DNA of 64,000 bases from Planctomycetota bacterium. GTDB taxonomy: Bacteria > Planctomycetota > MHYJ01 > WSZJ01. The DNA lies in assembly GCA_038060895.1 (NCBI GenBank), contig JBBTCT010000009.1, positions 80,082 through 144,081 of the forward strand, read 5' to 3'. Both the position numbers and the translations under genes were made by a program. The notes beneath the pieces are model-generated. The model did not search any database, was not told where the DNA came from, and worked only from the letters and a program-made list of their open reading frames with translations. The first letter of the stretch is position 1. Every line of letters begins with the position of its first letter. Shown here one piece after another: positions 1 through 64,000 of this stretch.

Positions 1-1
1 C

Positions 2-739
2 GCCACCAACGTCGAGGAAGCCGAAAAACTGATGAACGACGGCGGCGTCTACCTGACGATCATCGACAGCGGCGTGAAGGAATTCCAGCGCCTCGCTGAA
101 GGCGTGAAGACCAACCGCGGGACGGCTCACGTTCCGCTCGTCATCGTCTTCCCCGCGAACTCCAACCTCGACTCGCCGAAACAGTTCATGATCTGCGGCG
201 ACGCCCACGTCGTGCAACCGTTCGAGGTCAAGAAGCTCTTCAATATCTGCGACGACGAACTCGTCCGGTCGTCCGAAGAAGAAGTCATCTTCGAGCAGCA
301 GGTGCTCTTCCAGTTCCCCACCGAGGACGGTGCGATCGAAAAGGCCAACGAATTCGGCCGGGTGCTTTTCGAGGGCAGCGGCCTCCCGGAAGAGGACCAG
401 GTCGCCATCGCGGCGGCGTTCCGCGAGGGCATCGGCAACGCGGCGCAGCACGGGAACAAGTACCGGCGGGACAAGAAGGTCGAGATCCTGTACCTGCTCG
501 ACAAAGAGAAGATCACCTGCATGGTCAAGGACCAGGGCCAGGGATTCGATCACGAGAAGTACGTGAAGAAGGGCAAGGCGGGCGACGCTCTGAACGCGGC
601 GCGCGAGCGGCACAAGGAAGGCAAGCTGGGCGGCCTCGGAATCATGCTGATGTTGAAGTGCTGCGACCGGCTTGAGTACAACGACGTCGGGAACGCGGTG
701 ACGCTGACGAAGTTCCTGAAAAAGGCCGGAGAGAACTAG
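2..739 (+). CDS. Anti-sigma-factor/RsbW-like HATPase_c kinase with an N-terminal receiver-like region (5' truncated by the window)
   Basis: Frame is open from the window edge. GHKL motifs AFREGIGNAAQHGN, VKDQGQGFD and GGLGIMLM are present. Confidence 0.75.
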   Translation, partial: ATNVEEAEKLMNDGGVYLTIIDSGVKEFQRLAEGVKTNRGTAHVPLVIVFPANSNLDSPKQFMICGDAHVVQPFEVKKLFNICDDELVRSSEEEVIFEQQVLFQFPTEDGAIEKANEFGRVLFEGSGLPEEDQVAIAAAFREGIGNAAQHGNKYRRDKKVEILYLLDKEKITCMVKDQGQGFDHEKYVKKGKAGDALNAARERHKEGKLGGLGIMLMLKCCDRLEYNDVGNAVTLTKFLKKAGEN

Positions 740-771
740 GCGGCAGGCGGGCGGTAACCGGACGACACGGG

Positions 772-798
772 GGCGCGCGCGAGCGCGCCTCTTTTTTT
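772..798 (+). terminator. Rho-independent terminator
   Basis: GGCGCGC/GCGCGCC stem followed by TCTTTTTTT, just after the stop at 739. Confidence 0.65.
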
Positions 799-832
799 CG
801 ACGCGCAACGGGTTCAAGCAGGCGGCATCGCG

Positions 833-1516
833 ATGGCGACTCCCACGGATCCCCCGGTCGTGACGGTCGAGCGCTCGTTCGAGTCGCCCGCGGACGTCGT
901 CTGGGCGTCCCTGACCCGCCCCGAAATCCTCGCGGAGTGGTTTCGCGATGGGGCGCAGGCCGAAGTGAGGCCCGGCGGTGTCCTGCGCGACACGGCAGGC
1001 GACGCCGGCGAATTTCTCGAGGTCGAGGAGCCGCGACGGCTGGTGTTGTCCTGGAAGCGGGTCGAGGGCGATCCCGCGCGGCTGGTCTTCGAAATCGGCG
1101 CGGACGGCGCGCGGACGACGCTTAAGGTCCAGCTGTCGGCGCTTCCGAGCGAAAAGGAATGCGTCCGCCAGGCGGAGTTCTGGCACTGGGCCATCGACTC
1201 GCTCGAGTCCTTCCTCAAGTCAGGGTTCGGGATTCCGTACGAGCCCTGGCGCGAGATGCAGGCGGAGCTGCACCGGCGCGCGGCAGTGAAGTCGGCGACC
1301 GAAGCGGCGGAGGAGCGCAAGGAAGCGGGAGTCGTGCTCGCGCCGCTGGCGGAGGCGCCGGTGATGGCCTCCGCGTCGCGACCGGTGACGAAGAAGCTTC
1401 CCCCGAAGGCGCCGCCGAAATCGAAGCCGGCGGCAAAGAAGAACCCGGCAAAGCGGCCTGCGGTAAAGAAGCCGAAAGCCCGCGGCGCAAAGCGCGGGCG
1501 CCGGCCGAAGCGCTGA
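833..1516 (+). CDS. SRPBCC/AHSA1-like domain protein with Lys/Pro/Ala-rich basic tail
   Basis: VTVERSFESPADVVWASLTRPEILAEWF and EVEEPRRLVLSW pattern, followed by a histone-like K/P/A tail. Confidence 0.7.
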   Translation: MATPTDPPVVTVERSFESPADVVWASLTRPEILAEWFRDGAQAEVRPGGVLRDTAGDAGEFLEVEEPRRLVLSWKRVEGDPARLVFEIGADGARTTLKVQLSALPSEKECVRQAEFWHWAIDSLESFLKSGFGIPYEPWREMQAELHRRAAVKSATEAAEERKEAGVVLAPLAEAPVMASASRPVTKKLPPKAPPKSKPAAKKNPAKRPAVKKPKARGAKRGRRPKR

Positions 1517-1529
1517 ACCGTCGCTGACC

Positions 1530-2735
1530 ATGTGGCCCTTCAGCCGCAAGGAACGCCCCCTCGACCGGGCCGCTTTCGCGGCCCTGTTTGAGGAGAGGCT
1601 TCGAGCAGCCGGGGAACAGAGGCCGATCGCGCGCGACATGCAGGCCTTCGCTCTGGTGGTGGGAGACGGGGCCTTGCGCATCTTCCTCGGGAACCACCTC
1701 GACGAGTACAACGCCGCCGCCAGGCCCGCCCGCGAAGCCCTCCTGGCGCGCGCGGTGCGAACCGCCGCCAGGCCGCTGGAAATTCCTCCATCGTTCGCCG
1801 CTGCGCTTCCGGCCCTGCTGCCCCGCCTGCGGATGCGTGTCTTCCACGAATTCCTCCGCCTGCGCGCCGACGCCGGCGGGCCCGCGATCCCGGAAATTCC
1901 CTTCCGCATCGTTGCGAACCACTTCGCCGCGAGCCTGGCGTACGACGGGCCCGACTCGGTTGCCGCGATCGCGGGGTCTAAGCTGGAGGAGTGGAACGTG
2001 GGGTTCGAAGCAGCCCTCGCGGCCGCGCTCGCAAACCTGGAGCGGCGAAGCGGCGGCAAGTGGGAGAAGCCGATGCGCGGCGTGCTTTGTTCGCCGTGGC
2101 ACGACGATCACGACGCCGCCCGGCTGCTGCTGGTGGACCTGGTGCGCGGGCTCGGCCTGAAGGGCGACCCGGTCGCGATGATCCCGAGCCAGAACCAGCT
2201 GCTGCTGGCGGGTTCCGATGACCCGGAGGGGCTGGCGTCGATGGCCAACCTGGCCGGGAAGTCGCTTCAGAAGCCGCGCGCCATGAGCGGTGTCGCCATC
2301 CGGCTCTCCGGGCGCGAATGGGCGCCGTTCACGCCCGCGGAAGGCTCTCCCGTCGCCTGGGGGCTGCGCGCGTTCGCGCTGCACTCGTTGTCGCAGGAGT
2401 ACGCGGAGCAGAAGGAACTGCTGGAGGCGCGCTTCGCGGCGAGGAAGGAGGACGTGTACGTCGCCGGGTTGATGCTGATCCGGTCGAAGGACTCGGACCG
2501 GGTTTCGACGCTGACGACGTGGACGGAGGGGGTGGAAGCGTTCTTGCCGGAGGCTGAAGCGATCGGGTTCATGAAGGTCACGGGCGTGGAGAAGGCGGAG
2601 ATGCGAGGAATGGTGCCGTGGGCGCGTGCGGCGGCGGTCCTCGGGAATGCGATGAAGCCGGAGGGGTTCTACCCTGCTCGCTTTCGAGTCTGCGGATTTC
2701 CGACGGAAGGGCAATTTGAGGAGATGGGCTTGTGA
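1530..2735 (+). CDS. Hypothetical protein (DUF1444-like)
   Basis: 401-aa ORF with normal high-GC codon usage. IFLGN..EY, D.HDAARLLL and VAMIPSQNQLLLAG motifs resemble this family. Confidence 0.5.
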   Translation: MWPFSRKERPLDRAAFAALFEERLRAAGEQRPIARDMQAFALVVGDGALRIFLGNHLDEYNAAARPAREALLARAVRTAARPLEIPPSFAAALPALLPRLRMRVFHEFLRLRADAGGPAIPEIPFRIVANHFAASLAYDGPDSVAAIAGSKLEEWNVGFEAALAAALANLERRSGGKWEKPMRGVLCSPWHDDHDAARLLLVDLVRGLGLKGDPVAMIPSQNQLLLAGSDDPEGLASMANLAGKSLQKPRAMSGVAIRLSGREWAPFTPAEGSPVAWGLRAFALHSLSQEYAEQKELLEARFAARKEDVYVAGLMLIRSKDSDRVSTLTTWTEGVEAFLPEAEAIGFMKVTGVEKAEMRGMVPWARAAAVLGNAMKPEGFYPARFRVCGFPTEGQFEEMGL

Positions 2736-3104
2736 CGGCATGGACCGCGAGCTCGGGCGATCGGACGGTGGGGAGCGATGGGGAGAAAGCTGAGTCCGGG
2801 GTGCCGGATGTCGCGAAAGAAGTTGTGGAGGTCGTCGAAACTTGAAAAAATATGCCGGATTCCATTGTCAATACTTGACATTCAATTTAAGTCCTTATTC
2901 GAAATAGACTTAAGATGAAGCGCTGCGCCTGAAAAATCCGAACTGCTCGAGATTGCGCTTCGACCTGCCAACTTTTGACCCCCGACGTTTCCATTCGGAA
3001 ACACAACCTGTAGTGGCTATTTCAGATTGATAGCCCTTCACATGGTGACGGCGCCCCACTCATGTGAATCTTCGTAAGCACTTCACGATTTTCAAGTTGC
3101 GGCC

Positions 3105-3195
3105 TTGACTAGCCGAAGAGGACATCGTAAAAGTGCAGCAACTGGGGAGCAGTGGGGTACAATCCCATTCAGACCCAGACAGTGGCAGGTGGGAA
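3105..3195 (+). promoter_or_regulatory. Putative dcw promoter with MraZ-type TGGG direct repeats
   Basis: TTGACT-17-TAAAAG at 3105-3133, then CTGGGG/GTGGGG at 10-bp spacing (3142, 3152) and further GTGG boxes upstream of mraZ. Confidence 0.5.
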
Positions 3196-3219
3196 CGGCG
3201 GGTACCACGGGGCGCGGCG

Positions 3220-3678
3220 ATGGCTGATTCCAAAACGAGGCTAAGCGGCAACCACTCCCAGGTTGTCGACCAGAAGCATCGTGTCGTCATCCCGGCACGC
3301 TTCCGCGAAGTCCTTGGCGACCACGTCAAGGTCGGTGTCTACCCCCTCGAGGACTTCTTCGTCCTCACCGTGTGCTCCCCCGCAATCTACGCCGAGCGCA
3401 TGGAGGCGCTGGAAAAGCGCGCCGAAAACGACCCGAAGCTCGACTCGGCGATCACGATTCTCGAGGGCACGACCCAGGAGCTCGACCTCGACGACCAGGG
3501 CCGCGTGACTCTCACGGCCGAACTCAAGGCCAAGGCCGGAATCGAGCGCGACGTCGTCGTCATCGGCCGCGGCAATTACCTGCAGATCTGGACGCAGGGA
3601 CGCTGGGAAGACTTCCAGAAGAAAGCGTTTGAAACGCCCGGAGGGATGCGGGAGAGCATCTTCCGGCGTTCTCAATAG
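3220..3678 (+). CDS. mraZ: Transcriptional regulator MraZ
   Basis: Two DxKxR/DxQGR motifs (VDQKHRVVIPARFR, LDDQGRVTL) plus IGRGNYLQIW; first gene of the dcw cluster. ATG at 3220. Confidence 0.9.
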   Translation: MADSKTRLSGNHSQVVDQKHRVVIPARFREVLGDHVKVGVYPLEDFFVLTVCSPAIYAERMEALEKRAENDPKLDSAITILEGTTQELDLDDQGRVTLTAELKAKAGIERDVVVIGRGNYLQIWTQGRWEDFQKKAFETPGGMRESIFRRSQ

Positions 3679-3724
3679 TCAGTTAACCAACGGGGCGCGG
3701 GCGGCGGAGAGAAGGGGTGAACTT

Positions 3725-3988
3725 ATGTCCGAGAAGCGTGATTCTTTCGACGTGGTGAAGGACCTCCTGAATGCAAGGAACGAAGGAATGCTCGACATGA
3801 ACGTGCTGCGCGATGCGCGGCCGCACGTCGAGGAAGTCGTCCGCCGTCTCGAGCGCCTGCGGGCGATCAGCCCCGCGTTCGCCGGCGTCGGCTTCGGCGA
3901 GAGTCTCTACGAACTCGTCAAAGAGCTCGGCATCGGGAAGAAGCAGTACCGCTTCCCGCTCCTGACGCGCGTCGCCGCCCTGCTGTAG
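3725..3988 (+). CDS. Small hypothetical protein between mraZ and rsmH
   Basis: ATG at 3725 with AAGGGG RBS; 87 aa; its stop overlaps the rsmH GTG start. Confidence 0.65.
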   Translation: MSEKRDSFDVVKDLLNARNEGMLDMNVLRDARPHVEEVVRRLERLRAISPAFAGVGFGESLYELVKELGIGKKQYRFPLLTRVAALL

Positions 3989-4869
3989 TGGGGGACCACG
4001 CGCCAGTCCTGGTCGCGGAGTTCCTGGCGCTGGCCGATCCGAAACCCGGCGAAAGCTGGGTGGACGGGACGGCCGGCGCCGGGGGGCACGCCCGGGAGAT
4101 CCTGGGAAGGATCGGTCCTGGCGGGCGCCTGATCGGGTTGGACCGCGATCCGGTGGCCGTGGAACTTGCCCGTTCGAGACTCGGGAGAGGCGCGAACGTG
4201 CAAATCGAGCTGGGCTCGTACGAACACGTCGAGGAGGCCGCGCAACGCCTCTGGGGAGGCGCAAAGTGCGACGGCATTCTGCTCGACCTGGGCGTCTCGA
4301 GCCTCCAGCTCGACGACCCGGCGCGCGGGTTCTCTTTCTCGCGCCCCGGGCCGCTCGACATGCGGATGGGGCCTGATTCAGAGCGGTCGGCAGCGGAGCT
4401 GGTGAACGGGGCGTCGGCGGAAGAGCTGGAACGGATCTTCCGCGAGTACGGCGAAGAACGTCAGTCGAGGCGGGCGGCGGACACGATCGTGCGCGAACGG
4501 AAGGGGAAGCCGTTCTCGGACACGGCGCGTCTGGCGGAAGTGGTGGCGGGGGCGGTCGGGGGGAAACGGGGGCGGACTCACCCGGCGACGCGCGTCTTCC
4601 AGGCGATCCGGATCGCGGTCAACCGCGAACTGGAGCGCCTGAAGGTCGCGCTCGACCGGTTGCCGGCGCTTCTCAACCCCGGCGGCCGTTTCGCCGTCAT
4701 CTCCTTCCACTCGCTCGAGGACCGGATGGTGAAGGGGAAGTTCAGGGAGCTTGGGCGTCAAGGCGGGTGGCAGGTCCTGACGAAACATGTGTCGGTCGCG
4801 TCGCGCGAAGAGGAGTTGAGCAACCCGAGGAGCCGGAGCGCGAAGTTGAGGGTGATTCGTCGGGAGTAG
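3988..4869 (+). CDS. rsmH: 16S rRNA m4C1402 methyltransferase RsmH
   Basis: HAPVL, DGTAGAGGH, DLGVSSLQLD, HPATRVFQAIRIAVN, ISFHSLEDR and NPRSRSAKLR motifs. Confidence 0.97.
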   Translation: MGDHAPVLVAEFLALADPKPGESWVDGTAGAGGHAREILGRIGPGGRLIGLDRDPVAVELARSRLGRGANVQIELGSYEHVEEAAQRLWGGAKCDGILLDLGVSSLQLDDPARGFSFSRPGPLDMRMGPDSERSAAELVNGASAEELERIFREYGEERQSRRAADTIVRERKGKPFSDTARLAEVVAGAVGGKRGRTHPATRVFQAIRIAVNRELERLKVALDRLPALLNPGGRFAVISFHSLEDRMVKGKFRELGRQGGWQVLTKHVSVASREEELSNPRSRSAKLRVIRRE

Positions 4870-4897
4870 TGGGTAGTTGGTAGTTGGTAGTGGGTAG
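4867..4897 (+). repeat. Heptamer tandem repeat TAGT(G/T)GG x4
   Basis: TAGTGGG TAGTTGG TAGTTGG TAGTGGG TAG, beginning at the rsmH stop codon. Confidence 0.8.
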
Positions 4898-4923
4898 GGA
4901 CAGCCAGGAAAAGGGGAGATGAC

Positions 4924-5244
4924 TTGAAGACTTCACGGCCCATCCTGCTGGTGGCGCTCTTTCTGCTCGTCGGGCTGCTGACGGTGTGGCAGCAGGCGGA
5001 GACGCTTCGGCTCGGGTACCGGATCCGCGATCGCGAGCAACGGCTCGCGGAGCTGGAACGCGAGCGGCGTCGATTGGAGGCCGAAGTGGGCCGGTGCAAG
5101 GCGCCCGCGACGCTGATGGACCGCGCCACGGCCCTGGGAGTAGACCTGGTCGTACCGCAAGACTGGCGAGTCCTGAAGCCAGGTCAAGCCGCGCCACTCA
5201 CTTCGGAGCGAGTCGTAGACGCCAGGAATCCAGGAAGGCCCTGA
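4924..5244 (+). CDS. ftsL: Cell division protein FtsL-like
   Basis: One TM helix then a coiled coil (LRLGYRI...LEAEV...A.LM.RA..LG), positioned between rsmH and ftsI. Confidence 0.75.
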   Translation: MKTSRPILLVALFLLVGLLTVWQQAETLRLGYRIRDREQRLAELERERRRLEAEVGRCKAPATLMDRATALGVDLVVPQDWRVLKPGQAAPLTSERVVDARNPGRP

Positions 5245-5259
5245 CAAGCCAGGCAAGAC

Positions 5260-5328
5260 TCCCTACCCCCTACCTCCTACTCACTACCCCCTACTCACCC
5301 CTCAACACTCCCAACTCTCTCCTTTCCT
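5260..5328 (+). repeat. Degenerate C-rich heptamer repeat (CCCTACC/CCCTACT), roughly inverse of the 4867 repeat
   Basis: CCCTACC CCCTACC TCCTACT CACTACC CCCTACT... Confidence 0.7.
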
Positions 5329-5400
5329 TACCACCACGCCGCCGCACCCCGGAGCCCTACGGTGTTCACCCAAGGCCTGCCCGAACCAAAACCCGCGAAC

Positions 5401-7161
5401 ATGCGGGCCGGGGCCGCGCCGACCTCACGCCCGGCCGGCTGGAAGTTTGACCTGGGCTTCGCTTGCTTCGCCTGTCTCTTCCTCGCCCTCGGCCTGCGCC
5501 TCTGGGCGATCCAGGTGCGCGGCCACGACAAGGCCGTCGCCGAGCAGGAATCCCAGGCCTGGGCTCTCGAGGAAATCGAGCCCCAGCGCGGCGACATCGT
5601 CGACCGCGACGGCCGCATGCTGGCGATCTCGAAGCGCGTCCCGAGCTGCTTCGCGGACCCGAAGTACCTGGAAGATCCGGACGACGCGGCCGCAAAGCTG
5701 TCCGCGACGCTCGGACTGGACCGGGAAGCGCTTCTCAAGAAACTGAAAAGCGGCCGGCGGTTCACCTGGGTGAAGCGGCGGTGCTCGTCGGAGGAAGAGG
5801 AGGTCGTCAGGGCGATGAAACTGCGCGGCGTCGGGTTCGAGAGCGACACGCGCCGGGCGTACGTGCTCGGAAATTCGATGGGACAGGTGCTCGGGTACGT
5901 GGACATCGACGGGTTCGGGCTGGAAGGGCTGGAGCGCGAGTACCAGCAGGTCATGGCGGGGCGGGCGGGGGAGCAGTGGGTGTTGCGCGACGCAAAGCGC
6001 GACATGATCAGCAGCTTCACACGCCCGGTGAAGGACGCGCGGCCCGGGGCAACGCTCCAATTGACGATCGACGCGCGAATCCAGAACGTCGCGGAGCAGG
6101 CGCTGGCGAAGGTGATGGAGAAGCACTCGCCGGAGAGCGCGGTGGCGGTGGTGACGGACCCGCGGACGGGGGAGATCCTGGCGATTGCGGGGTACCCGAA
6201 CTATGACCCGAACAACCCGGCGGCGGGGAAGCCCGAGGCGCGGCGGTGCCGGGCGGCGACGGATTTCTTCGAGCCGGGATCGACGTTCAAGGGCGTTGTG
6301 ATGGCGGGGTTGCTGGAGAAGGGGCTGGTGAAGCCCGGAGAGATGATCGACTGCGCCGGCGGGTCGTGGAACTACCGGGGGCGGACGATCTCGGACGTGC
6401 ACGGGCACGGCGCGATTTCCGTCGCCGACGTGCTGATCGTCAGCTCGAACGTCGGCATGGCGAAGATGGCGACGCGGATGAAGCCGACGGACCTCGAAGC
6501 CTGGATCCGCGGGTTCGGGTTCGGGAAAGTCACGGGAGCCGGGATTCCTGGCGAAACGCCCGGCGTCGTCCCGCGCGAGCACCCGTGGAAGCCCCAGACG
6601 CTCGTCAGCGCTTCCTTCGGTTATGCCGTCGGCGTGACCCCGCTCCAGCTCGCCCAGGCGTACGGGGCGATCGCCAACGGCGGAACAATCCTGCCGCCGC
6701 ACCTCGTCAAGGCGGTTCTCGACGATCGCGGCGAAGAAATCGAAATGTCCCCGCTTCCCCCGGGAAATCGCTACCTCAGCACCAAAGTCAGCCGCGACAT
6801 CGTGTCGATGATGATTCAGGTCGTGGAGCGCGGGACCGCGAAGTCCGCGAAGCTCGACGGCTGGCTGGTGGCGGGAAAGACGGGGACGACGAAGCTCCTC
6901 GGCAAGGACGGGAAGTACGCGGCTGGGAAATACGCTTCGAGTTTCGTCGGGTTTGCGCCGGCGGACGACCCGAGGCTGCTGGTGGTCGTGGTCGTGAAGG
7001 AGCCGCAGGGGGCGTACTACGGCGGGACGGTGGCGGCCCCGGCGGTCGGTGAAATCCTGAGGGAAGGACTGACGCTGCTGGAAGTCAGGCCCGACGCAGC
7101 GAAGGTCAAGTTGAAGCGCGAGGAGTTCGCAAGAAAGACGGCTACGGAGGGACGGCGATGA
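5401..7161 (+). CDS. ftsI: Class B penicillin-binding protein FtsI/PBP3
   Basis: RGDIVDRDG, LTID, EPGSTFK (SxxK), SSN and KTGT motifs. Start uncertain (5362 GTG or 5401 ATG). Confidence 0.92.
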   Translation: MRAGAAPTSRPAGWKFDLGFACFACLFLALGLRLWAIQVRGHDKAVAEQESQAWALEEIEPQRGDIVDRDGRMLAISKRVPSCFADPKYLEDPDDAAAKLSATLGLDREALLKKLKSGRRFTWVKRRCSSEEEEVVRAMKLRGVGFESDTRRAYVLGNSMGQVLGYVDIDGFGLEGLEREYQQVMAGRAGEQWVLRDAKRDMISSFTRPVKDARPGATLQLTIDARIQNVAEQALAKVMEKHSPESAVAVVTDPRTGEILAIAGYPNYDPNNPAAGKPEARRCRAATDFFEPGSTFKGVVMAGLLEKGLVKPGEMIDCAGGSWNYRGRTISDVHGHGAISVADVLIVSSNVGMAKMATRMKPTDLEAWIRGFGFGKVTGAGIPGETPGVVPREHPWKPQTLVSASFGYAVGVTPLQLAQAYGAIANGGTILPPHLVKAVLDDRGEEIEMSPLPPGNRYLSTKVSRDIVSMMIQVVERGTAKSAKLDGWLVAGKTGTTKLLGKDGKYAAGKYASSFVGFAPADDPRLLVVVVVKEPQGAYYGGTVAAPAVGEILREGLTLLEVRPDAAKVKLKREEFARKTATEGRR

Positions 7162-7384
7162 GAGTTCTCGTGGCAATCTGGGAAACGCTGGCGGAAGCGG
7201 CGGTGTTGCTTGGGGAGTGACGGCAGGGGATGGGGAACGACGGGATAGGGATGGGGCGGGATGGGGATCGGGATTGGGATGGGGCTTGAACATCGCGTTG
7301 GCCTCGGAACCGGCGCGACCTGATGGTGAAGCGGTCGGGATTCTCGACTTGCTTTGCCCGCTCGGGGTGGAGAGGAGAGGGGAC

Positions 7385-8851
7385 TTGAAGCTTTCATCGC
7401 TGCGCAAGGCGCTTTCGGGCGCTTCGTGGTCGCTCTTCAAGGACGCCGAGGTTCTCGGCGTGACGGCCGATTCGCGCAAGGTGCGCCCGGGCTGGGTGTT
7501 CATCGCGATCCCGGGAGTGAAAGACGACGGCGCGAAGTACGCGATCTCGGCGCTCATGAACGGCGCGGTCGCGGTGGTTTCTACGAAGAAGCTGGAGCTT
7601 CCCTGCGCCGCGCCCCAGGCCATCGTCGCCGACGCGCGCGAAGCGGCGGCGCAGCTTGCGGCGGCGTTCCACGGATATCCGTCGCGCCGGCTAAAGGTCA
7701 TCGGCGTCACGGGGACCAACGGCAAGACGACGACGACGCACCTCGTGCGCGCGATGCTCAACGCGGCGGGGGCGAAGTGCGGGCTGCTGGGCACGATCAG
7801 CTACCAGTTCGGGCGGCGCGACATTCCCGCCGACAACACGACGCCGGGCCCGGTCGAGCTGCAGGAGATGTTCGCGGAGATGGTCGAGATCGGAATGACG
7901 CACTGCGTCATGGAAGTTTCGTCCCACGCTCTTCACCAGGGCCGCGTCGCCGGGATCGAGTTCGCCGGATCGATCTTCACGAACCTGACGCGCGACCACC
8001 TCGACTACCACAAGACGATGGAGAACTATCGCGACGCGAAGGCGCTCCTGTTCCGGGGGCTCAAGCCCGGCGCCGCGGCCGCGGTGAACGTGGACGACCC
8101 GTACGGGACGTTCATGGCGGAAGCCTCGGCTGTGCCGGCCGCGACGTTCGGGCTCTCGCCGGCCGCGAATGTGCGCGCTGAAGTCCACTCGACGACGCTC
8201 GACGGCACGCGCTTCTTCCTCCGCGCCGCCGGATTCGAAGGCCCCGTTTCCTCGCCGCTCGTCGGCCGCCACAACGTCCAGAACGTCCTCGGCGCGATCG
8301 CCTGCCTGGAAGCGATGGGCGTTGATCCCGACGCTCTTCGCGACGGCGCCGCCGCGTGCGCTTTCGTGCGGGGCCGTCTCGAGCCCGTCCGCTGCGGCCA
8401 GCCGTACGCCGTGCTCGTCGACTACGCCCACACCGACGACGCCCTCATCAACGTCCTCACCGCGCTCCGGCCCCTCACGCCGGGGCGCCTCATCAGCGTT
8501 TTCGGCTGCGGCGGCGACCGCGACAAGGGGAAGCGCCCGATGATGGCGAAGGCCTGCGCGCGGTACGCGGACCTTGCGGTCGTGACGAGCGACAACCCGC
8601 GCACGGAGGACCCGATGCGGATCCTCGACGACATCCTCGCGGGCATGCCCGCGGACGCGCCGCGCATCGTCGAGCCGGACCGGCGCGAAGCGATCAGGAA
8701 GGCGCTTCGGGAAGCGCGGGCGGGGGACACGGTGCTGATCGCGGGGAAGGGTCACGAGACGTACCAGATATTCAGGGACGGGGTGAAGCCGTTCGACGAC
8801 CGGATGGTGGCCGCGGAGTTCCTGGGCCGGCGGTTGCCGGCTCTGGCGTAA
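7385..8851 (+). CDS. murE: UDP-MurNAc-tripeptide synthetase MurE (meso-DAP type)
   Basis: GVTGTNGKTT, MEVSSH, DYAHT, FGCGGDRD, DNPR (DAP-specific) and AGKGHE motifs. TTG start at 7385 follows a GAGGAG RBS. Confidence 0.96.
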   Translation: MKLSSLRKALSGASWSLFKDAEVLGVTADSRKVRPGWVFIAIPGVKDDGAKYAISALMNGAVAVVSTKKLELPCAAPQAIVADAREAAAQLAAAFHGYPSRRLKVIGVTGTNGKTTTTHLVRAMLNAAGAKCGLLGTISYQFGRRDIPADNTTPGPVELQEMFAEMVEIGMTHCVMEVSSHALHQGRVAGIEFAGSIFTNLTRDHLDYHKTMENYRDAKALLFRGLKPGAAAAVNVDDPYGTFMAEASAVPAATFGLSPAANVRAEVHSTTLDGTRFFLRAAGFEGPVSSPLVGRHNVQNVLGAIACLEAMGVDPDALRDGAAACAFVRGRLEPVRCGQPYAVLVDYAHTDDALINVLTALRPLTPGRLISVFGCGGDRDKGKRPMMAKACARYADLAVVTSDNPRTEDPMRILDDILAGMPADAPRIVEPDRREAIRKALREARAGDTVLIAGKGHETYQIFRDGVKPFDDRMVAAEFLGRRLPALA

Positions 8852-8874
8852 ATAAAAACATCGGGGAGGCGAGA

Positions 8875-10254
8875 ATGCTGCCCATCGAACTGTCCGAGCT
8901 CAAGACCGTCCTGAACGGAGAGTTCGTCCATGGAACCGGCGGCGGCGAAGCCACCGGCGCCCAGACCGATTCGCGCGCCGTGAAAAAAGGCGACCTCTTC
9001 TTCGCGATCCGCGGCCGCAACCAGGACGGCCATGACTTCGTGCAGGAAGCGCTCTCGAAGGGCGCTTCGGCCGTCATCGTGGACCGCGAGATCGAAAAGG
9101 TCCGCAAGGGGAATGTGCTCCGCGTCCGCGACACCGTTTCCTCCCTCGGCGATCTCGCCCGCCGCATTCGCGCGATGGCCGGCGTTCCCGTCGTCGCCGT
9201 CACGGGGTCGAACGGGAAGACCACCGCCAAGGACATGATCGCCCACGTCCTCGGGGCCGATCGCTCCGTCCTCGCTTCCCAGAAATCTTTCAACAACCAG
9301 CTCGGCCTGCCCATCACGCTTCTCGGCATCGACAAGGAAACCGACGTCGTGGTCGTGGAGTGCGGCACGAGCGCCCCGGGCGAGATCGCCTACCTGGCGG
9401 GGATCGCGCAGCCCAACGTGAGCGTCGTCACCACGGTCAGCGAAACGCACCTCGAGGGATTCGGGACGATCGACGCGATCGCGCGCGAGAAGGCCGCGCT
9501 TATCGAGAAGCTCGCGCCAAACGGCACGGCCGTCCTGAACATGGACAACGAGCACACGAAGCGGATGTCGCGCGCGACGACCGCGCGGTGCGTCACGTTT
9601 GGATTTTTCCGCGGCGCCGACGTCAAGGGCAGCGCGATCGAAGGCGGCCCCGAGGGGATCCGCTTCCTCGTCAACGACCGCGTCCCGTTCGTCCTCCCGA
9701 TCTGCGGCCGCTGGATGGCGTACAACGCGCTGGCCGCGGCGTCGGTCGGCCTGACGATGGGGATGGACATGATGCAGATCGCCGAGCGGCTGATGTCGTT
9801 CCGACTTCCTCCGATGCGCATGGAGCGGATCGAGCTCGCCGGCGTGCAGTTCATCAACGACGCCTACAACGCCAACCCGCGCGCGGTGACGCTGGCGCTC
9901 GACGAGATCGAGCTCTGGGAAGCGCGGCGCCGCGTGTTCATTTTCGGCGACATGCTGGAGATGGGAAGCGAGTCGGCGAAACATCACGAGAAGGTCGGGG
10001 ACCGTGTCGCGCGCACGCCGAACATCGGCGTGTTCGTCGGGATCGGGCCGGAGGCGACGCGCGCGGTGCACAAGGCGAAGACGCTGAGGCGGACGCTGGA
10101 AGCGCATGCGTTCGCGAACGCGGACGAGGCAGCGCGGGCGCTTCCCGACATTCTTCGGGAAGGGGACCTGGCGCTGCTGAAGGGGAGCCGCGGGATGAGG
10201 CTGGAGCGGGTACTGGCGGCGTTCAAGCCGCTTGAGGCGGCGGTACCGGTTTAG
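8875..10254 (+). CDS. murF: UDP-MurNAc-pentapeptide synthetase MurF
   Basis: TGSNGKTT, SFNNQLGLP, INDAYNANP, GDMLEMG and LKGSRG motifs. ATG at 8875 with GGAGG. Confidence 0.96.
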   Translation: MLPIELSELKTVLNGEFVHGTGGGEATGAQTDSRAVKKGDLFFAIRGRNQDGHDFVQEALSKGASAVIVDREIEKVRKGNVLRVRDTVSSLGDLARRIRAMAGVPVVAVTGSNGKTTAKDMIAHVLGADRSVLASQKSFNNQLGLPITLLGIDKETDVVVVECGTSAPGEIAYLAGIAQPNVSVVTTVSETHLEGFGTIDAIAREKAALIEKLAPNGTAVLNMDNEHTKRMSRATTARCVTFGFFRGADVKGSAIEGGPEGIRFLVNDRVPFVLPICGRWMAYNALAAASVGLTMGMDMMQIAERLMSFRLPPMRMERIELAGVQFINDAYNANPRAVTLALDEIELWEARRRVFIFGDMLEMGSESAKHHEKVGDRVARTPNIGVFVGIGPEATRAVHKAKTLRRTLEAHAFANADEAARALPDILREGDLALLKGSRGMRLERVLAAFKPLEAAVPV

Positions 10255-10300
10255 CGGCGAGGGCAAGGGCAAGGGCGATCGAAACAGCCAGGAGAGGGTG

Positions 10301-10537
10301 ATGAATCGGATCGAGATGACGGATGACGAGGCGGTGGCGCGGCTGCTGCGCGTGATCGCCACGAGGCATGCGAAGAGGGCGGCGGCGAATCCGCCGGACC
10401 TGAACGACCCCGCTGTTGTTGTGCGGTGGCTCGAGGCGGCAGCGAAGTCTGCCGAAGAAGAGTTCGATCAGTTGATGGGGCTGATGCCGCCCGCGACGGA
10501 GACGCGGCGGATGATGCTCCAGAAGATGATGTCGTGA
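10301..10537 (+). CDS. Small hypothetical protein (78 aa)
   Basis: AGGAGAG RBS; N-terminus is similar to the next ORF (D.EAVARL.R.I). Confidence 0.6.
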   Translation: MNRIEMTDDEAVARLLRVIATRHAKRAAANPPDLNDPAVVVRWLEAAAKSAEEEFDQLMGLMPPATETRRMMLQKMMS

Positions 10538-10604
10538 GCCGGGCTCGCGTGGGAGCGGGCCGGAGCAGGGACAAGGAAGTGTTCAACGTGAGAGGGGGCG
10601 GGTC

Positions 10605-10793
10605 ATGGAACGGATCAATGATCGTGAAGCGGTGGCGCGGCTGGCTCGGGCGATCCTGGGGAAGGGCGAGAGGACCACGAGCGAGGATGCGGTGGTCGAG
10701 CTGCTGTTCGCGATGAGTGAGAAGGACGAAGTGGCGAAGCGTCTGCAGCGGGGCGCGTTGAAGAGCGCGTCGCGGCCGGCGAAGACGGCGTAG
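10605..10793 (+). CDS. Small hypothetical protein (62 aa), paralog of the preceding ORF
   Basis: MERINDREAVARLARAI versus MNRIEMTDDEAVARLLRVI. Confidence 0.6.
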   Translation: MERINDREAVARLARAILGKGERTTSEDAVVELLFAMSEKDEVAKRLQRGALKSASRPAKTA

Positions 10794-10904
10794 TTTTTCG
10801 CTTCGTTCAGCTTTACAATTTATAAGTTGTAATACATCCCGGAATCCGGGGCGCCCGCACTGCGCTCCGGCCACGGGTTCACGGCCGACCTTCGGAGAGG
10901 CCTC

Positions 10905-11933
10905 GTGACCGAGATCGCCACGCTTCGCGCCGGCGCCGCCGCCACGGCTGCGTTCGCCGCCTGCCTCGTCGCGGGCCCGCGCGTCATTCGCTGGCTCAAG
11001 GCGCGGAAAGTGCGCGAGGACATCACCAAGAAAGATTCGAAGCGCCTCACCGAGATTCACTCCGGGAAGAAAGACACGCCGACGATGGGCGGGCTCTTCC
11101 TGATCGGATCCGCCCTCGCGGCGACGCTCGCGCTCGCGGACCTGTGGACGCCCGCGGTGCCGGCGACGATGGTCGCGGTGGCGATCCTCTGGGGGATCGG
11201 GTACGCGGACGACTGGGTCAAGCTGCGCACGAAAAAGCACGGCCTCGCCGCGAAGCCGCGGCTCCTCATGCAGGCCGGCGTCGGATACGCGCTCGGGTTC
11301 GTGCTCTGGAAGACGGGACATTCGACGCAGCTCGCGATTCCGTTTGCGCACGCGTCATTCGATCTCGGCGCCGCCTATCCTGCGCTCGCCGCGCTCGTCA
11401 TGGCCGCGACGACCAACGCCGTGAATCTCACCGACGGCCTCGACGGGCTCGCGGGCGGCTGCTTCCTCGCGGCCGGGCTTGCGTACACCGGCATCCTCTA
11501 CGTCACCGGCCGCCCCGATCTCGCGGCGTCGCTCGGCCTCCCGCACGTCCCCGGCGCTTCCGAACTCGCCGTCTTCGGCGCGGCCCTGCTCGGCGCCACG
11601 CTCGGCTTCATGTGGTTCAACTGCTTCCCGGCCCAGGTCTTCATGGGCAACACGGGCTCCCTTCCCCTCGGCGGTGCGCTCGCCGCCATGGCCCTCGTCG
11701 CCAAGCAGGAACTGCTTCTTGTCGTGATCGGCGGCGTCTTCGTCATCGAAGCGCTCTCGGTCATCATCCAGGTCGTTTCGTTCAAGACGACGGGGAAGCG
11801 CGTCTTCAAGATCGCGCCGATCCACCACCACTTCCAGTTCGACGGCGTTCCAGAATCGAAGATCACGGCGCGGTTCTGGATCGCGTCGGCGATCAGCGCC
11901 CTGGCCGGCCTCGCGGCGTTGAGGGCGGGGTAA
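10905..11933 (+). CDS. mraY: Phospho-MurNAc-pentapeptide transferase MraY
   Basis: KKDTPTMGG, ADDW.K, NAVNLTDGLDGLA, FMGNTGS and APIHHHF motifs. Confidence 0.96.
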   Translation: MTEIATLRAGAAATAAFAACLVAGPRVIRWLKARKVREDITKKDSKRLTEIHSGKKDTPTMGGLFLIGSALAATLALADLWTPAVPATMVAVAILWGIGYADDWVKLRTKKHGLAAKPRLLMQAGVGYALGFVLWKTGHSTQLAIPFAHASFDLGAAYPALAALVMAATTNAVNLTDGLDGLAGGCFLAAGLAYTGILYVTGRPDLAASLGLPHVPGASELAVFGAALLGATLGFMWFNCFPAQVFMGNTGSLPLGGALAAMALVAKQELLLVVIGGVFVIEALSVIIQVVSFKTTGKRVFKIAPIHHHFQFDGVPESKITARFWIASAISALAGLAALRAG

Positions 11934-13130
11934 ATGTCCGCTTCCCGCGGCGCCGTCGTCTTCACGGTCCTTGCGCTCTGCGCGCTCGGGACGGTGATGA
12001 TCTACAGTGCGAGCGCGCCCGCGGCGGACCGGCTGACGGGCGAAGGGGACAACACGCTGGTCAAGCACCTCTTCTGGCTTGGCCTTGGCCTGTGCGCGTT
12101 CGCGGCGACTTCGGCGGTGGACGTCCGGAAATTCGAACAGGCGGCGCCATGGATCTTCGGCGGCGGTCTGCTGCTGCTCATCGCGGTGCTCATCCCCGGC
12201 ATCGGATCCGAAGTCAACGGCGCGCGCCGCTGGTTCCGCGCGGGCGACCTGTCGTTCCAGCCGAGCGAACTGATGAAGATCGGCCTTCCGGTCTTTCTCG
12301 CCTGGTACCTCGGCCGCGACCCGGAGCGCGCGCGCTCGTTCAAGCGCGGCTTCCTCCCCGCAGCCGGCGCCATCGCGCTGGCCGTCGGCCTTACCGCGAT
12401 CGAGCCCGACCTCGGCACCGCCGCCCTCCTCGCCATCGCCGGCAGCTGCGTCGCACTCCTCGGCGGCGTCCGCCTCGTCCACGCCGTCCCCTGCACGCTC
12501 GCCGTCCTCCCCATCGCCGCCATCGGCGCCTACTTCAAGTTCCAGCACGCCCGCGACCGCATCTTCGTCTTCCTCGACCCCGACGCCGATCCCCTCGGCC
12601 GCGGATACCAGATCAAGCAAGCGCTCATCGCGCTCGGAAGCGGCGGCACCTACGGCGCCGGCCTCGGCATGTCGCGCCAGAAATTGTTCTTCCTCCCCGA
12701 GAAACACACCGACTTCATTTTTTCCATCGTCGGCGAAGAACTCGGCCTCGTCGGCACCCTGGGCGTCATCGGAATGTTCCTCTTCCTCCTCTGGCACGGC
12801 CGCGCGATCGCCCGTCGCTGCCCGTCCGTGTTCGGCTCGCTCGCCGCAGCCGGCATGCTCGCGAGCGTCGGCTTCCAGGCCGCAATGAACATGGCGGTCG
12901 TCACCGCCTCCATGCCGACGAAGGGCATCTCTCTGCCGTTCCTGTCGTTCGGCGGCTCCGGATTATTTTTCACGCTGGCCGCGATGGGATTCGTGATCAG
13001 CGCAGGACGCGAGGAAAGTGCGGCAGCGGTTGGTGCCGATGTTGAAGCGGTCGTCGCCGGCCCGCCCGCCCGCCAGCCTGCCTGCCCGCCTGCCTTTCCC
13101 GTCCTCCACTCCCCGGAGGCCCCCCAGTGA
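11934..13130 (+). CDS. ftsW: SEDS peptidoglycan glycosyltransferase FtsW
   Basis: NGARRW, FQPSE.MK, EPDLGT, LPEKHTDFIF and LPFLSFGGS motifs; dcw position. Confidence 0.94.
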   Translation: MSASRGAVVFTVLALCALGTVMIYSASAPAADRLTGEGDNTLVKHLFWLGLGLCAFAATSAVDVRKFEQAAPWIFGGGLLLLIAVLIPGIGSEVNGARRWFRAGDLSFQPSELMKIGLPVFLAWYLGRDPERARSFKRGFLPAAGAIALAVGLTAIEPDLGTAALLAIAGSCVALLGGVRLVHAVPCTLAVLPIAAIGAYFKFQHARDRIFVFLDPDADPLGRGYQIKQALIALGSGGTYGAGLGMSRQKLFFLPEKHTDFIFSIVGEELGLVGTLGVIGMFLFLLWHGRAIARRCPSVFGSLAAAGMLASVGFQAAMNMAVVTASMPTKGISLPFLSFGGSGLFFTLAAMGFVISAGREESAAAVGADVEAVVAGPPARQPACPPAFPVLHSPEAPQ

Positions 13131-14239
13131 TCCTTCAGCTGTTCCACGCCCATGTTGAAAAGAAAATCCGCCGCGCCCCGGCGGTTGCGTTCGCAGGCGG
13201 CGGAACGGGCGGACATCTCTTCCCCGCGATCGCCCTCGCCGACGAAATCCGGCGCCGGACGCCCGACGCGCGCGTCACGTTCCTTTGCACCAAGCGCCCC
13301 ATCGACCAGCAGATCCTCTCCCGCACCAACTTCGACCATCACGCCATGGCCGCCCCCCGCTGGGTCGGCTTCACCGGCCTCATCGGCGGTTTCGTCCCCG
13401 AGTCGTGGAGCGCCTTCCGCAACGCGTACTCCGAACTGAAATCCTTCAATCCCGACGTCGTCGTCGGCGTCGGCGGCTACGGAAGCGTCCCAACGGTCCT
13501 CGCCGCGCGCGCCCTCGGCGTCCCCGTCGTCCTCCTCGAGCAGAACGCCATCGTCGGCCGCGCCAACCAGTTCCTCGCGCGATTCGCCAAGCTGGTCTGC
13601 TGCCAGTGGAAGGAAGCCGTGAAGGTCATCCCGGGCGGCGTTTTCACCGGCAACCCGATCCGCCAGCTCGACCGCGACCCCGAAGCGCGAAAGTCGCTCG
13701 GCTTCGACCCGAAAAAACCGACGATCGGAATCCTCGGCGGCTCGCAGGGCTCCCACGCCATCAACGAGTTCTTCCGCTCCCGCGCCCACCGCCTCAAGGA
13801 CTGGAACGTCGTCCACGCCACCGGCCAGGCTGACTGGGCCCAGGTCGATGGCGCCTACCGCTTCAACAACGTCTCCGCCTGGGTCACCCCGTTCTGCGAC
13901 CGCATGGACCTCTTCTACGGCGCCGCCGACCTCGTCGTCTGCCGAGCCGGCGGCACGACGATCGCGGAAGCGACTGCCCTGGGCATCCCGCTCGCGCTGA
14001 TCCCGCTCCCGACCAGCGCGAACGGCCACCAGAAAGCCAACGCGGAGGCCGCCGAGAAAGCGGGCGCCGCCTGGCATCTCCCGGAGTCCGCCCTCGACGA
14101 CATCGCCTTCGACCGCTTCGAGCGGATGATGCGCGACCGTTCCACGCTCGCGAAGATGAGCGCATCCGGCTGGGAACTCGGCAACGCCGTCGCCGCGCAG
14201 GTGGTCCTGCGAAAAATCGAGGCCGTCCTCCAGGAGTAG
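13127..14239 (+). CDS. murG: Undecaprenyl-PP-MurNAc-pentapeptide GlcNAc transferase MurG
   Basis: GGGTGGH.FP, GGYGSVP, EQN...G.AN, GNP.R, GGSQG, RAGGTT and HQ..NA motifs. Confidence 0.95.
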   Translation: MILQLFHAHVEKKIRRAPAVAFAGGGTGGHLFPAIALADEIRRRTPDARVTFLCTKRPIDQQILSRTNFDHHAMAAPRWVGFTGLIGGFVPESWSAFRNAYSELKSFNPDVVVGVGGYGSVPTVLAARALGVPVVLLEQNAIVGRANQFLARFAKLVCCQWKEAVKVIPGGVFTGNPIRQLDRDPEARKSLGFDPKKPTIGILGGSQGSHAINEFFRSRAHRLKDWNVVHATGQADWAQVDGAYRFNNVSAWVTPFCDRMDLFYGAADLVVCRAGGTTIAEATALGIPLALIPLPTSANGHQKANAEAAEKAGAAWHLPESALDDIAFDRFERMMRDRSTLAKMSASGWELGNAVAAQVVLRKIEAVLQE

Positions 14240-14461
14240 CCTGCGCGGCTCTCGACTCCTTACTACTCAACACTCAATCCTCAGCACTGCATTTCCCGCC
14301 GCGCGCGGCAAATTCTCCCTCACTTTCCGCCGCGCTTCACGCCGATAAATCAGACTGCGATGAAACGCCGCAAGTCCGGTCGTATTCGTGTCGAGTGGGG
14401 CCGCTGTTCCTTGTTGCCGCGGGTCCCCGGGCCCACGGTGCAGTCGCTTAGAGGGGACACC

Positions 14462-15847
14462 ATGGCGTCGTTCCATTTCGTCGGGATCGGCGGGATCGGG
14501 ATGTCGGGCGCGGCGCGGATCCTCATGGCGCGCGGGATACCGGTGTCGGGAAGCGACATCGGTAAGAGCGAAGTGACGGAGGAGTTCGCGCTGAAGGGGG
14601 CGCGGATCTCGATCGGGCATGCAGCGGAGAATCTGCCTCCGGAAACGACGCGCGTCGTGGTGACGGCGGCCGTGGACGAGAAGAACCCCGAGATTGCGGA
14701 AGCGCGGCGTCGGAATCTGCCGATCGTGAAGTACGCGACGCTGCTGGGCGAGCTGATGCGCGACCGGTTCGGCATCGCGGTCGCGGGGTGTCACGGCAAA
14801 TCGACGACGAGCGCGATGACGGCGTTCGTGCTGGATCGCGGCGGGTATGAGCCGTCCTTCGTGGTGGGCGGCGGTATCCCGGACCTGGGCGGCTCCTCGC
14901 GCGGCGGGAAGGGCGAGCCGTTCGTCGCCGAGGCCTGCGAGCACTTCCGGTCGTTCCACAACCTGTACCCGCACATTGCGGTCGTGACGAACATCGAGGA
15001 GGACCACCTCGACTACTACCGCGACATCGACGAGATCATCGGGTCGTTCGGCGTGTTCCTGTCGCACGTGCCGCCGGAAGGGCTGGTCGTGATCAACGGC
15101 GAGGACGGGAACTGCGCGCGGGCGATGAAGTCGGCGCGCTGCCGTATCGAGACGTTCGGGTTCGGGCCGGGGATGGACTGGCGAGCGGTGAACCTGCGAG
15201 TGGACGACGGGCGCTGGAAGTTTGACGCACTGCGTCATGAAGCGCTCTTCGGCTCCTTCGAGCTCGCGATCCCGGGCGAGCACAACGTGAAGAACGCGCT
15301 GGCGGCGATCGCGGTCGCCCACGCGCTGGAGATGCCCGGAAACCGCATCGCCGAAGCGCTCGCGAACTTTCACGGCGTCCAGCGCCGCATGCAGTGGCTC
15401 GTGCGCGGCCCCATTTCCGTGATGGACGACTACGCGCACCACCCGACGGAAGTCCGCGCTTCGCTGGCGGCGCTCCGCTCGATCTGTCCGGGCCGCCGCA
15501 TCGTCGCGATCTTCCAGCCGCACCAGTATTCGCGCACGCGCATCTTCCGCGACGGCTTCGCGCACGCGTTTGCGGACGCCGACGAGGTCCTGATCCCGGG
15601 GATCTATGCCGCGCGCGACTCCGACGAGGACCGCCGCGCCGTCTGCGCCCAGGATCTCGCCGACGACATCCGCGCGACGGGCACCGCGGCACGCGCGTTC
15701 GCGTCGTTCGACGAATGCGTCCAGGCCCTTCGCGACATCCCCGCTCCCGCCGTCCTCCTCACCATGGGCGCGGGCGACGTCTTCAAGATCGCCGGCGCCA
15801 TGTCTCTCCTGGTCCCTCAACCCGAAACCGGAAGGGTGGCCGTATGA
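14462..15847 (+). CDS. murC: UDP-MurNAc--L-alanine ligase MurC
   Basis: HFVGIGGIGMSG, AG.HGKSTT, DDYAHHPTE, FQPH.YSRT and MGAGD motifs. ATG at 14462. Confidence 0.96.
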   Translation: MASFHFVGIGGIGMSGAARILMARGIPVSGSDIGKSEVTEEFALKGARISIGHAAENLPPETTRVVVTAAVDEKNPEIAEARRRNLPIVKYATLLGELMRDRFGIAVAGCHGKSTTSAMTAFVLDRGGYEPSFVVGGGIPDLGGSSRGGKGEPFVAEACEHFRSFHNLYPHIAVVTNIEEDHLDYYRDIDEIIGSFGVFLSHVPPEGLVVINGEDGNCARAMKSARCRIETFGFGPGMDWRAVNLRVDDGRWKFDALRHEALFGSFELAIPGEHNVKNALAAIAVAHALEMPGNRIAEALANFHGVQRRMQWLVRGPISVMDDYAHHPTEVRASLAALRSICPGRRIVAIFQPHQYSRTRIFRDGFAHAFADADEVLIPGIYAARDSDEDRRAVCAQDLADDIRATGTAARAFASFDECVQALRDIPAPAVLLTMGAGDVFKIAGAMSLLVPQPETGRVAV

Positions 15848-16692
15848 TCCTCAAGCGCGACGAGCCCCTCGCTCCCCGCACCTCGTACCGCATCGGCGGC
15901 ACCGCCGAGTACTTCTTCATCCCGGAGCGGATGGAGGAAGTCCCTCAGGCGATGTCGTACTGCCGCGCAAAGGGGCTGGACCTGCGCGTGCTCGGCGGCG
16001 GCACCAACGTCCTCGTCGGCGATCGCGGCTGGCCCGCGGTCCTCTCGCTCGAGCGCTTCAAGCACACCGACGCCTTCGGTCCCTTTGCAAAGGCCGAGGC
16101 CGGCGCTTCGTTCCCCGCATTCGTAAAGAAACTCGCGGACAACTCAAGCAAGGGCGCCGAAGCGCTCTGCGGGATCCCGGGCACGGTCGGCGGCGCGCTG
16201 CTCATGAACGCGGGTGGCCACTACGGCGAAATCGGGGAGTTCGTGAAACGCGTCAAGGTCGTCGAGGCCGACGGCCGCATCGTTTCCCTCGATCGCGAGC
16301 AGTGCGGCTTCCGCTACCGCGAATCGGACCTGAAGAACCGGATCATCCTGTCGGCGGACTTCGAGTTTTCCGAAGGAGACCGCGAAGAGATCCGCACCAG
16401 GATGCGCGACATCTTCCAGAAGAAGAAAGCGTCCCAGCCGCTTCACAGCCACTCCGCCGGGTGCGTCTTCAAGAATCCTCCCGGCCTGTCAGCGGGACGC
16501 ATGATCGACGAGTGTGGCTTCAAGGGCACGCGCATCGGTGGCGCGGCCGTAAGCGTCCTGCACGCGAACTTCCTGACGAACGACGACGACGCGTCAGCCT
16601 CCGACATGCTCGAACTCATTTCGAGAATCCAGGGCCAGATCAAGGAACGCCACGGCGTCGAGCTCGAGCTGGAAATCAAGGTCTGGTCGTAA
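15844..16692 (+). CDS. murB: UDP-N-acetylenolpyruvoylglucosamine reductase MurB
   Basis: IGG.A, GGGTNVL, GIPGTVGG..MNAG, FRYRES, SAGCVFKNP and HANFL motifs. Confidence 0.96.
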   Translation: MILKRDEPLAPRTSYRIGGTAEYFFIPERMEEVPQAMSYCRAKGLDLRVLGGGTNVLVGDRGWPAVLSLERFKHTDAFGPFAKAEAGASFPAFVKKLADNSSKGAEALCGIPGTVGGALLMNAGGHYGEIGEFVKRVKVVEADGRIVSLDREQCGFRYRESDLKNRIILSADFEFSEGDREEIRTRMRDIFQKKKASQPLHSHSAGCVFKNPPGLSAGRMIDECGFKGTRIGGAAVSVLHANFLTNDDDASASDMLELISRIQGQIKERHGVELELEIKVWS

Positions 16693-16731
16693 CTCCCGTC
16701 TCCGAACTCATTACAACCAAGGGCAAACCTC

Positions 16732-17712
16732 ATGCGCAAACCCCGCTCGCTCTTCCGCGCCCTCTCCGACCGCACTCTCCGCGTCGCCGTCCTCGCCGGC
16801 GGGCCCGGTTCTGAACGCGAAGTTTCACTGAGAAGCGGCACGGCCGCGCAGAAGGCGCTCGCGGGCGCGGGCTATCCGGCAGAACTCGTGGTCATCGACG
16901 CCGCGCTCCCCGAACCGTTCGAATACGACGCGGCCTTTCTCGCGCTCCACGGCCGCTTCGGCGAAGACGGCACGCTCCAGAAGATCCTCGAGGATCGCGG
17001 CATCCCGTACACCGGCTCGCCCGCCGACGCCTCCTTCAACGCGTTCGACAAGATCCTCAGCAAGAGCCTCTTCATCGCCCACGCCGTCCCGACTGCCGGG
17101 TTCACGACGGTGGGGAAGGGCGACGACACGTTCGCACGTAACTCCGCGGCGTCCGAGGTGGGTTTCCCGCTCGTCATCAAGCCCGCCCGCGAGGGCTCCA
17201 GCGTCGGCATCTCGATCGTCCGCGACCGCGCCGGGCTCGACGCCGCCTTCGACAACGCGTTCCGTTACGATTCACGCGTTCTCGTCGAAGAGTTCATTCA
17301 GGGTCGCGAGCTGACAGTCGGAGTTCTCGAGAACCGCGCGCTGCCGCTGATCGAGATGCGCTCGAAGCGCGAGTTCTTCGACTTCGAGGCGAAGTACGTC
17401 GACACCGGCACGCAGTACCTGATCAAGCCCGAGCTCCCCGAAATCGTCGAGCGGGCCGTCGCGCAGGCCGCCGTCGCCGCGCACCGCGCGCTCCGCTGCG
17501 AGCATTTCTCCCGCGTGGACGTGATCTATCACGAGAAGCGCGGGCCGATGGTGCTCGAGGTGAACACGCTGCCCGGGTTGACCGAGCGGTCGCTGCTGCC
17601 GAAGGCTGCGCTCGCGAGCGGTGTCGGCTATACGGAACTGTGCGAAACGATGCTGCGGATGGCGCTGAAGCGGGCGAGTCTGGCGAAGGGGAAGAAGGCG
17701 GCCAGGGGGTAG
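16732..17712 (+). CDS. ddl: D-alanine--D-alanine ligase
   Basis: GG.GSEREVSL.SG, LHGRFGEDG, EGSSVG, FDFEAKY and LEVNTLPG motifs. Confidence 0.96.
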   Translation: MRKPRSLFRALSDRTLRVAVLAGGPGSEREVSLRSGTAAQKALAGAGYPAELVVIDAALPEPFEYDAAFLALHGRFGEDGTLQKILEDRGIPYTGSPADASFNAFDKILSKSLFIAHAVPTAGFTTVGKGDDTFARNSAASEVGFPLVIKPAREGSSVGISIVRDRAGLDAAFDNAFRYDSRVLVEEFIQGRELTVGVLENRALPLIEMRSKREFFDFEAKYVDTGTQYLIKPELPEIVERAVAQAAVAAHRALRCEHFSRVDVIYHEKRGPMVLEVNTLPGLTERSLLPKAALASGVGYTELCETMLRMALKRASLAKGKKAARG

Positions 17713-17743
17713 GAAACGAACGGGTGGCCCTTCTCGCAACGCC

Positions 17744-17873
17744 GTATCCGCGGCCGTTTCCGCAAGATCCGCATTCATCCGCGTATGCCTTTTCGGACTT
17801 TCCATTTGCCCTGAAGTTCAGGACAAAGGAATACGCGGATGAAGGCGAATGACGCGGAAACGGCCGCGGATAC
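17744..17873. repeat. Long inverted repeat (MITE-like); one arm recurs at 56613-56651
   Basis: GTATCCGCGGCCGTTTCCGC...TTCATCCGCGTAT pairs with ATACGCGGATGAA...GCGGAAACGGCCGCGGATAC. Confidence 0.75.
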
Positions 17874-17914
17874 AGCCCCACTTGACGTGGCGAGCGCGGT
17901 AACATGATCTCCGC

Positions 17915-18388
17915 ATGCGCCTCCTCTTCGTCTGCACCGGAAACCTCTGCCGCTCGCCGATGGCGGAGCACCTGATGAAGCGCGCCCTCGCGGTGCGGCT
18001 GAAAGTGCCGGTGGACTCACTGGCGGCGCGCGGCTGGATCATCGAGTCGTCCGGGACGAACGCGTACGACGGGATGGACATGCCGGCGGACGCGCGGATC
18101 GCGCTGGCGGAGCTGGGGATCACGGGAGCGCAGCACTCGTCGCGGATCCTGCGCGTCGCGCAGCTCATGACCACGGACTTCGCATTCGCGGCGGCGCACG
18201 AGCATTTCCAGGCGATGCTCAGGATTCATCCGGAGTCCGCGGCGAAGATTCGGCTCCTGGACCCGCAGGGGGATGTGCCAGACCCGATGGGGGAAGGCAT
18301 CGACTCCTACCGGTATGCGGCGGCGCAGATCTCGGTGGCGGTGGAATCCCTGGCGAAGGAATTCACGAAGCCGCCCCCGAAGCGATAG
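17915..18388 (+). CDS. Low-molecular-weight protein tyrosine/arginine phosphatase
   Basis: FVCTGNLCRSPMAE P-loop and DVPDP motif. Confidence 0.92.
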   Translation: MRLLFVCTGNLCRSPMAEHLMKRALAVRLKVPVDSLAARGWIIESSGTNAYDGMDMPADARIALAELGITGAQHSSRILRVAQLMTTDFAFAAAHEHFQAMLRIHPESAAKIRLLDPQGDVPDPMGEGIDSYRYAAAQISVAVESLAKEFTKPPPKR

Positions 18389-18606
18389 CGCGCCCGGGAT
18401 TCGTGGGTGTCGAAGGTTGACGTCCTCGTCGCCGAGCTGATGCGACGTCAGGAGAACCTTTCGGAATGCGAGTGTGTTCTCCTCGAAAATCGCAAGCCCC
18501 TCCAGTGAGAAAGCGGATTGTGCTCTTACAGAACCTTGGTCAGAAAGTGAACACTGTCATCGTCTTGAATCCGAACGGGCGAAATAAAAACCACGAGGAA
18601 TTTGCG

Positions 18607-18735
18607 CTAACCCTGTTTCGCCTTTGGCTTAGGTGCCTTGTGAGGCATCGGCGGGGTGCTTAGAGCGCGGCGCAAAACCTCCGTAAGCTGAGACAGCTTC
18701 ACGGGTTGCGCTTTCCTGTTCGCGGGCTTCTTCAT
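18607..18735 (-). CDS. Small basic protein (42 aa) inside the IS element, absent from the ORF track
   Basis: MKKPANRKAQPVKLSQLTEVLRRALSTPPMPHKAPKPKAKQG, with GGAGAG RBS. Confidence 0.55.
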   Translation of the reverse strand: MKKPANRKAQPVKLSQLTEVLRRALSTPPMPHKAPKPKAKQG

Positions 18736-18975
18736 GTCTCTCTCCGTATCATTCTGTACATCGTACTTAATGCAATGCTATGAAAGGGTTTATGTCACTT
18801 TGAGCTTTGATGCGTGCGCGTCAAGGGCTAACCTCAAGGCACTAAACCCCTACAGGAAGGAAAAGCGAATGCCCCCGCCAAGAATAGCTGATCGGCCTGT
18901 CTAGAGGCCGGGACAAACAAGGGGGAGGAAGCGATCCCCGCGAAAGGTGCTGCTTCCTCCCCCACTAGATCGCCA

Positions 18976-19048
18976 GCCCGCGTACCCCAATCGGCAGAGG
19001 GCCAGCCTTGGACGCTGCATGGTACAGGTTCGAATCCTGTCGCGGGCA
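18976..19048 (+). tRNA. Atypical tRNA, anticodon TGG (Pro); no encoded CCA
   Basis: Acceptor GCCCGCG/CGCGGGC plus A73; D-loop AATCGGCA; anticodon arm CAGC-CTTGGAC-GCTG; T-arm ACAGG-TTCGAAT-CCTGT. One mismatch in the D stem and one in the anticodon stem. Confidence 0.8.
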
Positions 19049-19091
19049 TGAGACAGTTGTCATTCTACAACCCGCGTCAAGAGGCGAACCC

Positions 19092-19478
19092 ATGAACGTG
19101 ACTCACTTCTTCATCTGTCGCAAGAAGCACTTCAATGACAAGCAGCAGCAGATGGACGCCTACGGAATCTACTACTGTCCTGTGGATATCACGCCAACAG
19201 GAGAAGTTCCGATCACCGTACTTGCGGCCATCGAGGTTGATCCCGGCGAGGATGGCAGGCGTCTCAAGGTTTGCATCGATTCCCCGGGCGGTGGACGCTC
19301 TTGGGTTCCACTTCAAACAATCTCGAACCTGAACCGCGAACAGCGCGTGGGCTGGTTTCATGGATCGGGGCCTTTTGTCGCGCGGGAACCCGGGGATTAC
19401 ATTTTCCACCTGAAGACCGATGAGGCCGGACCTGATTTGGCCCCAGCTTGTTGCCTTCGTATGAAGCAACCGGGATAA
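19092..19478 (+). CDS. Hypothetical passenger protein (128 aa, predicted beta-rich, DUF6941-like)
   Basis: ATG at 19092 with GAGG; atypical codon usage; convergent with the transposase. Confidence 0.55.
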   Translation: MNVTHFFICRKKHFNDKQQQMDAYGIYYCPVDITPTGEVPITVLAAIEVDPGEDGRRLKVCIDSPGGGRSWVPLQTISNLNREQRVGWFHGSGPFVAREPGDYIFHLKTDEAGPDLAPACCLRMKQPG

Positions 19479-19513
19479 GAATGCACCCGGTTTCCAGCTT
19501 GCGAAAGTAGCCG

Positions 19514-20497
19514 TTATTCACCGCTGGCCCTCCGCTTTGGCTGTTCCAGCGTGAGCCTGCAACCTGGGGCCAGCTTCAGGGCCTCAACCATCCGCTCGCC
19601 GTCCGTCATCTTGCGGCGGTTGTAGCGGAACACGTATTCATCGGCGTACTTCTTGAGGTAGTCCCGCCCGACGCCGTGGTAGACGCCGACAAGCCCGGTC
19701 CTGAAGAGGCCGAAGAAGCCCTCGATGGTGTTGGTTGTGATTCCACCCGGCTTGGCGTACTGCTGAATCGAGTGATTGACCGTCTCATGCCCGCCGTACT
19801 TCCGGGCGATGGGCTTGTACATCGCGGCCTCATCGGTGTAGAGGACGGCGGACGGGTCAACCGTCGCTTTGATCACCCGGCGAATCTCATGCGAGCGGAC
19901 CTTCTTGGACTTCCGCTTGATGATGCTCACCCGGAGATCGCCGTCACGCTGGATAAGCCCGACAACCGGGGTCTTGGGCTTGTACTTGACCTTCCCGTTG
20001 ATGTTGCGCGGGCGTCCGCCCCAGTACATCTCATCGACCTCCACCGTCCCGGTAAGCAGCGTGCGCCCCTGCTTGAGACAGTGGCGGATGCGGTGGCAGA
20101 GGAACCAAGCCGACCTGTACGAACCCAACCCAAGGTGACGCTGTAGGCTCAAGGCAGAGATGCCCGTCTTGCTGGACATCATCATGTAGAACCCCATGAT
20201 CCACACGCGCAGGGGCAAGTGGCTCTTCTCCATGATCGTGCCCACCGTGACGCAGAAGTTGCGCTTGCACGCGCTACACCGCTTCAGGCCCGCGCGGATG
20301 CCCTTGTCCGGGTTTGGCGTCAGCGACCAGATGCGCCCCTTCTTGAACTCAAAGTAGCCCTTGTTGCAGTAGGGACACTCTGGGCCTTTCGGCCACCTGA
20401 TCTGTTCAAGGTACGCCCGCGCCTTGTCCTCATCTGGGAACAAGGCCTGTAGATCAAGCAGCGTAATCGAGTCAGCGGCTGGCATCTCATGCGTCAT
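19514..20497 (-). CDS. IS1595-family transposase
   Basis: Zn ribbon (RWP.GPECPYC...CSAC), VEVDEMYWGG, LYTDE, VNHS, TNTIEGFF and YADEYVFRYNRR motifs. Confidence 0.95.
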   Translation of the reverse strand: MTHEMPAADSITLLDLQALFPDEDKARAYLEQIRWPKGPECPYCNKGYFEFKKGRIWSLTPNPDKGIRAGLKRCSACKRNFCVTVGTIMEKSHLPLRVWIMGFYMMMSSKTGISALSLQRHLGLGSYRSAWFLCHRIRHCLKQGRTLLTGTVEVDEMYWGGRPRNINGKVKYKPKTPVVGLIQRDGDLRVSIIKRKSKKVRSHEIRRVIKATVDPSAVLYTDEAAMYKPIARKYGGHETVNHSIQQYAKPGGITTNTIEGFFGLFRTGLVGVYHGVGRDYLKKYADEYVFRYNRRKMTDGERMVEALKLAPGCRLTLEQPKRRASGE

Positions 20498-20642
20498 GGC
20501 TTATTCCTTGGGCTCTTCTGAAGTTGACAGTAATTCTAACGTATGAACCCCGTACCAAGGTTCGCTAAATGCATAATTCCGTGAGAAAATGCAAGTCATT
20601 AGCCCGCAGGGGCTTGCGCTGTCCTGATTTTGTCGATCCACG

Positions 20643-20671
20643 TTGACAGCATTACAGCAATGTCATATTAT
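20643..20671 (+). promoter_or_regulatory. Sigma-70 promoter with TGACA-N12-TGTCA dyad
   Basis: TTGACA-17-TATTAT, ending 10 nt before the ATG at 20682. Confidence 0.75.
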
Positions 20672-20681
20672 TACTGCAAGT

Positions 20682-21191
20682 ATGACCCCACCCACCGACG
20701 ACCTCACGCTCGACAGCCTCTGCGAAGACGCCACGCGCCTCCTGAAGAAACATGGCCTCCTCGACACCCAGCCCGACGGCCGCGTCAGCGACGCCCCCGA
20801 CGCCCGGACGGTGCGCTACTACACCACGATGGGCCTCGTCGACCGGCCGCGCATCGTGGACAGGGAAGCTCGCTACGGCTGGCGACAGGTCCTGCAGGTC
20901 CTCGCCATCAAGGCTCTTCAGCACCAGGGCCGCCCCCTCGCCCAGATCCAGGGCCTCCTCTACGGCCGCTCCGAAGCCGAGCTCGAATCCGTTCTCCGCG
21001 GCGTCACCGAACGCCCCCAGCCGCGCCGCCCCGCCGTGAAGACCGTCACCGTCCGCGAAGTCGTCCTCGAACCCGGCCTCCGCCTCCTCGTCGAGGAGGG
21101 GTGGGCCGCTTCCGACGCCGACTCGCTCGTCGCCCGTTTCCGCGCGGCCGTCGCCGCGCTCTCCGCTTCCAATGGAGGGAGCCCGTCATGA
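20682..21191 (+). CDS. MerR-family HTH regulator
   Basis: PDARTVRYYTTMGLVDRP...EARYG...IK.LQ.QG..L..I pattern. Confidence 0.85.
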   Translation: MTPPTDDLTLDSLCEDATRLLKKHGLLDTQPDGRVSDAPDARTVRYYTTMGLVDRPRIVDREARYGWRQVLQVLAIKALQHQGRPLAQIQGLLYGRSEAELESVLRGVTERPQPRRPAVKTVTVREVVLEPGLRLLVEEGWAASDADSLVARFRAAVAALSASNGGSPS

Positions 21192-23704
21192 AGCCCGCAG
21201 AGTCCGTCATCCTGTTCGACAGGCCGGGACATTCCCGCGGCGTCGGTCGCGTGGAGTGCGTCCGGGGCCGGGAAACCGTCATGCTGCCGCTCTCGGCGGT
21301 CGGCATGAAGGCGCGCGTGTCGGATCGCGTCGCGCGCGTCACCGTCACGCAGACGTTCCAGAACCCGTTCAGCGACGCCCTCGAGGCGGTCTACATTTTC
21401 CCGCTGGCCGGCGGAAGCGCCGTCAGCGACTTCGAGATGCGGGTCGGCAAGCGCGTGATCAAGGGTGCGGTCAAGGAGCGGCAGGAAGCGCGCGCGTCGT
21501 ACCAGAAGGCGATGCAGGAAGGGAAGCGGGCGGCTTTGATGGAACAGGAGCGCGACGACGTGTTCACGGTGAGCTGCGGCAACATTCCGCCGGGCGAAAC
21601 CGTCACGATCGTGATTCAGACGGCGGAGCGGCTTCCGTTCTTCGACGACGGCATGACGGAGCTGCGCCTGCCGGTCGTCGTCGCGCCGCGCTACATCGCG
21701 GGCACGCTGGTGGATGGCGAACCGACGGGCGACGGCGTCGAGTCCGACACCGACTCCGTCCCCGACGCTTCGCGCATCACGCCGCCGCGCCTCGCGGAGG
21801 GATTCGACCCGAAGGTCGCGCTCGGAATCGAAGTCGAGCTGCTGACTGCGGGCGAAGAGCTTCGCGACGTCGCGTGCACGCAGCACGCTACGCGCACTTC
21901 GCTCGGCCTGGAGAAGGTGGCCATCCGCCTCTCCTCCGAAGACGAGCCGCTCGACCGCGACTTCGTCCTCCGCTGGCGCGTCGCTTCCGCTTCCCTCCGC
22001 ACTACCTGCCTCTCCTGGAAGGACGACAAGGGCCGGCGCTTCGCCATGCTTTCCGTCGTTCCGCCGAAGCGCGACGGCTTCCTTGGGCTCGCGCGCGACG
22101 TTGTCTTCGTGCTCGACCGGTCGGGGTCGATGGAAGGGATCAAGATGGCGAGCGCGGCGCGCAGCTGTTCGATGCTGCTCCAGACGCTCGGGCCGCGGGA
22201 CCGCTTTTCGATCGTCGCGTTCGACAGCTCGACGTCGTGGATGGATCGCCAGTTCACCTGGGCGGACGACGCCGGCCTTTCGCGCGGCGACGCGTTCCTC
22301 CGCACGATTTCCGCCGACGGCGGCACCGATCTGGCCCCGGCGCTCACGGAAGCGCTGGATGTCGTGGGCCAGCGCCGGGAAACCGCGGGCCGCTCGCCGG
22401 TCGTCGTGATCCTGACGGACGGGGAGGTCGGCGACGAGTCCGGCATTCTCCGCATCCTGCAGCACAAGCTCGGCGACGCCCGCACGTTCACCATTGGCAT
22501 CGACACCGCGGTGAACTCCGGCTTCCTCAAGCGGCTCGCGTCGCTCGGCGGCGGTACTTCATCGTTCGTCACTCCCGGCGGCGATCTCGAGGACGCCCTT
22601 CGCTCGGTCGGCCGCGAAATCGGCCAGCCGCTCGTCACCGATCTCTCGATCGCGGACAGCGGTCTGGAAGCGGACTCCGTCGCCCCGGCGCGCATTCCCG
22701 ATCTGTTCGCCGGCCGCGCGTCCGCTGCGCACTTCGTCCCGACCAGCGCCACCACCGTCCGCGTCACCGGCCGCTTCAGCGACGGCCGCGCCTTCGACCA
22801 GACCGTTCCGATCCACGAGATCGACCAGCCCGCGCTCGCCAGCCTCTGGGCGCGCGCCCGCGTCGCCGACCTCGAGGACAACTTCCGCATTCATCCCGAA
22901 ATGCAGGCCGACCTGAAATCGCAGATCGTCCGCATCGCATGCGAGCACACGCTTCTCACGCGGTTCACGGCGTTCGTCGCGGTGGACCATGCCGAGATTG
23001 CGAATCCCTCGGGCCGCGCCCGCCACGTCGTGCAGCCGGTCGAGAAGCCTGCGAAGTGGGAAATGGAGAAGGACCGCGAAGTTCTCTGCAGCCTCGTGCC
23101 GAGCGCCCCGGCCGACAAGTTCGCGCGCGAGACGATGCTCGACATGGACAACGTGTGCGAAGAAGCGCCCGTTCCTCCCGCGGCGAACCGCAACTCGTCG
23201 TCGCCTAAGAAGCCTGCGCACGGCGCCGGGGTTTTCCACCCGCAGCCGCCCGCTCCGCGTCCGGCCTCTCCGCCCGCCGGAATGATCCGCTTCGGTGCTG
23301 CCAACGTACCCCAGGGTGAGGAGGTTCCGCTCTCCGACAAGGACCGCGACGAGTTCACTGCAGCTCTCGAAGCGTTTGCCAAGGCCCTTTCAGCCGCGCG
23401 CGCCGAGTCGAAGTCCGGCCGCATCCCGCAGACCGACGTCCTCGAGGAAGCGCGCGTCGCGCTCCTCAAGACGCTCGCCGCCTCGCCGCTCGCACCGGAC
23501 GTCCCGCTCCTCCAGCGCTTTCTCCGCCAGTCTTCCCTCGAGCTAGCCGCCGCCTGCCGCACCGAAGGGGCCACGGCCGCCGGTCTTCACGAGATGTTCG
23601 AGCACCATGCAAAACTCTTCGAGTCCGCCCTCAAGGAGGCCGACGCCGCCCTCGCGGGCCAGCGTGGCCGCCGCTGGTGGGCCTTCTGGGAGAAAACCGT
23701 CTGA
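21188..23704 (+). CDS. VIT plus von Willebrand factor A domain protein
   Basis: VIT (VTQTFQNP..LEAVYIFPL...AVSDFEM) and vWA MIDAS (DRSGSM, GGT, LTDG). ATG overlaps the MerR stop (ATGA). Confidence 0.92.
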   Translation: MKPAESVILFDRPGHSRGVGRVECVRGRETVMLPLSAVGMKARVSDRVARVTVTQTFQNPFSDALEAVYIFPLAGGSAVSDFEMRVGKRVIKGAVKERQEARASYQKAMQEGKRAALMEQERDDVFTVSCGNIPPGETVTIVIQTAERLPFFDDGMTELRLPVVVAPRYIAGTLVDGEPTGDGVESDTDSVPDASRITPPRLAEGFDPKVALGIEVELLTAGEELRDVACTQHATRTSLGLEKVAIRLSSEDEPLDRDFVLRWRVASASLRTTCLSWKDDKGRRFAMLSVVPPKRDGFLGLARDVVFVLDRSGSMEGIKMASAARSCSMLLQTLGPRDRFSIVAFDSSTSWMDRQFTWADDAGLSRGDAFLRTISADGGTDLAPALTEALDVVGQRRETAGRSPVVVILTDGEVGDESGILRILQHKLGDARTFTIGIDTAVNSGFLKRLASLGGGTSSFVTPGGDLEDALRSVGREIGQPLVTDLSIADSGLEADSVAPARIPDLFAGRASAAHFVPTSATTVRVTGRFSDGRAFDQTVPIHEIDQPALASLWARARVADLEDNFRIHPEMQADLKSQIVRIACEHTLLTRFTAFVAVDHAEIANPSGRARHVVQPVEKPAKWEMEKDREVLCSLVPSAPADKFARETMLDMDNVCEEAPVPPAANRNSSSPKKPAHGAGVFHPQPPAPRPASPPAGMIRFGAANVPQGEEVPLSDKDRDEFTAALEAFAKALSAARAESKSGRIPQTDVLEEARVALLKTLAASPLAPDVPLLQRFLRQSSLELAAACRTEGATAAGLHEMFEHHAKLFESALKEADAALAGQRGRRWWAFWEKTV

Positions 23705-23869
23705 CCGTGATCCGGGAGCGACGACTCCCGCCGCGAACTCCGCGGCCGGACCAGTCGCTCCCGGTGAGCCAGAATCGTGAGTCCGGGAGCGCCATGTCCT
23801 GCTTCGTCACCGTGGGCCGGTGGGCGAAGCGGGGTCGCTCCCGGACTTATTTTGGCGCCGACCGACCAT

Positions 23870-25003
23870 CTACTTCCCGACCGGCACAACGAATTCATCC
23901 TTCGCTTCATGCCAGTTCGGCCGTAACTCGTCACCCGGGTCCACGGGAACGAACGTGCCGCGGATTTCCGATTCGCCGACTTCGAGCATGACGAAGTGGT
24001 GCAGGCCGGCGATGAATCTGCGCGACCCGGGCTCTGCGCGGTCCGGCTCGAACGAAGTGAACTCGCCGCCCGCGCCGCCCGTGACGACACAGGTCATCGT
24101 CCGGCCCGGTGCGGCGACGTCGATACGTTCGTACGCATGCGCGTGCCCCGAAAGCAGTAGAGGCACGCGGTGGGCGAGCAGCTGTTTCTCCGAGACATCA
24201 TGGCGCATCGCCGGCATCGGCGGCTCGAGCGACGCCGACGAATAGGGCGGAAAGTGAGCGCACACGATGGTCGTGAGCTTGCGCTCGTCGGCGTCCTTGA
24301 GCATCGCTTCCAGCCACTTCAGCTGCTCGCCGTCGTGCACGAGCGGATCGAAGTCGCTCTGGACGTCGTTGCCTGAGTCGAGCACGACGAGCCGGATGTT
24401 TCCCGCATCGAGGATTCTCCAGAGCCTCATGGGCTCCGGCGCCCCGGAAAACGCCGCGACGTCTTCGCGGTCAACGCCGTGATAGAGGTCGTGATTCCCG
24501 GGCACGAACAGGAACGGCACGCGGTCGACGCCGCGCAGCGGCCACGATTCCTCGAGGAAGCGATTCAGTCCCTCCGGATCGGTAGGCGGCCCCAGCGGGC
24601 GCAGGACGGTCTCGTGCCACAGTGCCGGAAAGGGAAGCAGGCTGAGCAGGCCGAACGCGGGCTTGCCGCGCTGGTATTGCGGCCAGAACGGAACCGCGTA
24701 CGTCAGCGTTCCCCAGTCGGGCATGTGTCCCGCGGGGAGGCAGTCGCAGGCGTCGCCGACGAAGATCACGAGATCCGGCTTCCGCCTCCGGATCTCCTCG
24801 ACGACGGCGCGCTGCGCTTCACGATTTCCCTGCGCATCGCCGTAGACTGCGATGCGGAAGGGGCGACCTTCGGGAAGCGCCGCTGGCGCGGGAACGCTCA
24901 GGCTCTTTCCGTCGATCAGCCACCGGGCGTCGGCGCGTGGATGTCCCGCAATGGAGGCGCAGCCGCAGAGGGCGGCGAGAAGGAAAGCGGGGAGGCGGCG
25001 CAT
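23870..25003 (-). CDS. Calcineurin-like metallophosphoesterase, probable lipoprotein
   Basis: GD, GD, PGNHD, H and SGHAHAYER motifs; signal ending in ALCGC. Confidence 0.85.
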   Translation of the reverse strand: MRRLPAFLLAALCGCASIAGHPRADARWLIDGKSLSVPAPAALPEGRPFRIAVYGDAQGNREAQRAVVEEIRRRKPDLVIFVGDACDCLPAGHMPDWGTLTYAVPFWPQYQRGKPAFGLLSLLPFPALWHETVLRPLGPPTDPEGLNRFLEESWPLRGVDRVPFLFVPGNHDLYHGVDREDVAAFSGAPEPMRLWRILDAGNIRLVVLDSGNDVQSDFDPLVHDGEQLKWLEAMLKDADERKLTTIVCAHFPPYSSASLEPPMPAMRHDVSEKQLLAHRVPLLLSGHAHAYERIDVAAPGRTMTCVVTGGAGGEFTSFEPDRAEPGSRRFIAGLHHFVMLEVGESEIRGTFVPVDPGDELRPNWHEAKDEFVVPVGK

Positions 25004-25037
25004 GGCGGGGAGTCTAGCCCCAGGTGGCGCGGCCCCG

Positions 25038-25937
25038 CTACCTCTTCACCAGGTCCAGCGCCACCGCCTCCAGCTTCGCGCGGTCGCGAATGCGCTCGAG
25101 CCATCGCTGCGGAATTGCCTCCATCCCGTCGCGCGCGCCGAGAAGCGCCCCCGCCACCGCCCCGTTCGTATCGGAATCCCCGGCAGCATTGACGACGGCG
25201 AGAAGCGTCTCCTCGAGCGGCGCTTTCTGGGCGACGGCCCAGAACGCGGCTGCGGTGCAGGTGACGGTGTAGCCGATCGCGTTGCCGGCGCGGATCGGGA
25301 TGTCGTCGAGCGCGCGGAGCGAAGACGAAGCGAGCGCTTCCAGGATTTCGGGCTCCGGCTTCGGAAGAGCGCGGACCGCGGCGAGCGCCGCTTCGAGCGC
25401 CGGTCCGCCGTTCAGCAGGGAAGCGACGGCGGCGGCGATCGCCAGGGCGCCCTGGATGCAGCGCGGGTCGAAGTGGGTGATGGCGGTGGCGTCGTGCGCG
25501 GCCTTCGCCAGCGCTTCGGGATTGTCGTGGAAGGCGAGACCGACAGGGGCGACGCGCATGACGCCGCCGTTGCCCGCGGCGCGACCGACGGACTGTTCCC
25601 AGACCATCCGGCCGGCGTCGAGCGGCGCGAAGCCCTTCTCGAAGAGACGGATGGCCTGCTGCGTCTGGGACCCCATGCCGCGGCCGTTGGCGCGCGCCCA
25701 TTTCTGGAAGCGGTTGGCCAGGTCGCGCGGATCGGCCTTGCGGTGGCGGGCGAGGGATTCCGCGAGTTCGAATGCCTGCGCGAGGTCGTCGTCCCAGGGC
25801 CGGCGGAGTTCCGCTTCCGGGATGTCGGTGACCGGCGGAACGCGCGGCTCGAGTTCGAACTCGGCCTCGAGCCCGAGCATGTTGCCGGCGGCGAGGCCGA
25901 GTAGAGTTCCTGTTGCGCGGGAGGTCAGCGGAGGCAT
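25038..25937 (-). CDS. ADP-ribosylglycohydrolase family protein
   Basis: LLGLAAG, WDDD, GNGGVMRVAP, ITH and GDSDTNGAVAGAL.GA motifs. Confidence 0.92.
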   Translation of the reverse strand: MPPLTSRATGTLLGLAAGNMLGLEAEFELEPRVPPVTDIPEAELRRPWDDDLAQAFELAESLARHRKADPRDLANRFQKWARANGRGMGSQTQQAIRLFEKGFAPLDAGRMVWEQSVGRAAGNGGVMRVAPVGLAFHDNPEALAKAAHDATAITHFDPRCIQGALAIAAAVASLLNGGPALEAALAAVRALPKPEPEILEALASSSLRALDDIPIRAGNAIGYTVTCTAAAFWAVAQKAPLEETLLAVVNAAGDSDTNGAVAGALLGARDGMEAIPQRWLERIRDRAKLEAVALDLVKR

Positions 25938-26040
25938 GTGCGCGGATTATGGCTCTGCGGAACGACAAATCCCAACCCCACCCCAAATCCCAATCCGAAC
26001 AATCGGGCGCGCCCCTTGGAATTTGGAGTTGGCGTTGGGA

Positions 26041-26073
26041 TCCGCCTTCGCCCTTCGGGCTTCGGCGGACAAG
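26041..26073. repeat. REP-like palindrome flanked by hexamer repeats
   Basis: TCCGCCTTCGCCCTTCGGGCTTCGGCGGACAAG hairpin; CCCAAY and TTGGAG-type tracts at 25969-26040. Confidence 0.5.
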
Positions 26074-26161
26074 TTTTGGAGCTGTCGTTCGTTTTCTCCC
26101 GCTCTTCCACCCCTCCCGCTACAATCCCTCCCCCGCGCCCACCCCCAAGAGACACCACACC

Positions 26162-27442
26162 ATGTTCCGCGACCGCGACACCGACACCCGCTCCTTCACT
26201 AAAGGCACCGGTCTTTTCCCGGGTGACCGCGCGCTTTCGGTGCGCGAGGCTTACGACGTGATCATGTCGCACCTGCCGCAGCCGGCGATCGAGAAGGTGC
26301 CGCTGATGCGCTCGCTCGGGCTCGTGCTCGCCGAAGACATCATCGCCGATATGGACATGCCGCCGTGGGACCGCGCTTCCATGGACGGTTACGCCGTGCG
26401 CTCGGCGGATGCCGCGGCGCCCGTCGAACTCAAGGTCGTGGACGTGATCCCGGCGGGAAAGATGAGCAAGCGGGCTCTGAAGCCGGGCGAAGCGATCCAG
26501 ATCATGACGGGAGCGCCGGTGCCCGAGGGCGCGGACGCGATCGTGCCGGTCGAGAAGACGAAGGCGTCCGGCGACATCGTGCAGATCCGCGAGGCGGTAG
26601 TGGCAGGCGCGCACATCTCGAAGCGGGCGACGGACATCAAGACCGGCGAATTGCTCATCAAGAAGGGGAACGTGGTGCGCTCGCAGGAAGTCGGCCTGAT
26701 GGCGAGCGTCGGGTACCACGCGCCGAAGGTCTTCCGGCGGCCGACGGTCGCGCTCCTGACGACCGGCGACGAGCTCGTCGAGGTGGACAAGAAGCCGGCC
26801 GAGGGGCAGATCCGCAATTCGAACGCCCACTCGCTCGCGGCTCAGATCGCTTCGATCGGCGTCCCGTACGCGTATCTCGGGATCGTGCCGGACGTGCGCG
26901 AAGCGCTGACGGCGAAGCTCGAGCAGGCGATGGCCGCGGCCAACGTCGTAATCCTGACCGGCGGCGTCAGCGCGGGCGAGTACGACCTCGTCGAGGACGT
27001 GATGAAGTCGAAGGGGATCGAGATCGTCTTCGAGCGCGTCGCGATCAAGCCCGGGCGGCCCATGGTGTTCGCGAAGTCGCCGGAAAAGCTGCTCTTCGGC
27101 CTCCCCGGGAATCCCGTCTCGACTTTCGTGACGTTCGAGGTCTTCCTGCGGCCTGCACTCGGGCGCATGATGGGGAACATGCTGATGGACCGCCAGGTCA
27201 TCGAGGCGGAGATCTCGGCGAACTTCGGGAAGCCCCAGCCGCGCGACCAGTACTGCCCGTCGCGGCTTACCTGGATCCGCGATCACTATGTCGTCGCGCC
27301 GATCGAGTCGCACGGAAGCGCGGATCTGCGGGCGCTGTCGCAGGCGAATTCGCTGCTCCTGATTCCGAGCGGCGAAGGACCGTATCTGGCGGGGAAAAAG
27401 GTGAAGGTCCTGGCGCTGGATGAGGACCAGGGGAAGGTTTGA
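26162..27442 (+). CDS. moeA: Molybdopterin molybdotransferase MoeA
   Basis: PPWDRASMDGYA, IMTGAPVP.GADA, TGDEL, NSN, TGGVS.G, IKPGRP and GLPGNPVS motifs. Confidence 0.95.
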   Translation: MFRDRDTDTRSFTKGTGLFPGDRALSVREAYDVIMSHLPQPAIEKVPLMRSLGLVLAEDIIADMDMPPWDRASMDGYAVRSADAAAPVELKVVDVIPAGKMSKRALKPGEAIQIMTGAPVPEGADAIVPVEKTKASGDIVQIREAVVAGAHISKRATDIKTGELLIKKGNVVRSQEVGLMASVGYHAPKVFRRPTVALLTTGDELVEVDKKPAEGQIRNSNAHSLAAQIASIGVPYAYLGIVPDVREALTAKLEQAMAAANVVILTGGVSAGEYDLVEDVMKSKGIEIVFERVAIKPGRPMVFAKSPEKLLFGLPGNPVSTFVTFEVFLRPALGRMMGNMLMDRQVIEAEISANFGKPQPRDQYCPSRLTWIRDHYVVAPIESHGSADLRALSQANSLLLIPSGEGPYLAGKKVKVLALDEDQGKV

Positions 27443-27465
27443 GCTTGGCGCCGGGACGGAAGTGC

Positions 27466-27510
27466 AATTTAGAATTTATAATTTAGAATTATAAATTATG
27501 AATTAGGAAT
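27466..27510 (+). repeat. AT-rich heptamer tandem repeat AATT(N3) x6
   Basis: AATTTAG AATTTAT AATTTAG AATTATA AATTATG AATTAGG. Confidence 0.85.
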
Positions 27511-27559
27511 GCGCAGGACCGACCACTGAATTCGCGATTCCACCTCCCTCAGGGAAAAC

Positions 27560-29194
27560 TTGAAGCGCCACGCTCCTGAAAATGCTCCCACCGCACAACC
27601 CGCGGCCCTGCCGAGCTGGCTGCCGGCGCTTCCGATGGCCACGCCGATCCTGCTCTGGCTGGCCTACCACCCCGCCGACCAGGGATGGCTGGCTTACGTG
27701 GCGCTCGTTCCCTGGTTCTTCTACCTGATCGTCGAGACGCGCGTCCGCCGCGCCTGCGTCATGACCTTCCTCGTCTGGACCGCGTTCTTCTCCATCGGGA
27801 TGAACTGGCTGCGCTACACCTCGGGCCTCGGAGGCGTCGTGATCGCGGCGGTTCTCGGGCTCGAGATGTTCGTGTTCGCCTGGCTCGTTCGCCGGTGGCT
27901 CTCGCGCCGCAACGACGCCGTCGGATGGGCGGTCCTCGGCGCCATGTTCATCGGGTGGGAATTCCTCCGCGTCTATCTCATGGGCGGCTTCCCCTGGTTC
28001 CTCCTCGGCCACACCCAGCACGCCTACGCGCCTCTCGTCCAGTGCGCCGACCTGGGCGGCGTCCCGCTCGTCGCCCTTCCCGCCGCTATCATCAACGCTC
28101 TCCTCGCCGGCCTCGCCGCGCGCCGCCTCGCCGGCCGCCCCGCCGGCAAGGATCTCGCCGTCGCCTTCAGCGCCGTCGCCGCCCTCCTCGCCGCCATGAC
28201 CGGCTACGGCGTCTGGCGCCTCAAGTCCCTGCCGCGCGTCCCCGCCCTCCAGGTCGGCCTCGTCCAGGGGAACATCCCCCAGGACATCAAGGACGCCACC
28301 CGCTTCGACAACTACGACCCCATGATTCCTCTCCGGGAACACCAGCGACTATCCGAGGCGGTCGCCCCACAGGCCAACCTCATCTGCTGGGCCGAGACCA
28401 TGTACCCCTTCGTCATTCAGCCCAAGTACCCCGAAAACGAAGCGGCGCTTCGAAAAATGGCCGCGCGACTCCACCGCGCCATGCTCGTCGGCGTGATCGC
28501 GCACGAAGCGGACGGCCGCGAGTTCAACACCGTGCTGCTCACCGACGCGAACGGAAAACCCGCCGGCCGTTACGACAAGCGCCACCTCGTCCTCGTCGCC
28601 GAGTTCATGCCCTTCAAGAAGATCGCCCCCTGGCTCATCAACGTCATCGAGAAGATCGTCTCCCTCAAGGGCTTCGGCAACATCGAGGCCGGCGAGCGGC
28701 TCGAGGTCATGGAAGTGAACGGCAAGCGCTTCGGCGCCCTCATCTGCTTCGACAGCATGTGGCCGGACGAAGCGAGGGCGTATGCGGAGCAGGAAGCGGA
28801 TTTCCTGGTGTGCCTGTCGAACGACGGGTGGTTCAAGGAATCGGAGCAGCTGGACCAGATCCTGTGCGCGACGGCGTTCCGGTGCGTGGAGAACCGGATC
28901 GGAATGGCGCGGTGCACGAACACGGGAATCAGCGCGTTCATCGGTGCGGACGGGAGCATTACGGAATTCGTAGTGAACGGGCAGACCAAGAGCGTGAAGG
29001 GCTCGACAGTGGCCATGGTGGAAGGGCGCGCGGCCAGGACGCTCTTCACGGCCTGGGGCGACTGGGTGGGCAAGTTGTGCCTCATGCTGGCCGGCTTCCT
29101 GGGCCTCCTGGGGCCATCGCGAAAACCACCGCCCAAGCAAGGCGAAGCTCCTTCCCCCCCGGCACTCGAGAGCGAACCGGTCAACCCGACCTGA
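27560..29194 (+). CDS. lnt: Apolipoprotein N-acyltransferase
   Basis: GFPW..LG.TQ, VQGNI, WAET, YDK.HLV, ICFD, SNDGWF and R.VENR motifs. Confidence 0.92.
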   Translation: MKRHAPENAPTAQPAALPSWLPALPMATPILLWLAYHPADQGWLAYVALVPWFFYLIVETRVRRACVMTFLVWTAFFSIGMNWLRYTSGLGGVVIAAVLGLEMFVFAWLVRRWLSRRNDAVGWAVLGAMFIGWEFLRVYLMGGFPWFLLGHTQHAYAPLVQCADLGGVPLVALPAAIINALLAGLAARRLAGRPAGKDLAVAFSAVAALLAAMTGYGVWRLKSLPRVPALQVGLVQGNIPQDIKDATRFDNYDPMIPLREHQRLSEAVAPQANLICWAETMYPFVIQPKYPENEAALRKMAARLHRAMLVGVIAHEADGREFNTVLLTDANGKPAGRYDKRHLVLVAEFMPFKKIAPWLINVIEKIVSLKGFGNIEAGERLEVMEVNGKRFGALICFDSMWPDEARAYAEQEADFLVCLSNDGWFKESEQLDQILCATAFRCVENRIGMARCTNTGISAFIGADGSITEFVVNGQTKSVKGSTVAMVEGRAARTLFTAWGDWVGKLCLMLAGFLGLLGPSRKPPPKQGEAPSPPALESEPVNPT

Positions 29195-29317
29195 GTCGCT
29201 CCCGTTGCACTTTGAAATTGGCCGTTGCTTGAAGCTTCGCGGTTTTGAAGTTGTAAGTTCCGGGGCCGCAGGCCCCGGTAACCCCTTCCCCCACCCCGCT
29301 TTTCGCCCCCTTTTCCC

Positions 29318-29345
29318 TTGACTCGCCCCCCCGCACTTCTACAAT
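29318..29345 (+). promoter_or_regulatory. Putative sigma-70 promoter
   Basis: TTGACT-16-TACAAT upstream of the ORF at 29417. Confidence 0.5.
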
Positions 29346-29416
29346 TCCCCGGTCAACCCCATTTCCGGCGCCTTCTGGCGGGGGGCCGGGGGCCGAATTT
29401 CTAGAGAGGAGCCTCG

Positions 29417-30271
29417 ATGAGCACGTTGACCAAGGTCTTTGTCGTGTTGGTCCTCATCATCTCGCTCGTGTATCTCGGCGTCAGCGCGACACTGTTCGCG
29501 CACCGCGTCGACTACAAGGCGAAGATGGAAGCAAAGAATGCCGAGCTCGAGACGGAGAGGAAGGCGCGCAAGGATGATGTCGAGAAGTTGCAGGCGGACA
29601 TCGTCGTGAAGAAGGCCGAGATCCAGTCGCGCGACCAGCAGGTGCAGACGGCCAAGGGGAACGAGGAGACGGCGAAGCGCGAGTTGCAGAGCGTGAACGA
29701 AAAGTACACCAAGCTCAGCACCGACGTCACGTCCCTCGTCGCCGAGCAGCAGAAGCTGCAGTCGAACAACAACGACCTGTCGAACCGGAACGAGAACCTG
29801 AACAAGCAGCTCGCCGAAGAGAAGAAGCTTCGCGAGGATGCCCAGAGGGTTCGCGACACGGTCCAGGCTGAGTTGCTCGCCGCGAACGACCGGCTCGAGA
29901 AGGCGTACAAGGACATCGCCGAGATGGAGAAGCAGCTCGTGGACGTCAGCCGCGCGAAGAACGACATCGAGCAGCAGCTGGCCTACCTTCGCGAGCGGGT
30001 GCCGAACATCGGCGACCTCGCGGTGGAGCCGAAGATCGACGGCGTGGTGCTGGGCGTGTCCGACAAGGTCAACCTGATCCTGATCTCGGTTGGCGGCAAG
30101 GACAAGGTCCAGGTCGGCTTCAAGTTCACGGTTTACCGTGGAAGCGCGTATGTCTCCAAGCTGGTCGTCGACAAGGTCGAGGACGGCTGGGCGGCCTGCC
30201 GCGAGCTGACGGACTTCCGCAAGGACGCGATTCAGCAGGGCGACAATGTCTCCACCCGGGTGTTTGACTAA
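29417..30271 (+). CDS. Membrane-anchored coiled-coil protein with C-terminal beta domain (planctomycete-style)
   Basis: N-terminal TM, long coiled coil, C-terminal IDGVV...ISVG..D.V..G..FTVYRG...GD.V motif; GAGGAG RBS. Confidence 0.8.
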   Translation: MSTLTKVFVVLVLIISLVYLGVSATLFAHRVDYKAKMEAKNAELETERKARKDDVEKLQADIVVKKAEIQSRDQQVQTAKGNEETAKRELQSVNEKYTKLSTDVTSLVAEQQKLQSNNNDLSNRNENLNKQLAEEKKLREDAQRVRDTVQAELLAANDRLEKAYKDIAEMEKQLVDVSRAKNDIEQQLAYLRERVPNIGDLAVEPKIDGVVLGVSDKVNLILISVGGKDKVQVGFKFTVYRGSAYVSKLVVDKVEDGWAACRELTDFRKDAIQQGDNVSTRVFD

Positions 30272-30312
30272 ACGTCGGCCCCCTTTAACAACTACAAAGA
30301 GGAAAACCGACC

Positions 30313-30504
30313 ATGGCTACCCCGGATGATGTGAAACCCGCCAACAACGTCTACACGTTCCTGTTGATCGTGGCGACGTGCTTCATGATCGGCGGCGTCG
30401 TGTTCAACATGATGGAGCTCAACCAGAACTACGGCCTCACGTTCGGCGGGCTTATGAGCCCCCCGGCGAAGTCAGCGGCCGCGGCTCCGGAAGCTGCGAA
30501 GTAG
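30313..30504 (+). CDS. Small single-TM protein (NVYT motif)
   Basis: 63 aa; GAGG RBS; followed by a terminator. Confidence 0.7.
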   Translation: MATPDDVKPANNVYTFLLIVATCFMIGGVVFNMMELNQNYGLTFGGLMSPPAKSAAAAPEAAK

Positions 30505-30533
30505 CTCGAAGAGGACCTCTCTTGCAACGCCAG

Positions 30534-30566
30534 AGCCCCCGCCGATGAGGCGGGGGCTTATTTTTT
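30534..30566 (+). terminator. Rho-independent terminator
   Basis: AGCCCCCGCC/GGCGGGGGCT stem plus T run. Confidence 0.8.
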
Positions 30567-30626
30567 AGCCGGGCAAGGTGGCGAGTGGCGGGGAGATGAC
30601 GTCGTGAAACGCGCAGGGGGAAAGGC

Positions 30627-30668
30627 AATTCATAATTTATAATTATGAATTATGAATTATGAATTCTG
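30627..30668 (+). repeat. AT-rich heptamer tandem repeat AATT(N3) x6
   Basis: AATTCAT AATTTAT AATTATG AATTATG AATTATG AATTCTG. Confidence 0.85.
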
Positions 30669-30733
30669 GGACCAGCGAAGGAAACGGTCGTTCCTGTAGA
30701 CTTTGCCCGGGGGACGTATCGCAGGAGGTTCCG

Positions 30734-31408
30734 ATGCGCGTCGGCTTGATCCTGATTGTGGTGGTCGCGGCGTGCTTCTGCGTTCTCGCCGCGGGCGAGG
30801 CGGTCCGCAGGTCGGACGCGCGCGAGTCCGCGGCGCGTGAAGCGGCGATCACGGCCCGTCTGGCCGCCGAATCGGAGCGCGAAGCGCTGCTCGCGGTTGC
30901 TCGAGAAGAGGCCTCGCGCGCGAGAAAAGCCTCTGATCTGCTGGAGGTAAAGCTGCTCGCCAGCCACGAAAGCGCAGCAAGCGCTCGCCGGAACTCCGAC
31001 CGGCAACAGATGGAACTCCTGGTTGCGAACGACCGTTTGGAAAAGGCCTACAAGGACATCGCCGAGATGGAGAAGCAGATCGTCGACGTCAGTCGCGCGA
31101 AGAACGATCTCGAACAACAGCTCGCGGAATTGCGGCCCAGGCCCGGCATGCCGGGTCCGCTGGAACCGAAGATAGACGGCGTGGTTCTCGGCGTGTCCGA
31201 GAAGGTCAACCTGATCCTGATCTCGGTGGGTGGCAAAGACAAAGTCCAGGTCGGGTACAAGTTCACGGTCTACCGTGGAAGCGCTTATGTTTCGAAGATC
31301 ATCGTCGACAGGGTCGAGGACGGGTGGGCCGCCTGCCGCGAGCTTACGGACTTCAGGAAGGAAGCGATCCGAGAGGGCGACAGCGTGTCCACGCGGGTGT
31401 TCGACTAG
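30734..31408 (+). CDS. Paralog of 29417-30271 with a near-identical C-terminal half
   Basis: Shared from ELL.ANDRLEKAYKDIAEMEKQ to STRVFD; AGGAGG RBS; ATG at 30734. Confidence 0.8.
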   Translation: MRVGLILIVVVAACFCVLAAGEAVRRSDARESAAREAAITARLAAESEREALLAVAREEASRARKASDLLEVKLLASHESAASARRNSDRQQMELLVANDRLEKAYKDIAEMEKQIVDVSRAKNDLEQQLAELRPRPGMPGPLEPKIDGVVLGVSEKVNLILISVGGKDKVQVGYKFTVYRGSAYVSKIIVDRVEDGWAACRELTDFRKEAIREGDSVSTRVFD

Positions 31409-31524
31409 CCTTGCTCCCGGACTCGATTGGGGAGCGCTTCGCAGCTTTCGAGTTTCTCCCCTGAACTTCCTCCCGCGGCCGGCGTCTTATCTCCGGACCT
31501 TTCAATCACACAACGGAGATCCCC

Positions 31525-32337
31525 ATGACGCCTGCATTTCGCCGCAACGGAATCCTTGCCGGGCTGGCTCTTTCCTCGCTTTGCGCCCTCGGGTTTGCAC
31601 AACGGTCGAGCAACGAGTGGGTGCTGAGATGGCGGGCCGAATCGGAAGTCCGCGAGATGCGGGAAACCGAACTCGAAGCCGTTCAGCGCGAACGCTGTCT
31701 TGAGATGGAAGCCATGCAGAAGAGAGTCGCGCTTCTGGAGAGCGAGCTCGCGCGCGAGCGGGAGCATCGACTGGCGGCGGAAGCGTCCGCTACCGTGGCC
31801 GCGAGGCCGGCGACGGAGCTGGAGGCATCGAGGGCCGAGCTGGATCGTGCTTACGCGCGGATCGGCGAGCTGGAGCGGAGTGATGCGACCGTCGTGAAGT
31901 TCGGCAAGGACGTCACCATCATGCGCAGGACTCTGCAGCGGGCTGCGGAGGACGCGGAGGCGGAGACAGCGGCGCTGGCGACTGCCGTGACATTCCAGGA
32001 AGCCGGCGAATACGAGATTGTGATGGCGCCGGAAGCCGGCGACAGGATCCGCAGCGCCTACATTGGCACGATCGTCGAGATCACCGATTCCACGGTGCCT
32101 CTTCCGCAGAAATTCGAGGGTGGACTGAACCAGGGTGTTGACTTTGCAGAACCTGCGGCGCCGTCGGGAGAGCCGCAGTCGCTGGGCGCCGGTCTCAACC
32201 AGGGAGCGAACTACGTCGATCCCGAGGAAGCGTCCCAGGTGAAACGGCTGGGATGCAAATTCACGGAGCTCAAGAAACTCGTCGAGGAGGTCAAAGAGGT
32301 GCAGCGCACGCAGGAGAACGGGGCCGAGGTCCGCTGA
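31525..32337 (+). CDS. Secreted or membrane coiled-coil hypothetical protein
   Basis: Signal-like N-terminus; ELDRAYARIGELE resembles RLEKAYKDIAEME of the neighbouring genes. Confidence 0.6.
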   Translation: MTPAFRRNGILAGLALSSLCALGFAQRSSNEWVLRWRAESEVREMRETELEAVQRERCLEMEAMQKRVALLESELAREREHRLAAEASATVAARPATELEASRAELDRAYARIGELERSDATVVKFGKDVTIMRRTLQRAAEDAEAETAALATAVTFQEAGEYEIVMAPEAGDRIRSAYIGTIVEITDSTVPLPQKFEGGLNQGVDFAEPAAPSGEPQSLGAGLNQGANYVDPEEASQVKRLGCKFTELKKLVEEVKEVQRTQENGAEVR

Positions 32338-32557
32338 ATGTCGACGGGCGTCGTTTCGAACACGTAACACGCGCCGGGCTGGTAACAACCGCCCCGGCGC
32401 TTCCGCTTCATGCCGGGGGCACGCCGCTTGCATCCGTACTGCCCTTGGTCCGGGATTCCCTCTAGAATGTCAGGCCGATCGACGCCCTGCAGGCTCGCTC
32501 AGGTACGGCCGGGCTGAGCGCCCTGGAGAGATTTTCAGCCCGGCTGTGGAGAACCGA

Positions 32558-34201
32558 ATGAAGCGCTTCCTCGCCGTGTCCCTGGTACTCGGCACTTCGA
32601 CGCTCATCCTCGCCGCGTGGACGCCAGCCGCTTCGCTTCCCCCCGCGGTGATTCCCATTCCGCGCTACTTCCCGGGGCCTGCGGCCGCGGTGACGTCCGT
32701 CGAACTCGACAAGATGGAAACGGAATCAATCGCCTCGGCGCTCGCGTGGCTCGCGCGGCACCAGGAGGCGGACGGGAGCTGGAAGGCCAGCGGCGCGGCC
32801 GGTCACGGATTCGAGACGCTGTACGAAGCAGACGCGGCGAAATCCTGCGACGTCATGGCGACCGGGATTGCGCTTCTCGCCTTCATGGGCGACGGCAATT
32901 CGCTCTGGATGGGGCGCTACTCGGAGGCGGTCCGGCGCGGCTGGAACTGGCTGGTGCTGCAGCAGAAGGAGACCAAGTGCGGCAGCCTGGTGCCGCTGGC
33001 GGAAGCCGAGGCGGGCGGGTCGCTGTCCGAGAGAGAAAAGGCGGCCAAGCGCGCGCACCTGGCGCGGATGAATCACCTCTGGGGGACGGTGGCGCTTCTC
33101 GAGGCCGTTCGCTCCGCGGAATTCGACGAACGGCTGATGCCCGTGCGCGACGTCGAAAAGATCAAGCGGCACAACGAGGTATTGAAGCAGGCGGAAGCGG
33201 CCGTGAAGTTCATCACGGACGACCCGGCGACGAAGCCGGACAAGTTCGACTTCCTGAATCCCAAGACCGTGAACATGGACGAGATCGCGCTTCTCGCGGC
33301 GTGTCGCTACGTCTTCGGCAAGCAGGGAGTGGCGGGGGACAAGGAGTGGTTCGTGGGTGTGTCGGAAGCGATCACGAAGATCCAGGAAGGAATGACGGAG
33401 GCGCTCGTGCCCTACCGGTATTCGGAAGACGGCGAGTACTGGTTCGGCGGATCGATCTCCACGCCGCAGGCCATGATCGCGTTCGTGTACACCTACAACA
33501 TGGGCAGCGCGAAGCAGATGGTCGCGGCGTCGCCGGCGCTTCTCGCGCATCCGCCGGCCTGGAATCCTTACTACGAAATCGGCCGTCCGTCGCGGCATCC
33601 TGAGGCGGGCGAAGGCGGGGCGAAGAAGCCGGCCCCCGCGGCGCTTCCCGAGGGGCTGAAAGACGTTGCCGGGACCTGGCGAGACGACATCGCCAACGAG
33701 GCGTCGTGGTTCTGGCAGGGAATGGCGTTCCGCTCGTTCGCGGCGATCGGCAGCGGGGAGTGGGACAAGTGGCGCGCTTCGTACGTCCCGATGGCGCGCG
33801 AGCACCAGCGCCGCAGCGGGCCGGAAGCGGGGTCGTGGGACCCGGTGGGGCCGCACGCGCGGGTTTTCGGGCGGGAGATCGCGACGGCGTGGATGACGGT
33901 GACGATGCAGTCGAAGTGCCAGCTTCAGATTTCGCGGTCGGACTGGAAGTACCTGAAGGAGGACCCGAGGTGGCGGGCGCGGAAAGAGAACCTGGATGCG
34001 GCGCCGGTGCTCTCGGTGAAGTGCCTGATCTGCGACATGGGGATCCTGTCGAACACGCCCTTCAGCAAGGGCGAAGGGAAAGAGGTCTACTATTTCTGCT
34101 CGCAGGAGCACCAGGACCAGTTCGAGATGAACCCGGAGGCGTGGCGGGACGGGAAGAAACCGGAGAACAAGGGCGAGGGGAGCGAGGGGTCTCACAAGTA
34201 A
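32558..34201 (+). CDS. Exported prenyltransferase/squalene-cyclase-repeat-like protein with C-terminal YHS-like domain
   Basis: Signal peptide, ALAWLARHQEADGSW, TGIALLAF.G.G and GSWDP..P motifs; C-terminal CLICDM...YYFCSQEH...FEMNPE. Confidence 0.7.
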   Translation: MKRFLAVSLVLGTSTLILAAWTPAASLPPAVIPIPRYFPGPAAAVTSVELDKMETESIASALAWLARHQEADGSWKASGAAGHGFETLYEADAAKSCDVMATGIALLAFMGDGNSLWMGRYSEAVRRGWNWLVLQQKETKCGSLVPLAEAEAGGSLSEREKAAKRAHLARMNHLWGTVALLEAVRSAEFDERLMPVRDVEKIKRHNEVLKQAEAAVKFITDDPATKPDKFDFLNPKTVNMDEIALLAACRYVFGKQGVAGDKEWFVGVSEAITKIQEGMTEALVPYRYSEDGEYWFGGSISTPQAMIAFVYTYNMGSAKQMVAASPALLAHPPAWNPYYEIGRPSRHPEAGEGGAKKPAPAALPEGLKDVAGTWRDDIANEASWFWQGMAFRSFAAIGSGEWDKWRASYVPMAREHQRRSGPEAGSWDPVGPHARVFGREIATAWMTVTMQSKCQLQISRSDWKYLKEDPRWRARKENLDAAPVLSVKCLICDMGILSNTPFSKGEGKEVYYFCSQEHQDQFEMNPEAWRDGKKPENKGEGSEGSHK

Positions 34202-34222
34202 GATTGGGTGATCGAATTCAAA

Positions 34223-34255
34223 ACGCGAGGCCCTCTGGCCTCGCGTCTTTTATTT
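34223..34255 (+). terminator. Rho-independent terminator
   Basis: ACGCGAGGCC/GGCCTCGCGT stem plus CTTTTATTT. Confidence 0.75.
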
Positions 34256-34313
34256 CGGTTTGTGGCATGGGTTATGCGGTAGGGGGTGCTGGACCCCTTG
34301 CGGAGAACTCGAA

Positions 34314-35861
34314 ATGTACCCGTTTGCCCGCTTCACGCCGGTCGCGCTGCTGCTGCTCGCCGCTCCCCTTGCGGCGCAATCGCCCTCAGAACTGGCCCGG
34401 ATGGAACGGGCTTCGGTTGATTCGGCGCTTTCGTGGCTGGCGCGGCACCAGGAACTCGACGGCCGCTGGGCGGCCACCGGATCGCGCGACCACGGATTCT
34501 TTGAGCTCTACGAGCCCGATGCGGCGCAGGCTTCGGACGTGCAGACGACGGCGCTCGCGCTTCTCGCCCTTCTCGGCGACGGGAACTCGCCGTGGACGGG
34601 GCGCTACCGCGACTCTGCCGGGCGCGCCTGGGAATGGCTGAAGGGCCGGCAGGCCGCTCATGCGGGCGGCGAGCTCGTGGCGGCTCCCCCTGAAGCGGAC
34701 GGCGCGACGCTGGGAGATCGCCGGCGTGCGGCGCGCCGCGCCCACGTCGCGCGGATGAACCACCTTTGGGGAACGCTCGCGCTGCTCGAGACCGCGGCGT
34801 CCGCCGAGGACGCCGGCGCGGGCGCGGATTCATCGCGCGCCGAGGCCGCCCGTCGCGTCGCCGCGGCTCTTCCTCCCGCAATTGCGGCCGTCGCGTTCAT
34901 CACGGGCGACCCGGCGACGCGGCCGGAGGCGTTTGATTTCCTGGAGGAGCGCGCCGTGACGATGGACGAGCTGGCGCTCCTGGCGGCCGTGGCGTACGAC
35001 TGCGCCATGCTGCACGCGGCGGCGGACCTGCCCTGGTTCCAGGGCGTCGTGGCGCGGCTCAAGGAAGTGCAGCGCGGTATGACGGGCGCCGTGGTGCCTT
35101 ACCGCGCCTCCGAGGACGGCGCCTACTGGCTTCGCGGATCCGTCTCGACGCCGCAGAGCATGATCGCGTTCGTGTATCTCTTCGAGCACGGAAGCGCGAT
35201 GCAGATGAGCGCGGCGGGGCCGCTGCTCGAGGCGCACCCGCCCCGGTGGAACACGCGGTACGAGATGGGCGGGCCGGCCGGGCACCCGGGTGCGGGCGAC
35301 GCCTCCGCGAAGTCCGTGCTTTCCCCATCGCTGCGGGCCGTCGCCGATCCCTGTTGCGACGAGATTGCAAACGAGTACGGATGGTTCTGGGAAGGGATGG
35401 CCTTCCGTTCCTACGCGGCTCTCAATCCCGACGGCTGGCGCCGATGGCGGGCTTCGTTTGTCCCGGTCGCCTTCGAGAACCAGCGCCGGGGCGGGCCGGA
35501 GGCGGGCTCGTGGGAGGCTGGTGGGCCGCATGCGCGGGTGTTCGGGCTGGAGACGGGGACGGCGTGGATGGCGATCACTATGCAATCGCAGTGTCGGCTG
35601 AGAATGGCGCGGACGCACTGGGACGACCTGAAGCGGGACGGGCGGTGGCTGTCGATGGTGGAGAATCTTGGGAAGGGAAGCGTGGAGAAGAGGTCGTGCC
35701 TGGTGTGCGGGATGAGCGTGATGTCGAACGGGGTGTACAGCAAAGGGGGCGGGCCGGTGATCTACTACTTCTGTTCGATGGAGCACCTAGACGAGTTCGA
35801 AATGAATCCGGAAGCGTGGAGGAACGGAAAGCGGCCGGAGGGCGAGGGGAGTCACAAGTAG
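34314..35861 (+). CDS. Tandem paralog of 32558-34201
   Basis: Collinear similarity (WLARHQE.DG.W, ARMNHLWGT, STPQ.MIAFVY, YYFCS.EH...FEMNPEAWR, EGSHK end). Confidence 0.7.
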   Translation: MYPFARFTPVALLLLAAPLAAQSPSELARMERASVDSALSWLARHQELDGRWAATGSRDHGFFELYEPDAAQASDVQTTALALLALLGDGNSPWTGRYRDSAGRAWEWLKGRQAAHAGGELVAAPPEADGATLGDRRRAARRAHVARMNHLWGTLALLETAASAEDAGAGADSSRAEAARRVAAALPPAIAAVAFITGDPATRPEAFDFLEERAVTMDELALLAAVAYDCAMLHAAADLPWFQGVVARLKEVQRGMTGAVVPYRASEDGAYWLRGSVSTPQSMIAFVYLFEHGSAMQMSAAGPLLEAHPPRWNTRYEMGGPAGHPGAGDASAKSVLSPSLRAVADPCCDEIANEYGWFWEGMAFRSYAALNPDGWRRWRASFVPVAFENQRRGGPEAGSWEAGGPHARVFGLETGTAWMAITMQSQCRLRMARTHWDDLKRDGRWLSMVENLGKGSVEKRSCLVCGMSVMSNGVYSKGGGPVIYYFCSMEHLDEFEMNPEAWRNGKRPEGEGSHK

Positions 35862-35865
35862 CAAC

Positions 35866-35901
35866 AAAAAACGCCGCCGATTTCTCGGCGGCGTTCTGTT
35901 T
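35866..35901. terminator. Bidirectional terminator between convergent genes
   Basis: AAAAAACGCCGCCGA-TTTC-TCGGCGGCGTTCTGTTT. Confidence 0.8.
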
Positions 35902-35912
35902 ACTGCGGGGTC

Positions 35913-36140
35913 TTACATGCACTCGTTGCCCATGCCGACGTCTTCCGAACCGGCGCCGGATTCCGAGTCCATGCCGCCTTCGGTCGCGTCGCCGCCGGAG
36001 TGATCGTCCGTGCCGGGGAGCGGCCCGTCGCCGGTGCCACCACCGTCGTAGCCCGGGGCGGGCGGGGGAGGGCAAGCGAACGTCAGGATCGGGCTGGAGA
36101 GCGCGGCGAGGGTTACGAGGGCGATGATGAAGAGTTTCAT
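35913..36140 (-). CDS. Small secreted Gly/Asp/Pro-rich protein (75 aa)
   Basis: AAGGAGA RBS; signal peptide MKLFIIALVTLAALSSPILTFA; upstream sigma-54 site. Confidence 0.7.
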   Translation of the reverse strand: MKLFIIALVTLAALSSPILTFACPPPPAPGYDGGGTGDGPLPGTDDHSGGDATEGGMDSESGAGSEDVGMGNECM

Positions 36141-36204
36141 GGCTATCTCCTTGACGGCGTTGTTTGGAGGCGTGTTATTTGTTTGGTACGACGGAAGTGA
36201 GTAT

Positions 36205-36220
36205 TGCAATCTTGGTGCCA
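36205..36220 (-). promoter_or_regulatory. Sigma-54 (-24/-12) promoter
   Basis: TGGCAC-CAAGA-TTGCA on the minus strand, a perfect consensus match. Confidence 0.8.
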
Positions 36221-36490
36221 GACCCGAGAACTTAGAAATGACGTCATAACATATGTATGTGTAATGAGTTACAATTGCGCTTCAGAATATCACCCGTTTG
36301 CGCGGCAACGCGATCGACCTCAATCCATACGCATGCCATATTATTGTGTCCCGTTTTGATGCGCGTCCATCCCTGGGCCGACAGGCTGGAGGCGCTTCGG
36401 CAACGCCCCGCGATTTTCAGAAATTCTGAGAATCGGTTCTAACCCATTCAGCGACATAATCTTGCGTCGCAGTGCCATCCGCACTTCAAT

Positions 36491-36519
36491 TTGACATTAT
36501 ATACTTTATAAAGTATAAA
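36491..36519 (+). promoter_or_regulatory. mreB operon promoter overlapped by a perfect 18-bp palindrome
   Basis: TTGACA-17-TATAAA; TATACTTTATAAAGTATA at 36500-36517. Confidence 0.75.
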
Positions 36520-36649
36520 CTTAGCGACGGCCGCACGGCGGACGTCCGCTTCTGCTCGACCATCCTGATACCTTCGACTCGCTTCGCTCGCTCAGGTTGG
36601 CCGGGCAAGGCTACCGCAGGACACAGGCAATCTCGGAGAGGGGATAGCC

Positions 36650-37708
36650 ATGATCAGTCTGATCGACCGCGTCATCGGTGTGTTCAGCACCGATATGGGC
36701 ATCGACCTGGGCACCTGCAACACGCTCGTCTGCGTGCGGGGGCAAGGGATCGTCTTGAACGAGCCCAGCGTCGTCGCGGTGAAGAAGGGCACCAACCAGA
36801 TCCTCATGAACGGCCAGGCCGTCGGCTCGGCCGCCAAGGACATGCTCGGAAAGTGTCCCGGAAACATCGAGGCGATCCGCCCGATGAAAGACGGCGTCAT
36901 CGCCGACTTCGACATCACCGAGGCGATGATCAAGTACTTCATCCAGAAAATTCACAAGCGCAAGGGGTGGTTCCGCCCGCGCGTGATCGTGGCGCACCCG
37001 AGCGGGATCACGGGCGTCGAGAAGCGCGCGGTGCTCGCCAGCGCCGAGCGCGCCGGCGCGCGCCAGGTCTTCCTCGTCCCCGAGCCCATCGCGTCCGGCA
37101 TCGGCGTCGGCCTCCCGATCCAGGAGCCGCGCGGCTCGATGATCGTGGACATCGGCGGCGGCACTTCCGAAATCGCCGTCCTGTCCCTCGGCGCGGTCGT
37201 CGCGTGCAAGTCGATCCGTGTCGCAGGCGACGAGCTGAACGATTCGATCATGAAGCACTGCAAGGAGAACTACAACCTGTACATCGGCGAGAACACGGCC
37301 GAGAAGATCAAGATCACCATCGGGTCCGTCTCGCCGCTCGAGAAGGAACTCCAGATGGAAGTCCGCGGCGGCGACGTCGTCACGCGGATGCCCCGGTGCA
37401 TCATCGTGTCGAGCGCCGAGATCCGCAACGCGCTCATCGAGCCCGTGCTCAAGATCGTCAAGGCCATCAAGGAAACGCTCGAGATGCTTCCGCCCGAAAT
37501 CAGCGCCGACCTCGTCGAGAGCGGGGTGACGCTCGCCGGCGGCGGCGCACTCCTGCGCGGGATCAAGACGGCCATCACCCGCGAAATCGACATTCCCGTC
37601 GTGATCGCCGAGGACCCGCTCACCGCGGTCGCCCGCGGCACGGGCGTCATCCTAGACAACCTCGACCGCCTGCGCGACAGCATCGAATCTTCCGAGGATA
37701 TTGACTAA
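36650..37708 (+). CDS. mreB: Rod shape-determining protein MreB
   Basis: DMGIDLGT.NT, NEPSVVA, RPMKDGVIADF, VDIGGGTSE and GGGALL motifs. Confidence 0.97.
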   Translation: MISLIDRVIGVFSTDMGIDLGTCNTLVCVRGQGIVLNEPSVVAVKKGTNQILMNGQAVGSAAKDMLGKCPGNIEAIRPMKDGVIADFDITEAMIKYFIQKIHKRKGWFRPRVIVAHPSGITGVEKRAVLASAERAGARQVFLVPEPIASGIGVGLPIQEPRGSMIVDIGGGTSEIAVLSLGAVVACKSIRVAGDELNDSIMKHCKENYNLYIGENTAEKIKITIGSVSPLEKELQMEVRGGDVVTRMPRCIIVSSAEIRNALIEPVLKIVKAIKETLEMLPPEISADLVESGVTLAGGGALLRGIKTAITREIDIPVVIAEDPLTAVARGTGVILDNLDRLRDSIESSEDID

Positions 37709-37732
37709 CCGCACCAGGAAAACCTGAACCCC

Positions 37733-37794
37733 GAACCGGCCGGACTCGTTCGATTCGCCGCGCGCCTGGCGAGTCGAACGGGCCCGGCCGGTTC
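37733..37794. repeat. Long intergenic hairpin between mreB and mreC
   Basis: GAACCGGCCGGACTCGTTCGATTCGCC pairs with GGCGAGTCGAACGGGCCCGGCCGGTTC. Confidence 0.65.
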
Positions 37795-37838
37795 TCCATC
37801 CGCATGGCAACGGCGATGGCTGGAGAAAGCCGCCTGAG

Positions 37839-38609
37839 ATGCACCGCCTGAAACTGACCTGGTCCGTCCCGATCGCCCTCGCCCTGGCGTCGGGCGTCCT
37901 CATCCTCGCACAGTCGCGGCTTCCCGCAGGGCCGCGCTACGCACCCTTCGCCATCCTCCGCCCCCTGGCGGAGTGGCGCAACGGCGGCGAAGAAGTCAAC
38001 CGCCTGCGCTCCGAGAACGGAGAACTGCTCGCGGAACTGCTCAAGCAGCAGCGGAAGGCCGGCGAACTGGAAGCGCAGCTGCGACAGGTCAGCGCCTGGC
38101 GCGGCGATTCGATCGCCGACTCCCCGCGCGTCCTCCCCGCTTCCGTCATTCTCTCCGAGGATCCGTCGACCTGGCACGGCACGGTCATGATCGACAAGGG
38201 AACGCGGGACGGAGTGAAACCCGGGATGGTCGTCGCGGAAGGACCGAACATCGTCGGCCGGATCCTCGAAGCGGGCGAATCCACGGCGAGGGTGCGGCTG
38301 GTCACCGACCCGGCGTTCCGCATGAAGGTTTCCGCCGTCAAGAAAGGCGCCGGCGCCGGCGTGACGGGGATTCTTGCAGGAAGCGGCGACGGCACGTGCC
38401 GTCTCGAGTACGTCCTTGACCGGGAGCCCGTCGGCGAAGGCTGGCTCATCGTCAGCGTCGCGGATCCGGATCGCGGCTGGCCCGCCGGAAAGCTCATCGG
38501 CGAAGTCGTGAAAGGCGGCAACGGCGCCGGCGTGTACGGCGACATCGTGGTCCGCCCGCGCATGGACCCCAAGGCGCTCAGGCATGTGCTGGTGCTTGTC
38601 GGAAAGTAA
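37839..38609 (+). CDS. mreC: Rod shape-determining protein MreC
   Basis: TM, L..EN..L coiled coil, IDKG..DGV..GM.V, L.TD and P.G..IG.V motifs. Confidence 0.9.
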   Translation: MHRLKLTWSVPIALALASGVLILAQSRLPAGPRYAPFAILRPLAEWRNGGEEVNRLRSENGELLAELLKQQRKAGELEAQLRQVSAWRGDSIADSPRVLPASVILSEDPSTWHGTVMIDKGTRDGVKPGMVVAEGPNIVGRILEAGESTARVRLVTDPAFRMKVSAVKKGAGAGVTGILAGSGDGTCRLEYVLDREPVGEGWLIVSVADPDRGWPAGKLIGEVVKGGNGAGVYGDIVVRPRMDPKALRHVLVLVGK

Positions 38610-38610
38610 G

Positions 38611-38766
38611 GAGTGAGGAGTAGGGAGTTGGGAGTAGGAGGCAGTTGCGAGGAGGTTGTCGAGCAGACTATTCACCCTTCTCCCGGAAGACTCGGCGGCA
38701 ATTGGCGGTGACTCGTCGTTCCTACCCACGACTCACTACTCAACACTCATCACTCACGACTCCCCA
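38611..38766. repeat. Inverted pair of heptamer tracts
   Basis: GAGTGAG GAGTAGG GAGTTGG GAGTAGG (38611-38638), and a C-rich CACGACT/CACTACT/CAACACT/CATCACT tract (38721-38766). Confidence 0.75.
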
Positions 38767-38768
38767 CA

Positions 38769-39272
38769 ATGAACTGGCTCATCTTCATCGTCCTCGCCGT
38801 CCTCGCGACGATCGCCCAGATCGCCCTCGCTCCCCTGTTCGCCGTCGGCCGCGCCGTCCCTGACGTCGCCATCGTCGTCCTCGCCGCCGTCGCTCTTCGC
38901 ACCGGCCGCAACACCGCCTGCATCGCAGGCTGGTCTCTCGGACTCCTCCGCGACCTCTCGGGCGGAAGCGGCCCCGGGCCGTTCGCGCTGATGTTCCTGA
39001 TCGCCGCCCTCGTCACTGGCACCATGCGCGGCATGCTCTTCCCGTCGCGACCGCTCGGCATGGCGATCGGCTGCTTCGTCGCGGCCTGGGCGGCGCACGC
39101 GCCGTACGGGATGGTGCTGGCGGCGCGCTACGGCGTCGGCTTCTGGGACGGAGTCGGCCACTCGCTCGCCGTTGCGGCGCTCACCGCCGGGCTCGGCGCG
39201 CTCGCCGCCCGGCCCTTCGCAAGAATCCGCGGCATCGCCGGCTGGGCCCCGGAACGGGAGCTCCTCGCGTGA
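38769..39272 (+). CDS. mreD: Rod shape-determining protein MreD
   Basis: Hydrophobic; VPD and GLLRDL.G motifs; follows mreC. Confidence 0.85.
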   Translation: MNWLIFIVLAVLATIAQIALAPLFAVGRAVPDVAIVVLAAVALRTGRNTACIAGWSLGLLRDLSGGSGPGPFALMFLIAALVTGTMRGMLFPSRPLGMAIGCFVAAWAAHAPYGMVLAARYGVGFWDGVGHSLAVAALTAGLGALAARPFARIRGIAGWAPERELLA

Positions 39273-41629
39273 CGAAACTGCGCGTGGTGGTCTTCAGCTT
39301 TCTCCTGCTGCTTCCGTTCGGGGCGCTGGAAGCGCGGCTTTTCTGGATGCAGGTCCTGGCCACGGAGGAATTCCGCTCGCGCGGGGACTGGACGCGGGAG
39401 TGGGTGGAAGTGGTGCCGACGCCGCGGGGGAGGATCTTCGGCCGGCACGGGGAAGTTCTGGCGGCGGAGGAGCGGTGTTTCGACGTGGACGTGATGCTGG
39501 CAGATTTTGAAATGCCTCGCGTCAAGGGTCGCGAGCCGGAGCTGGATTACATGAAGCTCGCCCGGCTCATGAGGGACGCGCTCGGGCTGACGGGGGCAGG
39601 GGCGGGATTCGACGAGCGCCAGTGCGCGGCGATGCTGCGCGAGCGGGCGTATCCGGTGCGGACCCTTCTGGGGGCCGACGGGAAGACGCTCGTGGTGCCC
39701 GACTCGGAAGCGATCGGCGCGATGCTGCGATCGGGGGGAGTCCTGCCGCGGCCGGAGCCGGCGCTCATGTACGTGAAACTCGTGAGAGCGCTCAAGGCCG
39801 CGGACCGCGCGGCTCACGCGCGGTGCAACGTGCCCGGAAAGCCGCCGGTGAGCGCGCGCGACCGGCGCAACATCATCCGGCAGGAGTGGCGCCAGCCCTA
39901 CCGGCTCTGGCAGGGATTGTCGTACGACCAGATGAGCGAAATCGCAATCGATGAAGACGCCTTCCCCGGGCTTGAGATTCGCGCGCGCACGAAGCGCGTC
40001 TATCCGGCGGGACGGACATCCTGCCAGGCGGTGGGGTCCGTCGGCTTGATGGGTGAAGAGGAGTACCGGGATTTCGAAAGGGCAGGGGTGTTCCGGATCG
40101 AAGTGGGGCTCCCCCTGACGGAAGACAATCAAGCGTTCCGGAAGGAGAAAGCGGAAGCGAAGGAACCCGGTATGCGCCGCACGACCTGGCCGGATCGCGT
40201 GAATCGCGCGCTCGCCGGAAAAATCAGCGACGCCGAGTACGAACGGCTCGAGTTCCGCGGGGCCTTCTACGGCGACTGGGTCGGGAGAACGGGCATCGAA
40301 CGCTGGTACGAAGACGTGCTTGGCGGCGAACGCGGATTCGAACGGCGGGCCAAGAATCTGCTGACGAAGCGCGAGTGGATCGTCGAGCGCGTGGCGCCGG
40401 TCGTCGGGAAGGACGTCACTCTCGCGCTCGACATGCCGCTTCAGAGCAAGGCCGAGGAACTGCTCGACACGCTTCCGGGCGCCCTCAAGGGCTCGATCGT
40501 CCTGATGGACATCGCCACCGGCGACGTGCTGGTCCTTGCGAGCGCGCCCGGGTACGACGCGAACTGGCTCATCCCGCCGATGGGGAAAGAGGAGCTGGAC
40601 GCTCTTTACGATGCAGCCACGGCGCCGCTCCTGAATCGCCCGATCTCCGGCCGCTACCCGCTCGGCTCGATCTTCAAGACCATGACGGGCGCGGCGGGGC
40701 TTGAGTCCGGAAGGGTGACTGCGGCGGACCTGTTTCTTTGCCGCGGCCGGTACGACCCCGTCAAGTGGCCGAACAAGTTCGCATGCCATGGCAGCTGCGG
40801 AAGTCTCAGCCTGCGCGAAGCGCTGGGGCGATCGTGCAACTGCTTCTTCTTCGAAGCCGGGAATCGCGCGGGGATCGAATCCATCGCCGAAATGGCGAAC
40901 CGCTTCGGCCTCGGCCGTAAATCCGGCATCGACCTTCCTGGCGAAACCGCCGGTCAGATTCCCACGCCCGCCTGGCGTCGCGCCACGGGGCGCGGAAGGT
41001 GGGGATTCGCCGATACCCTGAACGTTTCGATCGGCCAGGGCGAAATGCTCGTGACGCCCCTGCAGGCCGCGCGCCTCATGGCGGGACTGGCTTCCGGGAG
41101 ACTCCCTGTGCCGCGCATGCGGCTCGATGGACCGGCGCGCTTCGAAGAGCTCAACCTCAAGCCCGAGACGCTGGCCACGATCCGGAACGGACTCGAAGCC
41201 GTGACCATGGGGGAGCATGTCGGCACCGCCTACGACAGTGGCCTCCGACTGTTCAGGGCCGCGGGCAAGACCTCGACGGCCCAGTCGGACTCGAAGCGCG
41301 TCTCCGAGGGCGGCCGGCAGAACCACGGCTGGTTCGCCGGGTACGTGCCCTTCGACAAACCGAAATACGCCTTCTGCGTGATGATCGAGGAAGGCGGGGC
41401 GGGAAGCGGCATTCCCGCGAAGACGGCGGCGCGGCTGCTCCACTCGATCTGGCCCGAGGTCGAGCTCCCGGGCGACGTGCTGAAGCCGACGGGCCCGGCG
41501 GCCAACGACGACGTGACCCCCGCGCCGCGCGACGAGACGAACGACGAGAGCGATTCCAGCGGAGAAACACAGGACGGACCCGCGCCTGACCCGCAGAGGT
41601 CTCCCCCCGGTCAGGAGCTGCCGCGATGA
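39269..41629 (+). CDS. mrdA: Penicillin-binding protein 2 (MrdA) with a large insertion
   Basis: PRGRI, GRTGIE..YE, YPLGSIFK, SCN, IGQG...TPLQ and GKTSTAQ motifs; mreBCD-rodA context. Confidence 0.88.
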   Translation: MTKLRVVVFSFLLLLPFGALEARLFWMQVLATEEFRSRGDWTREWVEVVPTPRGRIFGRHGEVLAAEERCFDVDVMLADFEMPRVKGREPELDYMKLARLMRDALGLTGAGAGFDERQCAAMLRERAYPVRTLLGADGKTLVVPDSEAIGAMLRSGGVLPRPEPALMYVKLVRALKAADRAAHARCNVPGKPPVSARDRRNIIRQEWRQPYRLWQGLSYDQMSEIAIDEDAFPGLEIRARTKRVYPAGRTSCQAVGSVGLMGEEEYRDFERAGVFRIEVGLPLTEDNQAFRKEKAEAKEPGMRRTTWPDRVNRALAGKISDAEYERLEFRGAFYGDWVGRTGIERWYEDVLGGERGFERRAKNLLTKREWIVERVAPVVGKDVTLALDMPLQSKAEELLDTLPGALKGSIVLMDIATGDVLVLASAPGYDANWLIPPMGKEELDALYDAATAPLLNRPISGRYPLGSIFKTMTGAAGLESGRVTAADLFLCRGRYDPVKWPNKFACHGSCGSLSLREALGRSCNCFFFEAGNRAGIESIAEMANRFGLGRKSGIDLPGETAGQIPTPAWRRATGRGRWGFADTLNVSIGQGEMLVTPLQAARLMAGLASGRLPVPRMRLDGPARFEELNLKPETLATIRNGLEAVTMGEHVGTAYDSGLRLFRAAGKTSTAQSDSKRVSEGGRQNHGWFAGYVPFDKPKYAFCVMIEEGGAGSGIPAKTAARLLHSIWPEVELPGDVLKPTGPAANDDVTPAPRDETNDESDSSGETQDGPAPDPQRSPPGQELPR

Positions 41630-42858
41630 TGCTCCCCGGCCGCCTCTTTTCTCCCTCGATCCCGATCGTTCTGCCCGTGATGCTCCTGGTCGCGGTCGGG
41701 CTGACGTCGATCTTCGAAGCGGCGCCGCCGTTCCCGAAGTTTCCGGCCGAAGGAAATTTTCAGGCGGTGCTCAAGGAAGGCGGCTATCACGCCGCTTCCA
41801 CGATCGCGCTGAAGTCGTTCTTCGGGAAACAGTGCGTCGCGGCCTTCATCGGCGCCGTGCTGGCCTTCGTGGTGTCGCGCATGCGTCCGAACCGCATCCG
41901 CGCCGCCGGGTATTCGCTGTACGGGTCGTGCCTCGGCGTGCTGGCCGTGCTGTTCGTCCTGGGCCGCGTCCGCAACGGCGCCCGGTCGTGGTTTGTGCTC
42001 GGACCGGTTTCGATTCAGCCGAGCGAATTCATGAAGCTGTTCTTCGTGCTGACGCTCGCGCGCTTTCTCATGTGGCGGAAAACCCCCGACCGGATCGCGC
42101 GGCTCGCCGTGCCCGCCCTGCTTGCGCTGGTCCCTTTCGCGATCATCCTCCTGCAGCCAGATCTCGGCACCGCCTTGATTTTCCCGGCGATGTTCGTCGC
42201 GATGATGTGGGTGGCGGGGTGTCGGAAGCGGTACATGGCGATCGGCGTGGTCCTGGTTCTGATCGGGACTCCTGTTGCGTACAAGTTCGGGTTCAAGGAG
42301 TACCAGAAGAAGCGCTTCGAGGCATTCCTGAATCCGCAGGCGATGAGCCAGGATGCGGGATTCCAATTGCTGCAATCGCAGCGGGCGATCGGGTCGGGGA
42401 GGTGGGTCGGGAAGGGATTTGCGGAATCCGAGCAGGAGGGAACCGAGTCGTTTGTTCCCGAGCGTCACAACGATTTCATCTTCTCGGTCATCGGCGAAGA
42501 GTGGGGATTTCTGGGGGCCTCTGCGGTTCTGTCGCTGTTTCTCATCCTGCTTATGGCGATGGTCCATGGGGCTTTCCGGGCGCGGGATCCTTTCAGTCGA
42601 CTGGTCCTGACGGGGCTGTCCGCAGGGTTTGCGACGCAGATTTTCGTCAACGTCGGCATGACCATAGGCTTGGCCCCGATCACCGGAATTACTTTGCCAT
42701 TCTTGAGTTACGGAGGATCTTCCCTGGTCGCCTCACTGCTGTCCGCAGGGATAGCCTGGAACGTCGTTTCCCAGCATACGGTGACTCTCGCCGGGAAGGA
42801 CTTCCAGGAAGGAGCGGGCCAAGTTCTGGATATGGGAACCGACCCCTGGCGCCGGTAG
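41626..42858 (+). CDS. rodA: SEDS glycosyltransferase RodA
   Basis: IQPSEF.K, LQPDLGT, PERHNDFIF and GITLPFLSYGGSS motifs. Confidence 0.93.
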   Translation: MMLPGRLFSPSIPIVLPVMLLVAVGLTSIFEAAPPFPKFPAEGNFQAVLKEGGYHAASTIALKSFFGKQCVAAFIGAVLAFVVSRMRPNRIRAAGYSLYGSCLGVLAVLFVLGRVRNGARSWFVLGPVSIQPSEFMKLFFVLTLARFLMWRKTPDRIARLAVPALLALVPFAIILLQPDLGTALIFPAMFVAMMWVAGCRKRYMAIGVVLVLIGTPVAYKFGFKEYQKKRFEAFLNPQAMSQDAGFQLLQSQRAIGSGRWVGKGFAESEQEGTESFVPERHNDFIFSVIGEEWGFLGASAVLSLFLILLMAMVHGAFRARDPFSRLVLTGLSAGFATQIFVNVGMTIGLAPITGITLPFLSYGGSSLVASLLSAGIAWNVVSQHTVTLAGKDFQEGAGQVLDMGTDPWRR

Positions 42859-42924
42859 CTGCAACTCATTTGCCAGCAAGGGCTTTCGGCTATTTTCAAC
42901 GGGTTCTCCACACTCCCAAAATCC

Positions 42925-42952
42925 TTGACATATGATTTGGACCGCGTATAAT
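42925..42952 (+). promoter_or_regulatory. Consensus sigma-70 promoter
   Basis: TTGACA-16-TATAAT. Confidence 0.75.
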
Positions 42953-42995
42953 GGCGCTTCTCAAATTGCTCTAACTCGGGAGTGCGCTTAGGCTT

Positions 42996-44015
42996 ATGTC
43001 AACGAAAGTCGCAAGGGACGCGGCTTCGGCCCGAAAGGCCACCCGCAACCTCCTCAAACAACTTCAGCGCCGCCATAAGCCTAATCCCGTCAAGCACGGC
43101 AAGACCTCGATCGAGCACCTCATCTACGTCATTCTCGCTCAGCGCAACCCCGAACGCCGCGCCGCCGGCGCTCTTCGCGATCTCCGTTCCCAGTTCGCCG
43201 GCTGGAACGAAGTCCGCGTCTCCTCCGTTCTCGAAATCGGAGAAGTCCTCCGCGCTCACAACGTCCTCAACCCCCTCCAGAAAGCCGAACAGGTCATTCG
43301 CGCCCTCTCACGCACCTTCTCGGACGTCCACAAGTTCAAGCTCGAGGACCTCTCGCGCGACGACGCCGAAGAAACGCGCGTCTACATGGCCCGCAAACTC
43401 GGCCTCCCCGGCTATGTCGTCGCCGATTACCTCTTCAGCTCCTTCGGCTACGGCCGCATCCCCATCGACGATTCCGTCGGCCGCTTCCTCCACCGCCTCG
43501 GCTTCGTCGCCGCCAAACACGAATTCCCCAAGTTCGAAAAAACAATCAGCGAAGGCCTGACGTCCCGCGAGTGCGCCGACGCCTACCGCATCCTCGACGC
43601 CTTCGCGACCGAAACCTGCACCGAGAAAGAACCCCACTGCCCCCGCTGCCCGCTCTTCAGCCAGTGCCCCGAAGGCAAGGCACGCAAAGCGGCTGCTGAA
43701 GCGGCGAAGCTGGCGCCTCCGATCGACGAAAAGGTGAAAGCCGCCGCGGATGCCGCAGCGTTGAAGGCGGAAGAAGCGGCCGCAAAGCTGTTGTCGCAGC
43801 CGGCGAAGCCGCCGATGTCGGCGCATCCCCCGAGGCCCGGTCAACCCGGCTCAGGAAAATCCGCCTTCGGCCGGCCCGGCGCCCGCTTCGGCATCCGGCC
43901 CGCATTCCGGCCGCCACTCCCCGCGCCGGCCGTCCTTAAGCCGCCTCCCCCGAAACCGGTCGCCGCCAGGCCCAGTCCCGGCGGAAGCGCGGCGAAGCAC
44001 AAGTCGAAGCGCTAG
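42996..44015 (+). CDS. Endonuclease III/HhH-GPD-like protein with [4Fe-4S] motif and Pro/Lys-rich tail
   Basis: LI..ILAQ, WNEVRV, PIDD and C-x6-C-x2-C-x5-C motifs. Confidence 0.75.
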   Translation: MSTKVARDAASARKATRNLLKQLQRRHKPNPVKHGKTSIEHLIYVILAQRNPERRAAGALRDLRSQFAGWNEVRVSSVLEIGEVLRAHNVLNPLQKAEQVIRALSRTFSDVHKFKLEDLSRDDAEETRVYMARKLGLPGYVVADYLFSSFGYGRIPIDDSVGRFLHRLGFVAAKHEFPKFEKTISEGLTSRECADAYRILDAFATETCTEKEPHCPRCPLFSQCPEGKARKAAAEAAKLAPPIDEKVKAAADAAALKAEEAAAKLLSQPAKPPMSAHPPRPGQPGSGKSAFGRPGARFGIRPAFRPPLPAPAVLKPPPPKPVAARPSPGGSAAKHKSKR

Positions 44016-44104
44016 CACCGCAGGGAGCGCGAGGATTCCTTTCCGCGTCTCACCGCCGGGTATAATCTCTTCACCCGTCCCGCCGAGTCACACAGGAGGA
44101 TTTC

Positions 44105-44842
44105 ATGTCAGGCCATAGTCATTGGGCGACGATCAAGCACAAGAAGGCCGCCACCGACGCCAAGAAGGGCAAGGCGTTTTCGAAGGTCGTGAAGTTGATC
44201 ATGGCGGCCGCGAAGAAGGGCGGCGGCGACCCGAAGATGAACCTCAAGCTGGCGTACGCGCTGGAAGAAGGCAAGGCCTGCAATCTTCCGAAGGACACGG
44301 TCGAGAAGGCGATCAAGAAGGGAACGGGCGAGCTCGAGGGCGTGAGCTACGAGGAAGTCACCTACGAGGGCTACGGCCCGGGAGGGATCGCGGTCATCGC
44401 GGACGCGCTCACGGACAACATTCACCGCACGGTCTCCGAGATCCGCAAGATCTTCGAGTCCAAGGGCGGCAAGATGGGCGACCGGAATTGCGTGGCGTAC
44501 ATGTTTGAAAAGAAAGGCCTGATCCTGATTCCCAGGGGGACGCTGAACGACGACAAGGCGATGGAACTCGGGCTCGAGATCGGCGCGGAGGACGTGCAGC
44601 CCATTGAAGACGGCTACGAGGTGACTTGCGCCGCCGGAGACTTCGGCACTGTCGTGAATGCCCTGAAAGCCAGGAAGATCGAACCTGTCTCCGCCGCCGT
44701 TCCTCGCCTCGCCAAGGACCGCATCCCGCTGGACCCGGAGAAGGCGCGGAAGGCTCTGAACCTGATGGAAGCGCTCGAAGAGCACGAGGACGTCAACGAG
44801 GTCGCGTCGAATTTTGATCTTCCGGCGGGATTCACCGAGTAA
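44105..44842 (+). CDS. yebC: YebC/PmpR family protein
   Basis: MSGHSHWATIKHKK, YEGYGPGG and TDN..RT motifs. Confidence 0.95.
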   Translation: MSGHSHWATIKHKKAATDAKKGKAFSKVVKLIMAAAKKGGGDPKMNLKLAYALEEGKACNLPKDTVEKAIKKGTGELEGVSYEEVTYEGYGPGGIAVIADALTDNIHRTVSEIRKIFESKGGKMGDRNCVAYMFEKKGLILIPRGTLNDDKAMELGLEIGAEDVQPIEDGYEVTCAAGDFGTVVNALKARKIEPVSAAVPRLAKDRIPLDPEKARKALNLMEALEEHEDVNEVASNFDLPAGFTE

Positions 44843-44859
44843 CTGGCGAGGACAAGCCC

Positions 44860-45228
44860 ATGCCCCGGATCATGCTGAAGGGCGTTGCCGGCATCGTGAA
44901 GGATGAATCCTTCCCGATCGAGCCGGGGCAGGATGTCGTGCTCGGCCGGAGCCGTTCGTGCGAGATTTCGCTGAAGTCATGCCGGGCGTATTCGCTGATG
45001 GAGCCGGAGCAGAGGGACAAGGACGAGGGGCTCCTGACTGTTTCGCGGAAGCACGTACGGATCCGCTTCATCAAGACTGACGGGATTGAAATCGAGGACC
45101 TGAGCTCGAACGGGACGTTTCTGGACGGGAAGAAGGTCGAGAAGATGACGATTACGGATCTTCCCGCGAAGTCGTGCGAGCTGCGCCTCGGCCGGCGCGA
45201 GACGTTCAAGATGGAATTTGTCGCCTGA
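44860..45228 (+). CDS. FHA domain protein
   Basis: LGRS, VSRKH and EDLSSNGTFLDG motifs. Confidence 0.88.
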   Translation: MPRIMLKGVAGIVKDESFPIEPGQDVVLGRSRSCEISLKSCRAYSLMEPEQRDKDEGLLTVSRKHVRIRFIKTDGIEIEDLSSNGTFLDGKKVEKMTITDLPAKSCELRLGRRETFKMEFVA

Positions 45229-45339
45229 GCGCGCGGGGGGTGAACTCGAATCGAGCTGCGTCGGCCGGGTCAGCGTTGCCTGGACGGGAGATCTTGAAGG
45301 CCGACTCCGCCCCATTCGAGTCCACCCGCCGCGCGCTCA
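45226..45339. repeat. Inverted repeat element starting at a stop codon
   Basis: TGAGCGCGCGGGGGGTGAACTCGAAT pairs with ATTCGAGTCCACCCGCCGCGCGCTCA. Confidence 0.7.
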
Positions 45340-45402
45340 CCCTGATCCCATGACCGCGGGTCTCTTCCACGCGGACGAAGCGCGGCTTAGACTCGACCTC
45401 GC

Positions 45403-46293
45403 ATGCCGCGTTCACCTCGAATCCTTATCACCCTCGGCGATCCCCTCGGCATCGGCCCTGAGATCGTCGCTGCCGCGAAGAAGGCGTTTCCCCACGCGAC
45501 CACCGTCGGACCGGGGGCTGACATCGGGGTTGAGTGCGAGAAATTGCCGAAGCGGCGCGGGCCCTGCGCCGAGGGCGGCGCGGCGGCAATTGCGGCGCTT
45601 CGCCGGGCCGCGGAAATGTGCCTGGCGGGGGAAGCGGACGCGGTCGTGACGGCGCCGATTTCGAAGGAAGCGCTGAAGCTTGCGGGGGAGCCGTTTCCGG
45701 GGCACACAGAGTTCTTCGCAAAAGTCTGCGCCGTCAAGCGGCCGGTGATGGCGTTCTCGGCCGGCGACCTGTTCGTCAGCCTGGCGACGATTCATGTCGC
45801 GCTGAAGCGCGTCCCCCTGGCGGTGACGCGCGAGGCCGTGCTGACCGCCATCGAGCGAACGGACAAGGCGTTGCGTGAATGGTTTGGCAAGCCGCGCCCA
45901 CACATCGCCGTGTGCGGCCTGAACCCGCACGCGGGCGAGAACGGGCTCTTCGGCCGCGAAGAGATCAAGGTCATCGGCCCGGCGATCGAGGAAGCCTGCA
46001 AAAAAAATATCAATGCCACCGGCCCTCACCCGGCCGATTCGCTCTTCGCAAAGCGCGATTTCGACGGCGCGGTCGCGATGTATCACGACCAGGGGCTGGT
46101 AGCCGTGAAAGCGCTCGCCTGGAAAACGGCCGTCAACCTGACGTTGGGGTTGCCCTTCGTCCGCACCTCTCCCGATCACGGGACCGCCTTCGACATAGCG
46201 GGTAAGGGCACTGCGGACGCCACGTCGATGCTGGAGGCCGTCCGTCTAGCCGATCGCATCGTGCGCAGGTCCTCAAGTTCGAGCCTCTTCTAA
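45403..46293 (+). CDS. pdxA: 4-hydroxythreonine-4-phosphate dehydrogenase PdxA
   Basis: GDP.GIGPE, TAPISK, FPGHTE, GLNPHAGE, MYHDQGL and RTSPDHGTAFDIAG motifs. Confidence 0.95.
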   Translation: MPRSPRILITLGDPLGIGPEIVAAAKKAFPHATTVGPGADIGVECEKLPKRRGPCAEGGAAAIAALRRAAEMCLAGEADAVVTAPISKEALKLAGEPFPGHTEFFAKVCAVKRPVMAFSAGDLFVSLATIHVALKRVPLAVTREAVLTAIERTDKALREWFGKPRPHIAVCGLNPHAGENGLFGREEIKVIGPAIEEACKKNINATGPHPADSLFAKRDFDGAVAMYHDQGLVAVKALAWKTAVNLTLGLPFVRTSPDHGTAFDIAGKGTADATSMLEAVRLADRIVRRSSSSSLF

Positions 46294-46438
46294 GCGCGCG
46301 GGGGCGGGCGACCGAAGGCGTGGAAGGGGGCTCTCGAATCGCTTCGCCCGATCGCGTCCGGAAAACCGCACATTGAAGGGAGCGAAGCGATTCGAGAGCC
46401 CCCTTCCACGCCGCAGGCCGCCCGCCCCCGCGCGCTTA
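46291..46438. repeat. 148-bp inverted repeat (MITE/REP-like) bounded by the stops of two convergent genes
   Basis: TAAGCGCGCGGGGGCGGGCG..GGCGTGGAAGGGGGCTCTCGAATCGCTTCGC and its reverse complement ending in TTA. Confidence 0.85.
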
Positions 46439-47731
46439 GGGGACATCCATCGAAATGTCCTGCTTTTTCCCGCCGCGCACGATCGTCAGCTTGATCTTCT
46501 GTCCGGGGAGAAATTTCTGACGGATCACGGAGAGGAAATCGGTCTCCTTGTCCGGCATGGGCTGGCCGTTAAGTGCGATGATGACGTCCCCTGCCCGGAA
46601 ACCGGCCATTCCCGCGGGTCCTTTGGGTCCCGCGTTCCTGACCTTGAGGCCGCCCGCGCGCAGTCCGGCGGCGCTGCGGTCGGCATCGGTCAGCGACTCC
46701 ATCTGCATGCCGAGACGGAGGTCGTTGGCGGAGGTCCGCCAGGTGAAGTCCGCGGCTTTGCGCCAGTCCCCCGCGATCGCGATCGAGAGAGCCTTGCACT
46801 CTGCGCCCCTCTGGACCTGGACCTTGAGCGTGGCCTGGTCCGGGGAGTTATGAAGCACGAACTGGAAATCTGCGATCGACAGCATCGGCGCGCCGTTGAT
46901 CGAGAGAATGACGTCGCCGGCCTGCGCGCCGGCCTTCGCCGCCGGAGTCCCCGCCGCGACCGAGGCGATCTTCGCGCCGTCCGCGACGTCGATCGTGATG
47001 CCGATCGCGTCCGGCATCGGGTAGACCCAGAGCAGGTTGTCCGGGATGGGCTTCTTGTCGGACATGCGAGAGCGGCGCACGCCTTTCCAGACGTGGTGGC
47101 AATGGATGCAGTTGCGCGGAATGTCCGGGTTCCGGAACTGGACTTCGATCGCGGGCATCTGCTCAGGCATCTTGCCCAGGTTCGAGGCTTTGATGTTCTT
47201 GGAAGCGAGCGAAGGACGGTTGGCCGGGTAGCCCTTGTGGATGGCGAGCGCTTTCGTCATCGCTTCCTTGAGTCCGCTCGTCGAAAAGAGCGAGTCGCCA
47301 CCGTCCCGGCGCGACCCGTACCGGCCGTAGACGGTCATGTCCGCATTGATGAAGAACCCGGCCCAGGAGAGGTCGAAGTCGAAATTGAAGATCGCGGTGT
47401 CGACGCCCCGCATCTGGATGATCCGAACGAGGACGAACCCCTTGCTGAGTTCGTCGAGCCCGTCGCCGAGACGCGCCACCTGCGCGTCAAACTTGTTACA
47501 GCTGACTCAGGGCACTCACCGGAAGACGACGAGAATCGGCTTGTTCTCGCGCTTCGCCCTGGCGACGGCGGAAGGGAGGTCGTCGTAGATCCACGCGGGG
47601 TTGATTTCGGTGTTGTCGTTGATCTTGTCGCGCTTTTCGGCCGGCGTGTCGCCCGCGGGGAGACGTGAAGCGACAAGGGTGGCGAGGAGAGCTGCGAGGG
47701 CAGAGGAAGCGAAGAGTTTTGGGCGAATCAT
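46436..47731 (-). CDS. Trx-like/PDZ-domain selenoprotein with two in-frame UGA (UxxU), CxxCH motif and signal peptide (431 aa)
   Basis: ORFs 47516-47731 and 46436-47479 are in frame and joined by FR-TGA-VP-TGA-VSC. SECIS-like hairpin; two PDZ repeats (PAAKAG..AGDVI). Confidence 0.85.
47470..47488 (-). promoter_or_regulatory. Bacterial SECIS-like hairpin
   Basis: GACGCGC-AGGTG-GCGCGTC, 18 nt after the second UGA. Confidence 0.75.
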
Positions 47732-47828
47732 AGGCGTGCCAGAAGGACGGAGGGAGTGCCGGAGCGTTACATCGGCGACCGGCGTCCATGGAGAGCGGAT
47801 GTAACTCCTTATGTATAAATGACTTGCA

Positions 47829-49127
47829 TCACGGCAGATCGAGGGAGATCTCCGCTTTCTTGCCGCCTCGGAGAATGGCGAATTTCAATTTCTGGCCCAC
47901 GAGGAACTTCTGGCGCAGAAGAGCCAGGAATTCCCTTTCGGTCGCCGGCACCGCCTGTCCGCCCACGCTCGTGAGGATGTCGCCGTCCTGGAACCCCGCT
48001 TTTTTCGCGGGGCTCTGCGGATACATCGGCTTGATCTTCAACCCGCCGTCCTTCAGCCCCGCAAGCTTCCGCTCGTCCGCAGTCAACACGTCGCTCTGGA
48101 ATCCGATGCGCAAGTCGTACGCCGAGTCGCGCCAGGTGAAGTCCGTGGACCTTCGCCAGTCCCCGCAGAGGTTCGCGGTCATGGTCTTTTTCCCGGCGCC
48201 GCGCAGCACGTCGATTTTCACGTTCTCGTTGTCTCCGCAGTTCTGCAGGAAAAACTGGATGTCCGCCAGCGACACGATCGGCGTCCCGTTCAGCGCTTCA
48301 ATTTCGTCCCCCGCCTCCACCCCGGCCTTGTCGGCGATCGAGTCCTTCACGACCTGGCGTACCTTCGTCCCGTCGGCAATCTCCATCTGCATTCCCCAGG
48401 AGTCGGGAAGCGGATAGAGGTAGATCAGCGTGTCGGGGAGCGCCTGCTTCGCGTTCATCATCGTGCGCCGGATCCCGCGCCAGACGTGGTGACAGTGGAT
48501 GCACTTCTTCGGCAGCTCGTCCTGTTTGAACTGGTCCGCGATCGCGGGCATGGTCTCGGGAAATTTCTGCGCGTACGGCTTCCCGGTTTTCGCCCTGAGC
48601 GCGGCCTTGTTGGCGGGGTAGCCCTTGTGGACGGCGAGCGCCCTGGTCATCGCGGCCTTGAGGCCGTCCACCGACATGAGCTGGTCTGACTTGTCCCGTC
48701 CCGCATTTCGCGACCCGTAGCGCCCGTAGATCGTGAGGTCGGCATTCAGGAAGATCCCGCACCATGTGAGGTCGTAGTCGAACTGGAACACCGACGTGTC
48801 GATCCCGCGCATCTGGATGACGCGAACGCAGACGAATTCCTTCGCCAGGTCCCCGAGTCCGCTCTCAAGACGGGCCACCTGCCCGTCAAACGTCTTGCAC
48901 GACGCTCACGGCACTCACCGGAACGCGGCAAGGACCGGCTTGTTTTCCTTTTTCGCCCGAGCGAGCGCCGCCGGCAGGTCGTCGTAGAGCCAGCCCGCTG
49001 CCAACTCGACCTTGTCGTTGACCTTGTCTTTCTTCTCGGCCGCAGGATCGCCTGCCGTGGTCGGCGACAGCGCCATCGCAAGGAGCACGACGGCGGAAAC
49101 GATAAAGAAGAATCGGGACGGGAGCAT
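47829..49127 (-). CDS. Paralogous Trx-like/PDZ selenoprotein with UxxU, CxxCH and signal peptide (432 aa)
   Basis: ATG at 49127 with AGGAG RBS; FR-TGA-VP-TGA-ASC at 48917-48897 continues in frame into ORF 47829-48878. Confidence 0.85.
48869..48887 (-). promoter_or_regulatory. Bacterial SECIS-like hairpin
   Basis: GACGGGC-AGGTG-GCCCGTC, 18 nt after the second UGA; compensatory change relative to the paralog. Confidence 0.75.
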
Positions 49128-49167
49128 CACGGGATCTCCTGTTCTGCAGTCGGGGGGAAGTTTGATC

Positions 49168-50070
49168 TTACGCCAGGCCGCGCCGATCCGGCTCGAGAGC
49201 TTCAAGGTGCGCCAGGACGCACCTTGGAAGCGCCTCGAGGTCGTACCCGCCCTCAAGCACGCTTGCAACAGGGCGCTTCAGCCGTTTCACGATTCCCGTC
49301 AGCTCCGCAAAATCCTCGATCTCGAGATTCAACCCGCCGATCGGGTCCTTCTTCCACGCGTCAAACCCGGCGGAAATCAGCACGAGCTCCGGATCGAATT
49401 TCCGACACGGGCCCTCGATCACTTCCGCGAATTCCGCCTTGAACGTCGCCGCGCTCGTGTTCCAGGGGAACGGCCGGTTGATCGTAAACCCGAGCCCGCG
49501 CCCGCTTCCCGTCTCGGCGCGCGCCCCGGTGCCGGGATAGAACGGCCACCGGTGCGTGGAAAAGTACAGCACGTCCGGGTCCTCGTAGAAAATGTCCTGC
49601 GTCCCGTTTCCGTGATGCACGTCCCAGTCCACGATCAGGACCCGCTTCGCCTGTTTTGCCGCGAGCGCGACATTGTTGAAGAGGCAGAAACCCATGGCCC
49701 GGTCGCGCGTGGCGTGGTGGCCCGGCGGCCGGATGAGCGCGGCGGCCGGCTTTCCCGCGAGTGCGGACCGCGCCGCGTCGCGGGCTGCGCCGGCGGCGAG
49801 AAGCGCTGCACGGACGGATCCTTCGGAGACGTAAGTGTCCGGGTCGAGCATCGCCGGCGCGTATTCGTCGGCGGAAGTCACCCGCCCCACATGCCCGGCC
49901 GAATGGACGGCGAGGAGCTCTTCCCAGGTCGCCGGCCGCGGATCGTCCCACTTCCATCCCTCGCGCCCCGTCCCGATCGCCTTCACCACCGACTCGAGCC
50001 GCTCCGGGCACTCCGGATGCGTGCCGGAAGCGCGGTGCGCGTTGCAGGCCGTGTGCGTGAAGAGGATCAC
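49168..50070 (-). CDS. Histone deacetylase family protein
   Basis: HPECPER, RPPGHHA, GFCLFNN, DWDVHHGNGTQ, SAGFD and LEGGY motifs. Confidence 0.96.
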   Translation of the reverse strand: MILFTHTACNAHRASGTHPECPERLESVVKAIGTGREGWKWDDPRPATWEELLAVHSAGHVGRVTSADEYAPAMLDPDTYVSEGSVRAALLAAGAARDAARSALAGKPAAALIRPPGHHATRDRAMGFCLFNNVALAAKQAKRVLIVDWDVHHGNGTQDIFYEDPDVLYFSTHRWPFYPGTGARAETGSGRGLGFTINRPFPWNTSAATFKAEFAEVIEGPCRKFDPELVLISAGFDAWKKDPIGGLNLEIEDFAELTGIVKRLKRPVASVLEGGYDLEALPRCVLAHLEALEPDRRGLA

Positions 50071-50126
50071 GCGCGAAGTGTATCGCGATGGGGCGCGATC
50101 GCGGGGCGTGCGACATAATCCCCCCG

Positions 50127-51110
50127 ATGAGAGTTCTCTGCGCGCCGAATGCCTTCAAGGGGACGCTGACGGCGCTTCAGGCGGCAAACGCGATGGCGCG
50201 GGGAGTCCGCCGGGCGGGCGCCACTCCGGTTCTGCTTCCCGTCGCCGACGGCGGGGACGGCACGGCCGCGGTGCTGGGGGGGAAGCGCGTGCGGATGGTC
50301 GCGACCGGACCGCACGGCGAACGGATGCGCGTGGAGTACCGGCGGAAGGGGAGAGACGCGATCGTCGAGGTCGCGCAGGTCGGGCTGGCGCGGACGAAGC
50401 GGCGGGACCCGTTGAATGCGACTTCGCTGGGAGTGGCGGAGATGATCGGTCACGCGGCCCGGCACGGGGCCCGCAGGGTGCTGGTCGCGCTTGGCGGATC
50501 GGCCACGGTTGACGCCGGGCTGGCGATTCTCGGCAAGATCTCCGCGCTCAGCCGTCCTCCGAAATTCATCGGGTTGTGCGACGTGCAGACTCGCTTCCTT
50601 GACGCCCCCCGCGTATTTGCGCCGCAGAAGGGAGCGACGCCCGAACAGACGCGGTGGCTGACGCGGGAGTTCCTCCGCCTGTCGCAGGCCATGGCCGGCG
50701 GGCGCCGCGCGGCACGCGTGCCAGGTTCCGGCGCGGCGGGCGGAATCGGCTGGGCCATGGTTCTCCTGGGCGGCGAGCTCAGGCTCGGCGGGGAATTCGT
50801 GCTGGAGGCTCTTCGTCTGGATGACGCACTGCGTCAAACCAGCCTGGTTCTGACCGGCGAGGGGCGCTGGGATTCCACGACGCGCGAGGGTAAGGCGCCC
50901 TGGGCGGTGATGCGGCATGCGCGAAGGGCCGGAGTCCCCTGCGTGGCGCTGTGCGGGCAGGTGATCATCCGCACTCCTGGCGTCGTGGCGGTCGCAAGAT
51001 CGGCGAAGGAGGGAATGCGGCGGGCGGCTCCTCTGTTGGAAGAGGCGGCGTACCGCGTGACGCATTCGCGATTGAGCGCCGGATCCCGGTCTTGTAAGGT
51101 GACGCGATGA
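50127..51110 (+). CDS. Glycerate kinase (GlxK/GarK family)
   Basis: AP.AFKGTL, PVADGG.GT, GGSATVD.G, FAPQKGA, GAAGG and TGEG..D..T..GK.P motifs. Confidence 0.9.
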   Translation: MRVLCAPNAFKGTLTALQAANAMARGVRRAGATPVLLPVADGGDGTAAVLGGKRVRMVATGPHGERMRVEYRRKGRDAIVEVAQVGLARTKRRDPLNATSLGVAEMIGHAARHGARRVLVALGGSATVDAGLAILGKISALSRPPKFIGLCDVQTRFLDAPRVFAPQKGATPEQTRWLTREFLRLSQAMAGGRRAARVPGSGAAGGIGWAMVLLGGELRLGGEFVLEALRLDDALRQTSLVLTGEGRWDSTTREGKAPWAVMRHARRAGVPCVALCGQVIIRTPGVVAVARSAKEGMRRAAPLLEEAAYRVTHSRLSAGSRSCKVTR

Positions 51111-51475
51111 AGCGCAGGATGACGACGATGCTGGCGGCCGCGGTTTTCTTCGCGGGGCACCTCGCCGCATCGGCGTGCTTCGCCTCCATGACGCTTACGG
51201 CATCGCGAAAACCGAAACCGGCGCATTCATGCTGCCAGAAGCGGGCGCCGGCCCAGGCGCCCGTCCCGCAGTCGTGCTGCTGCGTCGATGGGCCCACCCT
51301 GGCGCTGGTGGACGACCAGGCTGGCGGTATTGACGCGCCGCCCGCCTTCGCGCACGAGGTGCCGATTACGGCGCCGGAGACGACGGCACTTCTCCGCTCC
51401 GCCCGCGGGCGCGAACCGCCCGATCGCGCGAGCGACGTGCCGCTTCACATCCTGCACCGGATGCTTCTGGTCTAG
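51107..51475 (+). CDS. Cys-rich small exported protein heading the copper cassette (DUF2946/CutF-like)
   Basis: Signal-like N-terminus, HSCC and SCCC clusters, C-terminal RGREPP. Confidence 0.6.
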   Translation: MKRRMTTMLAAAVFFAGHLAASACFASMTLTASRKPKPAHSCCQKRAPAQAPVPQSCCCVDGPTLALVDDQAGGIDAPPAFAHEVPITAPETTALLRSARGREPPDRASDVPLHILHRMLLV

Positions 51476-51563
51476 AGACGCCGGGTTCCCCGTGTCGCGG
51501 CCGGCATCCGTTCCGCCGGCGCGCTGGTTGAGCTGCCCGCAGAATCCCTCTCGAGGACTCACG

Positions 51564-51857
51564 ATGAAACGCCTTATGCCGTTCGCGCTGGCCGTTCTGG
51601 GCGGGTGCGCCGGAGGGGGTGATCCGGTCCCGGGGCCTGCCCATCCTGCCGACGCGGCTGCGGCAGAAACACCGTGGTCGCCGCCGCCCGACCGGCTTGC
51701 GGGGCCCGTGGAACCGCTCGAAGGGCCGAAGGCGCCGGAGGGCGTGACCTGGAGTTGCCCGATGCATCCGGAAGTGACGAGCGACAAGGCGGGAACCTGC
51801 CCCAAGTGCGGGATGGACCTGGCGCCCGGCAAGGTCGGGGAGCACGACCACAAATGA
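51564..51857 (+). CDS. Heavy-metal-binding-domain lipoprotein
   Basis: LGGC lipobox and WSCPMHPEV..DKAG.CPKCGMDL. Confidence 0.85.
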   Translation: MKRLMPFALAVLGGCAGGGDPVPGPAHPADAAAAETPWSPPPDRLAGPVEPLEGPKAPEGVTWSCPMHPEVTSDKAGTCPKCGMDLAPGKVGEHDHK

Positions 51858-53215
51858 AAACGAAACTGCTGGCGATGGCGGGGCTGGTCCTCGCCGGATG
51901 CGCGGTGCCTGAGGACGCCGGGTTCGAGGATGTCCGCAAGCCGGCCGAGGAGCGGACCGGGAAGAAAGTCCACTGGTTCCGCGGCGGACCCGAGGACGAC
52001 GAAGTCCGGCGGACGCTCGAGAATCTGTTCCGGGAAGAGTTGACCCCGGAAACCGCCGTGCAGATTGCGCTCTTCAATAATCCCGGCCTCCAGGCCCAGT
52101 ACGAAGATCTTGGCGTCGCGCAGGCCGACCTGGTCCAGGCGGGCATCCTGAAGAACCCGACGCTGATGGCCGGCGCTCACTTTCCGACAAGATCCGGCAT
52201 CAACACAGGCCTCGAATTCGAAATCGTGCAGGAATTTCTCGACCTGCTCATGTTCCCGGCGCGGAGGGAACTGGCGTCGCACGAATTCGAGCGCGTGAAA
52301 CTTCGCGTCTCCGATGACGTCGTGGACGTGGCGGCGCGCACGAAGGCGGCCTGGTTCGAGGTCGTCGCGGCCCAGCAGACCGCCGAGGTCCACCATGCGA
52401 TTGCCGCCGCTGCCGAGGCCCGCGCGGACCTCGCAAAGCGCCTCAAGGACGCGGGGAATCTGAGCGAGCTGGCCGTGGCGCGGGAGACGGACGAGGCGGA
52501 GAGCGCAAAGCGGGCCTGGAGCAAGGCCGAGAACGAAGTGCTGGAAGCGCGCGAAAGGCTGACGGTTCTCCTGGGGGCGTGGGGAGCGCAGGTGTCGTGG
52601 ACAGCTCCGAAGAAACTTCCCGAACTTCCCGCGGGAGAAATCCCGTTGGCCGGGCTCGAGTCGCTCGCAATCGCGCGCCGTCTCGACCTCGCCGCGGCGA
52701 TTCGGGAGCGCGACGCCTCCGCCAGCCGTCTCCAGCTCGTAAAGGCCTTCCGCTGGTTCGGGACGATTGAGCTGGGAGCGGGAGTGCATCGAGAGCCCGA
52801 GCCGGAGGTCGGATGGCTGGTCGGGCCCTCCCTGGCGTTGTCGCTTCCCATCTTCGACCGCCAGCAGGCCGTCATCTTCGCGCTCGAAGCCGAACTTCGC
52901 CGGCGTGAGTCGCTCGATCGCGATCTTGCGGTCCGGATCCGCGCCGAAACGCGCACGGCCAGGAACCGGCTGGTGTCCACCCGGAGGCTGGCCGAGCACC
53001 AGCAGAAGGTCGTCATTCCGCTTCGCGAGCGAATCGTGGATCTCTCGCTGAAGGAATACAACTTCATGCTCATCGGAATTGCGGAGGTCCTGCGGGCGAG
53101 GGAAGCGGAGTACGAGGCGTACGAGGAGTCCATCGAACTCGTTCGCGATTACTGGATCGCGAGGACGGAGCTGGAGCGTGCCGTGGGCGGACGACTTCCT
53201 GAACCTGCCAGGTAA
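51854..53215 (+). CDS. TolC-family outer-membrane lipoprotein (copper resistance cassette)
   Basis: LAGC lipobox, AVQIALFNNPGLQA, QAG.L.NP and LPIFD motifs. Confidence 0.88.
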   Translation: MKTKLLAMAGLVLAGCAVPEDAGFEDVRKPAEERTGKKVHWFRGGPEDDEVRRTLENLFREELTPETAVQIALFNNPGLQAQYEDLGVAQADLVQAGILKNPTLMAGAHFPTRSGINTGLEFEIVQEFLDLLMFPARRELASHEFERVKLRVSDDVVDVAARTKAAWFEVVAAQQTAEVHHAIAAAAEARADLAKRLKDAGNLSELAVARETDEAESAKRAWSKAENEVLEARERLTVLLGAWGAQVSWTAPKKLPELPAGEIPLAGLESLAIARRLDLAAAIRERDASASRLQLVKAFRWFGTIELGAGVHREPEPEVGWLVGPSLALSLPIFDRQQAVIFALEAELRRRESLDRDLAVRIRAETRTARNRLVSTRRLAEHQQKVVIPLRERIVDLSLKEYNFMLIGIAEVLRAREAEYEAYEESIELVRDYWIARTELERAVGGRLPEPAR

Positions 53216-53227
53216 CGGAGAAATCCA

Positions 53228-54511
53228 ATGCTGACGAGACGAGAGCTTCTGATGACGGGCGGAGCCGCACTGGCGGGAGCGGGACTGCTGATGAAGGGGA
53301 CGGCGCGGGCCGAGGATCCGCCGGACGCGGGCGGGTACACGCCCGTCGATACTCCGAACGGCGCAACGCTGCCCTTCACGTTGAAAGGCGGCGTGAAAGA
53401 ATTCCATTTGATCGCCGAGCCGGTGGACCACGAATTTGCGCCGGGATTCAAGGCGAAGTGCTGGGGTTACAACGGCCGCACGCCCGGGCCCACGATCGAG
53501 TGCGTAGAGGGCGACAGGATCCGCATCCTGGTCGAGAACCGGCTGCCGGAAGCGACGACGATCCACTGGCACGGCGTCCTGCTTCCGAACGGGATGGACG
53601 GAGTCGGAGGCCTGAACCAGCCCTTCATCGAGCCGGGCGAAACCTGGGCATACGAATACACGCTCAAGCAGCACGGCACGCTCATGTATCACCCCCATGT
53701 CGATGAAATGACGCAGATGGCCGTGGGGATGATGGGCCTGTTGATTGTCCATCCGAAGAACCCGCCCGCCCACAAGGTGGACCGCGATTTCGCCATCATG
53801 CTTCACATGTGGGCGATCGAGCCGGGAACCTACCGCCCCGACCCGGCCGTCATGCTCGACTTCAACACGTTCACGTTCAACAGCAAGGCGTACCCGGGCA
53901 CGGCGCCGCTCGTCGTGCGCACGGGACAGCGCGTCCGCATCCGTCTCGGCAATCTCAGCATGGACGAGCACCCGATCCACCTTCACGGATTCAATTTCCG
54001 CGCAACGGGGACCGACGGCGGACCCATTCCCCTCTCCGCGCAGTTCCCTGAAACCACTTCGCTCATCTCCGTCGGCGCGACGCGCGATTTCGAATTTGTC
54101 GCGGACGCTCCCGGGGACTGGATCATGCACTGTCACAAGTCGCACCACGCCATGAACGCCATGGGACATCACGTTCCCAACATGCTCGGCGTGGACCAGC
54201 GCGGACTCGAAGGCCGGATCCGCAAGCTTCTTCCCGGATACATGGCCATGGGCGAAAAGGGAATGGCCGATATGCAGGACATGACGATGCCCGGACCCGA
54301 AAACACCCTTCCGATGATGATGGGCAAAGCCCTCTACGGAAACATCGGGATGGGCGGAATGTTCACGATCGTGAAAGTCCGCGACGGGATTACGACCTGG
54401 GAGGACCCGGGCTGGTACAAGGCCCCCGAGGGGACGATGACCTGGAAGGTCAGCGAAGCGAAGAAAGAGAAGGACGGCGAACCCGGAAAGGATCACGGCG
54501 GGCACAAATAG
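53228..54511 (+). CDS. Tat-exported two-domain multicopper oxidase
   Basis: TRRELL Tat signal; IHWHG, YHPH, HPIHLHG and HCHKSHH motifs; Met-rich tail. Confidence 0.95.
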   Translation: MLTRRELLMTGGAALAGAGLLMKGTARAEDPPDAGGYTPVDTPNGATLPFTLKGGVKEFHLIAEPVDHEFAPGFKAKCWGYNGRTPGPTIECVEGDRIRILVENRLPEATTIHWHGVLLPNGMDGVGGLNQPFIEPGETWAYEYTLKQHGTLMYHPHVDEMTQMAVGMMGLLIVHPKNPPAHKVDRDFAIMLHMWAIEPGTYRPDPAVMLDFNTFTFNSKAYPGTAPLVVRTGQRVRIRLGNLSMDEHPIHLHGFNFRATGTDGGPIPLSAQFPETTSLISVGATRDFEFVADAPGDWIMHCHKSHHAMNAMGHHVPNMLGVDQRGLEGRIRKLLPGYMAMGEKGMADMQDMTMPGPENTLPMMMGKALYGNIGMGGMFTIVKVRDGITTWEDPGWYKAPEGTMTWKVSEAKKEKDGEPGKDHGGHK

Positions 54512-54612
54512 CGCGCTCATCCGGGTTGGCAAGACGCGACCGATGCCAGAATCGCATCGGACTTGGCCGCAGTGTAGAATCGCCCATTCGCTATTCATCG
54601 AGGGAGGCTCGC

Positions 54613-55032
54613 ATGGTCCCGTGCGCCAAAGATGTCATTCGACAGTGGTTCTACGATGTCTGGAATCGTAAAGATCCCTCCGCCATCGACCGGCTCACCA
54701 CGCCGGACTGCATCATTCACGGCCTGGCCGAAGGAGGTCCCACCCCGGGAGGCGTTCCGCACTTCAAGCAGTTCCACGCGATTTTCTGCTCCACCTATCC
54801 CGACATGCTGATCACGGTCGAGGACCTGATCGAAGAGGGCGACCGCGTGGCCTGGCGGATTACCTTCCGCGGGACGCACACCGGTCATGCCCTGGGGATG
54901 CCGGCTTCCAACAGGCCCATCCTCGTCACCGCTATCGGCATATCGCGGATCGTCGACGGGCGCATCGTCGAGGCCTGGAACGAGTTCGACCGGTACGGAA
55001 TGTTCCAGCAGATCAACGCCGTCCGGCCCTGA
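54613..55032 (+). CDS. SnoaL-like ester cyclase (NTF2 fold)
   Basis: YPD...VEDLI.EGDRVA.R....GTHTG...G.P and DGRIVEAW..FD motifs. Confidence 0.9.
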   Translation: MVPCAKDVIRQWFYDVWNRKDPSAIDRLTTPDCIIHGLAEGGPTPGGVPHFKQFHAIFCSTYPDMLITVEDLIEEGDRVAWRITFRGTHTGHALGMPASNRPILVTAIGISRIVDGRIVEAWNEFDRYGMFQQINAVRP

Positions 55033-55108
55033 GGAACACCGGATGTCGATGGAATGGTCCTGACCGGCACTTCAGCCGGATGCCCTCCCGCGCCGAAATT
55101 GGAAGCAC

Positions 55109-55654
55109 ATGCGTCTCTTCGACTTCCTCCTCGTCACGCTCATCACGGCCACGCTCCTCGCCGTCGTCGTCGTGTTTCACAACGACGCCATGCCCTACCC
55201 CGTCGCACCTCCTGCCACTACCGCCGATGTCGCCCACACCCGGTCCTGGGCCGGAATCTGGGTGCATTCCAGCGGCGCGCCCAGAGGATCGCTCAAGTCC
55301 CTCGAAGCGGCGCACGCGGCCCGCGGCGGCGCTCCCTTTCATTTTGTGATCGGAAACGGGACGGAGTCTGCGGACGGGCAAGTCGAAGAAGGGCCCCGCT
55401 GGGCCGCGCAGCAGCCAGGGCTGAACCGCGAGGTCATCGAAATCTGCCTCATCGGGCAGATCGACCGCGAGAAGCCGACTCGGAAGCAGCAGTCCGCCCT
55501 TGAAGCGCTCTGCGCGCGGCTGTGCAAGGAGCGGCTGATCCCTTCGAGCGAGGTCTGCGCGGAAAGCGAGAAAAAGCGCGGGGTGCGGTGCCCAGGCCGG
55601 TTCTTCGACGCGGCCGGGACGCGCGCAGCCGTCGCGCACCTGCTCGCAAAGTAG
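55109..55654 (+). CDS. Membrane-anchored Amidase_2/PGRP-like protein, possibly inactive
   Basis: W.GI.VHSS, FHFVIGNG...DG.VE...RW..Q, I.ICLIG, PT.KQ and CPG..F motifs. Confidence 0.75.
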   Translation: MRLFDFLLVTLITATLLAVVVVFHNDAMPYPVAPPATTADVAHTRSWAGIWVHSSGAPRGSLKSLEAAHAARGGAPFHFVIGNGTESADGQVEEGPRWAAQQPGLNREVIEICLIGQIDREKPTRKQQSALEALCARLCKERLIPSSEVCAESEKKRGVRCPGRFFDAAGTRAAVAHLLAK

Positions 55655-55659
55655 AGCCG

Positions 55660-56529
55660 TCAGGGCGCGGGCGGATGGAAGACCGGTCCGCCGATCGCCG
55701 CGAGCTGCAGCACGAAACACGCGAGCGTGACGAAGAACAGGATCAGCGGCAGCACCGCCACCAGCTTGTTGAGCGCGTGAACTGCGTCCTCGAAGTGCCG
55801 CTGCGCGAGCTTGGCGAGCGCCTTGTCGATGCTCCCCGCCTCTTCACCGGCTCGCAGCATTTCGATGCTGAAGAGAGGCAGCACCGGCGCCAGCGTTTCG
55901 ACCAGCGGCCGGTTCACGTCACCGGCCGCGGCGGCGCGCGCGCGGACGCCGGTCGGTCCACCCGCCGCATCGGCGGCAAGCTCGATTGCGCGCTTCATTG
56001 GCAAGGCCGCGTCGAGCGCGCCGGCGAGGGCGTCGCAGAAGCGGGCGCAGGCGACATCGCGGCGGATTGGACCGGCGACGGGAAGGCTCTCGGCGATGCG
56101 GCTGGAGAGGATGGCGCGGACGATGAAGAAGAGGACCCAGATTCCTGCGAGGTTATAGAGGAGCAAGGCGACCGACGCGGTCGCGAAAATCCACTGGATC
56201 ACCCAGGGTGCGATCACCATGCCGTGCATGACGATCAGCGGGTAAATAAGGATGGCCCGCAGCCGCCGCTTCAGGATCAACGCCTCTCGCGCCCGGCGCG
56301 CCAATCCTTTCAGCGCCGCCTCAAGGCGCCCCGTCGTTTCCGCCGCCCGCACGGTCGCCACGTCGAGCTCCGGGATGCCGCCTGCCGCCAGGATGTCCGC
56401 GAGCGGCCGCCCGTCGGCGAGCGGGGCCAGGTCGGGCCGGCCGGCGGACGCCAGCGCCTTTGGCAATGGGAGCGCCGAGCCGACGGTGGCGGCCAGGGCC
56501 GTGTAAAAAGCGTCGAGGGGAAGCGGCAT
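55660..56529 (-). CDS. Type II secretion system F / PilC-like protein
   Basis: AAETTGRLE, LIYP and MLRAGEEAGSID repeats. Confidence 0.8.
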   Translation of the reverse strand: MPLPLDAFYTALAATVGSALPLPKALASAGRPDLAPLADGRPLADILAAGGIPELDVATVRAAETTGRLEAALKGLARRAREALILKRRLRAILIYPLIVMHGMVIAPWVIQWIFATASVALLLYNLAGIWVLFFIVRAILSSRIAESLPVAGPIRRDVACARFCDALAGALDAALPMKRAIELAADAAGGPTGVRARAAAAGDVNRPLVETLAPVLPLFSIEMLRAGEEAGSIDKALAKLAQRHFEDAVHALNKLVAVLPLILFFVTLACFVLQLAAIGGPVFHPPAP

Positions 56530-56612
56530 CCGTTTTGGGATGACGGGCTGTTCGTGGAATCACGGTGATTCGGTGCGGCCCGGCGGCATCAGTTTAGTAG
56601 AGGAAATGAATT

Positions 56613-56651
56613 CGCGGATGAAGGCGAATGTCGCGGAAAAGGCCGCGGATA
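56613..56651 (+). repeat. Second copy of the 17744-17873 repeat arm
   Basis: CGCGGATGAAGGCGAATGTCGCGGAAAAGGCCGCGGATA versus CGCGGATGAAGGCGAATGACGCGGAAACGGCCGCGGATA (2 mismatches). Confidence 0.8.
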
Positions 56652-56789
56652 AACCCCTTCGGGAGAACAGCCGTGGGCTCTCCTGTATCGGCTCGTTGCC
56701 CGCCCCGCGCGCCGCTGCTAATCTCCGCTCTTCCCGCAGCACCGGAGCCGCTCTCCTTGCCTGATCGCCGATCGTTCCAGTTCCCCAAG

Positions 56790-57494
56790 ATGCGGACGTT
56801 TCTCCGTCGCATCCTCATCCTCGTCCTTTTCATCGTCGGCGACCCGACCCCTTACTCCCTCATCGCCGGCAGCATCCTCATCTTCCTCGGCCAGGTCCTG
56901 CACTTCGTCGCCGCGGGGACTCTCATCAAGACCGAAGTCCTCACGATCGCCGGCCCCTATCGCTGGGTTCGCAACCCCTTCTACCTCTCCAATGTTTTCA
57001 CCGATGCCGGTTTCTGCGTCATCGCCTGGAACCCCTGGGTCCCGATCGCGTGGTTCATCGGGTTCTACGGGTTCGTCCTCCACCCGCGCACGAAATCTGA
57101 AGAGAAGGAACTGCTCGGCATCCACGGGCAGGCCTACCAGGACTACCTCGACAAGGTCCCGCGCTACATCCCGTCGCTCTTTCCGAAATACCCCCACGTT
57201 CGCGGCGCCTTCTCCCTCGAGGCGCTTCATCACAACCGCGAGATACCACGAAATCTCCGGCACTTCGCGTTCGCGATCCTCTTCGTCGCGAAGGACATCA
57301 TGATCCGGGGGCAGGGCGGTAACCAGTGGTCCGTGAGGGGATTCCCGGCGCTCCTTCACGACGGCCTCGGCGCGTTCTGCTTCTGGACCGGCGTTTCGAT
57401 GGTGCTCGCTCCGTGGCTGTTCAGGCTCTTCCGAAAGCTGTTCTTCCCGAAAGTGAAGTCCGCGGCCCCGGCCGCGGAAAAGGCCGCCCCATGA
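56790..57494 (+). CDS. Isoprenylcysteine carboxyl/phospholipid methyltransferase family membrane protein
   Basis: L..AGPYRWVRNPFY and EE..L...G..Y..Y...VPRYIP motifs. Confidence 0.88.
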   Translation: MRTFLRRILILVLFIVGDPTPYSLIAGSILIFLGQVLHFVAAGTLIKTEVLTIAGPYRWVRNPFYLSNVFTDAGFCVIAWNPWVPIAWFIGFYGFVLHPRTKSEEKELLGIHGQAYQDYLDKVPRYIPSLFPKYPHVRGAFSLEALHHNREIPRNLRHFAFAILFVAKDIMIRGQGGNQWSVRGFPALLHDGLGAFCFWTGVSMVLAPWLFRLFRKLFFPKVKSAAPAAEKAAP

Positions 57495-58321
57495 CACGGC
57501 TCTGGACCTGGACCATCGTCGCTTTCTGGGCGCTCGTCATGGCGCTTCTGTTCCGCGACAAGGTTCTGCCGTCCATGCTCCAGATCTGGTACCCGACCTA
57601 TCCTGAGGGACTTCAACACCTCGAGGAGGAGGATTACCAGATGGGCATTTTCCTCCAGGGCCAGAAGGGCGAAACGCGCATCGGCACGAGCCGGACGACC
57701 GTTTCGCCGTGGCAGGCGCAACGTCCGGAGGACACCGCGTTCTCGATCCAGGACGAGACCACCATCGACCTGTCGGCGCTCGGGCAGGCCATAGGCTCGG
57801 AACTCACGATCACCACGACCACGCTCCTCGATGCGCGCTATCACGTGAAGACCTATGACGTCGTCATCAGGACCGGGATCGGCAACTTCGAAATGAACGG
57901 CGTCGTGCGCGACAAGACGCACCTCGGGATCAGGATCAAAACCCCATTTCGACCCGAACCCGAGGAGCGTTCCATCGAGTTCGACAGTGCAATGGCGCTC
58001 GCAACCGGGCTGACCCCGATCCACCCGCCATCAGGCCTTCGAATCGGCAGGGAATGGACCGTTCACCGCATTGATCCGCTCTCCATTGTTTTTGGCTCGG
58101 AGCTGAAGCGCAAACCGCTGGTGGCCCGCGTCGAGCGGATGGAGGAAATCCAGGTCATGGGGGAGAAGCGCTCCGCGTTCGTCGTGTCGCTTCGCGGCGA
58201 CCGCTACGAAGCTCTCGCGTGGGTCGACGAAGCCGGGAAGATCCTGCAAGAGCGCGTTCCCTTCGGTTCGGGTTGGCCGCTCCTCATGCGCCGCGAGCCC
58301 GTCTCGGGGTCCGCGAAATGA
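57491..58321 (+). CDS. Hypothetical exported protein, translationally coupled to the ABC transporter
   Basis: N-terminal TM; ATGA overlaps on both sides. Confidence 0.7.
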   Translation: MTRLWTWTIVAFWALVMALLFRDKVLPSMLQIWYPTYPEGLQHLEEEDYQMGIFLQGQKGETRIGTSRTTVSPWQAQRPEDTAFSIQDETTIDLSALGQAIGSELTITTTTLLDARYHVKTYDVVIRTGIGNFEMNGVVRDKTHLGIRIKTPFRPEPEERSIEFDSAMALATGLTPIHPPSGLRIGREWTVHRIDPLSIVFGSELKRKPLVARVERMEEIQVMGEKRSAFVVSLRGDRYEALAWVDEAGKILQERVPFGSGWPLLMRREPVSGSAK

Positions 58322-59055
58322 TCTCCTTTGAGGGCGCGGGCCGCCGCTTCGGTTCCAAGGTCGCCGTGCACCCGCTCAACCTTTCCGTCGCGCGCGGCGA
58401 GTTTTTCGCCTTTCTCGGGCCGAACGGGGCAGGGAAGACCACCACGCTCAAGCTGGCCGCAGGGCTCCTGCGGCCTGGCGAAGGGCGGATCCTCGTCGGC
58501 GGCATCGACATCAACGTCGACCCGATCGGCGCGAAGCGCCTTCTGGCGTACGTCCCCGACCAGCCTTACCTGTACGACAAACTCTCCGGCAGGGAGTTTC
58601 TTCGCTTCGTCGCAGGGCTCTACGGGATCGATGTAGCCTCCGCGCGCCCCGACATCGAACGGTTCGTCGCCCTCTTCGACATGGCGGACTGGATCGACGA
58701 GCTGACCGAGACTTATTCGCACGGCATGAAGCAGCGCGTCGCCCTCGCCTCAACGCTGCTGCACAAGCCGAAGGTCGTCCTTCTCGACGAGCCGCTGGTC
58801 GGACTTGACCCGCAGACCGGGCGTCTGGTGAAGGGAATCCTGCGCGAGCAGGCTTCCAGCGGAACGACCATTTTCATGTCGACGCACGTGCTTTCGGTTG
58901 CGGAGCAGACGGCCGACCGCATAGGCATCCTGAATCACGGAAGGCTCGTCGCCCTCGGAACGATGGATGAATTGCGCGCGAAAGCCGGCACTCCCGAGAA
59001 CCTGGAGGACATTTTCTTCCGGATCGTCGAGGCGGAGGAGGCGAAGCGCAAATGA
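58318..59055 (+). CDS. ABC transporter ATP-binding protein
   Basis: GPNGAGKTT, YSHGMKQR, LLDEP and STH motifs. Confidence 0.96.
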   Translation: MISFEGAGRRFGSKVAVHPLNLSVARGEFFAFLGPNGAGKTTTLKLAAGLLRPGEGRILVGGIDINVDPIGAKRLLAYVPDQPYLYDKLSGREFLRFVAGLYGIDVASARPDIERFVALFDMADWIDELTETYSHGMKQRVALASTLLHKPKVVLLDEPLVGLDPQTGRLVKGILREQASSGTTIFMSTHVLSVAEQTADRIGILNHGRLVALGTMDELRAKAGTPENLEDIFFRIVEAEEAKRK

Positions 59056-60830
59056 CGGGCGCTCCTGCCAGCCATCCACGGTTGCTCCTCTGGCTCCGCC
59101 TGACCGATCTTCGGAACAGGCTTACGCGCGGGGATCGATCCTGGTTCAAAATCGGCGTGGTCACGGCGTTCGGTCTCGCGTTCTGGTTCGGCCTCTTCCT
59201 CCTGTTCGACGAGGCGTTCACGTTCCTGTCCGCCCAGCAGGAGTCCGCGTACGAGTTGACACGGTTCCTTCTCGCGATCTTCTTTTTCTTCCTCGGGCTG
59301 ATGCTCGTGTTCTCGAACGCGATCATCTCTTGGACGTCGCTCTTCAGGTCTGCCGAGACCGCCTTTCTCATGGCGTCGCCCGTGCGCGAAGAGCACCTCT
59401 TTGGGTACAAGTTCATCGAGACGCTGTGGTTTTCCTCCTGGGCGTTTCTGTTCCTGGGCACGCCTCTGATCGTGGCATTCGGGCGGACCATGGGGCTCGG
59501 TCTCTCGTTCTATGCGGGCTCCGCCGTCCTGATCGGGATGTTCATTTTCATCCCTGCCGCGCTCGGCAACATCTCTGCGCTTCTGATTGCCCGGTACGTG
59601 TCGCGCTTTCGCCGCAGGATCCTCGTCATCGCCGGCGGAGGTCTTCTCGGGATCGCGCTTTTCCTCATCTACCAGATCCTCTCGATTCGCGGGTCGGCGT
59701 CCCCGCTTTCGCCGCAGTGGATGCGCTCCGTCCTTTCGAATCTCGAACTCGCGCAGAGCCCCCTGTGCCCCTCGTTCTGGGTTGCCGACGGGGTCTCCGC
59801 ACTCGCCCTGTCTTCAAGGGCATCCGGGCTCTCCTCCGCCCCGGACCAGGCCATGTTTGCGGTTGAAGTCCGCTCCGGGCTGTCCGAGGTCGCCGCGAAA
59901 GCGCGCTGGGACGTCCTTCTCTACGGCCTCGCCATCTTCGCCAACGCCCTCTTCTTCACGCGCATCGGCTACGTCCTTTCGCGCCGATGGTTCTTCGAGT
60001 CCTGGTGCGCCGCCCAGGCGTCAGACCGCACCCGGCGCTTCCCGGAATCCCGGGCCCGCGAAGCGGCATGGAACGCGGTCTTTGTGTTCCTTCCGGCGCG
60101 GCTGCGCATTCTCGTGCTGAAGGACCTGCGCTCGTTCGTGCGCGACCCCGTGCAGTGGTCCCAGTTCCTCATCTTCTTCGGACTCCTCGCGGTCTATTTC
60201 CTCAACCTCCGCAGCTTCGCGTACCACGTCAAGATTGGGGCGTGGAAAGCGCTCATCGCCCTCCTCAACCTCTGCGCAACATCGCTCACCCTCTCGACGT
60301 TCACGACACGGTTCGTTTTCCCGCAGCTTTCGCTGGAGGGGAAGCGCTTCTGGCTGCTGGGCGTGGCGCCCACCTCGCGTTCGATGGTCGTCGCTGGAAA
60401 ATTCCTGTTCTCGTTCGTCGGCTCCCTCCTGGTTTCGGAATCCCTGATTCTGACCTCTTCCGCCATGCTGCAGGTCCCGGGACCCACCATCGCGCTTCAG
60501 GCCGTCGCGACCGTGGCAATCTGCTTCGGCTTGAGCGGACTCTCGGTCGGGCTCGGCGCCGTTTTTCCGAATTTTCGCGAAGACAACCCTTCCAAGATCG
60601 TCTCCGGCTTCGGCGGGACGCTGAACCTCATCCTCTCCCTGGCGTTCGTCTCGACGATGATGGCCATCACCGCGTACTTCGGGCGAGGCATGGTGGTGGA
60701 AGGCCTGGAGGCCGCGAACTGGCGGAGCGGGCTGGCGGCCGGCGCGGGTTCACTGCTGGCCTTTTCCCTGCTCGCGGGCGGCGTCCCGCTGACGATGGGG
60801 CTGCGTTCGATCCGCCGGCTGGAACTCTAA
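59052..60830 (+). CDS. Putative ABC exporter permease
   Basis: Multi-TM; KD.R.F.RD..QWSQ and RFVFP..SLEG..FW motifs. Confidence 0.85.
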   Translation: MTGAPASHPRLLLWLRLTDLRNRLTRGDRSWFKIGVVTAFGLAFWFGLFLLFDEAFTFLSAQQESAYELTRFLLAIFFFFLGLMLVFSNAIISWTSLFRSAETAFLMASPVREEHLFGYKFIETLWFSSWAFLFLGTPLIVAFGRTMGLGLSFYAGSAVLIGMFIFIPAALGNISALLIARYVSRFRRRILVIAGGGLLGIALFLIYQILSIRGSASPLSPQWMRSVLSNLELAQSPLCPSFWVADGVSALALSSRASGLSSAPDQAMFAVEVRSGLSEVAAKARWDVLLYGLAIFANALFFTRIGYVLSRRWFFESWCAAQASDRTRRFPESRAREAAWNAVFVFLPARLRILVLKDLRSFVRDPVQWSQFLIFFGLLAVYFLNLRSFAYHVKIGAWKALIALLNLCATSLTLSTFTTRFVFPQLSLEGKRFWLLGVAPTSRSMVVAGKFLFSFVGSLLVSESLILTSSAMLQVPGPTIALQAVATVAICFGLSGLSVGLGAVFPNFREDNPSKIVSGFGGTLNLILSLAFVSTMMAITAYFGRGMVVEGLEAANWRSGLAAGAGSLLAFSLLAGGVPLTMGLRSIRRLEL

Positions 60831-60843
60831 GGCCGGCCGTGTC

Positions 60844-60880
60844 AAAAAAAAGCCCCGGGAGATCTTCTCTCCCGGGGCTT
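60844..60880 (-). terminator. Terminator (T-tract on the minus strand) between convergent operons
   Basis: AAAAAAAAGCCCCGGGAGA...TCTCCCGGGGCTT. Confidence 0.8.
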
Positions 60881-60894
60881 GAATCGCCGATGAC

Positions 60895-61401
60895 CTAGTC
60901 CTTGAAGAACTCGTCCACCTTGTTCTGCGCCGCGCTGGAATACCCGGTGTCCATCGCCTGCTTCGGCCCGGTCTTCTTGCTCGCGTCCGTGAACACCGTC
61001 ACCATCTTCTTCGTCACTTCGTTCGAGTACAGCCGCACCATTCCGACCGTCGTCTTGTCGTCGAAGATGATCGCCAGCAACGTCCGGTTTCCGACCAGCG
61101 TCAGATGGATGTTGTCCTTCTTCCCCTGGTGAAACAGCACGCTGAATTCCTCTTCGCCCAGGATGCGCGCCATTTCCTTCGTCGCCGCGAACGATCCTGC
61201 GACCAGCGCCGCAATCGTGTCGGTGTCGTACGAGGAACTGCCACCCGACTTCGTCACCAGGTGGCCGTCCTTGTCGATCAGGAGCGCGCACTTCGCCTTC
61301 GACAGCCGGAGCATTTCCTCCAGCATCTTGTCGATCTTGTCGATGTCTTCCTTGTAGAAGACAAGGCGTGAGTTTCTGAGTCTTTCGTCAGCTTCACGCA
61401 T
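60895..61401 (-). CDS. mglB: MglB-family roadblock/LC7 GTPase-activating protein
   Basis: AKCALLIDKDG, AAL.AG.FAAT..MA..LGEEEF..LFHQG..DNIH and FDD.T..G.VRL, typical of MglB. Confidence 0.88.
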   Translation of the reverse strand: MREADERLRNSRLVFYKEDIDKIDKMLEEMLRLSKAKCALLIDKDGHLVTKSGGSSSYDTDTIAALVAGSFAATKEMARILGEEEFSVLFHQGKKDNIHLTLVGNRTLLAIIFDDKTTVGMVRLYSNEVTKKMVTVFTDASKKTGPKQAMDTGYSSAAQNKVDEFFKD

Positions 61402-61473
61402 GAACCGCTCCTGTCGTCGTGGTGTGAGGGATGTCTGAACCGGATTCTATCACGCGGGGCGTGCGCTGATCTC

Positions 61474-62457
61474 TCAATTCGTTCCGGACAGGACGGCCGC
61501 CACCAGGCAGGCGGCCGCGAGCATCGCCGTCGTTGCGGCCACCAGGATCATGCCGAAGCACCCCTCGCTCTTGGCGGGCGCGGGCGGCGGGGGAGCGTGG
61601 GCAGGGGGAGGAGGAGCCGCGGGTCTCTGCTGCGGCGTGAATTGGGGTTGCGGCGGACGGGCAGCCGGTTGCGGCGGACGGGCCGCCGGTTGCGGTGCGC
61701 GGGCAGCGGGCTGCGCTTGAGGCGGCCGCGCCACAGGCTGGGGCGGACGCGCTGCCGGCTGAGGCTGCCCCGGACGCGGCGCGGCGGGCGCCGCACCTCC
61801 CGAAACGGGCGTTCCCATCGACGGCGTCCCACCCTTGATCAGCGGCGCCGTCGAAGCCGTCGCCGACTTCACGTAGTCCCGGTTGAGCCTCTCCAGCACC
61901 AGCTTCGAAATTCCCTTCAACGTCGCCAGCACCCCTTCACCTTTCACGGCCACCGCTTCGTACGTCGGCAGCTTCCACTTGTTCATCTTCGTGTTCAGGT
62001 CGTCCACCGACAGGGCGCCCGGCAAATCGCGCTTGTTGTACTGCAGCACGAAGGGCGTCTCGAAGGGATCCATTCCGTGGGCGATCATGTTTTCGACCAG
62101 GTTGTTGAGCGACTCCAGGTTCTCAACCATTTTGGCCGGGTTCGAGTCCGCGACGAACACGACGCCGTCCGCGCCCTGCAGAACGAGTTTGCGCGTCGAG
62201 TTGTAGTAGACCTGCCCCGGCACCGTATACAGCTGAAACTTGGTGCGCATGCCGGCGACTTCGCCGAGGTCGAGGGGGAGGAAATCGAAGAAGAGCGTCC
62301 GGTCGCCTTCGGTGGCGATCGACGTCATCTTGCCTTTCGACCCGGTGGGCGCCTTCTGGTGGACGATCTCGAGGTTCGTGGTCTTCCCCGAGAGCCCAGG
62401 GCCGTAATAGACGATCTTGCAGTTGACTTCACGTCGGGCGAAGTTGATCTGAACCAT
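61474..62457 (-). CDS. mglA: MglA-family small GTPase with Pro/Gln-rich linker and C-terminal hydrophobic anchor
   Basis: KIVYYGPGLSGKTTNL, DRTLFFDF, LYTVPGQV.Y and QYNKRDL motifs. Confidence 0.92.
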   Translation of the reverse strand: MVQINFARREVNCKIVYYGPGLSGKTTNLEIVHQKAPTGSKGKMTSIATEGDRTLFFDFLPLDLGEVAGMRTKFQLYTVPGQVYYNSTRKLVLQGADGVVFVADSNPAKMVENLESLNNLVENMIAHGMDPFETPFVLQYNKRDLPGALSVDDLNTKMNKWKLPTYEAVAVKGEGVLATLKGISKLVLERLNRDYVKSATASTAPLIKGGTPSMGTPVSGGAAPAAPRPGQPQPAARPPQPVARPPQAQPAARAPQPAARPPQPAARPPQPQFTPQQRPAAPPPPAHAPPPPAPAKSEGCFGMILVAATTAMLAAACLVAAVLSGTN

Positions 62458-62473
62458 GATGAGCCGGGGTCTC

Positions 62474-62827
62474 CTACGCCCGAATCTGCCCCATCTGCCG
62501 AATGCGGTACGCCGCGGCGGAAATGGCGATCAGGGTCACGTCCATGTTGATTCGCTGGTCAAGGATGACGACGAGGTACGCGATTCCGATGTCGATGAAC
62601 ACGATCTTTCCGAAGCCCGCTTCCAGCACGAACTTGGAGAGATTCGGCTGGCCGAGCTTGTTCAGGTTCTGATTGATCGACTGAATGGCGCCGGAAGCGA
62701 CGGCTGCAACCACGTCTGCGGAGAGACCGGGGCCGAGTTCAGTGGCCACGACGATCCCGTCCTGGGTGACGACCATGGAGCCTTTGACGCCGACTTCCTG
62801 GTTCAGCTCGCTGAGGATCTCGTTCAT
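62474..62827 (-). CDS. Roadblock/LC7 domain protein
   Basis: IL.ELN...GVKGSMVVT.DGIVVA pattern; GGAGAGG RBS; ATG at 62827. Confidence 0.85.
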   Translation of the reverse strand: MNEILSELNQEVGVKGSMVVTQDGIVVATELGPGLSADVVAAVASGAIQSINQNLNKLGQPNLSKFVLEAGFGKIVFIDIGIAYLVVILDQRINMDVTLIAISAAAYRIRQMGQIRA

Positions 62828-62900
62828 GTCGCCTCTCCGGCGGAGTTGACGCGAAGTGTAGCATGCGTTCAAGCGGGGACATCACGAAAGTCTCGAACCC

Positions 62901-63998
62901 TTACGCCTTCAGGACCGTGTCGATGTATGAGTTCAGGGCCGTCCGCACAACCTCGTCACGAGTCGTCTTGGTCGTCACCACGGCAATCAGGTGGCCGCCC
63001 GCCTCGACCATGTGAAGCCGCATCCCGGGCGCTTCCAGAATCCCGCGCTTGAACGAGCCGATGTCCATCCTTCGCGCCGAGTCTTCGCTTCCGGTATAGA
63101 TGTTCCAGATCATCTCCGCCAGCTCCGCGCTCGATCCGCTCGCCGCGAAGCTGCCGACGACCTTTCCGCTTTCGTCCATGACCATCGCGGCTTTCGCGCC
63201 TTCGACGCGCTTGAAGTCGGCGACGTGAGAAGCGGCGAGCTGGGGGTCGAGACGGGCCGGGGCGGCCTGGCCCTTGTTGTATTCGATGGGGAAGATGTTC
63301 GCCAGGTCGCGGCATTCCTCGTTCGTGCCGCCGAGCTGGACGTTCTTGAAGAGCTCTTCGATGTCGGTGCCGAGTGGCTCCTTGCCCTGGAGCTTGTCGA
63401 CGAGGCGCCGGGCTTTTTCGTCATCGGGGGCGAATCGAAGGATGTTGTTGAGCTGAGTTCCCGCGCGATCGAAGGCGCCGACTTCGGTGAACATCCGGGC
63501 GAGCATGGCGCAGGCCTTGTAGTTCATGGGATTGGCGCGCGAGGCGGACTCGAGGTGTTCGATGCACTTGAGGCCGTCCTGGGAGAGGCGGTCGGCCTGG
63601 TAGCGGACGAACCGGATGAGCCCGGTGAGGAGGTGGAGATCCTCGCTTTCGGGGAATTTCTCGAGGCCCTCGTTGGCGAGTTCGAGGGCGCGGTTGAGGT
63701 CGTTCATGTCGCGGTAGTACAGGTCGGCGAGGCGGGCGTAAGTCTCTGCTTTCGGCCGCGTCTCGATTTCCTTCTGGAGCTTGGCGAGCGTCTGCTGGTT
63801 GTGCAGCCGCATGATCTGCGCGTGGATCTCCTTGACCTTGGGCGAATCGGGAAATCGCTCGACCGCCCGGCGGACGCATTCGACGGCATTGTTGTATTCG
63901 CCGCTCTGGTAGTACTTCTCGGCGAGGGTCGAGAGCGTGGCGGGTGACGTGTTGCGCCGCGCCTCGGCCTCGAGTTTTTCGAGGTCGCGACGCTTGTT
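62901..63998 (-). CDS. TPR-repeat protein with C-terminal roadblock/LC7 domain (5' truncated by the window)
   Basis: Frame is open to the window edge. TPR helices (LAEKYYQSGEYNNAVE, LADLYY...ALE); C-terminal G.KAAMVMDESG...GILE. Confidence 0.8.
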   Translation of the reverse strand, partial: NKRRDLEKLEAEARRNTSPATLSTLAEKYYQSGEYNNAVECVRRAVERFPDSPKVKEIHAQIMRLHNQQTLAKLQKEIETRPKAETYARLADLYYRDMNDLNRALELANEGLEKFPESEDLHLLTGLIRFVRYQADRLSQDGLKCIEHLESASRANPMNYKACAMLARMFTEVGAFDRAGTQLNNILRFAPDDEKARRLVDKLQGKEPLGTDIEELFKNVQLGGTNEECRDLANIFPIEYNKGQAAPARLDPQLAASHVADFKRVEGAKAAMVMDESGKVVGSFAASGSSAELAEMIWNIYTGSEDSARRMDIGSFKRGILEAPGMRLHMVEAGGHLIAVVTTKTTRDEVVRTALNSYIDTVLKA

Positions 63999-64000
63999 CC

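Follow-up and report, generated by a model that had tools for sequence, protein, structure and literature searches.

Insertion sequences (ISs) are usually regarded as carrying little besides their transposase, and a tRNA is expected to fit its anticodon. The Streptomyces bldA product, tRNA-Leu(UAA), is a dedicated tRNA that gates translation of a few genes containing rare TTA codons, and phage suppressor tRNAs are a case in which a mobile element supplies a tRNA that reads in-frame stop codons in its own late genes. Members of the IS1595 family generate target-site duplications of 8 bp. Those called "transporter IS" carry passenger genes (Siguier, Gagnevin and Chandler 2009, as cited in PMC3129680). 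Allo-tRNAs, or "irregular tRNAs", are bacterial tRNAs with an anticodon that is unfit for their amino-acid identity, and they include missense and nonsense suppressors (Mukai et al., Nucleic Acids Res 2017, PMC5389517). In Streptomyces coelicolor, type I (short-arm) tRNA-Leu is charged by the single LeuRS of the organism, indicating that a bacterial LeuRS can charge tRNA-Leu that lacks a long variable arm (PMC6614811). Our literature searches found no paper describing tRNA cargo in IS1595 elements, and none on a transposon-borne tRNA matched to the codons of the transposase.

Positions 18513-20580 of the window (the whole 64-kb stretch of DNA that was analysed, from a groundwater bacterium) are one intact, passenger-carrying ("transporter") IS1595-family insertion sequence of 2,068 bp, which is inserted in an intergenic spacer with duplication of 8 bp. 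Its features are as follows.

18505-18512, unstranded: target-site duplication, left copy, 8 bp (GTGAGAAA), identical to 20581-20588
18513-18540, unstranded: left terminal inverted repeat, imperfect (GCGGATTGTGCTCTTACAGAACCTTGGT), one half of a 24-nt 79% pair and similar to the family end consensus
18607-18735, minus strand: ORF of 42 aa, LRRALSTPP motif, basic tail (ORF list; tblastn)
18921-18963, minus strand: terminator-like hairpin, a perfect 12-bp stem (GGGGGAGGAAGC/GCTTCCTCCCCC) followed by TTGTTTGT on the minus strand (inverted-pair search)
18976-19048, plus strand: cargo tRNA, 73 nt, anticodon UGG (ARAGORN; Rfam RF00005; comparison of its body with host tRNAs)
19092-19478, plus strand: passenger ORF, 128 aa, predicted all-beta, without sequence relatives
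19514-20497, minus strand: IS1595-family transposase, 327 aa, zinc ribbon and DDE domain (PF12762, PF12760, NF033547)
19538-19540, minus strand: "gate" codon CCA (Pro320 in the standard code), 7 codons before the transposase stop and cognate to the cargo tRNA
20554-20580, unstranded: right terminal inverted repeat, reverse complement GGAATTATGCATTTAGCGAACCTTGGT (sequence and inverted-pair search)
20581-20588, unstranded: target-site duplication, right copy, 8 bp (GTGAGAAA), an exact match to the left copy

Both copies of GTGAGAAA abut the element ends directly, and the terminal inverted repeat (18517-18540 / 20554-20577; 24 nt, 79% complementary, including GAACCTTGGT) is the longest of 60 inverted pairs found in a search of 18300-20800. 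The end sequences (right, GGAATTATGC; left, GCGGATTGTGC) resemble the consensus GGnnATTATryACTTGACAAA, which was taken from related elements; ends starting GGnnATTAT are characteristic of the passenger-carrying ISNwi1 subgroup of ISfinder, to which the element may belong. Duplications of 8 bp also flank related elements L056, L065, L066, L117 and L120, and a duplication of 7 bp flanks a second element in the same genome (C22). GC content falls from ~0.68 to 0.53-0.61 over all of 18450-20700, the tRNA part included. Contigs from two other studies span both element junctions without difference, indicating that the junctions are not assembly artefacts. The transposase matches PF12762 (IS1595-type DDE domain, 3.2e-32), PF12760 (N-terminal zinc ribbon, 5.8e-09) and NF033547 (6.3e-55, 186 bits with a cut-off of 75). 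A preliminary description of this DNA had proposed an IS1595-family element with its left end to the left of the tRNA. The exact 8-bp duplications, imperfect inverted ends and full transposase bear out the family assignment, and the duplication, the family-type end sequence and the extent of the GC dip place the left end at 18513.

Same-genus genomes show the site without the element at the gene level. In four of seven, one contig carries both flanking genes with 121-280 bp between them, compared with ~2,250 bp in the window, and no tRNA is found at any of the seven syntenic loci, so none of these relatives carries the tRNA at this locus without the IS. Neither element nor tRNA is present at the four readable sites, which makes the tRNA at 18976-19048 cargo, as had been proposed, and not an integration target. 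The spacers of the relatives have diverged too far for a single GTGAGAAA to be visible, and those of genomes G002-G005 fail to align where the element is inserted. The element is present in one copy; a search of the genome found no second insertion showing its movement, and four sequencing runs yielded no empty-site contig joining across it. One joint from 18160 to 21056 (side 21, with 25 foreign letters) was considered as a population polymorphism and rejected, as it looks like another organism.

The preliminary description had also counted two passenger ORFs, of which one stands. The motif of the 42-aa ORF (LRRaLsTPP) is conserved at 8 related loci (tblastn, E<0.01), as well as in the genome's second element, so that the ORF probably belongs to the element itself rather than being a passenger. 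It matches no Pfam, NCBIfam or PADLOC family. The 128-aa ORF is a passenger. A word-indexed search for its relatives returned only itself, and no Pfam, NCBIfam, PADLOC or PHROG family matched; a 697-aa tandem-repeat protein reported by a full HMMER scan was dismissed as spurious, since its score sums ten weak repeats, and a 127-aa ORF in related element L050 proved unrelated on comparison. An ESM Atlas model of the 128-aa protein (pTM 0.81) resembles a DUF6941 cluster (TM 0.82) and an AF2 single-sequence model is too weak (pLDDT 55.7) to support a fold search; we treat a DUF6941-like fold as a lead only.

The cargo tRNA is the sole tRNA that ARAGORN reports in the 64-kb window. It begins 463 bp in from the left end, scores 59 bits on Rfam RF00005 (gathering score 29), and has a 7-bp acceptor stem and a 5-bp T stem in both the Rfam and ARAGORN folds, with two stem mismatches (C12-A23 and C27-C43) and no encoded CCA end. 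A homologue with compensatory stem changes lies beside a related transposase (locus L123). The anticodon loop, CUUGGAC, presents an NGG anticodon with G35 and G36, as in tRNA-Pro. The rest of the molecule does not resemble tRNA-Pro: host tRNA-Pro genes (anticodons CGG, GGG and UGG; located on C1, C9, C12 and C22:195856) all begin CGGG with C1:G72, and in place of the tRNA-Pro marks C1:G72, G15:C48 and G37, which are found in the host genes and are part of the E. coli identity set (PMC9976931), the cargo tRNA has G1:C72, A15:U48 and A37. Its nearest host tRNAs are 73-75-nt tRNA-Leu species (CAG, GAG and CAA), which share 56-58 identical bases of 73 nt, and no host tRNA-Pro is among the six nearest. 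It also carries A73, A14, A15:U48 and G18G19. E. coli leucine identity elements include A73, A15-U48 and G18G19, A14 is given as a leucine identity element in mitochondrial tRNA-Leu "as for E. coli", and the anticodon and long arm are dispensable for leucine identity in E. coli (PMC9976931). The anticodon is not a leucine anticodon, being UGG instead of NAG or YAA. Judged from its sequence, the cargo tRNA is a leucine-type body (type I, its variable loop being short) bearing a proline anticodon, and not an ordinary tRNA-Pro.

The host has a ProRS of archaeal/eukaryal type (TIGR00408, 558 bits), for which the anticodon, A73 and G1:C72 can suffice for proline identity (PMC9976931), and plain prolylation of the cargo tRNA is therefore possible. 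We infer that the tRNA is expressed and charged, and that the amino acid would be leucine or a mixture of leucine and proline, not proline alone. A simple scan found no sigma-70-like promoter upstream of the tRNA, and a search of RNA runs found none that covers the element.

A search for tRNAs near related transposases, as the preliminary description had suggested, found 30 tRNA-like genes at 22 of 109 loci (501,874 bases), whereas host tRNA density (85 per 5.42 Mb) would predict ~8. Element ends were located by diagonal search, as a motif scan was too noisy, and inverted ends enclose the tRNA in the window element, C22, L025, L133, L046, L050 and L085; those of the G168 element (L132) were not recognised. 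A covariance model of our own (R1; 100 loci, with L119-L125 outside) added only a cut class II 3' half at the end of L080. Cargo bodies are leucine-type, once serine-type and never proline-type. Twelve elements carry UGG tRNAs, on at least three different bodies; seven of the twelve, including that of the window, have A37 instead of the G37 of host tRNA-Pro. None of the 16 class II (long-arm) cargo tRNAs of leucine type has a leucine anticodon; they carry UGG, AGG, UGC, UUA or UGU, show compensatory changes in 23 of 24 pairs and have a 7/5 consensus geometry, and the UUA (ochre-reading) versions occur in L085 and L118. The cloverleaf is kept in full, as are G18G19 and the T-loop, and many cargo tRNAs encode the CCA end; two UGG tRNAs (L031 and L077) have C33, and position 37 varies. 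Eighteen of the 30 genes are downstream of the transposase gene and opposite to it in strand, at distances of 2-1,344 nt from its end. In relatives without a tRNA, the same slot holds PIN domains (2), N6 methylase/Eco57I-type genes (2), GmrSD, a Panacea antitoxin domain, M78 with DUF4411, or a methylase with Mrr.

Across these related elements, the anticodon of the cargo covaries with the codons of the transposase. CCA accounts for 6 of the 16 proline codons in the window transposase (GC3 0.84), compared with a host proxy share of 12.7%, and for 50 of 151 (33%) in the 12 UGG carriers versus 12.4% in 88 other transposases, with the qualification that a short contig may hide the cargo of a "non-carrier". 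At GC3 >= 0.8 the shares are 33% in UGG carriers and 3.3% in non-carriers. The four UGC carriers show the corresponding bias for GCA, which supplies 29 of their 96 alanine codons (30%) versus 12.5% in the 88 rows that have neither UGG nor UGC cargo. The reciprocal comparisons, as controls, give a much weaker signal or a flat one (GCA ~10% in UGG carriers; CCA 8/41, ~20%, in UGC carriers). The companion class I tRNAs (UCG, CGU, GGC, CGC, UCU, CUG and GUC) and class II UGU showed no consistent enrichment of cognate codons.

The position of the codons follows the cargo as well. Within the gate window near the transposase C terminus, CCA is present in 11 of 12 UGG carriers (the exception, L029, has TAT) and in 5 of 79 non-carriers. 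The AGG carrier has CCT at the gate, the two UUA carriers (L085 and L118) have TAA or TAG, and the four UGC carriers, which form a single clade, have TCA or TCG. Correction for relatedness leaves 6 independent pairs; on average 4.6 of these show a gate codon that goes with the tRNA, and none shows the reverse (sign test p=0.06). In UGG carriers, CCA accounts for 4 of 45 proline codons at family-conserved proline columns versus 46 of 106 elsewhere (p=2e-5), and in UGC carriers GCA accounts for 1 of 20 alanine codons at conserved columns versus 28 of 76 elsewhere (p=0.005); in non-carriers the split is slight or absent for either codon. CCA is found at hydrophobic-conserved columns in L029 (94% LIMVF) and L002 (74%), and GCA at a 95% LIMVF column in all four UGC carriers.

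Private recoding at conserved leucines was considered and rejected: proline stands at none of 12 conserved-Leu columns in any carrier. Leucine columns are not over-represented among CCA cells (Leu share 7.0%, with 7.5% for all cells), and a clean reassignment of CCA to leucine is therefore not supported. The likeness between the read-through extension of L085 (ARRASGK) and the window tail (KRRASGE) is given no weight, since that of the sister element L118 (IDCKALSN) does not share it.

The reading that we favour, and to which we assign an even chance, is that the cargo tRNA decodes the CCA codons of the element's own transposase mRNA on the ribosome. On this model the tRNA would act as the element's own CCA decoder, and the over-use of CCA in the transposase gene, its retention at the gate and its exclusion from family-conserved prolines would make the amount of full-length transposase, and possibly the residue at CCA sites, depend on that tRNA, with the gate codon limiting transposase output. 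The earlier suggestion of translation tuning survives in part and in a narrower form: the tRNA is no spare tRNA-Pro, its body is leucine-type, and the transposase gene has the cognate codon of its proline anticodon built in. A broader version is more tentative, and we consider it possible but doubtful: that this IS1595 clade uses a private code dialect in which leucine-type tRNAs (UGG, AGG, UGC or UUA) are paired with matching codons (CCA, CCT, GCA or TAA/TAG) at tolerant or hydrophobic sites and at a C-terminal gate, such that expression of the element's own tRNA would be needed for active full-length transposase to be made, and the tRNA would be both a key and a mild proteome-wide mistranslator.

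Alternatively, the tRNA could be general-purpose cargo for the host, an extra or nuclease-resistant proline-charged decoder for anticodon-nuclease conflicts with no special link to the transposase. Conflict-type genes fill the same slot in tRNA-less relatives, a ProRS of the archaeal/eukaryal type could recognise the anticodon, A73 and G1:C72 as proline (PMC9976931), and CCA use in the element (6/16) exceeds the host proxy (12.7%). A plain supply tRNA, however, predicts neither avoidance of CCA at conserved prolines nor a fixed position for it, and would hardly be expected on bodies that are leucine-type, once serine-type and never proline-type, with a leucine anticodon in 0 of 16 class II members and A37 replacing G37 in the window tRNA and six more of the 12 UGG tRNAs. 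We consider this explanation unlikely.

Improbable to a similar degree is a tRNA-shaped RNA that does not decode, serving as a processing or stability signal, as a source of antisense RNA into the transposase 3' end, or as a decoy for tRNA-cutting toxins. The position of 18 of the 30 genes, downstream of the transposase gene and opposed to it, would suit such a role, as would the hairpin just past the tRNA on the minus strand. The hairpin is a terminator-like site, predicted to act on transcripts arriving from the transposase side; C22 has a comparable hairpin and T-run in the same relative place, as read from its sequence, and the transposase transcript may therefore carry an anti-tRNA tail. 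C33 in the L031 and L077 tRNAs and the variable position 37 also fit, and most allo-tRNA(UAU) species may go unused in translation, as suggested by Mukai et al. (PMC5389517). Against this stand the intact cloverleaf, G18G19 and T-loop, the many encoded CCA ends and the covariation in 23 of 24 pairs; moreover, the anticodon covaries with in-frame CCA, CCT and TAA/TAG, a signal at the level of triplets that points to the ribosome.

A tRNA that deliberately mistranslates the whole proteome, placing leucine at proline codons as a toxic or stress effector for defence or addiction while the transposase merely adapts, would account for the use of only those bodies whose synthetases are anticodon-blind (Leu and Ser), for the ochre-reading versions in L085 and L118, for the defence or toxin-antitoxin genes otherwise held in the slot, and, as self-protection, for the avoidance of CCA at conserved prolines. 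Self-protection predicts fewer CCA codons in the transposase, though, and a three- to ten-fold excess with a fixed gate was seen; NCBIfam, PADLOC and PHROG family searches recognised no partner antitoxin or regulator in the element. We regard this as quite unlikely. Very unlikely is a decaying hitchhiker, captured DNA without present function: the two stem mismatches, the single copy of the element and the lack of an upstream sigma-70-like promoter in the simple scan speak for it, but the tRNA scores 59 bits, its L123 homologue has compensatory changes, UGG recurs on three body types, and CCA makes up 6 of 16 proline codons at GC3 0.84 where GC3-matched non-carriers have 3.3%. That a plain 1.1-kb IS lies beside a resident chromosomal tRNA, with its true left end to the right of 19048, is scarcely credible, the imperfect left inverted repeat being the sole point in its favour against the absence of any tRNA from 7/7 same-genus loci (with a spacer of 121-280 bp in the readable 4), the 8-bp duplication and family-type end at 18505-18540, a GC dip that begins at ~18450, and six other elements that hold a tRNA between clear inverted ends.

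The tRNA of this 2-kb element breaks the rule that anticodon and body match, and the transposase gene appears written to fit it. If decoding of the transposase mRNA by the cargo tRNA is functional, this would be a novel means by which a mobile element regulates the enzyme it encodes, and would offer tRNAs that mis-decode or read stops a natural path from one bacterium to another. Leucine-type scaffolds that tolerate UGG, AGG, UGC, UGU and UUA may also interest genetic-code engineers.

The element shares with transporter IS1595 elements a zinc-ribbon and DDE transposase, inverted repeats, an 8-bp duplication and additional genes placed between its transposase and one of its ends, and differs from those described in that its passenger is a tRNA gene with an anticodon matched by the codons of its own transposase. 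The logic is similar to that of bldA, in that the putatively controlled gene is enriched in the cognate codon and holds it at fixed places (relatedness-corrected p=0.06); bldA, however, is a chromosomal, matched tRNA-Leu that controls development, whereas the cargo tRNA travels with its putative target gene and has a mismatched body and anticodon. As with phage suppressors, the UUA sister elements L085 and L118 have TAA/TAG exactly at the gate, but phage suppressors recode many genes genome-wide, whereas here one 2-kb IS and one gene are involved, with a sense codon in the window. Short-arm tRNA-Leu of S. coelicolor has the same body type as the cargo tRNA and the host array tRNA-Leu genes but, unlike the cargo tRNA, retains leucine anticodons (PMC6614811). 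The mismatch between anticodon and body is shared with allo-tRNAs (Mukai et al., PMC5389517), which differ in having a 12-bp acceptor branch (8/4 or 9/3) and mostly serine or alanine identity, where the cargo tRNAs are 7/5 with leucine-type bodies, and for which the passages of that paper available to us report no link to transposase codons. "Irregular" tRNAs of the allo-tRNA kind would gain in the transposase a concrete and testable client gene.

The insertion sequence at 18513-20580 is present in one copy in its host genome, a 5.4-Mb draft (47 contigs, 86.5% complete). The window corresponds to positions 80082-144081 of contig C9. The preliminary description had proposed an IS1595-family element bracketed by terminal inverted repeats and an 8-bp direct repeat, with a tRNA as cargo and not as an integration target. 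Both the bracketing and the family assignment were confirmed by the following features.

18505-18512 and 20581-20588: direct repeat GTGAGAAA, immediately outside the inverted repeat
18517-18540 and 20554-20577: inverted repeat, 24 nt, 79% complementary, the longest among 60 inverted pairs of the region
18976-19048: cargo tRNA (ARAGORN), the sole tRNA in the 64-kb window
19514-20497, minus strand: transposase ORF, 327 aa, IS1595 zinc ribbon and DDE (PF12760, 5.8e-09; PF12762, 3.2e-32; NF033547, 6.3e-55)
19538-19540, minus strand: CCA codon for Pro320, seven codons before the transposase stop (the "gate codon")

The element has the IS1595 features for which we tested, and it may belong to the ISNwi1 subgroup. 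GC content drops from ~0.68 outside to 0.53-0.61 throughout 18450-20700, beyond the transposase alone. Contigs of two other studies span both element junctions with 0 differences, which excludes assembly error as the source of the arrangement. When a 4.3-kb query around the insertion was compared with 40 relatives, the flanking genes were found on a single contig and 121-280 bp apart in four genomes of the same genus (G002-G005), versus ~2,250 bp in the window; the remaining three same-genus genomes have these flanks rearranged or divided between contigs. No tRNA occurs at any of the seven syntenic loci of the genus, and the query gave no DNA match to the element interior in any of the seven genomes. 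The anticipated empty site is apparent at the gene level only, because the spacers of G002-G005 are too diverged to reveal a single GTGAGAAA. The left end, at 18513 and not to the right of 19048, resembles those of related elements (roughly GGnnATTATryACTTGACAAA). Based on this family-type end and the short, tRNA-less spacers of the relatives, the tRNA came in with the element and is cargo, as had been proposed; neither of the two outcomes named in the preliminary description as refuting this was seen.

A promoter-like site close to consensus (TTGACA, 17 nt, TATTAT; 11/12) lies at 20643-20671, before the downstream gene and 55 bp beyond the right edge of the element. Its sequence is kept in G002; the element therefore inserted just upstream of a resident promoter, leaving it unbroken. 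To the left, a ~135-bp stretch at about 17741-17873, between D-Ala-D-Ala ligase-like and phosphatase-like ORFs, has many repeats in the host and same-genus genomes and matches in both orientations everywhere, and is therefore a dispersed palindromic repeat.

The cargo tRNA, with anticodon UGG, scores 59 bits on the Rfam tRNA model (gathering score, 29) and contains G1:C72, A73, A14, A15:U48, A37 and the loop CUUGGAC. The host tRNA-Pro genes (CGG, GGG and UGG) start with CGGG and have C1:G72, and none is among the six host tRNAs nearest to the cargo tRNA (ARAGORN counts 85 tRNAs in the genome). The nearest are 73-75-nt genes for Leu(CAG), Leu(CAA) and Leu(GAG), with 58, 57 and 56 identical bases, respectively, of 73 nt. 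All three are on contig C22, two of them within a 4.2-kb, one-strand array of 44 tRNA genes (C22:195134-199316; about 2135-6317 of locus L045) whose members include 73-75-nt tRNA-Leu genes lacking the long variable arm and, according to ARAGORN, one gene whose anticodon has four bases (tatg). Parts of this array are present in all seven same-genus genomes, indicating that it is a long-standing genus feature, not a recent import, and that short tRNA-Leu is native to the genus. Passages of PMC9976931 give E. coli leucine identity as A73, A15-U48 and G18G19, with anticodon and long arm dispensable, and proline identity as anticodon, A73 and first pair, differing between two ProRS types. The host ProRS is of the archaeal/eukaryal type (TIGR00408, 558 bits; TIGR00409 under its cut-off), and charging of the cargo tRNA by ProRS is possible. 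Judged by its sequence, the cargo tRNA is not a normal tRNA-Pro, and its body looks leucine-type.

The host genome contains a second IS1595-type element, which G002, G003 and G004 lack at the syntenic place.

C22:272727-274862 (L044 6728-8863): second element, with perfect 21-nt inverted ends, a 7-bp duplication and locally lowered GC
L044 6728-6748 and 8843-8863: its perfect inverted ends, 21 nt
C22:273854-274795: its transposase, 49% identical to that of the window

This element holds two long tRNAs side by side, both mismatched: one has a serine-type body (identical at 73/91 positions of host tRNA-Ser(GGA)) with anticodon CCA, and the other a leucine-type body with anticodon UGG. The two anticodons are mutually complementary. 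Both elements are arranged alike. Inward from one end come a small ORF, a hairpin resembling a minus-strand terminator, and one or two tRNAs in convergent orientation with the transposase, which lies next to the other end.

The tRNA search around related transposases suggested in the preliminary description covered 109 loci (501,874 bases): the window, the C22 element, 8 genome loci, 19 loci found across 400 genomes of the phylum and 80 metagenome loci. ARAGORN, Rfam at gathering score (40 loci) and our own covariance model R1 (100 loci) together detected 30 tRNA-like genes in 22 loci, versus ~8 expected at host density, each tool overlooking some that another detected. Eighteen of the 30 are downstream of the transposase on the opposite strand, and clear inverted ends enclose the tRNA in the C22 element, L025, L133 (genome G147), L046, L050 and L085.

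Cargo tRNAs by anticodon (L numbers are loci with related transposases)
UGG: window, C22, L029, L031, L046, L050, L054, L077, L088, L096, L098, L123
AGG: L071
UGC: L025, L107, L111, L115
UUA (ochre-reading): L085, L118
UGU: L124

At least three bodies bear the UGG anticodon: one shared by the window and L123, one shared by L046 and L050, and a long-arm leucine type. The 16 long-arm (class II) cargo tRNAs all have the tRNA-Leu D arm and U48, 15 have A73 (the 16th sequence is one base short there), 23 of their 24 consensus pairs show compensatory changes, and none has a leucine anticodon. Companion class I tRNAs, which have a short variable loop, include two with alanine anticodons, GGC (L077 2266-2339) and CGC (L118 3980-4053), and a T:A pair at 3:70; G3:U70 is the mark of alanine tRNAs, and these companions also look mismatched. 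In a quick tree, carriers are spread over several clades; one clade of 14 members includes 10 carriers. The same slot in tRNA-less elements contains defence or toxin-antitoxin-type genes: PIN domains (2), N6 methylases (2), GmrSD, Panacea, M78 with DUF4411, and a methylase with Mrr.

Other contents of these elements include a ~40-aa ORF whose product combines a lysine-rich tail with the motif (V/I)LRR(A/M)L(S/N)TPPxP (window 18607-18735, minus strand), which recurs in many elements of the clade (e.g., L087 2432-2500, L112 1991-2062, L094 3300-3407, L048 4456-4542) at varying position and orientation. It matched no Pfam, NCBIfam or PADLOC family and may be an undescribed accessory protein. The 4.2-kb UGG-carrying element at L046 3439-7603 contains an indole-3-glycerol-phosphate synthase gene (4425-5318, minus strand; PF00218, 6.2e-49), an unusual metabolic gene for an insertion sequence to carry. 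A clade-B transposase at L027 (G171:C50:9212-10135) has one in-frame TAA in its conserved C-terminal region and no tRNA within 1.5 kb on either side. This gene could be a pseudogene, or could rely on an ochre-reading tRNA encoded farther off.

In our alignment of 104 transposases, codon usage follows the cargo anticodon.

Codon usage of transposase genes by cargo
12 UGG carriers: CCA, 50/151 Pro codons (33%); GCA, about 10% of Ala codons
4 UGC carriers: CCA, 8/41 Pro codons (about 20%); GCA, 29/96 Ala codons (30%)
88 rows without UGG or UGC cargo: CCA, 12.4% of Pro; GCA, 12.5% of Ala

At GC3 ≥0.8, CCA usage is 33% in UGG carriers versus 3.3% in non-carriers; the window gene (GC3 0.84) uses CCA for 6 of 16 prolines. 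In the C-terminal tail, the least certain part of the alignment, CCA occurs 4-7 codons past a conserved 'RL', the place of the gate codon Pro320 in the window, in 11 of 12 UGG carriers (L029 has TAT) and in 5 of 79 non-carriers, three of them on contigs with <700 nt downstream, where cargo may be out of view. The AGG carrier has CCT there and both UUA carriers their own stop codon (TAA, TAG); the four UGC carriers, a single clade, have TCA or TCG. With relatedness allowed for, the gate codon follows the tRNA in on average 4.6 of six independent pairs and opposes it in none (p=0.06).

The matched codons are also unevenly placed. UGG carriers use CCA at 4/45 family-conserved proline positions versus 46/106 elsewhere (p=2e-5), and UGC carriers use GCA at 1/20 conserved alanine positions versus 28/76 elsewhere (p=0.005); the corresponding values in non-carriers are 9.1% vs 13.9% (CCA) and 12.0% vs 12.2% (GCA). 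CCA occupies hydrophobic-conserved columns in L029 (94% LIMVF) and L002 (74%), and all four UGC carriers have GCA at a column that is 95% LIMVF; synonymous control proline cells gave 0/81 at such columns. CCA cells were not enriched at leucine columns, carriers had no Pro at conserved-Leu columns, and neither the class I companions nor the class II UGU tRNA showed consistent cognate-codon enrichment in the transposases. As UGG carriers tend to keep CCA away from conserved prolines, this codon may be read as something other than proline alone.

The finding of the preliminary description is therefore real, and its interpretation is supported: this is a passenger-carrying IS1595 element, and mismatched tRNAs recur in its relatives. 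Its tRNA is structurally sound, with a proline anticodon on a predicted non-proline, leucine-type body, and the transposase gene appears, at the codon level, co-adapted to that anticodon. If made and charged, the cargo tRNA would read CCA codons of the element's own mRNA, and the gate CCA, located seven codons ahead of the stop, would tie the finishing of the transposase to this tRNA; ribosomes can stall at rare codons close to a 3' end, with tmRNA tagging as a consequence. That the cargo tRNA decodes its own transposase mRNA, with the gate codon limiting completion, has in our judgement about an even chance of being right. A tRNA supplied at the level of the host, or one escaping a nuclease, to be set beside both the defence-type genes of the same slot and the codon match within the transposase, is unlikely. 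We likewise consider it improbable that the product is a non-decoding RNA, a reading to be weighed, again, with the codon match. A proteome-wide mistranslator, for which the mismatch between body and anticodon and the placement of CCA within the transposase are relevant, seems quite improbable, and a dead hitchhiker, set against compensatory changes and recurrence, very improbable. A resident tRNA adjoining a short IS can be all but dismissed, given the tRNA-less spacers of the relatives.

Passenger-carrying IS1595 elements have been published (cited in PMC3129680). Mismatched bacterial tRNAs are described in PMC5389517 as allo-tRNAs, with a passing remark tying them to transposable elements; the geometry that defines them there, 8/4 or 9/3, is not that of the cargo tRNAs. 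Our literature search gave no account of an IS1595 element with tRNA cargo, nor of a transposon whose tRNA matches codons of its own transposase. The presence of tRNA cargo with IS1595-type transposases is apparently a recurrent, undescribed association. The proposed link between tRNA and transposase codons would follow a logic similar to that of bldA/TTA control and of phage suppressor tRNAs.

What the first reader, a model, noticed from the sequence alone, without database searches (positions are those of the whole stretch)
46436..49127. Tandem pair of candidate double-selenocysteine (UxxU) Trx/PDZ proteins hidden by two in-frame UGA codons
Seen: in both paralogs the frame reads F-R-TGA-V-P-TGA-x-S-C (TGA at 47518-47516 and 47509-47507; and at 48917-48915 and 48908-48906). 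The upstream and downstream parts are in frame and intact. The paralogs are otherwise clearly diverged yet keep both TGAs at the CxxC position of a thioredoxin-like fold, which argues against pseudogenisation. Established: UGA encodes Sec in redox motifs, and UxxU is known from selenoprotein L where it forms a diselenide. I recall a described Trx7/PDZ (seleno)protein family, so the family itself may be known. Inference: a U-x-x-U-x-x-C form in a tandem pair is the unusual part.
Basis: partly seen in the sequence, partly recalled or inferred. Interest (0 to 1): 0.9.

Follow-up and report, generated by a model that had tools for sequence, protein, structure and literature searches.

The report
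Tandem double-selenocysteine Trx/PDZ protein genes
Two neighbouring genes of a groundwater planctomycete encode secreted thioredoxin-like proteins whose redox motif is very probably written with two selenocysteine codons instead of two cysteines, a frequent but so far untabulated variant of a known selenoprotein family.

Summary
Two tandem minus-strand genes (49127..47829 and 47731..46436) each carry in-frame TGAs at the stated coordinates, giving F-R-U-V-P-U-x-S-C. Both proteins pass the NCBIfam model NF041199, "Trx7/PDZ domain-containing (seleno)protein". All 103 full-length database homologues have Cys at both columns.

Among 110 family members read from DNA, 48 are CxxC, 26 CxxU, 36 UxxU and none UxxC. 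A 7-bp hairpin with an A-G-G-U-K loop starts 18 nt after the second TGA. It is kept in 62 of 62 Sec forms (mean 6.8-6.9 of 7 pairs, with compensatory changes) and decayed in the 48 Cys forms (2.4 of 7). It fits the published bacterial SECIS model for both TGAs.

The genome has tRNA-Sec, selA, selB and selD. The 48 codons upstream of the TGAs are under purifying selection.

Verdict: real, intact selenoprotein genes, most likely with two Sec each, read through one SECIS. The family and bacterial UxxU motifs are both known. The two reviews whose tables I read list this family only as CxxU with one Sec, and the two GOS papers give it as CxxU and as CxxC/U. The tandem UxxU pair is therefore a new variant of a known kind, and public annotation truncates it. 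No protein-level evidence exists.

The parts
47829..49127 (-). Gene A: Trx7/PDZ selenoprotein, 432 aa plus TGA stop; AGGAG 8 nt before the ATG
   Evidence: NF041199 367.1 bits against a cut-off of 300; Thioredoxin_7 plus two PDZ
46436..47731 (-). Gene B: paralogue, 431 aa plus TAA stop, 54% identical to A
   Evidence: NF041199 370.6 bits; AlphaFold2 model with mean pLDDT 92.3
48915..48917 (-). Gene A, first TGA (U71), first position of the redox motif
   Evidence: the column is Cys in 103 of 103 database homologues
48906..48908 (-). Gene A, second TGA (U74), second position of the redox motif
47516..47518 (-). Gene B, first TGA (U72)
   Evidence: confirmed in independent DNA contigs
47507..47509 (-). 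Gene B, second TGA (U75)
   Evidence: confirmed in an independent DNA contig of run X3
48897..48899 (-). Gene A, third Cys (C77) of U-x-x-U-x-x-C
   Evidence: this Cys is kept in 61 of 62 Sec forms and 42 of 48 Cys forms
47498..47500 (-). Gene B, third Cys (C78) of U-x-x-U-x-x-C
48869..48887 (-). Gene A candidate SECIS: 7-bp stem GACGGGC/GCCCGUC with loop AGGUG, 18 nt after TGA2 and 27 nt after TGA1
   Evidence: the stem is predicted in the minimum-energy fold of the 58-nt stretch
47470..47488 (-). Gene B candidate SECIS: GACGCGC/GCGCGUC with loop AGGUG; the G-C pair of gene A is C-G here (compensatory)
47414..47593 (-). Gene B thioredoxin-like domain (Pfam Thioredoxin_7, residues 47-106)
   Evidence: fold nearest to AGR2, AGR3, ERp18, DsbH-type and DsbD-like thioredoxin domains
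48804..48992 (-). Gene A thioredoxin-like domain (residues 46-108)
47096..47110 (-). Gene B invariant C-x-H-C-H (C208, H210, C211, H212) in the helical linker; role unknown
   Evidence: invariant in 103 sequences and in 71 sequences
48489..48503 (-). Gene A C-x-H-C-H (C209 to H213)
46445..47005 (-). Gene B tandem PDZ domains (about residues 243-318 and 356-429)
   Evidence: fold matches the PDZ pairs of DegQ/DegP and RseP
47835..48392 (-). Gene A tandem PDZ domains (about residues 246-317 and 359-431)
47654..47731 (-). Gene B N-terminal hydrophobic leader (about 26 residues), a likely export signal
   Evidence: read by eye; modelled as a low-confidence helix 5-21; no signal-peptide predictor was run
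49053..49127 (-). Gene A N-terminal hydrophobic leader (about 25 residues), a likely export signal
   Evidence: read by eye; inference

Best explanation
Both genes are intact members of the Trx7/PDZ selenoprotein family (NF041199). Each mRNA is translated through two UGA codons 9 nt apart. The UGAs are read as selenocysteine by tRNA-Sec and SelB, directed by one SECIS hairpin inside the coding region. The hairpin stem starts 18 nt after UGA2. Its loop lies 25 nt from UGA2 and 34 nt from UGA1. The product is an exported protein with a thioredoxin-fold domain, a helical linker carrying an invariant C-x-H-C-H, and two PDZ domains. In place of the family's R-C-V-P-C-x-x-C motif it carries U-x-x-U-x-x-C. 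I infer that it works as a periplasmic thiol/selenol oxidoreductase: the two Sec cycle between selenols and a diselenide (or a selenenylsulfide with the third Cys), and the PDZ pair holds the client protein as it does in HtrA proteases. What is shown: the family membership, the Cys/TGA equivalence at both columns, the conserved covarying hairpin tied to TGA, the Sec machinery, and purifying selection on both sides of the TGAs. What is inferred: that both UGAs (and not only the second) receive Sec, the export, the diselenide chemistry and the client binding.
For: Family: NF041199 scores 367.1 and 370.6 bits against a cut-off of 300. Pfam gives Thioredoxin_7 plus two PDZ. The models are confident (pLDDT 92.3 and 90.4). 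The N-terminal domain is nearest to the thioredoxin folds of AGR2, AGR3, ERp18 and DsbH-type proteins. The C-terminal half is nearest to the DegQ/DegP/RseP PDZ pairs.

Cys/Sec pairs: 103 of 103 full-length database homologues have Cys at both columns. Of 110 non-redundant members read from DNA, 48 are CxxC, 26 CxxU, 36 UxxU and 0 UxxC.

SECIS: in 34 Sec forms, columns 37-43 pair with 49-55 in 95.8% of cells. Five of 7 pairs show compensatory changes. None of 500 shuffles reaches the observed values, and slid controls give 29-52% paired. In-register pairs average 6.83 of 7 (UxxU), 6.88 (CxxU) and 2.40 (CxxC), and 62 of 62 Sec forms have G at loop position 1 or 2. The hairpins fold at -10.2 and -9.4 kcal/mol (6 of the 7 pairs folded). 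The published bSECIS model asks for a 3-9 nt loop, a 4-16 bp stem, G in the first two loop positions, 16-37 nt from UGA to loop, and MFE of -7.5 or lower (PMC13188914, passage read). Both UGAs fit it.

Machinery: tRNA-Sec scores 71.7 bits with anticodon UCA. selA scores 541 bits, selB 310.7 plus 35.2, and selD 364 with its own TGA. All 20 searched genomes that carry a TGA form of the family (19 with a match over the cut-off, plus G012 with a partial one) also have selA. G034 has only CxxC copies, and no selA was found in it.

Coding through the TGAs: the 48 codons upstream of TGA1 have dN/dS of 0.07-0.25 against same-genus orthologues. The 48 codons downstream have 0.11-0.28.

Natural control: the gene A orthologue in G005 is C-P-P-C and has only 2 of 7 hairpin pairs.
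Against: No protein-level evidence exists: no selenium labelling and no peptide. UGA1 lies 34 nt from the loop, near the 37-nt upper limit of the consensus model. I recall that spacing is strict in E. coli, so decoding at UGA1 may be inefficient. The hairpin lies in codons for the conserved D-G-Q-V-A-R, so part of its conservation is protein constraint, although the CxxC forms show the peptide can vary once the TGAs are gone. The 58-nt fold around gene B is no more stable than shuffles (z = +0.43); only the local hairpin stands out. The genome is a metagenome-assembled one at 86.5% completeness, so a second recoding tRNA could be missing. The RNA-library contigs that cover parts of both genes do not prove transcription and say nothing about translation. 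The models were built with Cys in place of Sec.
Confidence: 0.8

Rival explanations
1. Only the second UGA is efficiently read as Sec. The first UGA is read as Cys by a tRNA-ReC-like tRNA with SelB, or by near-cognate read-through, so the mature protein is effectively CxxU.
For: A 2026 survey of UxxU-type [NiFeSe] hydrogenases reports tRNA-ReC-like genes enriched in genomes with UxxU motifs and raises this possibility (PMC13582414, passages read). Cys at position 1 is clearly functional, as in the 26 CxxU and 48 CxxC members. UGA1 sits 34 nt from the loop, at the edge of the 16-37 nt window.
Against: Apart from selC, no long-arm tRNA with anticodon UCA or GCA was found in the genome. The second ARAGORN 'tRNA-SeC' (C1:472898) lies inside a 480-aa ORF and has no Rfam hit at E up to 10. 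The other long tRNAs carry CCA, UGG, CUG, UCG and AGG, and the two tRNA-Cys are of normal length. TGA at position 1 recurs in 36 members and is scattered over the tree of 108 (the UxxU label needs 14 changes there, at least 8 of them forced by starred branches). That is hard to explain if it merely re-encoded Cys at a translational cost.
Confidence: 0.09
2. UGA1 acts mainly as a selenium-dependent gate. Most ribosomes terminate there, and full-length protein is made only when Sec-tRNA is plentiful. The double UGA is then regulatory as much as catalytic.
For: Two closely spaced UGAs must each win against release factor 2. One SECIS has to be reloaded with SelB within three codons (inference from the known mechanism). 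UGA1 is at the far edge of the spacing window.
Against: There is nothing direct. The position is exactly the catalytic Cys column, and homologues never put TGA elsewhere in the first 70 codons. The third paralogue (CxxU, L020) and the tandem pair coexist in one genome, so dosage control is not obviously needed.
Confidence: 0.07
3. The genes are pseudogenes, or only the 347-aa and 349-aa PDZ proteins that start after the TGAs are made, as public annotation has it.
For: Automatic gene calls for this locus and its nearest relatives are such truncated proteins (P0003-P0018, 324-356 aa, named PDZ/DHR/GLGF domain-containing).
Against: The same two codons are TGA in 36 members and Cys codons in the others. 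The upstream 48 codons are under purifying selection in this frame (dN/dS 0.07-0.25). The leader and the first half of the thioredoxin fold lie upstream and are needed for the fold. The covarying hairpin is present only with TGA.
Confidence: 0.02
4. The organism reads TGA as a sense codon throughout (an alternative genetic code).
For: None beyond the open frames.
Against: Gene A itself ends on TGA at the position where homologues end. The selA and selB frames contain no TGA. Homologues have Cys, not Trp or Gly, at the columns. The TGAs in family members sit only at the motif.
Confidence: 0.01

Closest known systems
Trx7/PDZ domain-containing (seleno)protein, NCBIfam NF041199 (earlier names: 'putative secreted serine protease MucD' selenoprotein of the GOS survey; 'PDZ domain-containing protein, pfam13899')
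   Same: It has the same family by HMM score. It has the same architecture: leader, Thioredoxin_7, C-x-H-C-H linker and two PDZ. Sec sits at the second motif position, and the SECIS sits at the same place as in the CxxU members.
   Different: The tables of the two reviews I could read list the family as CxxU with one Sec (PMC13188914; PMC9312934). The GOS papers give CxxU and CxxC/U (PMC2398784; PMC9402790). Here the first position is also TGA. I could not see the NCBIfam text, the figures or the supplements, which may show UxxU members.
SelL / Prx-like thiol:disulfide oxidoreductase with UxxU
   Same: It has a UxxU redox motif on a thioredoxin-superfamily fold. Bacterial members are tabulated as UxxC/UxxU with 1-2 Sec. 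I recall, but could not read, that one in-frame SECIS serves both UGAs and that a diselenide forms (Shchedrina 2007, not held).
   Different: It is a different family: no AhpC-TSA or Redoxin hit here. SelL has no PDZ domains, no third Cys at i+6 and no C-x-H-C-H.
[quoted passage not shown]
   Same: They form the same three-state series CxxC/CxxU/UxxU. The SECIS is unchanged between CxxU and UxxU, and one SECIS is proposed for both UGAs (PMC13582414).
   Different: They use a metal-ligand motif in a cytoplasmic enzyme. UxxC forms exist there (4 of 47) but not here (0 of 110).
HtrA/DegP/DegQ periplasmic proteases
   Same: The tandem PDZ pair is the best sequence and fold match, and a periplasmic location is likely for both.
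   Different: The trypsin-like protease domain is absent and a thioredoxin-fold domain takes its place. TIGR02037 scores 71.6 and 84.3 bits against a cut-off of 416.
AGR2 / AGR3 / ERp18 (secreted PDI-family single thioredoxin domains) and DsbH / DsbD-like domains
   Same: These are the nearest solved folds for residues 40-235 (Foldseek E 2e-5 to 8e-4, TM 0.59-0.68 on the target).
   Different: Sequence identity is 12-22%. They have no Sec, no PDZ and no C-x-H-C-H linker.

Membership tests
NCBIfam NF041199 Trx7/PDZ (seleno)protein | Whole-protein HMM score at or above the curated cut-off (300 bits) | tested here: met
   367.1 bits (gene A) and 370.6 bits (gene B), matching profile positions 2-389 of 390
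NCBIfam NF041199 Trx7/PDZ (seleno)protein | Architecture: Thioredoxin_7 domain followed by two PDZ domains | tested here: met
   Pfam PF13899 plus two stretches of PDZ_6/PDZ_2 in both proteins; confident model
NCBIfam NF041199 Trx7/PDZ (seleno)protein | Cys or Sec at the second position of the R-C-x-P-C/U motif (literature: CxxU, one Sec) | tested here: met
   TGA at the second position in both genes. In addition there is TGA at the first position, which the review tables do not list.
Bacterial selenoprotein gene | In-frame UGA aligned with Cys in homologues (Cys/Sec pair) | tested here: met
   Both columns are Cys in 103 of 103 database proteins and TGA or TGC/TGT in 110 of 110 DNA-read members
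Bacterial selenoprotein gene | Downstream SECIS that fits the consensus model (loop 3-9 nt, stem 4-16 bp, G in the first two loop positions, 16-37 nt from UGA, MFE -7.5 kcal/mol or lower) | tested here: met
   The hairpin has a 5-nt loop A-G-G-U-G and a 7-bp stem. It lies 25 nt from UGA2 and 34 nt from UGA1. It folds at -10.2 and -9.4 kcal/mol (6 of the 7 pairs folded). Model constraints are from PMC13188914. bSECISearch itself was not run.
Bacterial selenoprotein gene | Sec machinery (selA, selB, selC, selD) in the genome | tested here: met
   all four are above their cut-offs
Bacterial selenoprotein gene | Selenium shown in the protein | not testable with these tools
   This needs 75Se labelling or mass spectrometry
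SelL / Prx-like UxxU selenoproteins | Peroxiredoxin-like (AhpC-TSA / Redoxin) domain | tested here: not met
   No such Pfam hit at E up to 0.01. The nearest folds are AGR2, ERp18 and DsbH-type thioredoxins.
SelL / Prx-like UxxU selenoproteins | U-x-x-U at the redox motif | tested here: met
HtrA/DegP (the 'MucD' of the older name) | Trypsin-like serine protease domain | tested here: not met
   There is no protease-domain Pfam hit. The best-scoring stretches of the HtrA-type models lie in the PDZ region, and the whole-protein scores are far below cut-off.
c-type cytochrome | C-x-x-C-H haem attachment motif in a cytochrome fold | tested here: inconclusive
   The invariant C-x-H-C-H fits the bare motif. 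No cytochrome family hit was found, and haem attachment cannot be tested here.

The most novel reading that the evidence does not exclude
One fixed SECIS drives Sec insertion at two UGAs 9 nt apart. The result is an exported diselenide-forming U-x-x-U-x-x-C centre on a PDZ-tethered thioredoxin fold. The family is a natural three-state series (CxxC, CxxU, UxxU, never UxxC in 110 members, with at least 17 switches on the tree). In that series the order of Sec gain is dictated by the SECIS distance window: position 2 lies mid-window and position 1 at its edge. This would make the family a ready test bed for how bacterial SelB reloads on one SECIS, and for what a second Sec adds to a redox motif.
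Probability: 0.5. Interest if true: 0.6.

Novelty: new variant of a known kind. Interest (0 to 1): 0.45.

Why it matters
Annotation: gene callers cut these genes at the TGAs, so the nearest database entries are 324-356 aa "PDZ domain" proteins that lack the catalytic domain. About a third of the family members I read carry the double-TGA form, so many entries are affected.

Biology: double-Sec redox motifs are rare. I found them tabulated for only a few bacterial families. This family offers many independent CxxC/CxxU/UxxU switches with a SECIS that does not move. It also offers same-genus natural controls: the G005 orthologue has reverted to Cys with a decayed hairpin, and G034 has only Cys forms and no selA was found in it.

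That makes two open questions directly testable. The first is whether one bacterial SECIS can serve two neighbouring UGAs. The second is what a diselenide, or a Sec-Sec-Cys relay, does that a disulfide cannot do in the periplasm.

It is not a new kind of system. The family, the recoding machinery and the UxxU idea are all known.

Tried and rejected
Pseudogene or truncated-product reading: rejected, see the rivals.

Alternative genetic code: rejected.

Second tRNA-Sec or tRNA-ReC: ARAGORN called a second "tRNA-SeC" at C1:472898-472990. It has mismatches, lies inside a 480-aa ORF in 75% G+C DNA, and gets no Rfam tRNA or tRNA-Sec hit at E up to 10. I treat it as a false positive. The sub-threshold Rfam tRNA-Sec hits are Leu, Ser, Tyr, Trp or Pro tRNAs by ARAGORN.

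A second hairpin between TGA2 and the SECIS (columns 19-24 with 30-35): only 51.5% of cells pair in one register. Some members have it in shifted registers. It is not a conserved element.

Gene neighbourhood: the neighbours are a histone-deacetylase-family gene, pdxA, yebC, ftsW/rodA and a SnoaL-like gene. I saw no functional link.

Whole-protein fold search: it was dominated by the PDZ pair and said nothing about the N-terminal domain, so the N-terminal 196 residues were folded separately.

Role of the invariant C-x-H-C-H: not resolved.

Read laying: the TGAs of gene A and several other parts had no cover in the four runs laid, and I draw nothing from that. RNA-library contigs (X12, X13; at least 99% alike) cover 46652-46866, 47312-47472, 47856-48014 and 48544-48735. 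The tool warns that this does not show transcription, so I use it only as a weak hint.

The habitat labels of the runs (groundwater, aquifer) are as listed. Small-share runs were not used.

The tree is a FastTree tree that still contained the two motif columns (U counted as gap). The root is arbitrary, so gains and losses cannot be told apart. Of the 113 loci scanned plus the window stretch, 108 rows were used. Members shorter than 300 aa after cutting were dropped by the script.

Literature: searches (terms UxxU/selenocysteine/bacteria; selenoprotein/PDZ/thioredoxin-like/Planctomycetes; selenoprotein/Planctomycetota/two selenocysteine; Trx7/PDZ/selenoprotein) found no paper in the held library that describes a UxxU form of this family. 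I read passages only (find mode) of PMC13188914, PMC9312934, PMC2398784, PMC13582414 and PMC9402790. Figures and supplements were not seen, and those of PMC2398784 (Figure 6D, Dataset S2) could show such forms. Shchedrina et al. 2007 (SelL) was not held; I saw it only as a reference-list entry and otherwise recall it. Vargas-Rodriguez 2018 is known to me only through PMC13582414. Allo-tRNAs (Mukai 2017) are recalled.

Complex prediction, the protein-atlas search, the search of protein representatives and build_rna_model were not used.


Full report
OBSERVATION

The minus strand of 46436-49127 holds two head-to-tail genes.

- Gene A runs from the ATG at 49127, which follows an AGGAG, to the TGA stop at 47831-47829. 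It is 432 aa.
- Gene B runs from the ATG at 47731 to the TAA stop at 46438-46436. It is 431 aa.
- Read through, both give F-R-U-V-P-U-(A/V)-S-C.
- The two proteins are 54% identical over 409 residues.
- A contig from an independent DNA run of another study covers 47362-47799 without a single difference, so both TGAs of gene B are real sequence. The TGAs of gene A were not covered by the runs I laid.

WHAT THE PROTEINS ARE

- Both pass the NCBIfam equivalog model NF041199, "Trx7/PDZ domain-containing (seleno)protein". The scores are 367.1 and 370.6 bits against a cut-off of 300.
- Pfam sees a Thioredoxin_7 domain and two PDZ domains.
- AlphaFold2 on a 103-sequence alignment gives a confident model (mean pLDDT 92.3, pTM 0.88). 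The two motif positions sit in the loop between strand 66-71 and helix 76-86, the classical place of a thioredoxin CxxC.
- The C-terminal half matches the PDZ pairs of DegQ/DegP and RseP.
- Folded alone, the N-terminal 196 residues (pLDDT 90.4) are nearest to single-domain thioredoxin folds of AGR2, AGR3, ERp18, DsbH-type and DsbD-like proteins.
- There is no protease domain. HtrA models match only through the PDZ region and far below cut-off.
- Each protein starts with a short basic and hydrophobic leader. I read this by eye as an export signal; no predictor was run.
- An invariant C-x-H-C-H sits in the helical linker: C208, H210, C211 and H212 of gene B, invariant in 103 and in 71 sequences. 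Its role is open.

ARE THE TGAs SELENOCYSTEINE CODONS?

Four independent lines say yes.

1. Cys/Sec pairs.
- All 103 full-length database homologues have Cys at both columns (R-C-V/I-P-C), and 76 of them also have the third Cys.
- Read from DNA, the 37 members in this genome and 40 relatives are 24 UxxU, 10 CxxU and 3 CxxC.
- The 82 members in 80 species-representative loci are 46 CxxC, 19 CxxU and 17 UxxU.
- Pooled and made non-redundant, the 110 members are 48 CxxC, 26 CxxU, 36 UxxU and no UxxC. One spurious regular-expression match was dropped.
- Nothing but TGA, TGC or TGT occurs at either codon.

2. A SECIS.
- In an ungapped alignment of the 34 Sec forms, a 7-bp stem (consensus GACGGGC/GCCCGUC) with a 5-nt loop A-G-G-U-K occupies the same columns in every sequence. 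The stem starts 18 nt after TGA2 and 27 nt after TGA1.
- 95.8% of cells pair, and 5 of 7 pairs show changes on both sides (18 cells).
- None of 500 shuffles reaches the observed pairing or covariation. Slid controls pair at 29-52%.
- The two window genes themselves differ by a compensated pair: G-C in A, C-G in B.
- Across the pooled set the stem keeps 6.83 (UxxU) and 6.88 (CxxU) of 7 pairs, but only 2.40 in the 48 CxxC forms.
- All 62 Sec forms have G at loop position 1 or 2.
- The local hairpins fold at -10.2 and -9.4 kcal/mol. I folded a frame shifted by one base, so only 6 of the 7 pairs are in those figures. The full stem appears in the 58-nt minimum-energy folds.
- The published consensus model for bacterial SECIS elements asks for a 3-9 nt loop, a 4-16 bp stem, G in the first two loop positions, 16-37 nt between UGA and loop, and MFE of -7.5 or lower (PMC13188914, passage read). 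Here the loop is 25 nt from UGA2 and 34 nt from UGA1, so one hairpin fits both.

3. Machinery.
- The assembly (86.5% complete) has a tRNA-Sec that scores 71.7 bits with anticodon UCA.
- It also has selA (541 bits), selB (310.7 plus 35.2 bits), and selD (364 bits, itself with one TGA).
- Among 41 genomes of the class, selA was found in 36. All 20 genomes that carry a TGA form of the family have it. Of those 20, 19 have a match over the cut-off and G012 has a partial one.
- G034 has no selA found (88% complete), and both its copies are CxxC. Its two congeners have selA and UxxU or CxxU copies.

4. Selection.
- The 48 codons before TGA1 have dN/dS of 0.07-0.25 against same-genus orthologues.
- The 48 codons after the motif have 0.11-0.28.
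- The frame is therefore coding on both sides of the TGAs.

EVOLUTION AND CONTEXT

- A FastTree tree of 108 members needs at least 17 changes of motif state (shuffled mean 48.6). The UxxU label needs 14 changes, at least 8 of them forced by well-supported branches.
- Genes A and B each have UxxU orthologues in same-genus genomes, so the duplication predates the genus.
- The gene A orthologue in G005 (60% identical, same tandem position) is C-P-P-C, lacks the third Cys, and keeps only 2 of 7 stem pairs.
- A third paralogue elsewhere on the same contig is CxxU with the same hairpin.
- The third Cys is kept in 61 of 62 Sec forms.
- Tandem UxxU pairs also occur in other Planctomycetota (L096, L116).
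- The neighbouring genes are unrelated housekeeping genes.
- RNA-library contigs at least 99% alike cover four parts of the two genes. This is only a weak hint of transcription.

HOW IT MOST LIKELY WORKS

Shown: the mRNA carries two UGAs and one SECIS-like hairpin within the accepted distance of both, in a genome able to make and insert Sec.

Inferred:
- SelB with Sec-tRNA binds the hairpin and serves UGA1. It, or a second complex, then serves UGA2 three codons later, before the ribosome melts the stem.
- The exported protein is a thiol/selenol oxidoreductase. Its two Sec, at the start of helix 1, form a diselenide or, with Cys at i+6, a selenenylsulfide relay.
- The PDZ pair binds the client, as in HtrA proteins.
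- UxxC never occurs, and the hairpin does not move between CxxU and UxxU. This suggests that Sec is gained first at position 2 (mid-window) and only then at position 1 (edge of the window).

RIVALS

- A Cys-inserting tRNA-ReC at UGA1, as discussed for UxxU hydrogenases (PMC13582414), is not supported. No further long-arm tRNA with UCA or GCA was found. The genome is incomplete, so I keep this rival at about 9%.
- Inefficient decoding at UGA1 acting as a selenium gate is possible and untested.
- Pseudogenes, truncated products and an alternative code are each very unlikely.

COMPARISON WITH WHAT IS KNOWN

- It was later described as fused to PDZ with CxxC/U (PMC9402790).
- Two reviews tabulate it as CxxU, one of them with "1" Sec (PMC9312934; PMC13188914).
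- Bacterial UxxU is tabulated for Prx-like/SelL proteins, a metal-binding protein (NF041115), FmdB-family proteins and, recently, group 4 [NiFeSe] hydrogenases.
- My searches of the held library found no description of a UxxU form of the Trx7/PDZ family. Figures, supplements and the NCBIfam text were not visible to me.
- Public gene calls for the nearest relatives are truncated after the TGAs.

VERDICT

It is a new variant of a known selenoprotein family, not a new kind of system. The variant is common in nature. Interest is moderate (0.45). The value lies in correcting annotation and in a well-controlled natural series for studying double-Sec decoding and chemistry.

Noticed in passing
window 46290-46439: A 58-nt inverted repeat (93% complementary, 34 nt between the arms) fills the whole gap between the convergent genes pdxA (+, ends 46293) and gene B (-, ends 46436). 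Its arms reach into both stop codons. It is probably a bidirectional terminator hairpin.
   Followed up: partly
G000 contig C22:273515-273721 (loci L002 and L006; outside the window): Two tandem, well-formed long tRNA-like genes of 94 and 97 nt. Each has an 8-bp acceptor stem and a long variable arm, with anticodons CCA and UGG. They score 45.6 and 39.7 bits on Rfam tRNA-Sec, just under the cut-off of 47. They resemble allo-tRNAs (recalled from the literature). They are not tRNA-ReC candidates.
   Followed up: partly
G000 contig C22, tRNA genes numbered 13-31 at about 196.1-198.3 kb (outside the window): ARAGORN numbers the tRNA genes it calls in this 2.2-kb-wide stretch 13 to 31. The genome total is 85 tRNAs, with many anticodons duplicated. 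This may be a tRNA array or a mobile element.
   Followed up: no
G000 C9:313939-315108 (-), locus L020 (outside the window): A third Trx7/PDZ paralogue belongs to a distinct subfamily (Y-H-R-Y-G-G instead of Y-G-R-Y-G-S). It has C-E-S-U and the same SECIS. Orthologues in congeners are CxxU or UxxU.
   Followed up: partly
G000 C39:13200-13367, C1:199050-199229 and C4:13062-13220 (outside the window): Three further short Thioredoxin_7-like matches each have one in-frame TGA. One lies about 300 nt from the tRNA-Sec gene. selD also carries a TGA. The organism seems rich in selenoproteins.
   Followed up: no
window 47096-47110 and 48489-48503: An invariant C-x-H-C-H sits in the linker of every family member examined. 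It fits the bare haem-c attachment motif CxxCH but has no family assignment. It could be a haem or metal site next to the redox centre.
   Followed up: partly
loci L048 and L069 (G034) against L046/L070 (G019) and L045/L066 (G038): Within one genus, the genome in which no selA was found has only CxxC copies, and its two congeners have UxxU or CxxU copies. L069 still keeps 5 of 7 stem pairs by my own count from the printed sequence, which suggests a recent Sec-to-Cys switch.
   Followed up: partly
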